From the NCBI RefSeq assembly GCF_009914755.1, contig NC_060937.1: a stretch of 64,000 nt of DNA. One strand, given 5' to 3'. Each line of letters starts with the position of its first letter. The first letter of the stretch is position 1. This DNA is from the human T2T-CHM13v2.0 reference genome, Homo sapiens. Shown here piece after piece: positions 1 to 64,000 of this stretch. The position numbers were made by a program, and so were the translations under genes. The notes under the pieces are model-generated. The model searched no databases. It worked only from the letters and a program-made list of their open reading frames with translations, and was not told the origin of the DNA.

Positions 1-159
1 CTGCGCAGGGTGCTCATAAGGACCCATCAGCCCAGCTCCTTACATAGACTTTAAGCAAATCCCTCTTCACCCCAGCCCGCTTCCACCCTAGTCTTGCTGT
101 CACTTCTAGAGCACCAGGGGCTTGATTATCTTTGGTGGCTTCTTTTTAGGCTTTTAGAC

Positions 160-205
160 CCGGCCTCCTCCCCAAACCCCCCGCCACGTCAGTTACCATG
201 GCTCT
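160..205. promoter_or_regulatory. Candidate promoter-proximal module (GC box, CRE/ATF-type site, RFX X-box-like site)
   Basis: CCCCGCC, CCACGTCA (184-191) and GTTACCATGGC (192-202) abut in the GC-richer window start. Confidence 0.35.
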
Positions 206-2359
206 GCTGCTGTCTGCCTCTATTGTGGGTTGCAGTAAATATATATTTTCCATGAAGACAGAATTTATATATTTATTCTCATTCTACTTACATTTTAGGG
301 CATATTTTTAAGAGACTAAGGGATCAGGATATTCTTTATTACATCATCTTGCAAATGGGAGTTGGTTTCTAATTCTCAGTGTGAAGATTCTCAATATGAG
401 GATGATAATGCAAGGATCATGTAATTGCTTCCCAGATTAGGTTAAAAAATGTGCAAAGCTCTTAAACTTTTAAAGTTTGAGGCTGAGTTGAGAATTAGTT
501 CAGCCTGCAGGGCTCTAATAACTAGCTTTACTGGATAAAATTTCAAGTACATACGGGAGCACTTTCTAACTCGGAGGAGGTATAATATATATTTCTTTTC
601 CCTTTCAATTTGGTAAATATTTTCACATAGAAGAACAATTATAACCTTGTATAATTTCATTGTCTATATTTTAATTGCCAAATTTAAGTAGAATGCATTC
701 AAAGTTTTATTTTGGCTTGCAGAATCAGTATTCAATCACAACTTTTACTGCCTGTTTGAATTAGCCTTCGAACAAATGAGGGGAAAAATGTCTAAATAAC
801 TTTGTAATATTTTAAAGTTTTCATAGAATTAATGGTAATTAAAGACAGCTCACTGTTTATTTCCTACTTAATTATATTTAAAGCTAGATCAGGAAGAATA
901 GAATTCTAGTATATTAAACAGAAGAAAGAGAAAATATTTCCTAAGCCACCAAATATCCACAATTTATTAAAGAAAACATTTAAGATTTTAAAACTTGGCA
1001 TTCTCCACAAAGGCTGAGATATTTCAACTTTAATATCTGAAGCCTATCTGAAATTAGCTCTTCTATTATGACAACTTAAACTAATTAGTGCAGATAGCCA
1101 GCTTTTATTTTTTCCCCTCACAAGTGAGCAATGATTAGATTTCTGCACATAAATATAGCAGTGGGTTTAATGCCCATGAAAGATGCTCAAGATTAAAATA
1201 ATTTCAAATTCAGCCTATCATATAGAAAAAAATAGACGTATAAATTGTATCATTTGGCAAGCAAAAAGCTAAATAAAGTCAGCCAGAGTGGAAAGCAGAG
1301 GCAAAAATGTAGTTAAAATTAAATGGGAAATAAACAGTAGTAGTAGAAGAGAAAGAGCTTAAAATTAACTTTAGAACTTATAGAAGGCAAGGTAGAGTAC
1401 AGGACAGAAAAAACAAATGTATATTCATAGATGAGCTTTGGTTGCTTTTATCTGTTTTTCTTTTTGCTAATGCTTCTGCCTTCATACATGTGCACAACAC
1501 ACAAACACACAAATCAGGGTAATCACAAACATCTCACTCCTTGGTCTACAGTTTTTTAATTCTATATTCTGGTCAGATGTTTCTCTTGGCACTACAGTGA
1601 GTGAAGCAACGAAGGCTCAAGAGAAGACAAATCCTGGGGAGAATGGGAAATGGAATATTTGGTCCCTTAACTTGGGCCCCAGGCTTTTCTCCCTGGGTGG
1701 ACTTAATCTTTAACATACCATGGGATATAGTTTGGAGTTTATACACAGCTAACATTTCCATTCTAAACAGCTGCATTTGTGTTGGCACACTTACCAATCA
1801 ATTTGATACACTCTTTCATTGGGTAGAGAATGCAGAATTTTAACCAAAGAGAAAATAATATTTTCAAATGGTGCTCTGGGTTTGATATTTTTAAAATAGA
1901 ATCACTGGATTAAGTTAAACCTGCCACCAAAATGCTGCGGATGTAGCACTATCCGTTGGTTTAATAATGTTACCGGTTTTCATACAGAAATAATTTTTAT
2001 GCTTCCATGTAGAAACAGATTTAAAAATCACTAAGAAAGGCTAGCAATGTGAGGCTTAACAAGAATCCTGATTGGGTAAAACACAGATTAGTCAAATTGG
2101 ATTAACTTAAATCACTTACATCATTTATTAGTGAAATGATTTCCATGGTATATAAAGATAAATTTAATAAAACTGAAAGATACTTATGATTACTTTAGTA
2201 AAATCAGTTAACCTATGTGACCAGATTCCTGATAAATGAATATAGTCACACAGCAATCTTATTAGAGAAGATGGGAGTAAAGAGTGTTTGAAGAATGCAC
2301 ACAACCAGAATTTTTCTAGTTCTGTCTGATACATTGCAAGCTCTATATGTCATGTTACA

Positions 2360-2670
2360 GTGCTTTCTTCAAAGTCGGCTCTGCATTTGACTCTTATAGT
2401 GGATCTTGTTTCAGATGCTCAATCTTCATTGAAATATTTGATCTGTATTTAGAGCTCATTAAATTTACTGTTGGAAAAGTGGACTCATTTTCCCCAGTTA
2501 TTCCATCGTACTTAAAAGTTTTCCAATAATTAAATTCAGCAGTAGTTTTTACATTTACATTTTCCTTAATGAAAGTTGCATAAAATTAAAAATTCAGCTG
2601 CTCATTTATGCTAGTCAAATGTCAAATTCTCAATAGACCCATCTGATTAATGGCTGCCACATTAGACACA
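2360..2670. mobile_element. hAT-Charlie DNA transposon fossil (Charlie1/MER33-like)
   Basis: Minus strand reads ESTFPTVNLMSSKYRSNIS, resembling the hAT transposase C-terminus; 2610-2668 resembles the MER3/MER33 terminal sequence. Confidence 0.5.
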
Positions 2671-2834
2671 CAAGTAATCTAGTATATCAAAAATCTACTT
2701 TTACAATCAGAAGAAGGACTGAGAATTAGCCAACACAAATTTCCAAAATTAATATTTTTAAATAATTGTTAAGACTAAATAAACAAATATACATAAGAAT
2801 TTAGACATTATTAGTTGGATAACATCATATGTGA

Positions 2835-3167
<333 letters not shown>

Positions 3168-3612
3168 TAATAGTCTCTAGTGGGGTAGAAGGAACTTAAA
3201 GTTACAGGTCAATAGAGAAAATATGGATAAATTAAGTGGAATTTTTTGGCATTAATACAAAAAAGTAAATCTCAAGAAAGCAAGAGAGAAAATAATTATA
3301 ACATTAGCTGAGCAATATAATATATAATATAATAATAGAGCAGAGCAAACTAGAATTTGCCAATAGGTCAATAAATTATAAATCGTGAAAAACTGTACTA
3401 TTGGTGATATGTGAACTCCCTTTAGTAATCTGCAAAGTGTAGTGTTTTAAAAAAATGGTAATTTGACTCTCAATAAGCCTGTCTGTTGATATTGTGCAGC
3501 ATTATATCATTTTTGAGAGAAGAAAGGGCAACTAACAAGTGAAAATGATATCAAGTGAATTCTGTATGTTTGCTAGGACTCCTATAACAAGTTTGGGGAA
3601 GCTTTGTATTGA

Positions 3613-4077
3613 GTTGTAGGGAAATACTTCTTTATAGGCCTCTCTTGTTCTGCATGTCTTATGAGCAGAGGCAGCGGCTGCCCTTGTTTCCAGAGAGTGT
3701 TAGAGTTGCTTCTACAATGAACAGCCTTGGAAGACAGAGTGCTCCCCTAGAGCAAAGGCTATGCATGCCCACTGTGCATCATAAAACATTTAGGTTCCTT
3801 CAATTCAGGGCTCTTTTACCTTCACATAACCCATTGCTGGGGATGTGTCGCTTGAGACTCTTTGTACCAGCCCATGGGAACTGGGACTCACCTCACGGAA
3901 CTGAAGCAAAAACGAGGATTCTTGGCTACCGTTATTGCTGTGAGTAATAAACTATGCTGCTTTTTTTCTGACTCAGGAGTCTTATAGCTCCTACATATTC
4001 ACGAACATGTGGCCGGCTAAACTGTTAATGTTCAAATAGGGTGAAATCTCAGACTCTTCACAAGGTTTACTTTGACA
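3613..4077 (+). mobile_element. Solo ERVL LTR (LTR40-like)
   Basis: Blocks GAACAGCCTTGGAAGA, TATTGCTGTGAGTAATAAA, AAATCTCAGAC..TTCACA..TGACA match recalled LTR40. Confidence 0.75.
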
Positions 4078-6726
4078 ATTGTTATAAATAATTTGTTCCA
4101 TAATTATTTTACCTTGTGAAAACTTTTTATTGTGTGTTTTATTCAATGGAACACAGTTTTATATTAAAAATTAAAACATATGAATTTAAATGTGAATATC
4201 TGTTCAAAATTAAAAGTCATCATAATTTATGTATTTCCATTTTAATGTAAATGTTAAATCCGTTCAATACTTCGTGTTTTAAGTACCTTTTGTTTAATTA
4301 CAGTTAAAAATTACAATTACAATTATAATTGAAATTTACAATGTAAAATTACAATACCACATAACCCAATAAGAATTACATTTAGTCTGATGAAAAAGTA
4401 TATTTCAACCAATAGAAATATCCTACTAGAATGAATTCTATCACTAGGTCATATCAGGTTTTGAGGACTTGTTTAAATAAGGAAGTAATGGGCTGACAAT
4501 GGTATAAGAATATGACAGGGGTCACTGTGCTAGACAAAGTGTGAACCAACTCATTTCCTAATAGAGGTTTTGAAAAGTGTCCATCATAATAATGTGGCAA
4601 TACAACCTAGTATTTGAAGAAAAATAATGCACAGTTATGAAATATTTTCATTTATTAATTTAAAAGGAAACTTCCGAGTTCTGAAAAATCCTTCCTTTTA
4701 TATATTCAAAGTATTTTCTTTCTACTTTTCAGTCCTGGTAGATGTGTTTTAACGTGAATGTAAATTTTCTAAAAAGCATAATTGAACAATTTTACTTGTA
4801 TTACCATTACAAACTTCATTTACATGAGCTAGAGTGGAGAAAATATTATTAAATATTGCTCATGGAAAATATGTTTTTTTTACCAGTCTTCTCTTTTATT
4901 TACTCATCAATTGAAGAAACAGTTATTGAGTGCTTATAACAGACACATATTCACCTCCCAACAAACAACACGGCCAAAGGCTCTCACAGTGCTACTTTTC
5001 TTTTACCCTGATCACAACTGATTGCTTCCAAGGCAAAGAACATGACCCCAGTTAGGACTAACACATTCACTCTCCCCCAAAACACAGACATAGAAAGTAC
5101 TTGGTGCTATTCTAGTTTCAGTTTCCCTGAACCTCAGTTGTTTTGCTCTTCTTTAAATTTTATGGGCCTCACCAATATCCATCCAGTAAAGCTTATAATC
5201 ACATTTTTTGTTTTGTCAGAGTTTGTTTCTGTTGCTGGCAACTAAAAGGATATTATTTATCATGTGCTAGGCAATGGGTATATTACAAATGAGTAACAAT
5301 GTGTATGTTAGAGGAATAACAAAGATGATGCAATTTGGTGAAGACAAGTATAGTAAAAATTGCAAAAACATGAGATAATTAATTGCTAAGGCAAAAATAA
5401 ATTCTAGGTTCCATTGGAGATATCTGATAGGCTTTTAACACAGTCTCATTTCACAGAGGACAAGGGTGCAGGAGAACTAACTTCCTCGATTTTTCCTCAT
5501 TTCTCACATCATTAAACACGATGAAATTGACCTGGAATGTTACTCCATTTTAAATGGCATGTCTACTTTTCTCAGCACCCTTGATGTCTTCACCATCACA
5601 GGGTGACCCTGAGGGAGCAAAAGCCCACTCAGGAGAACATGTACCATAGAAAAGTGCTTTTCAACCCCATCAGCCCAAGCCATGCTCCTTTTAAATAACA
5701 AAATACACTTTGTAATGACTCCTTTAGTACCCAGAAACATTTTTATAGATAATATAACTCATGTTTGTAGAAATTTTAAAACTGAAATCCATAATGACTT
5801 GCGATACAAAAAAAGGGACAAGGATAAACAATTCAAAATGAAATAAAATGTATTTTAATATAAATATGATTGGGCATGACTGCAGTAGAGCATAGTAAAC
5901 TAATTAGATGTTTGTATCTTTATATAGAATCAAGGTGATTATGACAGCGAAAAATACAGAATTATCATGTATATTTTAATGGCCACTAAAATACTACAAG
6001 CAGCTTTCCCACTGACGATGTGAGTTTTCAAGGTGGTGACAGGGCTTCATACCTTCTAAACAAAGCAAAATAAAATTTCCCTTTAATTTATAAAGTGTTT
6101 TCATTCCTGAAAAGCAAGACATTTATTAAAATCATGCAAAAATACTTTTGTTTATATGTGAAATAGTGTTTGGTTCTAGGCTCAGATGATTTTAAACAGG
6201 GTTTCCACCTACATAAATGTCTGATACAACATTAGAAATAGGAGAGGGACTCATGACAAGTTTATATACAGAACTGTAATATGTATTACAGAAGGTCTAG
6301 CATCCCTTGACTACACCAATGAATGACAACAAACTCCATTGACCAAAAATATTATGATAAACAAAATCATCTCCACCCATTTCTATAATGTTCCCTGGAG
6401 AATAGCGCCACCTTCATTGAGAACTACGGTCAGAGGCTTTAAAGACTGTTGACTTGGTGAAACTATTTAACAAATTTTTTTCTTTTTTCCTTAATAATTT
6501 TTATTCTACCTCATATAGAAAGAAATAAAAGAAAGTTGGTTCATATGAGGTAGAGATACCATGAAATAATAAAGCAACATTAATTTCAAGTAGTGCTTCA
6601 ATACAAACAGGAGACAGTTGATGAGAATTAGAGTTGGAGAAAAATAGTCCTGAATTTTGCATGCATAAAGTGAAAACAAATAATACACATTGTACAAATA
6701 CTGAGTTTTTCTCTTTGGAGTCCATG

Positions 6727-7357
6727 TGTTATTGGTGGTGAGTCCAGGTGAGCTCCATAGTCCTTGATCCTTGTCTTCTTGTGAGAAATAATTTGGCCAA
6801 GAGACAGAAGTAGATTTAAGACAGAAATGAGAGTTTATTGAAGCAAAGAAAAGTACACTTGGAATGAACCAAGTAGGCAACTCTAAAGATTGAGGGCCTT
6901 GCCCAACCTTTGGTTCAGGGCTCTTACAGATTTACTATTTCTTTTTTTTTTCCCCCAGTCTCCTCCCTTTGCTGCATGCACAGTGAGTTGCCAGTGTCTG
7001 GGAGGGGCCACATATGCCATTTGGTGATTGAAGTTATGTGCATGCTCTCTTATAGTAAGTTTCCCTTACTGGTCTAGCGCCCCCAGAGGAAGGTCATGTA
7101 TCAGTCAAACTCTGCCATTTTGCCCCTTAATGTGTGTGCTCGGACATGTCCCCATAGTAAGGTCAAGCTCCACTATTTTATGTTAGTATTGGAATGTTGT
7201 TGCTCACAAGCTCAAGATGTCTCCCATTTGTTAGGAAATTTTCCCCTCCCTGTCACCAGCTGCCTGACCATCTTTTGACAGTCACCTGACAGTCACTTGA
7301 CATTATCTGGGGCTCTATCCTGCCCTCCACACATCTGCCTATCTACTTGGTCTAACA
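6727..7357 (-). mobile_element. Solo ERV1 LTR (MER50-like)
   Basis: TGTTA...TAACA termini, 4-bp TSD CATG (6723-6726, 7358-7361), minus-strand AATAAA near 6833-6838. Confidence 0.75.
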
Positions 7358-8769
7358 CATGCTATATAAAAATACTGGGGAAAAAGATTTGGAGCAGAGA
7401 TGGAACAGAGTTGACCATGGGCCAGATGTAACCAGCAAACATTTTGTTTGGCTCACACATAGTTTTAAAAAAATAATAACCAACTTCATCAAACCAGAAG
7501 ATTTATCACACTCCCAAAAACTGAATTTCTTGATTCTTTTGATACATTATAGACCTTAGATTAACCAACCACATTGCAACAGCATACTGGATCAGAGCAG
7601 CAGCCGCTTTCTTAACAGGACTATGCATGCTACTTTGGGGGTATTGCAGTTTTTATCCTGTTTCCCTCCCCCCATTAAAGATTTGCATTTTTCAACACTT
7701 TGTCTCTGCTCTTCAAGAATAGCATAAAGAAGTGAAGTTTATTTCACTAAGCTGTAGGCATTTTGACCTGAGGTAGGGTTGGGAGAGCTTCAGGATTTCA
7801 TTAGTTTTCACTTACAGAATTAATTTTAGGTCACTGGGATGCTGTATGTGAGAAATAATAAGTTTTGAATTAAAGTGGTAAGAGTAATGATAAAATCGGG
7901 AGAGAATAAGCAGTGCAATGTATACTTCAAAGGTAATGTAGATTTGCTTGGTTATTCTCTTTAGATACAGACACAAGAAAACGGAAGGCCTTCATTTGAG
8001 ACAAAATGAAGGGAACAATGAAAACGTTATGAAAGAAACTTAAGTATCAAGAAGATTGCTGGCTTAGGAGGAAAGAGCAGTTCATATTCACATACCCTGA
8101 GGCATCGTTGAAAATGTCATAATCTTTCCATGAAAGAGTTGGCAGATGCAAATCAGGATGATCATTTAAACAACAAAATTGAGTACCACTAGAAATAGGA
8201 TACTTTTTGGATAATGCCTCTGTTTAATGGAAACAACAAAATGAGAAAAAGAGAACTGTAAATAATGGATCTGGGTGAAATGAGGATCCATACAGAGGAG
8301 GATTGTGGAAGGCAACAAAGAATTTCAAAGATTCAGTAGAATGAGATGTTACAGAATCCTCAAGTAGAATGGATGGGGACAAAGATGAGGATGAGTGAGA
8401 AGCGTCCAATCACTCAGCGGCTATGGTTTACATGGAATACTCTATAAATTGTCATAAATGATAAAATGTGGCATAAGGAGAACTTGAGAAAGTGAAGACT
8501 ATCAGACTTAAACTTTTAAGAATTAGAGTTTGAAAGAAAATGGTGACTTAGGGCAGTAGTTTGAGGTAAAAGGTTTCAGATAAATATTTTATAGAAATCT
8601 GGAGACCCAAGTCTGTTTATAAGGAGGGAGATAGAATGAAGAAATAGGGAGAGACTGAGTGTATGTTCAAGAAAATAGATGAAGCCAGGTGTAAGAGGAT
8701 AAGGGAAAGCCAAGAAAACTTTTGAGTAATTAATCTTGTCAAGGAAAACATCATTTAAAAAAAAAGTTG

Positions 8770-9093
8770 GGCCAGGTGTGGTGGCTCACATCTATAATCC
8801 CAACACTTTGGAAGGCTGAGACAGGAGGATCACTTGAGCTCAGGAATTCGAAAGCAGCCTGGGAAACATAGGGAGACCTTGTCTCTACTAAAAATCAAAA
8901 AAAATTTAGCTAGACATGGTGGCACTCACCTGTAGTCCTAGCTACTCAGGATGCTGAGATGGGAGGATTGCTTGTGCCTGGGAGATTGAGGCTACATTGA
9001 GCTACTGTCTTGCCACTACACTCCAGCCTGGGCAACAGAGCAAGACCTTGTCTTAAAAAAAATAATAAAATAAATAAAAATGTAAAAAAAAAA
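8770..9093 (+). mobile_element. AluJ
   Basis: Diverged dimeric Alu with GGAGGATCACTTGAG J-type left arm and A-rich tail. Confidence 0.9.
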
Positions 9094-9884
9094 GAATCAA
9101 AGGAGGATAGTTGAAAATGAATTTTGAGATTAGAGCAACAAAGGAGAGGAAGCCCACATCAGTCAGCTTCAATAGTCTCACTGAAATTTGAAGTGAGACT
9201 TTTTGCCAAAAATTGATGGTAGCTAGAATGCCATGAGACTAGAGCATGTATGAAAAGGCATTCATAGATTTAATGTTCAATCAGCCAGAGGTTTTCAGTG
9301 GTAAAAGGCCAAGAGTCAGATTACCTAGGCCTGTGAATGTTGGCATCATCACCAGATGCTAGCTGATTTACCTATAGTGTTTAATTACCCTGAAATGGAT
9401 TAATAAACATCCTGCTCCTCAGAAGTAGAAAGTGACTTCAATACATTACCCAAATGTGTAGAGCCAGTGCGTGGTGAAGCCGATATTAAGCTCAGGTGTA
9501 GCTGATACTGCATAAGCCTACGCTGTCTCCTTGGTACTCAGCCAGGTTTCGTGCACTCTCTTGACCTCCAGCTGTAAGCACCTGTGCCGTAGGTGAGCCA
9601 CACACTTTCAGAGCACCCATCAACCAAAGCCTCATTCTTCAGTGAGGGTTACTCTCACTCAAGTTTTTCTCTGAAGATTTACCCAAATCCACATACCAGG
9701 ACTCATTAGTTCTAAATTATAATTCTCGGATATTTGGGAGGTAGTGAATTGTTATATTAGTGTATTATATTAATGTGAAATATAGTTGTGTGTAATTATG
9801 CATTCATTATATTAAACATTATATTACCTACATTATACAGTACCTACCTATATATTACCTACAGTATACATTATACTACCTACC

Positions 9885-10230
9885 TATATTATATACAATG
9901 TAATATAGTATATTATATACAATGTAATATAGTATATTATATACAATGTAATATAGTATATTATATACAATGTAATATAGTATATTATATACAATGTAAT
10001 ATAGTATATTATATACAATGTAATATAGTATATTATATACAATGTAATATAGTATATTATATACAATGTAATATAGTATATTATATACAATGTAATATAG
10101 TATATTATATACAATGTAATATAGTATATTATACAATGTAATATAGTATATTATACAATATAATATAGTATATTTTATACAATATAATATAGTATATTAT
10201 ATACAATATAATATAGTATATTATACATTA
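9885..10230. repeat. 24-bp minisatellite (ATATACAATGTAATATAGTATATT)n, about 14 units
   Basis: About 10 perfect 24-bp units followed by degenerate 22-24-bp units. Confidence 0.97.
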
Positions 10231-10282
10231 TAATATACACCAAGGAATAGAGTAAGCACCAAGTTTTCTGTGTTGTAATTCC

Positions 10283-10689
10283 TTTCACTCACGTCCATGT
10301 GAAACCACCAAACAGGCTTTGTGTGAGCAATAAAGCTTTTAATCACCTGGGTGCAGGCGGGCTGAGTCCGAAGAGAGTCAGCGAAGGAAGATAGGGGTGG
10401 GGCCATTTTTCTGGATTTGGGTAGGTAAAGGAAAATTACAGTCAAAGGGGGGTTGTTCTCTGGCGGGAAGGTGTGGGGGTCACAAGGTGCTCAGTAGGGG
10501 AGCTTTTGAGCCAGAATGAGCCAGGAGAAGGAATTTCACAAGATAATGTCATCAGTTAAGGCAGGAACAGGCCATTTTCACTTCTTTTGTGGTGGAATGT
10601 CATCAGTTAAGGCAGGAACTGGCCATCTGGATGTGTACGTGCAGGTCACAGGGGATGTGATGGTTTAGCTTGGACTCAGAGGCCTGACA
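10283..10689 (-). mobile_element. 3' LTR (LTR7)
   Basis: Starts TGTCAGGCCTCTGAG on minus strand directly after polypurine tract AAGAAGACAGGAA (10690-10702); ATTAAA poly(A) signal near 10338-10343. Confidence 0.97.
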
Positions 10690-13046
10690 TTCCTGTCTTC
10701 TTATATTAATAAGAAAAATAAAAGGAAATAGTTGTAAAATGTTGGGACGGCGAAAATTTTGGGGGATGGTATGGAGAGATAATGGGCGATGTTTCTCAGG
10801 GCTGCTTCGAGCGGGATTAGGGGTGGCGTGGGAACCTAGAGTGGGAGAGATTAAGCTGAAGGAAGATTTTGTGGTAAGGGGTGATACCGTGGGGTTGTTA
10901 GAAGAAACATTTGTCATGTAAAATTATTGGTGATGGCCTGGATACCGTTTTGTATGGATTGAAAAACTAAACAGAGTAAGAGAAGGAGAAATACAGGTAT
11001 TAAAGGACTAAGAATTGGGAGGACTTAGGACATCTAATTAGAGAGTGCTTAAAGTGGTTCGGCATAGCCTTGCCAGCAAAGATTATTTACTTACTTTAAG
11101 AGTTAAGAGTGGTGGTTTGGGGATAGCACCAGGAGATATCAGCTGTGATGGCTTGGAGAAACAGTGTAAACCGGCAGTGTAAACAAGAGCAGGGCATGTA
11201 TGAGTAGTTGAGAATGGTGAATAGGAGTATGACTAGACAGAAGATAGTAGGGATGACAAGTTTTTTGGGGCACAGTTCAAGTTGGTCTGGTGTCTGGGAT
11301 GAGACTGGGGCCTAATAGAAAGGATCATCTATACAGGAGCTCAAATGGGCTGTACCCTGTAGCATTCTGAGGACAGGCCTGACTTCTGAGAAGGGAAAGT
11401 AGTAAAAGTATTGTCCAGTTCTTTTTAAGTTGGTGGCGGAGCTTGGTGAGGTGTATTTTTAAAAGACCTTTAGTCCGTTCTACTTTTCCTGAAGACTAAG
11501 GACTGTGAGGGATATAAAGTTTCACTGAATACTAAGAGCCTGAAAAACTGCTTGGCTGATTTGACTAATAAAGGCTGGTCTGTTATCAGACTGTATAGAG
11601 GTGGGAAGGCTAAACTGCGGAATTATGTTTGCCAGAAGGGCAGAAATGACTGCGGTGGCCTTCTCAGACCCTGTAGGAAAGGCCCCTACCTATCCAGTGA
11701 AAGTGTCTACCCAGACTAAGAGGTATTTTAGTTTTCTGTCTCGGGGCATGTGAGTAAAGTCAATTTGCCAGTCCTGGGCAGGGGTAAATAAATCCCTGAG
11801 CTTGATGTGTAGGAAAGGGAGGGGTAGTAGAATGGCAGATGGAACACTGAGAAGTGATTTCTTTGAGGATAGATTTCTAGGATGGAAAGGAAATGAGAGG
11901 TTCTAAGAGACGGATTGGCAGCTTGTAACCTACATGGAAGAGGTTATGAAATGACGACAGAATAATAGAATGGGCTTGTGAGGCTGGAAGGAGATATTTT
12001 CCTTGGTCTCAGAACTATTTGCCTTGTATGGGAAGAGATTGATAGGTGGAAGTTTCAGCGGGGGAGTAGGTGAGAATGACCGATGTGAAGGAGAAAAACT
12101 GGACGTAAGGGATAGAAGTTGGAAAGCTAGCTGCTTGTCTAGCCACTTTTATCAGCATAAGCGTTGCTTAGAGCAGTCAGATCTGACGCCTTTTGATGGC
12201 CTTTGCAGTGAATGACTCCAGCTTCCTTTGGAAGTAAAGCGGCCTTGAGCAGAGTTTTTATTAAAGAGGCATTAATGATGGAGGACCTTTGCATAGTGAG
12301 GAAACCTCTTTCAGCCTATATAACAGCATGGTGGTGCAAAATATGAAAGGTATATTTAGAGTCAGTATAAATATTGATGCTTAGTCTTTTTGCAAGAGTG
12401 AGGGCTTGAGTTAAGGCAACTAGTTCGGCTTGCTGAGAGATAGTGGAGGGGGGCAGAGCGGTAGCCTCAATGATAGATGTGGAAGATACTATAGCATAGC
12501 CTGACTTTGCTGGTGAGTGGCGATTAGGCCTGGTGGAACTGCCATCAATGAACTAAATGTGATCAGGGTGAGGAACAGGAAATAAGGAAATATGGGGAAA
12601 TGGGGTGAATGTCAGTTGGATCAGAGAGATACAGTCATGAGGGTCAGGTGTGGTATCCGGAATAATGTGGGAGGCCGGATTGAAGTCCGTGCCAGGAACA
12701 ATGGTAATTGTGGGAGACTCAGCAAAGAGTGAATATAGCTGAAGGAGCCATGAAGCAGAAAGTATACGCATCAGGTATGAGGAAGAAAATAGATTTTGGA
12801 AGTTATGAGAACTGTAGAGAGTGAGTTGAGCATAGTTTGTGATTTTTTGGGCCTCTAAAAGTATTAAAGCAGTGGCAGCTGCTGCACGCAGACATGAGGG
12901 CTAGGCTAAAACAGTAAGGTCAAGTTGTTTGGACAGAAAGGCTACAGGGTGCGGTCCTGGGTCTTGTGTAAGAATTCTGACCGCACTAACCATGCCTAGG
13001 AAGGAAAGGAGTTGTTGTTTTGTAGAAGGGATTGAGGTTTGGGAGA

Positions 13047-13613
13047 TTAGCCGGACACGATCAGCAGGGAGAGCACATGTGTTTTTATGAGAATTATGCC
13101 GAGATAGGTAACAGATGAGGAAGAAATTTGCACTTGACTGAAGTAATGGGGGTTGTCTGTGAAGCTTTGCGGCAGTGCAGCCCAGGTAATTTGTTGAGCC
13201 TGATGGGTGTCAGGGTCAGTCCAAGTGAAAGTGAAGAGAGGCTGGGATGAAGGCTGCAAAGGAATAGCAAAGAAAGCATGTTTGAGATCTAGAACAGAAT
13301 AATGGACTGTGGAGGGAGGTATTGAGGATAGGAGAGTATATGGGTTTGGCACCATGGGGTGGATAGGCAAAACAATTTGGTTGATAAGGCGCAGATCTTG
13401 AACTAACCTGTAAGCCTTGTGTGGTTTTAGGACAGGTGAAATGGGGTAACTGTAAGGGGAGTTTATAGGCTTTAAAAGGTCATGCTGAAGCAGGTGAGTG
13501 ATAACAGGCTTTAATCTTTTTAAAGTGTGCTGTGGGATGGGATATTGGCATTGAAGGGGGTAAGGGTGATTAGGTTTTAATGAGATTGTAAGGGGTACAT
13601 GATTGGTCACCAA
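13047..13613 (-). pseudogene. HERV-H pol remnant (N-terminal reverse transcriptase)
   Basis: Motifs QYPIP, YRLVQDLRLIN, YSVLDLKHAFF, LPQSFTDNPHYF; sequence breaks off before the YxDD catalytic motif. Confidence 0.92.
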
Positions 13614-13644
13614 GAAGGAAGTAGAGGTATCTTATACTTGTGGG

Positions 13645-13947
13645 TTAAGGTGGGGGGATATGAGAGGAGGATGAGAAGGAGGCTTTGAACTGGGGAAAAG
13701 GGCAGCAATGAGGTGTGGCTATGGCTAATAAGGGAACTGGGCAGGTGGGGATAACTAAAATAGAGTGCATAAAAGAATGTTTTCTAAGTTGGCATACGAG
13801 TTGAGGAGTTTTAAGAGGTTTAGAAGCCTGGCCGTCAACACCCACAACAGTTATGGAGGCAAGGAAAACAGGCCCTTGAAAAGAAGGTAATGTGGAGTGG
13901 GTAGCCTCCGTATTGACTAAGAAGGGGACGGACTTACTTAACTCCAC
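13645..13947 (-). pseudogene. HERV-H protease remnant
   Basis: FLVNTEATHSTL (degenerate DTGA active site), flap-like VVGVDG, PTCPVPLL. Confidence 0.85.
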
Positions 13948-13949
13948 TG

Positions 13950-15110
13950 TGAGAGTTACCTAGAGCATCTGTGATGGTCCTGTAGGCTTCGGAGGCAATC
14001 AGGCAGTGTCAGTCTTCAGTTGCTAAGCCGAGAAGATCTGGGAAGGAGTCAGAGAGCCTTGGGTCAGAGTTCCAGGGGCTCTGGGAGTGGCTGCCAGGTG
14101 AGTTGAACAGTCTGATTTTCAGTGGGGTCCTGCACAGATGGGACGTGGCTTAGGAGGAATCCCGGGCTGTGGGCATTCCTTGGCCCAGTGGCCAGATTTC
14201 TGGCACTTGTAGCAAGCTCTTGGGGGAGGAGGTTCTGGAGGAACCCCTTGCAGCTGTGGTTTGGGCACTTGGAGTTCTTATGTGCTGGAGATGTGGCTGG
14301 GGTTTGTCTCACAGTGGAGGCAAGGAATTGCAACTCAGAAATACATTGCTACTTGGCTGCCTCTATTATTGTACACCTTGAAGGTGAGGTTAATTAAGTC
14401 CTGTTATAGGGTTTGAGGGCCGGAATTTAATTTTTGGAGTTTTATTTAATATCGGGAGCAGATTGGGTAATAAAATGTATATTGAGAATAAGACGGCCTT
14501 TTGACCTTTCAGGGTCTAGGGCTGTAAAGCATCTCAGGGTTGCTGCCAAACGAGCCATGAACTGGGCTGGGTTTTTATATTTGATGAAATAGAGCTTAAA
14601 TGCTATCTGATTTGGGAGAGGTCAGTTAAAGAAAAAGGAGTATTAACCTTGACTATGCCTTTAGCTCTATCGCCTTTTTAAGAGGAAATTGCTGGGCAGG
14701 TGGGGGAGGGCTAGTCAGGGAACGAAACTGTAAGCCGGACCAGGTGTAAGGAGGGGAGGTGATAAAAGGATTATGGGGTGGAGGAGCGGAGGCTGAGGAA
14801 GAATTGGGACCCAGCTCAGCCTGGCGAGGAGGGGAGAGATCAGATGGGTCTGTAGAAAAGGAAGATTAGAAAGACTCAGTGATGCTTGGGGTTGGGACTG
14901 AGGACAGGTGGGAGGGAAGGAAGATTTGGGATGAGTTGCATTGGGAACAGAGACTAGGGAGGGACCGATGTGTAAAAGAATGCCTGGACATCAAGCACCT
15001 CAGACGGTTTGCCCATTTTACGACAAGAATTATTTAGATCTTGTAGGATGGAAAAATCAAAAGTGCTGTTTTCTGGCTATTTGGAACCACTGTTGAGTTT
15101 GTATTGGGGT
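13950..15110 (-). pseudogene. HERV-H gag remnant (disrupted)
   Basis: Position between leader and pro; nucleocapsid zinc-knuckle-like segment near 14100-14215; no long ORF. Confidence 0.65.
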
Positions 15111-15319
15111 CAAGCGGCATTGTAGAAGAAAATAAGGAGTTTAGGTTTTAGGTCAGGTGTGAGTTGAAGAGGTTTTATGTTCTTGAGAGCACAGGCTAAG
15201 GGAGAAGGAGGAATGGGGGGTGGAAGGTTGCCCATAGTGAAGGAGGCAAGTTTAAAGAGAAGGGTAGAGACACGGAGGGAGGGGGTTTGGGGGTTCTTAC
15301 CCTCCAGAAAATCGGGAAA

Positions 15320-15520
15320 GGGGTCAGGGCGTGGAAATAAGGGGTTGGGGCACAGAGATAAGAGGTCGGGGCATGGAAATAAGGGATTGGAGTGCAGAGA
15401 TAAGAGGTTGGGGTGTGGAAATAAGGGATCGGGGTGCAGAGATAAGAGGTTGGGGCACAGAAATAAGGGATCAGGGTGCAGAGATAAGAGGTCGAGGCAC
15501 AGAAATAAGGGATTGGGGGA
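15320..15520. repeat. About 21-bp G-rich tandem repeat in the HERV-H leader, about 9 units
   Basis: Alternating GGGGCACAGAGATAAGAGGT- and GGGGYRTGGAAATAAGGGAT-type units. Confidence 0.9.
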
Positions 15521-15959
15521 TTCTTGACAACTAGAAAAGCAGTACTTGCTGCTAAGGGTGAAGGAGAAGGGTTGGGGGGGTCTTGCCCCCCAGAAAAGCA
15601 GAGAAGGGGTAGAGACACAGAAGGAGTTGGGGGGTTCTTGCCCCCCAGAAAACCAGTACTTGCTGCTAAGGGTGAATGACCAAGGCAGGTGTCCCCACGT
15701 GGTGAGATACCTCTGAAACGTGGGTGAATGATCAGAAAGGCATCCCTGCAATGATTAAATGCCAAGGGAAGGCTGCCTTCCTGAGTCCATGACCAGCGCC
15801 GGAGTTTTGGGCCCACGGATGAAACGTGTCTCCTTCGTCTCTATGAGAAAATGAATTGAAATTAAAAGAAGGGAGATATTGAAGGGTGGCACCAAGATTG
15901 AAAGGAGAAAGTGGATGAGGGATAGTGAGAGAGGTTGGAGAAGAGAGTAAGAAGAGGCT

Positions 15960-15968
15960 GCTTACCCG
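15960..15968 (-). other. HERV-H major splice donor
   Basis: Minus strand CGG|GTAAGC, GT at 15965-15964, about 130 nt downstream of the PBS. Confidence 0.8.
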
Positions 15969-16091
15969 ATGTAAAATTGGTGAGATGTTCCTTGGGCTGG
16001 TGGGTCTGAGGACCTGAGGTGGTAGGTGGATCTTTTTCATGGAGCAAAGAGCAGGAGGACAGGGGATTGATCTCCCAAGGGAGGTCCCCTG

Positions 16092-16109
16092 ATCTGAGTC
16101 ACAGCACCA
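16092..16109 (-). other. Primer binding site (tRNA-His)
   Basis: TGGTGCTGTGACTCAGAT versus TGGTGCCGTGACTCGGAT, two CpG transitions. Confidence 0.92.
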
Positions 16110-16111
16110 AA

Positions 16112-16516
16112 TTTCACTCGCGTCCCTGTGAAGAGACCACCAAACAGGCTTTGTGTGAGCAATAAAGCTTTTAATCACCTGGGTGCAGGTAGGCCGAGTC
16201 CGAAAAGAGAGTGAAGGGAGATATGGGTGGGGCCATTTTATAGGATTTGGGTAGGTAAAGGAAAATTACAGTCAAAGGGGTGTTGTTCTCTGGCGGGAAG
16301 GTGGGGTCACAAGGTGCTCAGTAGGGGAGCTTTTGAGCCAGGATGAGCCAGGAGAAGGAATTTCACAAGATAATGTCATCAGTTAAGACAGGAACAGGCC
16401 ATTTTCACTTCTTTTGTGGTGGAATGTCATCAGTTAAGGCAGGAACTGGCCATCTGGATGTATACATGCAGGTCACAGGGGATAGGATGGCTTAGCTTGG
16501 ACTCAGAAGCCTGACA
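16112..16516 (-). promoter_or_regulatory. 5' LTR (LTR7) promoter/enhancer
   Basis: Intact TATAAAA at 16242-16236, ACAAAAGA at 16417-16410, duplicated TTAACTGATGACATT blocks, followed by PBS. Confidence 0.93.
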
Positions 16517-19199
16517 ATTCCTAGCACTGTGTGCTCCAGCTCCAATGCCTATAACAGGTATAGCAGGCAGAATCATGAGACTATCCTTAGGTCACTGCCA
16601 TAGTCAAGGTTCTTACTCACTCAATGAACCCATTGACAGTTTTATTGAGCATATTTTTCCCCCAAATGGAGAATCATTTCATCGTGTTTTTGTTTTTTTT
16701 TTTATTTTTTTAGTTTTTTTTATTTAGAGTTGCAAAATGCCTTTTGGCCCACATACCCAACTGAGGTATGACCCTGCTTCAGACACTGATTGAGGCTGTG
16801 ACAGTGTGCATTGCCACATTTGGGGCCCATGCTTGATCTGACAGTTTACTTTCTCTCCTTTGGGAAAAATATAGAGCCTCATCTTATGAAAATTTCTCTA
16901 GAAATGCTTCTGTTCCTGGTTTCTGTCCCTTGAGACACTCCTGATATGTTTGAGAATAAAGAGGTTTTTTTGTTAAATGTGCTGAAATGCATGATCATGC
17001 ATGATTTAAATTAGATACAAGGGCTAGATTTGTTTAATATATATAATAAGTGGAAAGACCAGAAAAAGACATGGGCTGGAGGCTTTGAAAAACATGGAGT
17101 CACCACAGTGTAGGCATAGGAGAATAAGAGAGACCATGAATCAGGAGTTTGCAGTATTTTGGGCCACCCCTCCTGCAAAGGCATGTAAGCAAACTCTCTA
17201 GAATTCAAGGAATTAGCATTTGCAAGAATTTTCTAAGAACTCAGGAATTAGCACCTTACAGAAGTTAGAATAAATGGTTTTGAATTAGAATCTGGTGATC
17301 AGATGAGTCAAGATAAATATACAAAAAATGGTAAAAACATTGGTGATGAGTATTATATTTATATATAGTTAAAACAACACTGGAATTATAGCTCTAGAAT
17401 ACATGGTATTAGCATTAATGATATATTACAAAATAAATTTAAAATTTGGAGGATGGGAAACTAAACATAGCTTAAGAGGAATAATTTTCTCACCTTTCAG
17501 AGCAGAGAGTCAGTAAATAGTAAGGTATAATGCACATTTAAATACACACATATACATACACATCCTTATTCTAAATATATTTTCATTTTTTTTTTACAAA
17601 TAGGAATCTTTTTAAATAAGAACACATTTATGTTGAAGAAATGTTTAAAGTTTACCATTACTTGAGTTTCACTGTACTGTATTCTTTAGTATTCAATTCA
17701 AAGATATATTAAATAAAATTGTGTCTACTCTGCTCTCAAACTATAACATCTGCCATGGTAATTGTCTTTAGATTTACAAAAGATTCAGATTCACAAGATC
17801 CTCATAGGCCTCCCTTGGCACCAGCCTGCAAAGAAAGCTTCAGGACAACTTCCAGCAGTGCAGTGTCAGGATACTCTTACTGAGAGTCATAGCAGCCATG
17901 TGTATATCACTTCAAATAGCCATGTAGGAGTAAGCTGAGGTTCAAGGAAATCAACTCTGCATTAGGTGAATGCAAGGTATGCCCTGGCATATCATCTTCA
18001 TGCCTCACAGGATTCAATCTTTTTTATAACAATCCCATAAGAATAGGTGTGAATGTTCCCTCAAAAATTAAGCCCAATTATTACATGTCACCACACTCAA
18101 GGAAGCTATAACCTCACCATCAGATATTTATAGTTTATTTGTAATTTCTCTGAATCCTTCCAGTAGGTACTGTTGCCTAGTATCATAATTAACATTTCTC
18201 ATGTTATTAGCTCAGAAGGGGAAAGAATGAAGATGTTACTCATAAGCTGGATTCTCATGCAGAAAGGGAAAGCGTCATGACTTTTGATCACACTTTATGC
18301 ATGAAAAGATACCTACAATGATGTCTATATAATGTTAAATATTGTTATACTGAGTAATTTCTTCATGACATTCTTTCGTATTATATATCTTTATGTGTTT
18401 ATAGTGAATTTAATCTATTTTTATCAAAAGGGTAAAGACTTTACCTAGAATAGTTTATATATTTATCATGGAGTATCCTTGTCATTATCATTCCAGGAGA
18501 ATTTTCTGGATTTTCTGGCTATGCCACTAATGCAACAGATGGAAATATTACATTTAGGTTTCAATGGGTAGACAAATAATATTTCCTGATGATTTATTTA
18601 TAGCCAAAACATACTAGACCTGCTGATTTATAATTGAGCTCTGAGTCTGACTAAAGGATCATGGGACTTAATTTAAATAAAAAGCCAAGGATTGGAGCTT
18701 GAGCCACTGAAAGAGCAAGAATTCAGAGAACAAAGAAACTGTTCTTAAAGTTGACTTAGAGGAATGGCCAGGTAATTAGAATGAAAATTAGTGAATTGTG
18801 GTTTCTGCTAAGGAAGTCCAAAAAATAAATATTTTCAGGACAGAGGTGTGCTTACCTTTATCAAAGATGAAGCCTGGGCTTAAACTTCTTTTCTTAATAA
18901 TATACAAAATAATAAAATAAATAATTTTATTTGTACTTAATAAAATACAAAATAATATTTTGTATTGCATTTAGCAACAGGAATTTCATTGGTAACCTTA
19001 CTAAGAGTACTTGTCTTGAAATCTTAAATGACAAAGCCCAATTTTTGAGGTCCAAAAGACAGGATATCATAAGTCTGGAAAAATTTTTAAAAATAGTTTT
19101 GTTTAAAGGGTAAAAGAGAGAACTCAAGAGTAAAGTTCTACCAGGAGAATTGGCAGATCCCTAGAAATGTTTAGAAATTTTTAATATGCTATGCCAGAA

Positions 19200-19810
19200 G
19201 TGGAACACTCCACAGACAGAAAATAAATGGCTATAAGGAGCAATTGAATAACACAACAATCTTTTTCGAAATGATAGACATGTATAGATACATTTTTAAA
19301 ACAATGAATATATGCAGTGAGTTATTATTAAAATAACCATGCATTAAACTACATGAGAAATCTCAGCAAATTTCTCACAATTAAAACCATAATTATTTAC
19401 CACAGTTCAATACAATTAGAAAAAATAGAAATAAGTAACATACTGCAATTAAGAAAATATATTTCTATACAATTGAGGGGGATATGGAAAAATCGAGCTA
19501 AAATTTTGAAAATAATTTGAATTGAATGGCAACAAAAACATGACATATGTAAATGTAGATAAAGCAATATCTTAAAGGGGTTAAGAACTTTAAATACATC
19601 TACTGTAAATACAAATGTTTTAAATAAATGAAGTGTTCAACTTAGAAAACTAGACCAAAAAAACTAAATAAATCTGAAAACTGAGATTAATCAAAACTAA
19701 AAACAAAGTAATAAGAAATACTATAGAAATTACAAAATATAAATCCATCATCAATTAGCACTGGTTAATGAAGCTAAATAATTTCGTTAAAAAGTTTAAT
19801 AAATTAGTAA
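19200..19810 (+). mobile_element. Ancient L1M ORF2-region fragment
   Basis: A-rich with degenerate L1 blocks (TTGAATTGAATGGCAACAAAAACATGACATAT, TTCAACTTAGAAAACTAGA). Confidence 0.5.
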
Positions 19811-20977
19811 ATATCAAAACATAATACAGAAACAGCCAGGGAAGGCATCAGGGGCATAAAGGAGGACACAGTGAAACGTAAGTTTGAAAGTGTAAGAAGG
19901 TTCAGTGTCAGGCCTCTCTGATTGCTACAAGTCTCAGCGAAATTACACAGGGACCAAAGGAAGGGCTTAGGGCTTTTGCTTCTTCCTAGACCATATGTTT
20001 CTCCTGGCAGTGATGTCAAAACAGTAGAAAAGATGGCAGAGTTGAAGGGCAACTAAATAATAATATCTGTTCTGACTTTGTTGAAATTTAGTAGGAGGAA
20101 CAATATGTTAGTACTCTGCACATCCAGTGTATCCAAAACCATATCTAAATCCTCTTGGCCACTCCATCTGTAAATGATACTTATGACTTGATTCTTTTCC
20201 TATGGTTAAGAACAAAAACCAAAACAACCACACAAAACATCTTTTAAAATGTCTCCCCAAATACCTGTTATGATTTAACACCACCTCTAAATACTATTTG
20301 GAGGGGCCTTGGCTAGCTTTTCTCATTATGGAGCCATTTCCATCTCCATAAGGTGTGTGTTCTGTTGCTGGAGTGGGTGGTGTTGCCACTCTCAGGAGTG
20401 TGGCTCTGCTTGGCTAAACTCCTACTGTGTTTCTGACATTTCTCAACGCTGTGGCCCTGTGAATGTAAACCACTCTTCAGTTCTGCTGAATGATTCCCTG
20501 TTCTGTTATCATTAGATAAGGTATCAGAGATCTTTACACTCTGGTCAGTAAATGGAATTACCTCCCTCTATAAACTATCCCTACACTTCTTCCCTCATCA
20601 TGTACAACGGGATAAATTGTTGTCCTGGCTCAATATCTACTAGATGGATTTAGGATTGGGGGTCAAAGGGGACTTTTGCTTTATCTGTAATAATCATTTC
20701 ATAATACAAACTATTTCATGCATTATATTTGTAAGGTTAATTTAAATTATAAAAACTTCATGAATTTAAAAACTGTATCTGAAAACCTGAAATTCAGAAC
20801 AAATAGACAACAGTTTGTGTTCATCTCTATTTTAAGTGGGCAAAAGCATTCCTATCACAGAATGGGCAGGCAAAAATAAAGTTCAGCTTTGGTTAAATAT
20901 ACTGTAAAATACTTGGCACATCAAAATGTCACAAATAGAATTAAAATGAAAATAGTTACTATTAAAAAAGCACTAAG

Positions 20978-21122
20978 TCTCAGCTACTCCACAGACTGAG
21001 GCAGGAGAATCACTTAAGCCCAGGAGTTCAAGAGCAGCCTGGACAATAGAGTGAGAATCACTTAAGCCCAGGAGTTCAAGAGCAGCCTGGACAGTATAGT
21101 GAGACCCCATCTCATAACAAAA
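20978..21122 (+). mobile_element. Truncated Alu monomer (FLAM-like) with internal duplication
   Basis: GAGAATCACTTAAGCCCAGGAGTTCAAGAGCAGCCTGGACA present twice at 48-bp spacing. Confidence 0.8.
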
Positions 21123-21336
21123 GCACTAATATTTAGCAAGTAAATAATATTACTATTTCTATTTATATGTATTATAAATGTTAATGTTATGAATATTAAT
21201 ATATAAATAATATTATCAAATAATTTTAATATACAAATAGCTCTTATTATTGGTTTAGGAAACATTAATACCCAAATAGAATTGAGAAAAGGCTCTAAAC
21301 GACAATTTATAGAAATAATATAAATTTCTGTCAAAT

Positions 21337-22077
<741 letters not shown>

Positions 22078-22367
22078 CTGGGCCACACAAGAGATCAAAT
22101 ATAATAAAATTGGAAAAATTAAAATATCAAACTAAATTGACAAACATAAAAACCATATAAAAATCAATGCTTAAAAAGTAGATAAGTAACTTTATACTCT
22201 ATTTTTGGGCATGTAAAATATAAAACCTTTCTTGACTGAAACTTTCTGGTATTTTCTAACATTTGATACAATTTTACTCGCAGGAAACTTCATAAAAATA
22301 AAAAATACAGTAAACATTTCTATACAATGATAATAATAAAGCTATCATTTAAAAAACAGGAAATGGA

Positions 22368-23131
<764 letters not shown>

Positions 23132-24691
23132 ATATATATACATAAAAAGAAAGAAATGGAAACATGCTAAAAGTTCCACATTTATTTTTCCTAAAATTTT
23201 TGGTATTTTCTGGAGATGAACAGGGACCAGAATATACATTGTCACTATTCACTTGAAGTTTAGAACTTAATGGTGAAAATCGATATTGGTAATTCCACCC
23301 ATGGCTATATATTTACAAATCACATGTAAAGAAAAGTACAGGGCACTTTGAGAGTATATTCAAGAGGGTAATAAGAAATGAACAGAAATGATCCCATTCC
23401 TGAGACATTTGGGAAGAAAAAATTAAAAGGTTTTTGTGTTGGACTAGCTATGGCAGTGAAGGGGAGGGAGGCATCATAACTGACTTGTAACTTTCTGGTT
23501 TGCGTCATTAACTGGATAGCAATGGCATTTATTGAAATAGAAACCCTTAAAGTGCCTTTGGTATACGGGTCTAAATCTCAGAGGTGAGCTCGGGTTGAAA
23601 TTTACATTTCATCATCCTGGGCACATAGAAGGAACTAGAAGCATCTCTGTGGTTGCATGTGGATGAAAGGACCATAGAATAGGGAGGCACACTGAAATGA
23701 TTGTAGATATTATAAATTCCTGGAGAAGCCAAGAAAAAATATGCACACTCTTAACATCTGAACAGGAACCAGAGATCAAATGCGTGTAGTTACATTTGTT
23801 TTTAAAACACAGTGGGCCTCAGGAAACAGCCACACAGAATGTGTGGGTAGACTTTACATTGGCTGAGGCCTATTTTGTGACCTCTGCTGAGAAAAGAGCT
23901 TACAGCCCAATCTTGGGCAATATGTAAATAGTTAAGTATATTTTATTATGGAAACTGAAAATTTATAGTAATTAAAATCATTTTAAAATACACTCAGAGA
24001 TATAATTTAGGTAACTTCTCAAATACCCAGCCAGCTTGCAGGCTTAGGAATGTTACTGGTATTTCTTCTCTCATAATTGGAAATGTATAAAATATTAACT
24101 GATATCTCAAACCACAAGGAAGGCAATTGACTTGCCTGTGAGCAGTACTACTGTGTACCAGACGTGCAGCTCTTTCTCACCTATTTTCTTGAATGCCTCA
24201 ACCCCTACATGCCCTGATTTCTGTCACCTGCCTTTAAACATGAAAATAGACTTGCTCTATGTTTATACATTATCATAACAGAAAATCAGGTGTAAATCTG
24301 ATTGTTTGCTATTGAGCACATCAAACATTTAGATGGTAAATTTGTCTTCTATTTTGATAGCATCTAAATATAATCATAACCCAAGATGAGTGCATATTTA
24401 GAAATTGCTCAAGTCCTATGTTAGTTATTGGCTATTTGCTTGTGTGTAGAAGAGAAAGTTTCAGATAGATTATTTAGGATCTATTTGAGAAGTAAGTTTA
24501 TCACACAGCATGAGCCTCAACAGATAGATGAAATATCACATTTGAAAAAACTTCTACTGGAAAATTTCAAGAATTCCTGTAGCATAAACACTAAGGGCAT
24601 AGCTATCCATGTATAAATAGGACTGAAAAGTCTGTGTTTGAGAAGGTATTCTAAATCTGCATGGCATGAGTTTAAAAACAGTATGGGCTTG

Positions 24692-25056
24692 TATGTTAGT
24701 TCATTCTCACACTGCTATGAAGCAATACCCAAGACTGGGTCATTTATAAAGGAAAGAGGTTTAATTGACTCACAGTTCTGCATTGCTGGGGAGACCTCAG
24801 GGAACTTACAGTCATGATGGAAGGCAAAGGAGAAGCAGGCTCCTTCACAGGGTGAAGGATGGAGTGAGTGCAAGCAGGGGAAATGCCAGACGCTTAGAAA
24901 ACCATCAGATCTCGTGAGACTCACTATCACGAGAATAGCACGGGGGAAACCGCACCCATGATAAGATTATCTCCACCTGGTCCTGCCTTTTATGGGGATT
25001 ATGCGGATTACAATTCAAGAGGATGTTTTTGGTGTGGACACAGCCAAACCACATCA
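24692..25056 (-). mobile_element. THE1 (THE1D-like) solo LTR
   Basis: THE1 blocks; TSD GCTTG at 24687-24691 and 25057-25061. Confidence 0.9.
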
Positions 25057-25099
25057 GCTTGGTAGGAGGACCTCTTAAAATGTTTTACCATTTTTCAGT

Positions 25100-25240
25100 T
25101 TCATAGGTAAATGATTTAACTTCACTGATCTTTAGGTATGAAATTTGAACAATGAAGAAAATACTATCAATCTAAGAAAGGTTGTAAAATTCAGTGAGAA
25201 AACTTGTACAGGTGCCTGCCATACTTGCACATGTTAGAGA
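25100..25240 (+). mobile_element. MIR fragment
   Basis: Degenerate MIR core and tail (GGTTGTAAAATTCAGTGAGA...GTGCCTGCCATA). Confidence 0.45.
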
Positions 25241-26110
25241 TTCGATTTATTTTGTTTTCTAACTTTGGTTAATTTAAACAATTGGCATATCATATCCTCT
25301 CATATTTTCATATGGAGAATATAAGATTTGATCGTTTCTCTATTTTTGCGCAAGCTGCTACTGGTAAGGCAAACAAGTTTGAAGGAGAACTGATACAACT
25401 GATGAGTCTAAAAGAATTCAAGAAACAAAGCCTGATGTGATTGCATAACTGAAGGCCACCTCTCTTCTGAAATTTTAACTATCCATGCCAGAAAACACCT
25501 AGAGTCACAGAGTTTCTGTTTCATTTAACTGAAAATACACTATTTTATAAAACTTTTAATCTGTAATAGTAATGCCAATGTATGTTAACCAAAATTATTT
25601 CACAGAATAATAAAATAATGTTTTCCAAGAGTAAGTACTGCTAATAGAACAATAACAGAAGAATCGTCAAAAGTCTTACAGTGAAGTGCTTGGGAATTAT
25701 AGTCTTTACCCTTAGAAAACAGGTGCTACCAGCTAAAATTTTAGTGTTAAATATTGCCAAAAAATGGTTACGGTTGGTCAAGATCTTCCATCTGCTTTCT
25801 TTATGATGAATATGAAATGAACAGGCGAACTTGCCTAATAATAAATGCTCACAGATTTTGTAAATATCTTAAAAGATTTAATACTTCAACCAGGGTAAAT
25901 CCTCCTGCCTTGAGATTGAAGAAACAAAACAAAACAAAACAAAAAGCCTTGCATGGACCCAACCTAACCTTGTAAAGTGATTGGGGCAAATATCAAATGG
26001 AAGTATAATAACATTTTAGTTATAAAGAATTCTAGTATGTTAGATAAGACAGGCCATTCAGACAAATGGGTTTCAGTCACTAAAGCTACACTAGCAATGC
26101 TGACATATAG

Positions 26111-27425
26111 AAGGGACAGATTCAGATTGTGTGAAATATGAAGCTTTTATAATGTTATTTTTTAATAATTAGAATTTCTTATAAAAATGAATAAATATTA
26201 TAAATCTGAAATTAGATACAATTGAATATTTAAAATAAGAAATTTGGCAAACATCACAGACATAAAATTTAGAAAGACAAAAAGCAGACTGCCTTGATTA
26301 ATTAGTTTCCTACAACAACTCTATAATATCTTTTAAATTACTGGTTTGATAAATATTTCTAATAAAAATACCTGAAAGTAATATAAAAATAAGGCAACAT
26401 AAGAACAATTCAAACACTTTTAAACTGCTGTATGTATGTTGAACTACATTATGTAATCAGATTACTCTTACCTCCCTTTGATGTATTTACTGATATGTGT
26501 AGGTGCCTCTGTGTAGTACTTGACTCTTTGCTGTGATTTGCTGGGTTGGTAGCAATTTAGTGTGCTGTTTTGCTGGACATGTCAAAATTCATCAGGACAA
26601 AATGCATCAGCTATGCTAAGACATGATTTGGTAAGTTAGGATGTATGAAACATGCAGCGGCAGACACAGACACTCCTGTGCTTTGCAGTGATGCTATGAG
26701 ATTGTGCCCCATAAACACAGGGATTCTGATCAATTCCATTTCAAAAAAGAAATATGTGATCCATTTACCATTGTATGTGACATACACATATATACACACA
26801 CAGACATGCACAGCTGTGTATGTTGTATCTATATATTAACTATAAAATAGAAATTCAAATCCTGCTATTTGAATTTCTATTTTAACTTTCAATGAAAACT
26901 GAGTCTTCACAGGATTTCACATTTTCAGCAATTGGAAGAATTTTCCTCACACATTTTCTGTCTTTTGTGGCTGCTAGACTCCTCACATACCCTCTGTCGT
27001 CAGGCTGCTAGTACCCCATTCCCACCATGATAGGACTTTTGGCCCTGTATCAGAGTCTCTAGACTGGACAAGTCATCACAGAGGACAGTCGTTTGCCTGA
27101 AAGCCTTTCTTGTACCATGGGGCAGTCCACAAAATCTTATTATGGAAGTGATGGCAAAGCGTAAAATAAATCCATGCTACCATACCGATATGAAAAGAAT
27201 TCCCAAATGGACTTCCTTCAGTTGAATGCCCCAAATCAAGTACCCCTTAATGATCAGTCAGAGAAAGAGGTATAAAAGGGAATATCAGAGCAAAAAGAGA
27301 CAGTGATCTTTATTAATCATAACTGAAATAATTTAATTTTGCCAAGTTTTCAAAAACGTGTAATCATGTGAACACATTACTAACTTACTGGAGAAGGTCT
27401 TCAGTTTATTGTAAATCTGCCCCTG
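26111..27425. mobile_element. Ancient hAT-like DNA transposon with MER53-like ends
   Basis: Terminal inverted repeats AGGGACAGATT (26112-26122) and AATCTGCCCCT (27414-27424); subterminal GAAGCTT..ATAAT. Confidence 0.5.
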
Positions 27426-30036
27426 GAAAGAAGCTATTGTTCTTACATATGTAGTTATTGGTCATTATAATATATCTTTAGTTTTTCCCTTTATTGCTCT
27501 ATTTTAACTGTATGACAATTAAGTCTGTTGTAGAGAAAAGCAATCTGCTGGTCTCTGAAGTAGAATCAATGTAAGCATGGGTGCCACGCAGGTGGTAGCC
27601 AGTGGCACTTTAGAGACTGCCAATCACTCCTTTTTAACACTCTCAGCTGGGCCCCAAGATAGCCCACTGTCTGTACCTGAGCCCAAAAAGGTCATCATGG
27701 CAGTTAATAACATGGATCACAAATGCATATGATATTATAGAAACTTACAAATCACTGCTTTCTGACTCTAGGTTTTCAGGTAAGTAGCTGAAGGCCAATG
27801 ACACCAAGTGATTTACATTTTGTGTCTTCATTAATTACCAGAAGAGTCATGTACATAAACCTCATCTTTGACTCCTAAATCTCTTGAGTTGCTTTGATGA
27901 AACCCTTCTGTATACTCAATACAGCACTCATATGCATTGAGATAGAGTATTTTATGTGAATATTCTTGTATAGTAAAGGCTTTTTCTATATTTTAATTTT
28001 ATATTATCTGGTAGACAATATATATGCTACAGAATCAATTGGTTAGTTTTTCTTAATGTATAATGGCTTTGAAATAAATAATTTGGAGCTAATGTACCTT
28101 CAAATGTATGCATATTCTATAAACTGTAAATGGCAGAGTAATGACTTTAATTTACATCAAACCATCTGTTATGGGTTTGGTGAACAGATTTTATATTAAC
28201 TGTAGGTTTAGTCAATATTCATTACTTCATGTTATATTTTTCACAATACAGAGTAAACAAAACTATTTTTGAAAATAGCCAAAGGGTACTGAAATTGAAT
28301 CACCTCCTTTTTTTTTATTATCAGTTACTTGTAAAATCTTCAAAAGTTTCTTGTACTGTTTGCTTTTTATGTTTCATGTAATAGGTTTTTCTTGTGGTAG
28401 GAATGATTACAAATTATAAGGTCCTACATATAACTTGTTTGATCTTTGCAGAAAACAAATATATGTGCAAGCGAATTAAATAATGAAAGTGAATACTTGA
28501 ATAATTTAAGTAAATAAAACCGTGGTTTCTATATTTTAGATAACTCTAAAATTATTTTTCAGCTGAAATCATGAGGATAATTATCCCAGTTTTGTGGACC
28601 AGTTTTATGTCTTGACATACACACTAAGGAATATTGTCATTTATTTAAAACTTTTGTAAAAGAACATTGGCTGGGTAGATGAGATGGAGGTTTTTAATAT
28701 TCTCAATATGGCTGAAGCTACAAAGTATCCTTAATATAAACTCTGATGTACTCTAGAAAGCAAAATCTCAGAAATCAGTAATTTTTTAAAAATGTGCATT
28801 TATAGCTGAAATTAATTCATAAATCAGTATCTATTTTGATCATCAAAAATTTATATTTTTGCACATTTTCTCTCAAATTTATGTTTTCTAGTAGATGGAT
28901 ACTATTGGCAAGAACATATTAAAAATTCAATAAAAGCTTAATTCATCTTACTTAGAATTTTAAACATCAGTCTACCCTAACTGTAGTCTTTCTCTACAAT
29001 TAATATTTACTTTTGATGACTACTAGATGTAAATCATGAAAATTTAAGAAAGTATCGCTTTTATGAGTGACAGAAAATACATATCTGAATTTAACTGCTA
29101 TTGTTTCAAAGTACATGTCATCCCTAATTAAGAATATTCAATAGTATTACCTACTTTAGAGTTAAGTTATAGTTAACCCCAAAAGAGCATATTTAGTTTT
29201 TCAGTAGCTAATTAACAACACATCTCTTATTTATTTTTAAATGTTTTATTTTCTGAAAAAAGAATGTGGAATGAGGACCGGGAATTAGATTTCACCCCAG
29301 TAAGCTATTGATCTAGCCCCATATGGGTCAAATTATGTAAAATGCTGCTATTATTATAAAAAAAATGTTAATTATTAGATTTTGAATAGTCTGGGTCTTT
29401 AGTTTGAAGCCATTGTTTTCCTGTTGATGTTGGATGTCCAGGCTGGATGCTGATAGAATGATTGCCCTATTTGACTTGCGAAAATGTGGTCAGAAATAAA
29501 ACTATGACACTTGTCTAAACAAAGCGACTGTCAACTCACATCACAGGCTCCTTCTAAATAAAGGACTCAGTACATGAAATTTGTTTTTCTTTAATGAACC
29601 TAAGCCTTTTCACTGTCATTACTCATTCCTTCTAAAAACAGTAGAAAATCCAATACATTACTCAACTGAGACCGTGCATCTTGAGGTGCATATTTTATTG
29701 ATATAAATAAATTAGATTTTGGCCCTCTCGACTACCAATGTTTTCATTTTATAGAAATTCTGTATATACATTAAATAGTGATAACCTGAGGGTGGATGAG
29801 TGGAAGCCTTTTGGGCCGTCCTTGTTGAAAAATCATGCTCAGTGAGAGATGAATATTGATTTTGCACCATGTACATACACACACATACACACCCATCTAT
29901 ATCAGAAACCATATTATTTTAATAGTCCAGCCTGTTTGTCAGCCTCCATTTATTAAAGATATTGTTCAATATACCCTTATTGCTCAATTACATTATTTTC
30001 CAGGTTAGAGCCCAGCCTTCCCAATACAATTTTACA

Positions 30037-30344
<308 letters not shown>

Positions 30345-31342
30345 AATTATACAATTATTGAAAATAAAGAGTTTTTCTGGTTTATTATGGCATTTCTACT
30401 GGTAGCTATGGTGAATTGGATGTTCATGATAGAATTATGTTTTCAAAAATTCTATGGCCTGAAATGCATGCTGTTTTGACATTTATGCTTCCAAAATATT
30501 TTATACTACTGTAATGTTCCATTTCTAGTTACAGAAAGCAGACAAACCACACACCAAACTGTTCACAGAGTGATTCCTTACATCAAACCCCGACTGTCTT
30601 GTTGGTACAGTAAGCTACTTCTCTTTGTGTCTAGGCTGAAGCACAGCTTTTCAACCAAATGCATGTGTTGGCAGGGAAAACATGTTGGTGAAATTAATGT
30701 TTTAGAATATTCCAAATTTCTATCTAGTCTACATACTCAGTGGATACTTTTTCTATGTGTAATTCTGGGATGACTCTAGTGTAAATTTTCCTGCATAATG
30801 CTATTTCTCTCTATAGCGAAAAAGCCGTGAAATAGTCCATCAGTGGGTAGTGAAGGAATAGATTGGTCAAATTTTCCTTCTTGTAGTTCAAATGAACTAG
30901 AATGTGTTGGCAACGTTTTAATGAAAGGAAAGTTTCCCCGATAGATGTGACACTACTAGAAACTAAAAAACTAATTAAAATAGACTTTTTACAATGTTTA
31001 GTTGGAAAAGATGTTGCTCTTTGGTTAGAAATTTGAAGTAAAATGTTTCTTCTTTTAAGTTTTCCAGTCAATGCACAGGTATATTTTCTCTGCTGTTGCC
31101 CTTAAGTGATAATGTATTATTATGTTACCAACATAAGTTCTCTTCTTAAGATCATTGATTTAATGGAATACTTTAAATACTCACTTTTTTATTCAATGGA
31201 AAAGCAAATTGGCCTTTACTAGGTGTTCATTAATACAAGTTACATAAGACTAAAAACAATGTAGTTAAATTACGGGAGAGAATAAAAAATATATAATGAT
31301 GAAGTTTTTACTTTTAAGAAAAGGGAAATTACGCCACTTTTT

Positions 31343-31481
31343 TTTTTTTTTTCCTTTTTCTGGAGAACGGGGTCTTGCTATATTGCCCAGGCAGGTCTCG
31401 AACTCCTGGGCTCAAGCTATCCTCCCGCCTCTTAGCCTCCCTGAGAGCTGGGATTACAGGCGTGAGCCACCGCGCCCGGCC
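31343..31481 (-). pseudogene. BC200 (BCYRN1) RNA retrocopy
   Basis: Minus strand has BC200 diagnostics CCCAGCTCTCAGGGAGGCTAAGAGGCGGGAGGATAGC and CCCCGTTCTCCAGAAAAAGG; 16-bp perfect TSD AATTACGCCACTTTTT. Confidence 0.93.
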
Positions 31482-31930
31482 AATTACGCCACTTTTTAAT
31501 GACCAATTGTAATTCAAAAATATCAGAAAGAGAGACTTTAGAATCAATTGTATTTACCACTTGTCACTTACAGGAACAACATAAGGACTATAAATTCAAA
31601 GGTAGAAGTATTCAACCCATCTAGCTTTTCTGTGCATATAAAACACTATATATAAGGTAGTATTCATATTTACACTTACAAAACATGCTATTTTCATGGT
31701 CACATGAGATAACTCCTAATTTGGACAGAATTTGAAATTGGATTTAAGACATTTAAAGTGATGTTGTCTCTGTCAAGGGTTTTTCTATGTAGTCACTGAC
31801 TTCATTTCTCTCAATAGGACAAGACATTTGAAATAAGAGAAAAGAAGAGAGAGATGAAAACTTCCTTCAGAATTTTAAAATGTATGTGTTAGTACTCAAA
31901 TGAATAATATTTTAAATTAACTTTAGTCTG

Positions 31931-32196
31931 CATGCCTTTAATCCCAGCACTTTGGGAGGCCAAGGTGGGCAGATCACCTGAGGTCAATGGTTCAAGACCA
32001 GCCTGGCCAACATGGTGAAACCCCATCTCTACTAAAAATACAAAAATTAGCCAGGAGTAGTGGCTCACGCCTGTAGTCCCAGCTACTCAGGAGGCTGAGG
32101 CAGGAGAATCGCTTGAACCTGGGAGGTGAAGGTTGCAATGATCCGAGATAACACCACTGCACTATAGCCTGGGCACAGAGCGAGACTCACTGACTC

Positions 32197-32220
<24 letters not shown>
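31931..32220 (+). mobile_element. AluS, slightly 5' truncated
   Basis: Dimeric Alu with A24 tail; TSD AACTT(T/G)AGTCTG. Confidence 0.93.
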
Positions 32221-32229
<9 letters not shown>

Positions 32230-33510
32230 TGAGTCTGATTGTTTTTATAAGAATCATAAATGTTCCTGTAAAAGGTTTCTATTGAAAGACAATGTTAAGG
32301 CACATATGTAATAGTTTACCACATTATTTCAGCCTTCGAATTTATGTGTTTATTACAAATAGATTGTATTTGGAATATCTAGTTAATATATTTTTCCACA
32401 TGTGCATAATAAGTGGTAGTTTAAAAAAGTTAAAAATAGTCATATCGATGCATAGATTTTTACAAAATTAAAATTTTAATCTGAAACTTTATTTTAAATT
32501 TACATAATTATCTTGTTTTAATTGAGCTAAATTTTGTATAAAAATAGGGATAGAGTATGTACAAGGAAGATATTTGTGGAAGAAGTTTATTTTAAAAATT
32601 TCCATGTTATTGAAGTTTCCTGTTTTGAGAGTAGATACGTGTTATCTATAAATCATTATTTTGGTACAGTTACCTGGCACTGAATTCGGTCTATATTTCT
32701 GTAATAAATTTTACACAATTATATTCATATTTTTTGATTCCCAATGATGCTGCTTCTTGATACAGCTGACCTCTGAAATTCCCAATGTTAAAAGGTGGAA
32801 GTTGTTGGGAAACTCAGAGGTGTGTAACTTCCAGCAAATAATTACACTTGATTCTATTTAGATTTAGGCCCAGTTAGCCACTGGGGATCCATCTTGAAGG
32901 ATAGGCTCTTTCAGGTTAATATTTCTTCACATTTGGAAGCTGCTAAGAAAAGTATGGAGAATTCTATCCTCACCTTGACAAAGTATTTCCACTTTTGTTA
33001 GTGTTCCATTGGTTTCTACATAAAATTGATGTAATAAATGATTCATTTTGCTGACATGTATGTTTGAAAATGAGTGGATTAAGGCATTAGTAGCTTTGTC
33101 AGAGCATCACTTCAGTTGAAATAAACAAATCTCAATTTTCATCATTGTTTACTTATCAACTGAAAGATTCTTTCACCTAAAGTACAAGATTGTTTAGAAC
33201 ATACAATCATTTTACTCTCCCAGATTTTCTAGTTAATTTTCAAAATATACCTCCATTGTATTCTGAGGTTAACTCCCAATAGATCTCTAAACCTCAATTT
33301 TTTCTAAACTTTCTGTCTCTATGAATGCCTAAAATAGTTAGGTGATTCCTACCTATTTTAAACTCTGTTCTCATTTTTTCCCCATCTCAAAAGCCAGCTT
33401 TTGTTTCTGAAATGGCATAATTTGATTATATTTTTAAACTGTTACATGTATAATTATTTTCTACAAATAGAATTAACATTTATTTTTGTGTATAATTTAT
33501 GTGCCACGCA

Positions 33511-36500
33511 TTTTTTTTCAACTTTTATTTTAGACTCATGGGGTTCACATGCAGGTTTTTTACCTGCATGTACTGTGTGTTGCTGAGGTTTGGGGTATGA
33601 GTGATTCCTTCATATGGGTACTGGGCATAATACCTAATAGGTGGTTTTTCTGACCCTTGCCCACCTCCCTCCCTCTCTCCTCTAGTAGTCCCCAGTTTCT
33701 ATTGTTGCCATCTTTATGTCCATGAGTACCCAATGTTTACTTCCCACTTATAACTGAGAATATGTAGTATTTGGTTTTCTGTCCCTGTGTTAATTCATTT
33801 AGGATAATGACCTCCAGTTGCATCTATGTTGCTGCAAAGGACAGGATTTTATTCTTTTGTATGGCTGCATAGTATTCCATGGTGTATATGTACCACATTT
33901 TCTTTATATAGTCTACCATTGATGGGCATCTAGTTTGATTACATGTCTTTATATTGTGAACAGTGCTGCAATGAACTTGAGTGTGCATGCGTCTTTTTAG
34001 CAGGAAGATTTGTTTTCCTCTGTATATATACGCAGTAATGGGATTACTAGGTAAATTGTAGCTCTGTTTTAAGTTCTTTAAGAAATCTCCAAACTGCTTT
34101 CCACAGTGGTTGAACTAATTTACACTCACACCAAAAGTGTGTCAGTGTTCCCTTTGCTCTGCAACCTCACCAGCAGCTATTGCATTTTTTATTTTTTCCT
34201 AATAATTATTCTGACTGGTGTGAGATGGTATCTCGCTGTGGTTTTGATTTGCATTTCTCTAGTTATTAGTAATGTTGAGCATTTTTCATATGGATAGAGG
34301 ACACTTGTATGTCTTTTGAGAAATGTCTGTTCATGTCTTTTGTCCACTTATTTTTAAAATTTTAATTTCTGGGGTACATGTGGAGGATGTGCAGGTTTGT
34401 TACATAAGTAAATGTGTCATGATGGTTTGCTGCACCTATCAATCCATCACCTAGGTATTAAGCCCGGCATGCATTAGCTATCTTTCCTGATGCTCTCCCC
34501 CTCCGCTCCCCTCCCCTCCCCCAACAGGCCCTAATGTGTGTTGTTCCCCTCCCTGTGTCCACGTGTTCTCACTGTTCAGCTCCCGCTTATGAGTGAGAAC
34601 ATGCGGCATTTGATTTTCTGTTCCTGCATTAGTTTGCTGAGGATAATTGCCCATTTCTCAATGGGTTTATTGTGTTTTTCTTGTTCAATTGTTTAAGTTT
34701 CTTATAGATTCTGAATATTAGACCTTTGCCAGATGCATAGTTTGTAAATATTTTTCCCATTCTGTAGGTTGTCTGTTTACTCTGTTGATAGTTTCCTTTG
34801 CTGTGCAATAGTTTTTTTAGTTTAGTTAGGTCTCACTTGTTAATTTGTTTTTGTTGGAATTGCTTTTGAGGACTTAGTAATACAATTTTTTCCTAAGGCC
34901 TGTGGACAGAATGGTGTTTCCTAGGTTTTCTTCTAGGATTCTTATAGTTTAAGGTCTACATTTAAATATTTAATCGATCTTGTGCTCATTTTTGTATATG
35001 GTGAAAGTTAGGGGACCAGTTTCATTCTCCTGCATGTGGCTAGCTATTTATCCCAGTATCATTTATTGAATAGGGAATCATTTATTCGTTTCTTATTTTG
35101 TTTACTGTCGAAGATCAGATGGCTATAGGTGTGTGACTTTATTTCTGGGTTCCCTATTCTGTTCCAATGGTCTATGTGTCTGTTTCTGTATGAGTATTAT
35201 GCTGTTTTGGTTACTGTAGCCTTGTAGCATAGTTTGTAGTATAGTTTTTCCTTAGATGTCTTGTCAGATAACATGATGCCTCCAGCTTTGTTCTTGAAGT
35301 TTAGAATTGCTTTAGCAATTTGGGCTCTTTTTTGTTTCTAAATGAATTTTAGAATAGTTTTTTTCTAGTTCTGTGAAAAATAAAATTAGTAATTTTATAG
35401 GAATAACATTGAATCTGTAGATTGCTTTGGGTAGTATGGCCATTTTAATAATACTGATTCTTTTGATCCATGAACTTGGAATGTTTTTTCATTTCTTTGT
35501 GTAATCTGTGATTACTTTTAGCTGTTTTGTAGTTCTCTTTATAGACATCTTTCACTTCTTTAGTTACATGAATTACTAAGTATTTTATTTTATTTTGGCT
35601 ATTTAAATGGGATTGCATTCTTGATTTGGCTCTCAGTTTGAACATTATTGGTGTATAGAAATGGTATTGATTTTTGTACATTGATTTTGTATCCTGAAAT
35701 TTTATATTATTTGTTATTTATCAGTGCCAAGAGCCTTTTGGCTGAGTCTTTAGGGTCTCCTAGGGATAGGACAATATTATCCATGAAGAGAGATAGTTTG
35801 GCTTCTTCTTTTTTTGTTTTGATGCCTTTTATTTCTTGCTCTTGCCTGATTTGTCTAGCTAGCATTTCCAGCATGATGTTGAATAGTAGTGGTGAGGGTG
35901 GACATCCTTCACTTATTCTAGTTCTCAAGGAGAATGCTTCCAGTTTTTGACCATTCATTATTATATTGGCTGTAGGTTTGGCATTGATGGTTCTTATTGT
36001 TTTGAAGTATATTCCTTAGATGACTACCTTCGGGGGGTCGGGGGGCTGTTAATCATGAAGGGATGTTAGATTTTATTGAAAGCTTTTTCCATGTCTATTG
36101 AGATAGTCATATGGTTTTTGTTTTTAGTTCTCCTTGTGTTATGAATTACATTTATTGATTTGTATATGTTGAACCAACCTTGCATCCCAGGAATGAAGCC
36201 TACCTAATCATGGGGAATTAACTGTTTGATATGCTGTTGAATGCAGTTTGCTAGTATTGTGTTGAGGGTATTTGCATCCATATTCATCAGGGATGTTGGT
36301 CCATAGTTTTTGTTTTTCTTTTTCTTTCTCATTGCGTCCTAGCCAGGTTTTGGCATTAGAGTGATGCCACCTTTGAATAATGAGTAAGGGAGGAGTCCCT
36401 CCTTCTTGATTTTTGGAATAATTTCAGTAGGATTGGTACCAGTTCTTCTTTGTACATCTGGTGGAAATGGGCTGTAAAGCCGTCTAGTCTGCAGCTTATT

Positions 36501-36965
36501 TTGGTTGGTAGGATTTTAATGACTGATTCAATTTCAGAACATGATATTGGTCTGTTCAGGGTTTCATTTTCTTTCTAATTCAATCTTGTGAGATTGTGTG
36601 TTTCAAGGAATTTATTCATTTCCTCTGAATTTTCCAGTTTGTTGTCATAATAGTCCCTGAGGATCTTTTGTATTTCTGCGGTATCAACTGTAATGCTACT
36701 TTTGTCATCTATGATTGTGCTTATTTGGATCTTCACTCTATTTTTCTTTGTTAAAAATCTAGCTAGCAGTCTATTCAATTGTGTTTATCCTTACAGAGAA
36801 GCAACTTTTGTTTCCACTGATTACTTCTGTATGAATGTTGGGGTCTCAATTTCATACAGTCCTGCTCTAATTTTAGTTATTTATTTTTTTCTGTGAGCTT
36901 TGTGGTTAATTTGTTCTTGTTTTTTTAGTTCCTCTAGATGTGATGTTAGATTGTAAATTTGAGAT
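33511..36965 (-). mobile_element. 5'-truncated older primate L1 (L1PA15/16-like)
   Basis: 3' UTR at left; ORF2 remnants [54 protein letters not shown]. Confidence 0.93.
34351..34646 (-). mobile_element. Short L1PA (8-11-like) 3' end nested in the older L1
   Basis: A second L1 3' UTR (GGGTACATGTG..GCAGGTTTGTTACATA) interrupts ORF2, which resumes at TTGCCCATTT. Confidence 0.85.
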
Positions 36966-37811
36966 TTATGAAGAAAATTTTCTTCTAGATAGTTTTGAAT
37001 AGAAATCTGTACTCAATGAATATTTTTCTTATTGGTTGGGAGGTATTCATTGAAGTTATGTTGTAACACTGACTTTTTAAGGGACCCCAAAGAGATTTGA
37101 AATAGACATGTTAGGAAATATAGGATCCTCTGGAGGAAATATTTTACAATAAAAATGTGCAGAAATAAAAAGAAATACATGATTAAATGCCACCAATAGT
37201 GTATAGTTAGTGAGTTTAGGCCTGACTTTCCTCTCCAGAAAAACTATCAAGTGATAATAATTATCTTAAGTTTAGCATTATTAGACAGGCCCAAGGATTT
37301 ATAAATCATTTTTGTAAAAAATTCACTTGAAGAAAATGACATAAGGTTTTAATACAAAGATACCTATATGTTGATTGACCACATTGTGTAGGCAATAAAT
37401 TCACATTTAAAGTTTCATTCTATTTGTTGATTTAAATTAAACTATTTTATTTGAATTGATATGAGAAATCAGAAACTAAACATACTTTGTCAAAATTAGT
37501 AAGGGCTGCATGATCTTTTCCAAAAGCTTTTTAAAACTTATATTTACTAATATTCAATGTGTTTCCAACAAAAATAATAATGATATATGCTTAAGGAATA
37601 AAACCCTGAAACTGAATATTAAACTACATATTTAAAACAAAAATGTATTTATTTCTTATCTCCAATATATAACTACTATTAGCTTGCTGGTTTATGTGTT
37701 CTAGTTTCTTTTATTATTCTGTGGTGGTAGTAGTGGGTCATTTTTATCTCTCTTTCTCTCTATATTTCCCTCTTTTGCAATTTATTTTCTCATGTTAACA
37801 AGTGGTTTTTT

Positions 37812-37952
37812 AGCTGGGTGTGGTGGCACATGCCTGTAGTCTCAGCTACTCAGGAGGCTGAAGCAGCAGGGTCACTTGAGCCCAGGAGGTTGAGGGTACA
37901 GTGAACTGTGATTGTGCCACTGCACTCCAGCCCGGGCAACAACAACAAAAAC
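37812..37952 (+). mobile_element. Alu right monomer (FRAM/AluJ fragment)
   Basis: GCTGGGTGTGGTGGCAC...CACTGCACTCCAGCC. Confidence 0.85.
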
Positions 37953-40900
37953 AAAGTGTTTTAGCAAAATCCACTTTATTGGCTGCATGGTACTTTTATT
38001 CTACTATAAAGAATGCAATAAATTTACTTGTTGCAACATCCTTACACTTGTACCTGAATATTTCTTTAAAATGATGTTAATAGCACACATTGTTGACTTT
38101 CAGAAGTTTTTATTTTTAAATGACCATATGTATGCTATCTAACTAAATGTGTTATAATTTTTTAATATCCAGTTTTAATCCCACTCAGATTCTTTTGGCA
38201 CTTCAGAATGAGATAACTAAATTTTTGTTTTATAGATATTTGACATTGTATAAAATGTTATGATATTTGCTCTTATATAGTATACCATAATTTTATACCA
38301 CCTCTCTATTGTAATTATTCTTGGTTTATATCCGGACATTTACAATAATCAAAAACAAAGTAACCATCAACCTTCATTTTTTTCTTCACGTTTCACAAAT
38401 TCCTATAGTGGATATTGATATAAGCTATTTAAATTATTTTTGAACACCAAAGACAATTATTGATTTCTTCATTAAGAGCTGTACTAAAATACTTAGATCC
38501 CAGTTTCTACATAAAAAGTATCACATCTTTTTGCATTGTTATGCTTGGTATGGAGTAGTGGAAGTTTCAAGGAGAAAATAATGCCAAGTACATCTTTAGA
38601 ACATCAGTACAATTAAAATCTTGAGAACAGCGGTATTCTCTCAGCTAGTGATACCAGTCATCCTTGAGTCATTTCAAAGAGCACAATTAATCCTGAGTTA
38701 TGTTTGCTGTTTACATTATTTATTAAACAACATCATGTCCTGGGATTTATGTAATTGATTTACATCTGTTTCATCAACACAGGGTGCTCAGTATGCAACA
38801 AGGGGTGTGAGCTGTCAGAGACAGAGGGTGACTTTGCCAGATCTGGAGGGTGAAATCTAAGGAAGAGAAACTCTACTCCTAATGACATAAGGTGAAGCCA
38901 GTGGTGCTCTGAGATTCCATCTGTTTTGACCAATATTCACTATACTAGCTCTCCAAGCTCTCTCCTAAACTTCTTCCCTCCACCCTATCCTTGTGACTAC
39001 AATGCCCCCTCCACACCTCGGAGCAAGGGATTCAGGATTGTTTTCTCTATACACTTAGCTGAAAAAGAGTGGTTGCCTCTCTCAAAAATCCATGAACCAG
39101 CTCACCTATCTACTACCATTGATACCCAAAGCCCCCACAGAGCTGGGCACAGCTAATTGCAAAGCAGCAATGGAAACATTAACTTTACCTTGATTACTTA
39201 ATTACTAAATTTTTTCACCTTCACCATATTCTACTGGATAAGCCTAAATCACAAGTTCCCCACATATTCAAGAGGAGGGGTTTGTACAGGTTGTGAACAG
39301 AAAGTGACTGAAAATCATGGGGCCACTCTGGCTAAGTGTCATGGCTTCAGAGATAGCCTCAAGTTTCCAACCATGCTAAAAGGTTCATGTCAAGTGCCAC
39401 CTTCTCTCTCAAGACTTTCCTGGAAGCTCACTCCTACTTGAGTGTGCTCTACTTACCACTGCCATCAGAGCTTGTCCATATGCTTGCCATTTGCTTTCAC
39501 CATTTCATTATAATTATGTTTTCTTTTATATTTCTCTAGTCATTCTAGACTATGAGTTATTAAATAGAATTTATTTCTTTTTCATCATTTTACTTAGACA
39601 GACTAGTCCACCAGATGCTCGGTAAGTCTGCCTGGTTCTTTCCGACTTGCCTACAGCTTGAAATTCTATGCTGTAAATGGCTAATGGAAAGCCAGTATGT
39701 GGTAAGAAGAGGTTAGAGATCTGTTTGGAATTTTTTCTCCTTTCAAACAGTCTTTACCAGCCAGGTATTGAAGGGCTAGCTAGTCCAGCATTTGACTAGA
39801 CACAATGCAATTAGCCATCTTCTAATTTTGTCTCCAATATGTCGGCAAGAGGGACTAACCTCTTTCTTGAATCATCTGAGGTAGAATTTTCAGCAGCCTT
39901 AATATAAATAACCATTATCAACATATCTTTTAGATTCGTCTTTCTCACTTCACCTCCTCAGTCCTATTGTCATCCAAGCATTCGGGCTGACAGATCTGAG
40001 AAAACTCCACAAAGGTTACATCTAAACCAGAAAACTTGTCAGGATATTTAAAAAAAACAATGCAGCTAACTACCTTATGAATAGCACGCACAAGAACTAA
40101 GAAGAACTTCCATCTTTGAATTTCTTTTTTCTTTCTTCCAGAACTATTGAGCTTTAATACCCAGAACTACAATCAGGTTCCGGAGTGAGGAGACAGACTT
40201 GGTCAAGGTAAGCTTCAGCACATGTAACAGCTGCTCAGCTTCATGACTGACAGCAAGATGCAGACATCCGTCAACTATGCAGATCTAATTTAGACTGAGG
40301 GGGTTAACCTAGGAAAATGCTAACATTCTGTACAATTAAATGAACACTCCATGGGTTTTGTTGTTTTTAAATGAAATTTCTTGTGCTTGTCCATGAGACC
40401 ATAAAATGTGGAACAGTGCTGGAGGCCTCTGCTATTTTTATCTGAAGTGTGTAGAAAGCATGATTTTTTTTTTTTTTAAAGAAAATGTCATTTCGGTGAT
40501 GTGTTGCTTGCTGCTAGCACATGCACCAAGGTGACTTTTAGAGCAGTACTTTGCAGTTCCCAGACAATTCTGAAATTCAGGGTTTTCAGCATCCTGAAAG
40601 AGGCTTGATGATTAGAAGAATGTTTTTGCAGCTGGTAGACAGCACGGCATTTTTCATTTACATAATCACAATTATATTCTTTAAAGTAATATCTGCTTAG
40701 CAAAGCCTGTATCTCTGTGTATGTATCAATAAAACAGTGTGTAACTTTGAGAAACGCATAAAGTGAAATAGGATCCCAAAATCTGAACACAGGGATATTG
40801 AAATGATGACATTTGTTTTGGGATGAGACTGATCACTTCCAAGCAGTACAAGTTCAGTTCCATCTGTGTCAGAAAATCAAACTTAGATTATTTTTAGGTT

Positions 40901-40989
40901 TGAAAAGAGATGGGATATTTCAGCCTGATAATTATATTTGATATATCAAATGTGTTTACTAATATTTCAAATATGACTAATTTCAAATA

Positions 40990-42011
40990 TGATTAATTTC
41001 TTGAAATTAGTAATACTTGAAATATTAGTAATTTCTTGAAATTAGTCATATTTGAAATATTAGTAATTTCTTGAAATTAGTCATATTTGAAATACTAGTA
41101 ATTTCTTGAAATTAGTCATATTTGAAATACTAGTAATTTCTTGAAATTAGTCATATTTGAAATACTAGTAATTTCTTGAAATTAGTCATACTTGAAATAC
41201 TAGTAATTTCTTGAAATTAGTCATACTTGAAATACTAGTAATTTCTTGAAATTAGTCATACTTGAAATACTAGTAATTTCTTGAAATTAGTCACACTTGA
41301 AATATTAGTAATTTCTTGAAATTAGTCATACTTGAAATATTAGTAATTTCTTGAAATTAGTCATACTTGAAATATTAGTAATTTCTTGAAATTAGTCATA
41401 CTTGAAATATTAGTAATTTCTTGAAATTATTCATATTTGAAATATTAGTAATTTCTTGAAATTAGTCATATTTGAAATAGTAATTTCTTGAAATTAGTCA
41501 TATTTGAAATATTAGTAATTTCTTGAAATTAGTCATATTTGAAATATTAGTAATATCTTGAAATTAGTCATATTTGAAATATTAGTAATTTCTTGAAATT
41601 AGTCATATTTGAAATATTAGTAATTTCTTGAAATTAGTCATACTTGAAATATTAGTAATTTCTTGAAATTAGTCATACTTGAAATATTAGTAATTTCTTG
41701 AAATTAGTCATACTTGAAATATTAGTAATTTCTTGAAATTAGTCATATTTGAAATATTAGTAATTTCTTGAAATTAGTCATATTTGAAATATTAGTAATT
41801 TCTTGAAATTAGTCATACTTGAAATACTAGTAATTTCTTGAAATTAGTCATGCTTGAAATATTAGTAATTTCTTGAAATTAGTCATATTTGAAATATTAG
41901 TAATTTCTTGAAATTAGTCATATTTGAAATATTAGTAATTTCTTGAAATTAGTCATACTTGAAATATTAGTAATTTCTTGAAATTAGTCATATTTGAAAT
42001 ACTAGTAAACA
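40990..42011. repeat. 35-bp minisatellite, about 29 copies
   Basis: Unit YTTGAAATAYTAGTAATTTCTTGAAATTAGTCATA, near-perfect, two main C/T variant positions. Confidence 0.98.
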
Positions 42012-44764
42012 GGCCTTTGCCAAATTAGCAAAATGTTTTTTTTTTTTGGTATGCTTTGTTTTAAATCTGTTCTTACCTACAATGTCCGTTTGGTCAAAAG
42101 CCTTCAAATGCAGGAATTACAATGAGGTTTTGCAATGAAAAGATTAGAAGGTACCTGCTCAGATAAAGTATTGCATATGATTTAGTTTTCAAAAAAGCGG
42201 GTATTTAATTCTATTATACACAAAGATTTCTTCCTGATCCACAGCTCGTTAGCTGTGACTATAAGAATGCCACCTAACTTCCTTTAGGTTTCAGTGATTC
42301 CTGCATATACAATAAAAAATCAAATTAAATCTCTAAGTGTTTTCAGGTTAAAAAATAATATAACATTATGTAAAATCTCCTGAGGTTTCTTCTAGCTCTG
42401 GGGTCTATGATTCTGCTGTTTATCAGAACAATGACATATAAACAACTGTAATCCTTTACTCCAAAAAAATACCTTTCGTATTGTAAAGGAGAAAGGATTT
42501 CTAAGCCTTAAGGTTATTTTGAGTTTTCAAGGCTGTACGATTGACCAACTAGTGTTTCTAACATGTTGCCACCTTCTTTTTTCTCCTCCCCATTTGTGCT
42601 CTTGCTTTCCTGTGTGTTCTTTCCTACTTATTTAAAATTCCAACAATGGTTACTCTTAATCTCCTTGTCAGAGGCTAAACAAATAATGCCAGTGGGTATC
42701 TGTGTTGGGTGGGCCATCAGGGGTCAGTGAGAAGATTTCTTGTGTGTAAAAATTTAAAATTTCTCTTGGATAAAGGCCTGTATTACTTCCACAATTCACC
42801 ACAACTCTGCCATCGGGATTGCCAGCATAGAGTAATTGATAACAGAACAGCTATACTGTAGAGTGACTTATCTTTATGAAAATAAACCACAGTCACAATT
42901 TGAAACGTAAATGAAAGAGATGAATGGGCCAGAAGAGGAAGGCATTATATAAATCACCCTAACTCACTCATTCATTTCCTGTTGCCATGATTGGTGAATG
43001 ACATTCGATATTTTAGGCTTTCAGTGATCAATAAGGGACAGTTTATTAGAAGTGTTGAGCAAGTTTATTATTGGTCCTGGTCAGTTTACTTAAGGTTCTG
43101 TAAGTCTTATTTCATTTAAGGAGGCAAAAAGAAGAGTGCAGAAGGCTGCCTCTGGGAAGGAATCGTTTTTATTTGCTTTGTGTGGCCAAATCCCTTTCTC
43201 ACTCAATGCTCCCATTTCAACGACTGAAAGATGGGAATGAGGATCCCAGGGGATGATGTAAGATTATTTGAAAAGTGCATTGTGCTATTCAGATCCATGT
43301 TGCTACATAAGAAGGAAATATTTTAATTAATAATAAATAAATCACTCTGAATTTCTTGGCAAAGAGAGATATTATTTTGAAGATGAATTTGAGAATTAAG
43401 TACTTAATGAGGAGTCACCTTATGTATATACATGAATATATGGGGTATGTTCATCAGTTTGAAGTTTAAGCAAAATTGAAAAGCTAGAACAGTAGTTTAT
43501 TGTTAAGAAGTAACTTGAACAACTCTTTTAATTCAATGTGTCATTTGAGTTGTTAAATAGCCATAGCTTATTTTGAAATACAAATTAATTATCTATTACA
43601 AGCATGCTATTGCTTATCTCCTTCAAAGTCTCATTAGTATGCAAATGACTCTAATTAGGTCACTGTCAGACAATATTAGTGCAGAGTCAGTTTCCATGGT
43701 TTACAATGAAAGGGTTTGGTTCCTAAATATTTATAAAACTGCTTTGGGAATCAGCTTTACTTAATTGGGATTATTCTGGAAGTCTTATTGGTTCGGAGGA
43801 AATAATCTCACACAACAAAGAAGAAATCATTTTTAAAAGACACCAATTTTTAATTGACACACATAAGATTATAATATTAGAGAATATTCATATTTGTAAT
43901 ATTAAATATATTTTAAATTCTTAAACCACTAAGAAAGCTTTCTCTATATTTTTATCTTTTTTTTAAATGTATCACCACCATGAGAACCAAGGGTTGATAT
44001 AACCGAAACATGTACTTTTTAAAAAGTTTGATTAATTAGAATTAATTTTTCATGAAACAATAGAATTAATATTAGCAGATAATTAATAAAACAGAATGCA
44101 CACAGCTGCATTACTATCAGTTCCATGCAGGGATTTTTATTAAGCTTAAAAGGTTCTCTTCTCATATGCCCACTTTTGTGATCTAATCATATCATATATA
44201 TTTTTTTTAATTTAAACAGACTTTGCAAGCTTTCTTATATCATTCAAACTGTCTGACATTCTCTTTACTCTTGAACATAGTGTAAATCTAAAGCAATAAT
44301 TTGGATAATGACTAGTAATAAGGGAAAAATAAATATTGTCACACACTTCCTGGCCATTTGATATCTCCCCTCTTGAATGATTGTGTTAATGTACTGCAAT
44401 AACAGCAGCCTGTGTTCAATATAAAAAGAGAAGTTATATGAAGGAGTCGAAGTTCAAGGAGAACAACAGAATAACAAAAGAAAAAAAGAATACTGGGGTT
44501 ACAGAAGTTACGTGTGGGAAGATAATGGTTTCCAGAATTAAAGATATGCAAGAAACCCAGGAGAGGTCGAGTTAAAAGGCAAAGTAATGAATAGTGAATA
44601 CAAAAAGGGAAATTTGGGAGAAGAGGGCTAAAAAGCAAAAAGTAAAATACAGACATTTGAAGAAATAACAAATAATTTGGGGAAAGAGTATGACTGATAA
44701 ATTTCCACTGGAGACGGTGGAGAAACTTGTATGCCAGCCACGGTGCTAAGCATGGCCACAACCA

Positions 44765-45150
44765 GTATCCTTACAACACCCTTCGTGAGTATACATGATT
44801 TCTCTTTCACAAATAAGAGGACCAAAACATAGAAAAATTAAATCACTTGTTCTGGCAAGTGGCAGAACTGAGATTGGGCCTAGTTCTTTTTCTTTTAGAA
44901 ATACATGCCATTTTATGATTTATTTATTTTGTAGATTTGTGTCTGGGAGGCCCTAGGACACTGAGATTAAGAGCATATACTCTGAAGTTAAATAATCAGG
45001 CATTCACACTGGTTAGCACTGCAATATTGGGCATGTCCTAATATTTATCTAAGACTTGGTTTCTTCATTTGGGGCTTGTGAGGATTAAAGAAGTTATAGT
45101 CTGCATAGAGTTAATACGTAATTTCTGGACATAGAAAGCACTAAAACATG
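44765..45150. mobile_element. Two MIR fragments in opposite orientation
   Basis: Minus-type at about 44765-44890 (AAGTGGCAGAACTGAGATT), plus-type at about 44960-45150 (TTGTGAGGATTAAA). Confidence 0.6.
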
Positions 45151-47659
45151 ATATAATTATATATTTAAACGTTATCGTCTAATTATATAGAGCTTAGCAA
45201 CAACTCGTAAATGTAACTCAATCTTGTGTTTCTCAAATTTTTCCTTTTAAGCAAAGCTGCATCAAGTGACCCTGTCAATTGCTAGAATAATCCTGCAACC
45301 CTCCACACTACAGTATTCAGCTTTTTCTCCAAGTAGTACACTAACTTCTAAGGAATTCTATTTTAACAAATTACAATTTTTAAATTACTAGATTTTCAGA
45401 TTTCCACATTGCTTTTATTCAGTATTTTGCTACTAATTTTCAGATAGCAGAGGAATTTGGTACTTGGCTATTGAGTGGATGGATGGGGAGTCGCTAAGGA
45501 TTGTGTTGTTATGACATAGTATTAAGTTGTTATGACAAATTATTTTTAATGTTACTCAAATATAGTAAAGCACAAAAATCACATAGAAATGACTTCCATT
45601 TATAAATCTAAATAGATGTCAAAATACAACTTAATCATTAGTAAAATTATAAATCCAATAAATTTCTAATGATAATATTACATCATGAAATTAATTAATA
45701 TAATTCTTTTTGTTTGATAAACTAAGTTGACATTCATGTTGCTCTTGTCTTTTTGGAATTCACCATGTGTATTCTACTGTGTGCTCATTACATCTGCCAT
45801 CTTCCTTTATTTGATTTGACTACTATGCAAAAGATGGCAGTCTTTCCTTCATGTAAATAAAACATTCCTATGTTAAGCCAACATTATTTTTGTTTTATTA
45901 GCCAATTATAATTTAAAATAATACTAATGTGGCAAAGATGAATAATAAAATTTTGAGATTGATTTAGATAAAAAATTTTGAGATCGATTTAGATTTAGAT
46001 ATCTGCATCATCAGAATGTACTTATATTCTATCTTTCATAAATTATCTTCAAAGTATATAGCACCTATTTAAATATTTGTATTTCTTCATTGTGGCATAC
46101 TAGATATGCTAAAAATTGTTCTCTGAAAATCTCTAAAACTTTTCAGTAGATTCTTTACTGCACTTCCAAAAGAATAAGAAAGACAGATAGCCCAAAACTT
46201 AAGAGTGAGCGGGAAACCAGTGTTCAGTCACAGAAGCCACTTGCTCTGTGGAGTTATGCAACAAGCACAAATCTAAATGCTCAGATATTAATATAAGTGT
46301 GGGAGTCAGGAAACAGAACTTTAGGCGCAAACATGGTGGAAAGCAAAAAGTTGGCCCTTTCAAGGTGCTATAGCCCTGAAGAGAAAGGAGCAGAAAAAAA
46401 TAGGATTTTCATTACAAAGGGAGCTTTTATCTAGGATCTAAGAAGGGAAAATGAACACTGCACAGATAATGTATACTACAATTTTTCTCACTACGTTTCT
46501 CTCAAACAGGTTTAGAATTTGTATTTCTACTATATATGTTACTGCATTGATCAAGGAAATGCCAGAGTTAAGAAATTAAGATAACATGACCCAAAGTTGA
46601 AATTTCCCCGGGGGATTAGTAGAAGCAAATTCAAGTCTCTTCTGGAAAGCATAAGATATGATTCGTTTGATGTTGATCTTTAGTGAGTCAATGTAGTATC
46701 AATATCAATCAATTATCAATAACTGGTCATATATTTAGAAAAGGTAAAACTGGATCTCTACACCATGTCAGAAATTAATTTGAGATAATTTAAAAGATTT
46801 ACACATACAAAAATTTAAAAATTAAAAAAATTCTATTGAAATGTGGTGTTTGTCAGTGTTTCTCTATTTTAACCTTCTGTGCTTTTTCTCTGTATGGCAG
46901 AGGGTAGAAGTCTCAAAATGTTATTTCCTAGATTTTAGGAGCAGCAAGTTTTTATTTTCTCTTTATTGTGTCTCTTTCTTCAATGGCAGTAGCCAAGGTT
47001 GAGTAATCTCAGCAGATGCATGGCGTCCCAGCCTCTGCTTCAGTGAAGGATACGTTTGCACCAAGAGGCAGCAATTCCCTGGGCTTCTAACTTTGAAAAT
47101 CTGCAGTTGCAGTAGCTTCAGCACTAAAGCAGTAATGTTCTGTGGGTTCTGGGTAAAACCTATTGTCTGCTTTTACTTCATTTTTCCAACATTTTGTAAG
47201 GAATTTACTGCATTGCCTTCCCTTGGCCCTACTTAGAGGATTTCTGTTTTCTTGACACACTATTAATTGATGAAAGAAAAATATACTCAGGTTCTTAGAT
47301 ATGCTTAAAAATGTGAAGTCTGGAGTAATCATAAAATCATAAACATTACATTTATGGTAGCGATGACTTCTGGCATGAGGAGGAAGAAAGAAATAGAGCC
47401 AGGCAATGCAGTCATCTGGTAACTGCTGTTCTGTTGACCATGCTTGATTACTTAATCCAGAGTGTAGGTGCAAGGGCAATTTTTAAATATAAGATTTTAA
47501 ATATTTCTGACGGTCTAAAATGAACAAAATAATATATATTATGTGTTTTACATAATATATAAGAATATACAAGGATGCTCCTTCAAGCCACAAGAGTCAG
47601 TGTTCTCTCGTTTGAGAAACAGATGGAAAATCATTTGACCATGTCCTTGGGTCAGCTCT

Positions 47660-49585
47660 TCTTCCAGCCTTGCTCCTTGGTGCTCTCCTCAACAGCATAG
47701 TCAGAAGGATATTGCTAATGTGTAAGTAAAATGGTATCATTCTTCTGCTCACAACCCATCAATGGCTCCCATCTCATTCATAGGAAAACCCCAAATCCCT
47801 ACTATGGTAAGATGCTGCATAAACTGGCTTCCCATTACTGTCTATTCTTGCTGCTTGCTGTTTTCTTGGTCTGAAATGTTCCTGCTAGCTCTGAGAGGCT
47901 TTTCATGGTTATCAGTTACTCTCATACTTCCATTGCAATATATATATACAGATATATATGTAATATATTCACATATTGTATATACACATATATAATTTAT
48001 TCACATATTATATATACACACATATATACACATATATAATATGTACACACATTATATATACACACATGTAATATATACACACATATACACACATATGCAA
48101 TATATACACATATATACACATGCAATATATACACATATTATATATATACATGTATAATGTATACACATATATACACATATGTAATATATACACATATTAT
48201 ATACACATATAAATAATATATACACATATATACACACATATATACATAAACCTATCTTACATACATTATATTATATATTATATACATAAACATCTATTAC
48301 ATCTATTATATGTATATATAATAGATGTAATAATTATATATTATATGTATATATTATATATCATATACTTTATAATAGATAATATATACTGTATATGTAT
48401 ATAATATATGTACATATATTAAGTACATACATTATATACATGTGTAAATATAATGTAATATGTGTATATAATATGTACATATGTAATATATGTACATATA
48501 TACACATGTAATATATCTATATATGTTATATATAATGTAATATATCTATATATAATATATATTATATATAGATATGTATTATATATTATATATACATATA
48601 TGTGCACATCTTATATATACATATATAATATATACATATAATATATATGCATATATTCATATATTATATAATATGTACACATATAATACATACATATATG
48701 CATATATACATATATACATATATGTTATCCATAATGCAACTGAAATATATAATATAACATAGTAACATATAATAGATAAGAAAAATATACATATTATTAT
48801 ATATAATATATTAAGTACTTATATACATTTGTATATAATATAATTATAAATTTGTATATAATATATACATATGTAATATATGCATATATATACACGTAAT
48901 ATATTTATATATAATATATATTATATGTAGATATGTATTATATGTACATATATAAGATGTGTGCATATTATATATGCATGTATATTATATACATATATTA
49001 TACATGCATATATTCATGTATAATATATACATATAATATGCATGCATATATTCATGTATAATATATACATATATTCACGTATAATATATGTATATATTAT
49101 ATTCATGTATAATATATGCATATATTCATGTATTATATATATTCATGTATAATATATGCCTATATTATATTCATGTATAATATATGCATATATTCATGTA
49201 TAATATATGCATATATTCATGTATAATATATACATATATAGGCATATATTCATATATAATATATAATATATACATATATAGGCATATATTCATATATAAT
49301 ATATAATATATACATATGTGTACATACATATATATGTCATATATAATGCAACTGAAATACATGACATAATAATATATATAATACAAGAAAAATATACATA
49401 TTATTATATATATAATTCCTTTTCACTACTGAGTATTATTCAACATGCTATCTATTTTACTTCTTTTCATGATTACTTGTTTGTTCACAAGACCATACAG
49501 TAGAGAAAGAAAATAATTTTGGCAGGGAACATTGCTTGGCAACAGTAAGCATTTAATAAATATTTGTTGAATGAACAAGTGAATA
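47660..49585 (+). mobile_element. L2 3' fragment split by an AT-rich expansion
   Basis: L2 blocks CTTCTGCTCACAACCCATCAATGGCTCCCATCTCA at left; L2 tail AATAAATATTTGTTGAATGAA at about 49555. Confidence 0.7.
47938..49415. repeat. 1.5-kb (TA/CA)-rich low-complexity tract
   Basis: Direct reading; internal sub-arrays such as GCATATATTCATGTATAATATAT. Confidence 0.95.
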
Positions 49586-52500
49586 TCATATCTTCCCACT
49601 GTAGTCAGGATCTATTGCTGTCAAGTTTTTGCTTTATTTTTTGCCAATAATGGATTATATATTTAAAAGAATATTGGAAGAAAGTTTGAAAAAACAAGTT
49701 TAGAAAACAAAAATCAGTGAAACATGAATCTACTATATTACATGAATCTACTATGTTAAAGGTTAGGAATTGAGTTTTAATTATTTTTGTTCTTTGAACT
49801 AATTTGAATGATACTTTTTAGTCTTAAAATCAGTTTGGTAGTGTTAATTTTGTTGTATATTTATAGACGTAATCTCCATTAAATGAATTTTTAGAGAGTT
49901 TTTAATTTTTGTAACTAAATTCCTTATAGCATGTATAAAAATTATGACAAAATCAAACTCTTTGAAATCTTTTGATTGCTTTATAACTATTGAAATAGGT
50001 TTTTATATAAGTAAATGTTTCTAAAATACTTTACTAGAATATTTCAGGAAAATTACAGTTCTGAAATATTATTTTTAAGTGAGTTTTTGATGAAAAATTT
50101 TACACATGTAAAAAATAGTGCTTCATAGCCAAATGCTTTGAGTGAAGATCACTTGCAGCCAACCAGTTTTCTGATGACAAAATTAGAACATCCTATGTCA
50201 TCTCTTAATAAAGTACTATTTTGTAAGTTTTGACACATTTCTATTTCTATAAGCTATATTGTGTGCATTATGCTGATAATCACTCATGTGTTCAGTATTT
50301 GTAGTCCAATCATTCATGCTAAGTGGGATTTTTATAGAATTTTGCTATTTATTTTATTATTTTTTTCATATCAAATATAACTGAGACTACTATAACTTGA
50401 GAATGTTACAGTTGTAAGTATAAATATTTTATCATGTTTTACAGCTGAATCCACAAACATTTTACCCTTATTTTTTTGAATAGCTGTATAGGGAAATTTT
50501 CCTCAAGCTTCATACATAGCGGTATTTATTTTGTTGATGCTATTGGTAGTGATGGTGGTAATAATTGTTGGTATTACATATTTAGAATCACCCCAATAAA
50601 ATTTATAATCTTTGGAAGGCATCATTTTGGGTTATAAACAAATATTATGAAGGAAATTATGAGTCGTAATTTTACTTTTTCTTTTTCCTCTCACTGATTG
50701 TAACAAATCATAACTGTCAAGTTCTAGGTGATGAGACATTCATGCATTCTTCTTGTGTTTCTGCTGTTTGTTATAGAGTACTACTAGAAAATGAGAAAAT
50801 TAAATACCAGGTTCTAAAAAATGCGTCTTCTTTTGAAACTTAGTGATAAAGAATGAACTAAAGCCATAGCTTCTCAGTCATAAGTCTCAAGTTTAAGAAT
50901 TACCTATTCATAAACCAGGGTCTTGGGGAAATTATTATTTTTTTCACTTCAGTATTTTTTTCTGTAAAGTTCTTCCCTGGACTCTTAGGGTCCTGCAGAA
51001 GTGTCTTGGAGATGTTGGCTAGAGATTGTTAGAGGTGTGTACCACCTCTTACATACCACCAGGTTTATTTTAAATTCATTTTATAATTCCTATTTATCCC
51101 ATTCTTTAATTCTATTGTCATAGAATATACTTAAATACTATATTCAATGACAGGCAATTATGAATATAATCTCAGCTGCTAAACATATTTTTAAAAAGAA
51201 TGGAGTTATGAGTTTTTGTTTAGAGTTTGTTTGCTTGATGGTTTACTTGTCAGTGTGGTTTTGCTTCATTAATCACCTAAGGATGTAGATTAGTTAAATG
51301 GAATTTACTGTTTAAAAATGCAGAATTCATAAAAGGCAATATGAACATTAAAAACTAGGCTAAGATAAAGCCATATTGAGTTTGAGATTTTCCTACACAG
51401 CTCATAGAAACTGCAAGCAAAGCAAGTTTGAAGTTACATTTATTTGATTACTTGAAGAATCTCATTTCACTAAATCAATAAATTTTAACCACTCTTCTGT
51501 CTCAACCTCTCTGGGTGGTAGGCTGTATTGTTATCAGTAAGAGTAGAATATTATGATAGTGTTTCTGCTGTAAAAATTGGTGAAATTTGCAATTCTAATT
51601 GGTTCCATTAGATAGTATTTAAATCTTTTCTAGCTCTAAGATGCACAAATTCAAACAAGAGTCATCTTACAGCACATAATTTTTGGTCACAAAAAATAGT
51701 CATGAAATTATTTTCATAAAATTAGACAATTTTATTCATAAAATTATAACAAAAAATTGATATAAAATGAATCAAATTTAATTTCTATATAATTCCTATA
51801 TAATTTTGAGTATGAAAGAAATGAAAGAAAAACACTATACTTTTATCCTTCTTTGTTTTTTAATTCAAAGAAATATCAATCGTTTAAATAGTAATGGTGA
51901 TTTGGGCATTTCAAAGCATGTTTTCCAAAACCTCAAAGAGCCAAGTGATTATATTAGATGAGTAACATTTTGTGGAGAGATCTGAGAATAGATATTAATA
52001 AACAATGTTTTAGAGTATTGTATAGAAACTCTTAAATAGCTTTTTTCTTATAAATATTATTTTTAAATTATTCAAATATTAATGTTTATTTGAACATTAG
52101 ATTACAGATTTTTCCGTGTTTTATAGTGAAAAGATGTGCCTAAATTAATAAGAAAATACTCTCTGAAATGTTAAAATATAAAATCTTTTGCTAGTGACCA
52201 AATGATATTTTCGTCTTGGCTATCTTGGGTGGATGTGGTGTGCAGCTGGCTTAACACAGTATCACGTGCAAAATAGGTTATTGCATAGGGGTTGATTGAA
52301 TTAGGATGCTTTAAAAATGTTGGATGTATTGTCTTTAGAGCTAATGAAGCATAAATATCATAGTCCAATTCTAGGCACATAGAATGAGCTCAGTTGTTAC
52401 CTCTTAAGTGAATTAATTAATGAATAATTGAGTAAATTGTTTAATAAATGAGTATTGGAGGCTGCTTAGTGGCTTCATTCTAGACTTCGGACTCGGGAAT

Positions 52501-53819
52501 CACACTATACATGACTATCCTTCAGTTCCCGAGTCCGTAAAATGGGAATTTTCTCTATTGAGTTAATTTTTCCAGGGTACCAATGGTAAGAATTCATTTA
52601 GAAACATGTGGAATAAGGGAAGGGCAAAGACCTCTGCAAGGGGCTGTAGTGCTTATGGCAGCAGCCTGTGGCCAAGCTGAGTGACAAGCTGGACAGACTA
52701 ACAGTAAGTTCTCATTCTCAAGCGCTAGGCAGACAGCAAGCCTCTCCACAGGCTTTCGTGGATAGCAGTTAGGGCATCTGATGTAAGAGAAAGTCACAGG
52801 GCAACTGAAAAACTTCGATAACCCTTATAGGATTCCAGAGGTTCCTGATGCATTACTGAAGATGTAAAACTGGATGTAGTAACGCGATGCTAATTAACTG
52901 GTGAATTCTATGGCGTTATGGTCATGACCTTACTCAGGAAAATCCTTGTTTATATACGAATGATTTGCCTACAAAAAGCTGTGCTTGTGAGTTCACTGCA
53001 AACTAGATTCCATAATGCTCTAAAGAAAAACTCCTGTATTTTAAAGAAAATGAGCTGCATGGTAGGATCACTAGACACCCTTTTTGGTAGGATTCCAAAA
53101 GCCAGAGCTATTGATATAGAAGGCCAAATATAGATGTAAACACAAGAAGGCATGGTTAATTAAAGAAAATAAAAAGTCATTCTTTAACCTTTGATACATC
53201 TAATGGGCAAATTATTTATTTCTGAAATTATTTTGAATGTGTAAAAAGGACAAGTATAGCTAAAAACGATTAATCATTTCCACTATATGGAAAAAAACTG
53301 GACTGAATTTAAAATGTTTCGCTGGCACTTATGCATGTCTAATATGGAAAAGACTCTTGGCATGCAGGAAATATGATTTGCATTTTTCTACTGTTTATAT
53401 TGTAGTTATCAAGAAAATAGAGAATAAACGTGAATCAGAAGAAAGAAGAGAATGCTATTTTGTTTATTAATTATTGTTAGAGATTGATTCATTTATTTAT
53501 TCATAAATTTATTAATGTTCATTGGGGTCACTTATATGGATTTGAAATAAAGTTTTGTTCATTTGATTTGTTTTTGTTTCATCTTAGTATTTCAGAAATA
53601 AGTGTTCTGAAACTGTTTCTTTTTTTTTTCTTTCTCCATTCCTTTCTAGAAATGTCTTCCTATTTTTTTTTCCTCATATATATTTTTTCACAAAAAGCAG
53701 TAAGATATCTTTGGCACTTGACTGTTTTTCAGAAATTTGCTTGCCACTGGATTGCTCCTAATTTATGATATGCTGCAAACCATGTAAGCAAATAATTTAT
53801 ATTCTTATTTTTCCCCTTG

Positions 53820-53823
<4 letters not shown>

Positions 53824-53857
<34 letters not shown>

Positions 53858-53881
53858 TGCGTGCACGCACACGTGCGCACG
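53824..53881. repeat. (TG)n microsatellite with purine-pyrimidine alternating tail
   Basis: (TG)15 followed by GTGCGTGCACGCACACGTGCGCACG. Confidence 0.95.
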
Positions 53882-55437
53882 GTAAGAGTTTCACTGAAAC
53901 AAACTGGGCTTCAGTGTCTGAAATTCAACTTTCATTAAAATTCTCAATTAGGTCAATGGATCCTTGAACAGATCTTAGGATACATTTTAAATAACTTGCA
54001 TGTTTCAAAAATTATTCATAAGTATGATGGTACATTGTTTCTGAAAATATTAACAAACCTAACAGAATTATTTTTATTCCCCATTATTAAAACCTGTCAA
54101 CATGTATAGATTTTTGGGGGGCTTTTCTATTCATGTCTACCTACAATTTTTTATTCTGTAGTTTAAAATTTAATTCTATCATAAAATTTAAATAACTTTA
54201 TTTTAGTTTTTAAATTATTTTAGTAGAAGCATGCTTTTGCGCCATAAATGATTAAAACAACCTCATATTTAATATAGGAATTTTGTTACTATATATAATA
54301 CAAAATACAACTTTTGACATATAACAATCTATTATTATCAAATTATTTTCTAAAAATTAATTCTCAAGAGTTTATTTCTAATTCAAATTGCAGTGAGCAT
54401 CTATTTTTCCATTTTTATGCATTTAACTTTTATAAAACTGTTATATGAATTTATATCAGTTTCACCACTGTACATGAACCACTGTAAATAACCTTAAGAA
54501 TAATTTTCATTTTTGCTAACTTAATTGAAAATGAAGTCTTTCAAAATGCATTTTAATTTATTCTTAATTACTCATTAAGAGGAACAATTTTCCAAATATT
54601 GGCTTGGATTAAATTTAACAACAAACAAAAAGCAAAAACAAACAAAACCAACAAAACAGAGTCATCTTTCAGAGTTCTAAAACTTGTCAAATCAAGTGCA
54701 TAGACTAACGAATCTTCTATACTCTTAATACATATTATTAGCTTATCAGATACATTTAATATCACATGAAAGCCAAAGTGAGCATTGGAGTGAAAATAAA
54801 TGAGAACTAAAATGTAACAGAATTAACTCCAGGCTATTAAGAGAGAATGCAGCCATGGTTTTAACAACGGATTCAAAGTTACTAAAGGATTCAATAAGAT
54901 CTTTAAATTATCAATAATTGAATTTAATATACCCCTTCGTTGACTTTTCCTTAATATTGTCAGCTCTCTGGGTTGCTTTATCTTTGATATATTATTGTGT
55001 ACAACCTATTTTTATCCAGTTAGCTTTTCAATAGGTGGCCTTTCCAATTAACATGAAAATATTACCATCATGCTTAAGAAAAATTTCAAAAATCTAAAGC
55101 TTTATTTTGAACTATGTATGAAACACTTCAGACTATGAAGCTATTTTATGAGTCAGTGACACAACAATCAACTATGCAGTAAATTTCTTGAAATATTATT
55201 TATAAGTTATGCAGTGATAATTATAGTGACAATTAAGAGAAAGAACATAATAGCCATAAAATGACAAGGTTAATATCAGAAATAATGTAATTGATAATTC
55301 TTAATAAATTTAGAAAACTATTGGATTTATTTATTAGTATGTGTTACAAACTCAGGTGAGAGTTCAGCATTTTATGGAAGATTCATTCCTCGCTCAAAAT
55401 AATATTCTATAAGTTTGTTTAAAATTCCAAATTTTCG

Positions 55438-55700
55438 GGCTGGGCACAGTAGCTAATGCTGTAATCCCAGCACTTTGGGAGGCCAAGACGGGTGGATCAC
55501 CTGAGGTCAGGAGTTTGAGACCAGACAGACCAACATGGTGAAATCCCATCTCTACTAAAAATACAAAAATCAGCTGGGCGTGGTGGCACATCCCTGTAAT
55601 CCCATCTACTCGGGAGGTGGAGGGTGCGGTGAGCCGAGATTGCGGCATTGCACTCTAGCCTGGGTGATAGAGGAAGACTCTGTCAAAAAAAAAAAAAAAA
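55438..55700 (+). mobile_element. AluS with right-arm internal deletion
   Basis: TSD AAAATTCCA(A/G)ATTTTC; CTCGGGAGG joins directly to TGGAGG. Confidence 0.92.
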
Positions 55701-57799
55701 TTCCAGATTTTCTGCAATACAAGAAAGTATCAACTTATATTTCAATTATTATAATATGTGTTTTTCATGACTTTTGAAAATAAGTAAAGTTGACATTGGC
55801 TTTAATTGCCAATGTGTTTATAAAAGTATCAAACCTAAACAAAGAGCCAGTCTTACAGGTATTCTCACAACAGGACTCTAAACACAAATTAGGAAAGGGC
55901 CAAGCTTAAAATGATTCTTCTTTAACCTGCTTTGAGATTTATTGAACGAATATTTTTGATGAGTCAAAGAATGAGATAGCTGTGAAGCCCATGGTTTTGG
56001 GGATTGTAATGTATTTCTTTACCATCCTGTGTTTTAAATTTAGCACCATTATCCAAAGTGATTGGGTTAACGTCGAGGGCCATGAAGCAGCAAGAGAAAA
56101 AAGATCATGGAAGGGCAATTACGGGGAGGGGGTGATAGCCTACATTATTTTTCAGAATATTTAGTAAGCATGAATAATGTCTAATCTTGCAGTATTACTT
56201 TATTCTAACATAACAGATGTTTGTTTATTTTAACAATCCTATGGTCAAATTGATAAATTATAATGTAACTCATGTTTCAGGCATTCAAAGAAACAGTCTA
56301 GAAGAGCTGCTTATGTTTAGACTCAGTTTATTTGTCAGACTTTATCTTTTCAGAATTTTCTAAGAACCCTATAATTCACCCTAGGCATCACACAATTCTT
56401 GAGAGGATAGTTTAAACCCTGAGATAAACTCATGGAGGACAGAAATGTTGGAGAGAAGCAGATGACCAAAAATCTTATCTTAGGAAATACACAGTTAAGA
56501 GACAGAAAGAGTAAAGATAATGTTAGATAAAAGAGTTAGAAAATGATATAGATAAGAGAATAAACTAGAATTTTTTTTTCTAGTGAAGATAGAAGTAAAT
56601 CAGTGTTATGATGTTCTTTAAGAATTGAAAGGGTTCTCTAACAGGGAATGCTGACTTGATACGTAGAAATAAGAGAGGCTCTTGCATGTTGGGTTTACCA
56701 AAAGAACCACAAAAAGTCAGGGTCACAAAAGAGTGTTATGGTAGTAACACCCGAAGGAGAGATGTAAAAAGATATAAGGAATTAAACAAGTCCTTATGAC
56801 TGTTCTACCATCTCTATGGCTAAAGGGCTACTAGGAACAAGCATGAATGCAAATGTTTGGAGAAAACTCAAATAGGTATGGAAATAAGACGACCAATATT
56901 GTTTACTATTCTTGGTCTTTTGCCTTGTCATAAATACACTTTACAGACCTCATCTTTCCAGAAAATAAATTTATTATATGACTCTTTAATATTTAAAGAT
57001 ATTTAGGAAAATATAATTTTTCCCAAAAAGCTTTTATAACAAATTGATACCTCCGAAGTAAAATCAAAAGAAAGTCAACACTTTTCTATTCCTTTGATGG
57101 GGGAGGAAAAAAATAGAAGAAGGCTTTGACAAAGAAATGCTTTTACTGTTCAAAGGGGACTTGTCTAGGAAACTGAACATATTAGCATCTGTTGCTTGAG
57201 TTTTCCTTTCAAAGTGAAATTAAGCTGAGTAGTAATAGTCTCTTACCTCCCGACTTCTTTAAATAAATACATTCAAACACCAAATCTTGCCTTGTGACAT
57301 GAGGTTTAAAGATTCTTTTGCCTTTAATGAGATCAGGGCAAATGAAGGAGTAAAAAATAATATGTTAATGAGGGGAGGGAGTAGAGGCAGCCAGGTGGCC
57401 CCGGGATGTAAAAAACTTTTATTCTTCACCTTTGTGTAGAGAGTTCCCTTCATTTGTTAATCTCCTTGCATTTTTTAAATGCATAAAAGACCATATGGAC
57501 TTCCAATTGTATAGGCACTTTGACTTAGATGTTTATATTGCTTCACCAGGAATTTACATTTCCTTATTGTGGAGTCAGCCATCAGGGATTGCTTCCTCTA
57601 GGACTATAAACCAGAAGACTGATTCTTTGATCAACTTACATTCTCCGAATCCTATTCTTCCTTGCAGCTCCTCGTTGCCCACGAATCTCTTGTTTATTCC
57701 CTTAGTTTAATCGAGAAATTTACTAGATCTGGGTCTTCCTCTCCAGCTCATGTTTTTCTTGGCTTTATTCCAACTATTCAGCCTAGACATCAAGTATTA

Positions 57800-58560
57800 C
57801 TGTTACATAGAACCAATGTTAATTTATGTTTACCCATGTAGTTAAATTAAAATATTTTTTTAACCAGTGTTTTTTGGTGTCTTAAACCTACACTCTGAAA
57901 TCATTTTCTTTCTACCTGGATTATGTCTTTCTGAATTTTCTTTAGTAAAAGCATGTTGGTGATAAACAATTTTAGGTTTTAGATATTTGAAAATTTAAAA
58001 CTCCATTCACAACCTGAATCGTGAATTTTAAGTTGATGACTATTGTCTTTTAGAAGATTAAATTATCATATTACTGTATATGGTGGCTTTCACTGATGTT
58101 GGCAATTAGCTATCAGCCTAATTGTCCTTTCTTCATAAGTGATCTTTTTGACATGAATATTTTTAGTATTTTTTTCTTTTGCTTTGGGTTTCTTTAATTT
58201 CACTATGAAATGTCTAAGTGTGGATTTCCTTTTATGCGTATTTTCACTGCTTCCTGGATCTGAGATTTACTATCATATAGCTGTAAAACTCTCACATATT
58301 ATTTCTTTGAATAGTGCATTTTTTCCAATTTTTTCCCATTCTTTTTTGAGGAAAATGAATTGTATATATGTTAAAACAATTCCTCTTTTTTCTATATGAT
58401 TTATTTCACTTCTTTCAAGTTCAATAGAGTTTTCTTTGCGGAATCCAGTCTGATAGTTTTGGGGTCTAACTCTTTTGATCTATGTTCAATGCATTGGGTT
58501 TCAAATTTTTAATTATAGTTTTTATTTCTAGATTTTTGCATTTTTTAAAACCTGTTGGTT
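57800..58560 (-). mobile_element. Ancient L1M fragment
   Basis: T-rich with degenerate L1M blocks (TTTCACTATGAAATGTCTAAGTGTGGATTTC). Confidence 0.55.
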
Positions 58561-61500
58561 TGTTTATTAAGTGCTACTCATATTTTTATAGTTGCTTTCT
58601 CTGGGATACATTCCATATGCGGATTTTGTATGCTGAAGGTGAGATCTCCGAAGTCTGAAGCATCCATGGGTCTGGCCCTGCTCTTTGTCGCCTGTGCTGG
58701 CTCTCACCCTCCATACTTCACAGCCTTGGGTGTTCTGTAATCTTCACTGGGAATCTCAAAGTCTTCCCACTTCAACCGTGAGAGTTCTTTGAAGCCTAGG
58801 TTGAAATTCCATTACTCTTCATTTCTTAAAATAAAAAGCTTACTATTACTTCTGAAAATGCTTGAAAATAATAACACCTAAGACAGCTGTAAATTAAATA
58901 ACGCTTCTTGAAGTTTCTGGAATACACAGATTAACATTAATTTACACCTCAAACATACTTGAGGTGTGAGTGATGTGTGATTTTTGAATTTTAAGGGGAA
59001 TTTTTTCCCCTTCTGTCTGGAATCTACGATAAACACAACCAAGTGTAATTTATGTCTGTTTTCTTTGACTCATCTTCGGTTCCTGTAAGAGACGAAAATA
59101 AAAGAATAATGGAGACTGATTATTTTTATAAGGTCAATATACCCGGTGTCTCTTGGAATTCAAGTATGAAAAATATTTCAGGGCAAGATTAGTTCAAATG
59201 TTGTTGATATACAAGTTAGATGAAGAATGGGAATTTGTCTTCATGTTAAAGATTTTGAAAATATGGTAAGAAAAAAATCATGGATGGGGAGGGCTCAAGG
59301 GAAAATGTGAAAATTTGAATTTAAAACAACAAATCTGTGCAGTAGTTTGTGGCGATCTGCCTTAATAGAAGTTTGGGGTAGTTGAAGAAGCAGCGATAAG
59401 TGGGAACTGGAGTTTAAGCGTAGTAAGAGGGGGATTGTTCTTTTTTAAAATGGTAACAAATAATAATTGTGATTCAGTAGTAATGCAGGAAAGGAAGAAA
59501 CACTGTAGCAAATGCCTAGAAAGAGCCAGAGGGAGGAGGACCTGCTGGACAAGAGGAAAGGCTGGTGTGAGTGAGGATCACAGACACCTCATCTGTATCC
59601 ACGGAGAGAAAGGCAGAGGGTGTTGCAGATATGGGATAGTTGTGTTATATGGGAGAGCCTGTGGATGTTCTCTCCTACTTACATCTGTTTTCTCAGCTGT
59701 GAGTAAAGATTGGGGAGGAGGTGTTAGAGGTTTGAAAAGAGAAGATGTGAAATGGTAGATTTAGGGGCTAGGAAAGGGAATGGGCCAAGTAAACTTAAAA
59801 TGAGCTCTGAGTAAGTTGTGGGGTCATACAAGCATTAAACCTGAGTGTGGATCACAGCCAAGTAGGATATGACCTTACCGGGGGAAAGAATGGATGAGCA
59901 AGTTGCATGTGGGTAGGAGGAGGTGCAAAGATTAAAAAAGAACCAGGTAGAAAACAGCTGTCATAGAAGGTTAATAGATAATAACAAATATTAATTTGTA
60001 AAAAAGGAACTGAATACACAAAGATTCAGATGCAGAAGCTAAAAATGGTTGCTTCTAAAAAGGACTGAATTTCATGTTCAAATCTGATAGAAGTAGTTGA
60101 TTCTTTAAATTACATATATGAATAACTTTGATACACCAAATCTTAAATGTATATTTTCATATATAAAACAAATATTAAAAATAATAAGAAAAAAGCATAT
60201 GCCTATTTGTATATATACAAATATGTAAGTTGTGTGGTTGACTGTTTGAATAAATATGTATTTATTTGTTTACAATTCATGTCCTGCTTAATGCCAAAAA
60301 TGATCTGAACTATTAGCTGAATTGCCAAGTCTCTAAAATAAAGCATACCCACAGCAGTGTGTAGACGTACATTTCAGGGAACAGCGATGTCAGCTAGACT
60401 CACCCACCTAATTATTAAAACTTAGTAAGAAAAATAAGGTTTTTTTTTTTCTTTTCAAAAGACATCTGGCACTCCATGAATCAAGCAGTTAGAGCTGAAA
60501 AAGTAGCAGCATCAATTACAGAGAAAAGTGCAGTTTTTCTCACCTATCAATTATGGAAATAGAGTGCTACAATTTTTTCAGCTAAATTTTCCTAATTAAT
60601 GTATCAAGATCATTGTTACTATCATCTTTTAACAAGATTATACATATGAAGTTCTATGGGTTACCCTCCTGTAAAACTATTGCTAATTTCTAAGAAATCG
60701 AAAGTTAAAAACCAGTAAGTGTGTTGGAAAATGATGCTAGCAGGTCCCATGATCTTTGGGGAAGATTGATCTGCACAGGATGATTCTGTCTTGAGCACTG
60801 AGCTCTGGAACTCCTATCAGGTGTAGCTTTCATTAGTGGACCAAGCAGTTCACTGATGTTCCTACCGTCCTAGGTTCCTGGGGCCTACATGACTTATGCT
60901 TATAACAGAGGGAGAGGATTCGTGGATTCTCCTCAGGCTTTTTGTAGATCATGGTGAAAAGTGGGTTGCTACACAATAACATGAACCCTAGTGGTTTTCA
61001 TGCAAGGCGTTCTGAGAGTATGAAAAAAGAGCTGAATTAATCTCCATAACATTCCCTGAAGTTTATTGTATACCCAGGGCCTTAGTTATAATTTCAAACC
61101 AAGAACAAGGTTCTCCTGTGTGTGACATCCAATGAGCCATGAAAGGAACTGAGTGCGTTCACTGCCCTGGAGAAATTCCAGCAGCTTCTCCGCATGAGAT
61201 CAGTATATAACAGATGGGACCAGGGTGACTGATTTAATTAGAATATTTTAATAGCAGAATTGTGAACATTACACAGCTCTATCAGGAAGAAGGCCATTAA
61301 ATTTACTAAAGTAATTGTTTCATTGGGAGAATATGTCAAATAAAATATATCTACTTGTTATATATATACATTTAATTTGAAGAGAACTTCAAAGGATGAT
61401 TAGGAAAATGAAGTCATTATATAACATATGATGATTATCTAAATCTTTATGAGAAATGAATCTTTAAAGCTACTCAAATATTTGTCTTGTCTTATTCACT

Positions 61501-62312
61501 GAAGTATCCTGCTGCTTTAAGCTCCTTTTGACCTAGTCGCTGATGTCCTCCAGACTTGAGAATGATACATTAGAAGAGGAAGAGCTCTTTCAGTCTGTTC
61601 AGAAAATAGAGATTTTTGTGACATGAAGGCAGTTTATAAAATATACAGCATTTATCTAGAGTTAGTGGACTCTTAAGGGAAGAGTAAAACAAAACTACAA
61701 TTTTCAAAGGTAGATAATATACTGCATTATGTTTTAAAATTAATTTTATGAAAGCAGAAAGCAAATTAGTCTTAAATTTGTGTTATTTAAACATAACATA
61801 TTTGAATGCTTTTATTAATTTTGCTGTTAGCCTGAAATTTATACTTACATCACAAAAGATCAGTATCTCTTAAAATATTATTTGCTAATTCTGGTAGATA
61901 CTATATATATATTATCTCCCATATAGTATCTATTATAATTTGAATAAATCCATATTTTAATAAATCCTATAATAGAGCATACCTTCCTATTATAATAAAT
62001 GGTTAATATAACACAAGGCTTAGCAGCATGGTGTTTAATGGAAAGTGTATTAATAACATAATAGAATTCATGTCAAATAACCTTATAAAACCTCTTGTTC
62101 AGTTTCTAGTCAAAAAGCAAAGAAGAACAAAAAAAAATCCCCCTTTTTTTACTAAAATAAACTCAGTCTTATTCATGTATACCCGAGAGAATATTTTTTT
62201 CTTTTTTTTTCAGAAAACAAAATAATCAACATGGGTTTAAGGGGGAGATAAAATGATCTACTTATCTATCTATCCATCAACCCATCTATATCTATCTCAA
62301 TACCTAGGGGTC

Positions 62313-62676
62313 TGTATTAGTCCATTTTCATACCGCTATGAAGAAATACCGAAGACTGGGTAATTTATAAAGAAAAAGAAGTGTGATGGACTCACCGTTC
62401 CACATGGCTGGGGAGACCTCACAATCATGGTAGAAGGCAAAGGAGGAACAAAGGCATATCTTACATGAAGGCAAGGAAGACAGTGTGTGCAGGGTAACTA
62501 CTCTTTATAAAACCATCAGATCTCATGAGACTTATTCACTATCACGAGAACAGCATGAGAAATACCTGCCCTCATGATTCAATTACCTCCCATTGGGTTC
62601 TTCCCATGACATGTAGGGATTATGGGAGCTCCAATTCAAGATGAGGTTTGGGTGGGGACCCAGCCAAACCATATCA
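62313..62676 (-). mobile_element. THE1 (THE1B/C-like) solo LTR
   Basis: TGTATTAGTCC...CAGCCAAACCATATCA with typical THE1 blocks. Confidence 0.92.
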
Positions 62677-64000
62677 GTGCCTATTAACAGCTTTCTTTTG
62701 ATAAAATAGGAAGGGTGGTAATAGTTTTCATAGTAACAAAGTTTTATGTTTTATCTTTTTGAAATAATGTATCTAATCATTAAAATTCTTTAAAAAATTC
62801 TTTAAAAAGAATTCACTCAGCACCTTATCATTTAAAATACAATGGTAACTGCTTAGTATTAAATACCAGAGAGATATGAGAATGAAACAGTTGAAGGGCA
62901 AACTCCTAGATGCCTCGACTACAATATACAGTGTCCGGGAGAGACTTTTACTGCTAGAAACCAGAAGTACCATAGAGTCAAAGTTGCTATGAAGAGACTG
63001 GAAATAGTTTAGTTCAGACCCAAAGCTCAAGTCAGCTATAAAATTTATCTTAGTGTCCTAGCGCAAATCAGATTCCAAGTAGAAGACAAAACTCAGTGAG
63101 CTATTATTGTAGATGGCATATTTTCCAGTTAAAGCTACTGTCGACTTGTGCCATGACTTCCATAGGAGGCCCATTGAAAAACAATCCCCTGGATCATTGC
63201 ATGGACTTGCCCAGTGGCTGGTAGTAATAGATTTAGGTGGTATTAAATAAATAATTGATAAACGTATGAATTTTGTTTGCATTTGAACATTAGCAGACCA
63301 TATAAATTAGGAGTTCTCTGTAAGTCTGTATTGATATAAATCTTACCGAAGCTAATAATTCGAACAATGTAAATGCAAGAGAGCATCTGAAACTAATATC
63401 CGATCAGAGTGTGGTAAAGGGAGCATACAGACCCCAAGTGGGCATGGTAAGCTAAGAATTGCATCAATTTTTTTATGTGAGAAGAACCAAAGATTAATCA
63501 GTATCACTTTGTATGTTACCTGTATTTTGATATCCAATATAGTCATTTCTGATTAATTGTTTAATAAACTGCCTGTGGTTCTCACATCATGTTTTAGTCA
63601 AGGAAGGTTCTCATTAATTTTAAACAATAAAGCTCTGATTTAAAGAACATTTTTCATTGTTCCTAAAGGGCACAATAAACAATTGCAGTCCAACCCTCTA
63701 GTGCCAAGAATGATGGAGAAAGGCAGGGGTAGCTGTAAAGTACGTGACCTTATGCAGTCTGCACCATACCCACCCAATGCCAGGTGATGTCTCTTTCTTT
63801 CTCACGTCTCCCCCTCATTTCATGGTTTCCCTACCTCTAAAATTTCCCTTCCCCAGATATGTAACAGCCTAGAGTCTGAATATTATAGTGTAAAAAGCCC
63901 TGTTCTTTATTTCCATCCTCTCTGTTACAAATGCAGTTATTCTGAGGAAAATCTTTCTAAGACGTGTCAAAGATAAAAAAAATTGGATCATGTCTTCATC

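What the first reader, a model, noticed from the sequence alone, without database searches (positions are those of the whole stretch)
31319..31342. BC200 insertion site mimics BC200's own 3' unique domain: RNA-guided target choice?
Seen: on the element strand the target reads AAAAA-GTG-GCGTAATTTCCCT. Recalled BC200 3' region reads AAAAA-TAA-GCGTAACTTCCCT: 12/13 identity in the same register after the A-tract. AAAAAGTGGCGTAATT also lies 5' of the element as the TSD, so at least that part is pre-existing genomic DNA rather than copied RNA. Inference: the nicked target strand base-paired with the non-poly(A) 3' domain of BC200, so the RNA's unique tail helped select or stabilise the site during target-primed reverse transcription. 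Caveats: the comparison relies on my memory of the BC200 sequence, and the internal CAAAAGAC of the A-rich domain is absent, requiring slippage or later collapse.
Basis: partly seen in the sequence, partly recalled or inferred. Interest (0 to 1): 0.8.

Follow-up and report, generated by a model that had tools for sequence, protein, structure and literature searches.

The report
BC200 retrocopy at a BC200-like target
A young copy of the brain RNA gene BC200 sits at a genomic site that already resembled the RNA's own tail, a natural example of the known rule that LINE-1 copying starts more easily where target DNA can pair with the RNA.

Summary
Window 31343-31481 (minus strand) is a 3'-truncated BC200 (BCYRN1) retrocopy, 99% identical to the chr2 master locus. 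It has a perfect 16-nt target site duplication and a TTTTT/AA LINE-1 nick site. The target (duplication plus 5 flank bases, 31322-31342) matches BC200 nt 154-174 at 17 of 21 positions, including 12 of 13 over GCGTAAYTTCCCT, in register with the A-run.

Chance is unlikely. That 13-mer with at most 1 mismatch occurs 843 times in the genome, about 1.4e-7 per site. The flanks are single-copy and show no wider homology to BCYRN1 flanks.

Among 110 BC200 retrocopies with credible duplications, 3 reach a similarity score of 10 or more against 0.09 expected. The bulk is not shifted. Short 2-4 nt junction microhomology is the rule.

Best reading: pairing of the nicked strand with the RNA's non-poly(A) tail helped priming. 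This is the published integration-site complementarity of tailless retropseudogenes and the snap-velcro model, not a new guidance system. The missing CAAAAGAC motif remains unexplained; 4 of 34 comparable copies also lack it. New member of a known kind; modest interest.

The parts
31353..31481 (-). BC200 (BCYRN1) retrocopy body: full-length 5' Alu-like domain through ..CCAGAAAAAGG
   Evidence: 139-nt query 31343-31481 is 99% identical to the master locus G000:C2:47340355-47340493. Alignment starts at master base 1 (q0=0). Rfam sees only the SRP/Alu relationship: Metazoa_SRP 66.4 bits, below its gathering score of 70.
31343..31352 (-). 10 A of the A-run not accounted for by the duplication (RNA-templated; the boundary with the duplication's own 5 A is ambiguous)
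   Evidence: GG, A10, then the duplication. The master has A11 CAAAAGAC A10 at this place.
31327..31342 (-). 3' copy of the 16-nt target site duplication (AAAAAGTGGCGTAATT on the element strand); in the filled allele its + strand is the primer whose 3' T5 was extended
   Evidence: 16 of 16 identical to 31482-31497.
31482..31497 (-). 5' copy of the target site duplication; on the + strand TTTTT (31493-31497) is followed by AA (31498-31499), the LINE-1 endonuclease nick site
   Evidence: The consensus 5'-TTTTT/AA-3' is quoted from the abstract of PMC8565326 as listed.
31322..31342 (-). 21-nt stretch of target DNA (duplication plus 5 flank bases) identical to BC200 nt 154-174 at 17 of 21 positions (A5, 3 mismatches, 6 matches, 1 mismatch, 6 matches)
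   Evidence: ungapped score 11, second highest of 110.

Best explanation
This is an ordinary LINE-1-mediated (target-primed reverse transcription) retrocopy of BC200 RNA that lacks the RNA's 3' part. LINE-1 endonuclease nicked the window's + strand at a consensus TTTTT/AA site. The freed strand ends in five T and, further back, is complementary to BC200's non-poly(A) tail.

I infer that this strand annealed to BC200 nt 154-174 at 17 of 21 positions. The five T sat on the end of the second A-run and the rest on GCGUAACUUCCCU. The extra pairing made priming succeed at a site that would otherwise be one nick among millions. In that sense the RNA tail helped fix the site at the priming step. Nothing requires it to have guided the endonuclease.

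The lack of CAAAAGAC and of part of the A-runs needs one of two further events. Either the slippery A-rich domain collapsed, during or after copying, or the five T started on the first A-run while the tail stayed paired and the RNA between looped out.

What is shown: the retrocopy, the duplication, the nick site, the similarity and its rarity. What is inferred: the pairing, its causal role and the way the A-rich domain was shortened. This is one more case of the published integration-site complementarity of internally primed (tailless) retrocopies.
For: 1) Anatomy of a classical insertion: perfect 16-nt duplication, a TTTTT/AA nick site, and a full-length 5' end 99% identical to the master.

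2) The similarity is real and in register: 12 of 13 and 17 of 21. In-register identity to the first 17 nt of the unique domain is 12 of 17. For 50 other copies ending in the A-rich domain it is 2-8 of 17, and 500 shifted-register controls reach at most 9.

3) Rarity: 843 genome matches (454+389) of the 13-mer with at most 1 mismatch in 2 x 3.117 Gb, about 1.35e-7 per site. The backwards-read control pattern gives 1103.

4) No shared ancestry. Both flanks are single-copy in the genome. Local alignment of 300-nt flanks against BCYRN1 flanks is at shuffle level: 11.5 against a mean of 11.3, with 132 of 300 shuffles at least as high, and 13.5 against 11.2, with 29 of 300.

5) Family-wide tail excess. 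Score 10 or more is reached by 3 of 110 targets (L094 12, L001 11, L134 10) against 2 of 2542 flank windows. None of 300 composition-preserving shuffles of the BC200 core gives 3 or more at that score, and the reversed core reaches at most 8.

6) Pairing at the junction is the rule in this family. For 38 copies ending inside the unique domain, mean microhomology is 2.24 nt against 0.50 for other copies' duplications at the same junctions. Fourteen of the 38 lie at GCG|TAA.

7) The needed collapse has precedents. In 4 of 34 other copies that reach the unique domain (L029, L033, L063, L075) an A-run abuts that domain with no CAAAAGAC remnant.

8) Published framework: complementarity of 2-18 nt at tailless retropseudogenes (PMC5322556), and target choice through RNA-target base pairing (PMC4014453).
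Against: The retrocopy lacks CAAAAGAC. The simplest reading of its sequence is therefore priming on the first A-run, where the unique domain need not be involved. The in-register model needs a second event.

The bulk of BC200 targets shows no extended similarity: mean 5.08 against 4.78, and score 8 or more in 6 of 110 against 1.7 expected. Ten percent of shuffled cores reach 6 or more. After the short microhomology, identity falls to about one quarter.

Two of the three tail cases (L094, L134) match the A/C-rich CAAAGCAAC part of the tail, which is easier to hit by chance in A-rich targets. At least one score of 11 or more anywhere, in any register, occurs in 5.3% of shuffled-core trials. The register was noticed after the fact.

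A single-sequence ViennaRNA fold of BC200 predicts CUUCCC to be paired, with unpaired probability 0.04-0.09.

An energy-based survey showed no enrichment: dG of -14 or lower in 7 of 110 against 4.5 expected, and -10 or lower in 12 against 19 expected.

No empty allele and no experiment were available.
Confidence: 0.65

Rival explanations
1. Coincidence. The five T primed on the first A-run (nt 123-133) as in any A-tract-primed retrocopy. The target's likeness to the unique tail played no part.
For: The copy ends in an A-run directly after ..AAAAAGG and has no CAAAAGAC, which is what first-run priming gives. Many other copies end in the A-rich domain (50 of the first 85). Most targets show no extended similarity. 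One hit of score 11 or more in some register occurs in 5.3% of shuffled-core trials.
Against: The match is in the exact register that follows the second A-run. The per-site frequency is about 1.35e-7, so about 2e-5 such cases are expected among 136 copies at that register. No control window of 2542 reached 11, and three copies at 10 or more were never seen in 300 shuffles.
Confidence: 0.2
2. Shared ancestry. The target and the BCYRN1 3' flank are copies of one old repeat family. The BC200 copy landed at the same endonuclease-favoured A-patch that the founding Alu monomer once used.
For: The BC200 unique domain is former flank DNA of the founding insertion. By eye the two upstream flanks share a 10-nt stretch at 9 of 10. 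That is my reading, not a statistical result.
Against: Both window flanks (263 and 279 nt) hit only themselves in the genome. Local alignments of 300-nt flanks to the BCYRN1 flanks score at shuffle level. Very old, diverged repeats would escape these tests.
Confidence: 0.03
3. The BC200-like stretch is copied RNA. The retrocopy really runs through ..CTTCCCT and the '16-nt duplication' is something else.
For: The stretch lies where the unique domain would lie in a longer copy.
Against: The 5' copy of the duplication, upstream of base 1 of the element, carries the same four departures from BC200 (GTG for TAA, T for C). No alternative duplication follows TCCCT. The body is 99% identical to the master while this stretch is 81%.
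Confidence: 0.02

Closest known systems
Tailless retropseudogenes / internal priming with integration-site complementarity (Noll et al. 2015, PMC5322556, passages read; it cites Schmitz et al. 2004, which I did not read)
   Same: A LINE-1-made, 3'-truncated copy of a small Pol III RNA, with a target site duplication. The target is complementary to the RNA at the truncation point (published range 2-18 nt, consensus TT/WAAAAWW plus 0-17 further bases). There is a preference for A-rich internal patches. The BC200 family as a whole behaves this way here: 38 copies end inside the unique domain with a mean of 2.24 nt microhomology.
   Different: Here the copy ends in an internal A-run, so it looks 'tailed'. 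The complementarity is interrupted (5+6+6 matched of 21) and runs 5 nt beyond the duplication. An internal motif of the RNA is missing. BC200 does not occur in the text of that paper (0 occurrences). No held paper contains both 'tailless retropseudogenes' and 'BC200'. Its supplementary tables were not read.
Snap-velcro model of LINE-1 reverse-transcription priming (PMC4014453, passages read; PMC3649969, listing only)
   Same: Target choice depends on the endonuclease and also on base pairing of the last roughly 10 primer bases with the RNA. Here the 'snap' is closed (TTTTT).
   Different: The model was worked out for pairing with poly(A), counting T density in the six bases upstream. In this target those six bases contain no T and would instead pair with heteropolymeric RNA, and over a longer reach (21 nt).
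BC200 retropseudogenes and BC200-derived monomeric Alu insertions (Kuryshev et al. 2001, not held; statement in PMC5753468 read)
   Same: A member of this family: BC200 is described as the main source of newly transposed monomeric Alu copies in great apes.
   Different: Nothing in the passages I could read speaks of target similarity to the 3' unique domain. Kuryshev et al. may describe 3' ends of these copies, but I could not see it.

Membership tests
BC200 (BCYRN1) retrocopy | High identity to the BCYRN1 Alu-like domain, including its BC200-specific 3' end (..GTTCTCCAGAAAAAGG plus an A-run) | tested here: met
   99% over 139 nt to G000:C2:47340355-47340493. The anchor pattern matches exactly (row C13:103447351).
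BC200 (BCYRN1) retrocopy | Dispersed copy with its own flanks, not the master locus or a segmental duplicate | tested here: met
   Flanks are single-copy and unrelated to BCYRN1 flanks.
LINE-1-mediated (endonuclease-dependent) insertion | Target site duplication of about 7-20 nt | tested here: met
   16 nt, 16 of 16 identical.
LINE-1-mediated (endonuclease-dependent) insertion | First-strand nick at a TTTT/AA-like site | tested here: met
   + strand reads ..CACTTTTT/AATGACC at 31493-31499.
Tailless / internally primed retropseudogene | 3' truncation relative to the source RNA at an internal A-rich or single-stranded patch, with no added terminal tail | tested here: met
   The copy stops in the internal A-rich domain. 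Nothing from CAAAAGAC onwards, including the whole unique tail, is present.
Tailless / internally primed retropseudogene | Start of the duplication complementary to the RNA at the point of truncation (published 2-18 nt) | tested here: met
   17 of 21 in register with nt 154-174, but interrupted by a 3-nt and a 1-nt mismatch.
Tailless / internally primed retropseudogene | Copied RNA contiguous up to the priming site | tested here: not met
   If priming was next to the unique domain, CAAAAGAC and several A are missing. 4 of 34 other copies share such a collapse. If priming was on the first A-run the feature is met, but the complementarity then lies out of register.
RNA-guided target selection (pairing before or independent of the nick) | Evidence that pairing directs where the endonuclease cuts | not testable with these tools
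   The nick site is already a perfect endonuclease consensus. Sequence alone cannot order pairing and nicking.

The most novel reading that the evidence does not exclude
The non-poly(A) trailers of Pol III retrotransposition templates (BC200's unique tail, and by extension Alu 3' trailers) can act as true guides. They would form a 15-20 bp RNA:DNA hybrid with the nicked strand, raising insertion probability at matching sites by orders of magnitude. The far edge of the hybrid would help set where the second strand is cut. In the two near-register cases the similarity runs about 5 nt (L001) and 2-4 nt (L134) past the end of the duplication. That would make LINE-1 insertion partly programmable by the RNA's 3' end.
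Probability: 0.1. Interest if true: 0.65.

Novelty: new member of a known kind. Interest (0 to 1): 0.3.

Why it matters
No gene or annotated element is touched, so the locus has no evident functional consequence. Its value is as a clean natural record. It is a young insertion: one difference in 139 nt from the master and a perfect duplication. Both partners of the presumed primer-template duplex can still be read, and the pairing is heteropolymeric rather than T:A.

It supports the view that LINE-1 priming can use complementarity well beyond a few T. This bears on how tail-less or internally primed RNAs get copied, and on attempts to steer LINE-1-type insertion through the template's 3' end.

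The family survey adds a usable baseline for BC200. There is a priming hot spot at GCG|UAA, 2-4 nt microhomology is the norm, and long matches occur in about 3 of 110 copies.

Tried and rejected
1) Rfam. No BC200 family hit. The only matches were Metazoa_SRP at 66.4 bits (below its gathering score) and weak Alu-derived miRNA families, so Rfam could not supply the reference. The master locus from the genome was used instead.

2) Shared-repeat explanation. Rejected.

3) Duplex energies, using RNA-RNA parameters as a stand-in for RNA:DNA. The window's primer gives -17.4 kcal/mol, second of 110. The survey is dominated by G-rich windows pairing with the C-run and shows no enrichment, so it is not informative.

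4) A first automatic placement of junctions by global alignment misplaced about 10 of 38 copies. It was replaced by matching the last 7 copied bases, which still misplaces about 3 (L031, L045, L064).

5) In the first scoring the 3' copy of the duplication was used. One high score (L061) turned out to include copied RNA. The final scoring uses the 5' copy plus the 3' flank.

Flank windows, a reversed core and shuffled cores were used instead.

7) Coverage. About 35-45 further anchor-bearing copies were not fetched: 75 unlisted rows, of which 39 were recovered through, and 44 unlisted rows. Thirty loci were left out of the scoring. These are 26 with a duplication score below 8, the master L003, and three duplicate loci (L009, L023, L027).

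Kuryshev et al. 2001 is not held.

Full report
WHAT IS THERE

On the minus strand the window holds a monomeric Alu-like element starting GGCCGGGCGCGG at 31481 and running to ..CCAGAAAAAGG at 31353. It is followed by an A-run, which is 15 T on the + strand at 31338-31352. A perfect 16-nt direct repeat brackets it at 31327-31342 and 31482-31497. On the + strand the repeat ends ..CACTTTTT and is followed by AATGACC. That is the LINE-1 endonuclease consensus TTTTT/AA (the consensus is quoted from the abstract of PMC8565326 in the listing).

Rfam 15 has no family that captures BC200. The best hit is Metazoa_SRP at 66.4 bits, under its gathering score of 70.

IDENTITY AND REFERENCE

A search of the window's own assembly with the 139-nt element scored 40 of 2957 candidates. 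The second-ranked group, at 99% identity, includes G000:C2:47340355-47340493 (L003). Its continuation identifies it as the master BCYRN1 locus: GG, A11, CAAAAGAC, A10, TAAGCGTAACTTCCCTCAAAGCAACAAC, a C-run, then TTTT.

The window's target reads AAAAA GTG GCGTAAT TTCCCT on the element strand (31342 down to 31322). Against BC200 nt 154-174 this is 17 of 21 identical. Over nt 162-174 it is 12 of 13, in the register that follows the second A-run. The first 16 of these bases are the duplication and the last five are flank, so all of it is target DNA. The 5' copy of the duplication carries the same four departures from BC200.

IS IT CHANCE?

- The 13-mer with at most one mismatch occurs 454+389 = 843 times in the 3.117-Gb assembly. 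The pattern read backwards occurs 1103 times. That is about 1.35e-7 per oriented site.
- Both flanks (263 and 279 nt) are single-copy.
- Local alignment of 300-nt flanks with the BCYRN1 flanks scores at shuffle level. The 5' side gives 11.5 against a mean of 11.3, with 132 of 300 shuffles at least as high. The 3' side gives 13.5 against 11.2, with 29 of 300.

A shared repeat therefore does not explain the likeness.

FAMILY SURVEY

A 24-nt BC200-specific anchor finds 175 places with at most 2 mismatches and none for the backwards control. An older variant of the anchor finds 144 with at most 1 mismatch.

I fetched 140 loci. Dropping the master and three duplicate loci (L009, L023, L027) leaves 136. 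Of these, 110 have a duplication scoring 8 or more in an automatic search.

For each I took the 5' copy of the duplication plus the 3' flank (30 nt). This is certainly target DNA. I scored its best ungapped match (+1/-1) to the 28-nt core of the unique domain.

- The mean is 5.08, against 4.78 for 2542 flank windows of the same loci.
- Score 8 or more: 6 of 110, against 1.7 expected.
- Score 10 or more: 3 of 110 (L094 12, this locus 11, L134 10), against 2 of 2542, or 0.09 expected.
- With 300 composition-preserving shuffles of the core, none gave three targets at 10 or more. 5.3% gave at least one at 11 or more, and 10% gave six or more at 8 or more. The reversed core reached at most 8.

The bulk is not shifted, but there is an excess of a few long matches. 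Two of the three (L094, L134) match the A/C-rich CAAAGCAAC part, which is easier to hit. The window's match is not low-complexity and is exactly in register.

In the in-register test the window gives 12 of 17. Fifty other copies ending in the A-rich domain (from the first 85 scored) give 2-8 of 17. Five hundred shifted-register controls reach at most 9.

HOW THE FAMILY IS PRIMED

Thirty-eight copies end inside the unique domain. Their duplications begin with the next bases of the RNA for 2.24 nt on average, and for 3 nt or more in 20 of 38. Duplications of the 71 other copies placed at the same junctions give 0.50 nt. Fourteen of the 38 junctions are at GCG|TAA (about three placements are doubtful). 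After this short microhomology, identity drops to about a quarter.

This is the pattern published for tailless retropseudogenes. Those show internal priming at A-rich patches, and the insertion site is complementary to the terminal 2-18 nt of the annealed RNA (PMC5322556, passages). It also fits the snap-velcro model, in which RNA-target pairing contributes to target choice (PMC4014453, passages).

MECHANISM PROPOSED

After the nick, the + strand ending in T5 paired with BC200 nt 154-174, and reverse transcription started on the A-run.

The weak point is the absent CAAAAGAC. In-register priming predicts A11-CAAAAGAC-A10 in the copy, but only an A-run is seen. Precedents exist. In 4 of 34 other copies that reach the unique domain (L029, L033, L063, L075), an A-run abuts that domain with no remnant of the motif.

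The alternatives are priming on the first A-run with the tail paired and the RNA between looped out, or priming there with no role for the tail, which is the chance rival. A-run lengths are too unstable to decide.

A further caution comes from folding. A single-sequence fold predicts CUUCCC of the tail to be paired within BC200, with unpaired probability 0.04-0.09. Against that, a review's figure legend labels a 3' unpaired region (PMC6114260).

VERDICT

It is not a general property of BC200 insertions, and the principle is already in print.

No held paper contains both 'tailless retropseudogenes' and 'BC200'. The main paper on BC200 pseudogenes, Kuryshev et al. 2001, could not be read. The specific case may therefore be undescribed, but I cannot say so firmly. 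I class it as a new member of a known kind, of modest interest.

Noticed in passing
L007, L011, L013, L017, L025, L029, L034, L037, L055, L086, L108, L118, L123, L134 (junction after master nt 164): A priming hot spot. 14 of 38 BC200 copies that end inside the unique domain stop exactly at GCG|TAA, and their duplications begin TAA or TAAC.
   Followed up: partly
L134 (G000:C10:74504526-74505449): A second near-register case. The duplication plus flank begins TAAC at the junction and then carries a 10 of 10 match (TCAAAGCAAC) to the BC200 tail, offset by a 3-nt bulge. The two duplication copies differ at 1 of 14 positions.
   Followed up: partly
L094 (G000:C23:122214059-122214982): A 12 of 12 match (CAAAGCAACAAC) to the BC200 tail just after a low-complexity (AAAC)n duplication. 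It could be pairing, a chance match in A/C-rich DNA, or a miscalled duplication.
   Followed up: partly
L029, L033, L063, L075: The central A-rich domain is collapsed to a plain A-run, with no CAAAAGAC remnant, in copies that were clearly primed in the unique domain. Many other copies show expanded or (AAAC)n-type A-rich domains.
   Followed up: partly
about 37 loci, e.g. L045, L047, L050-L055 (exact matches): An older subfamily reads ..CCACAAAAAGG instead of ..CCAGAAAAAGG, and several long copies read AACTCCCCT instead of AACTTCCCT in the tail. This is consistent with retrocopies recording earlier states of the master gene, a reading suggested by the title of Kuryshev et al. 2001, which I could not read.
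   Followed up: no
L008/L009 (G000:C23:70.16 and 70.19 Mb, opposite strands); L022/L023 (C23:71.2 and 71.4 Mb); L026/L027 (C21:12.15 Mb and C13:17.92 Mb): Three pairs of BC200 copies share their flanks, so they are segmental duplicates rather than independent insertions. The two X-linked pairs are inverted. The L026/L027 pair is a long copy running through the C-run.
   Followed up: no
L002 (G000:C16:73606766-73606904) and L024, L058, L080: BC200 copies inserted inside Alu elements. L002 is as young as the window's copy (99%) and ends at ..CAAAAGA with a 17-nt duplication of Alu sequence.
   Followed up: no
L010 (G000:C23:138032512-138032650): A full-length copy that runs through the C-run and a short T stretch and then carries an A13 run, as if a complete, terminated transcript had been A-tailed before copying.
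   Followed up: no
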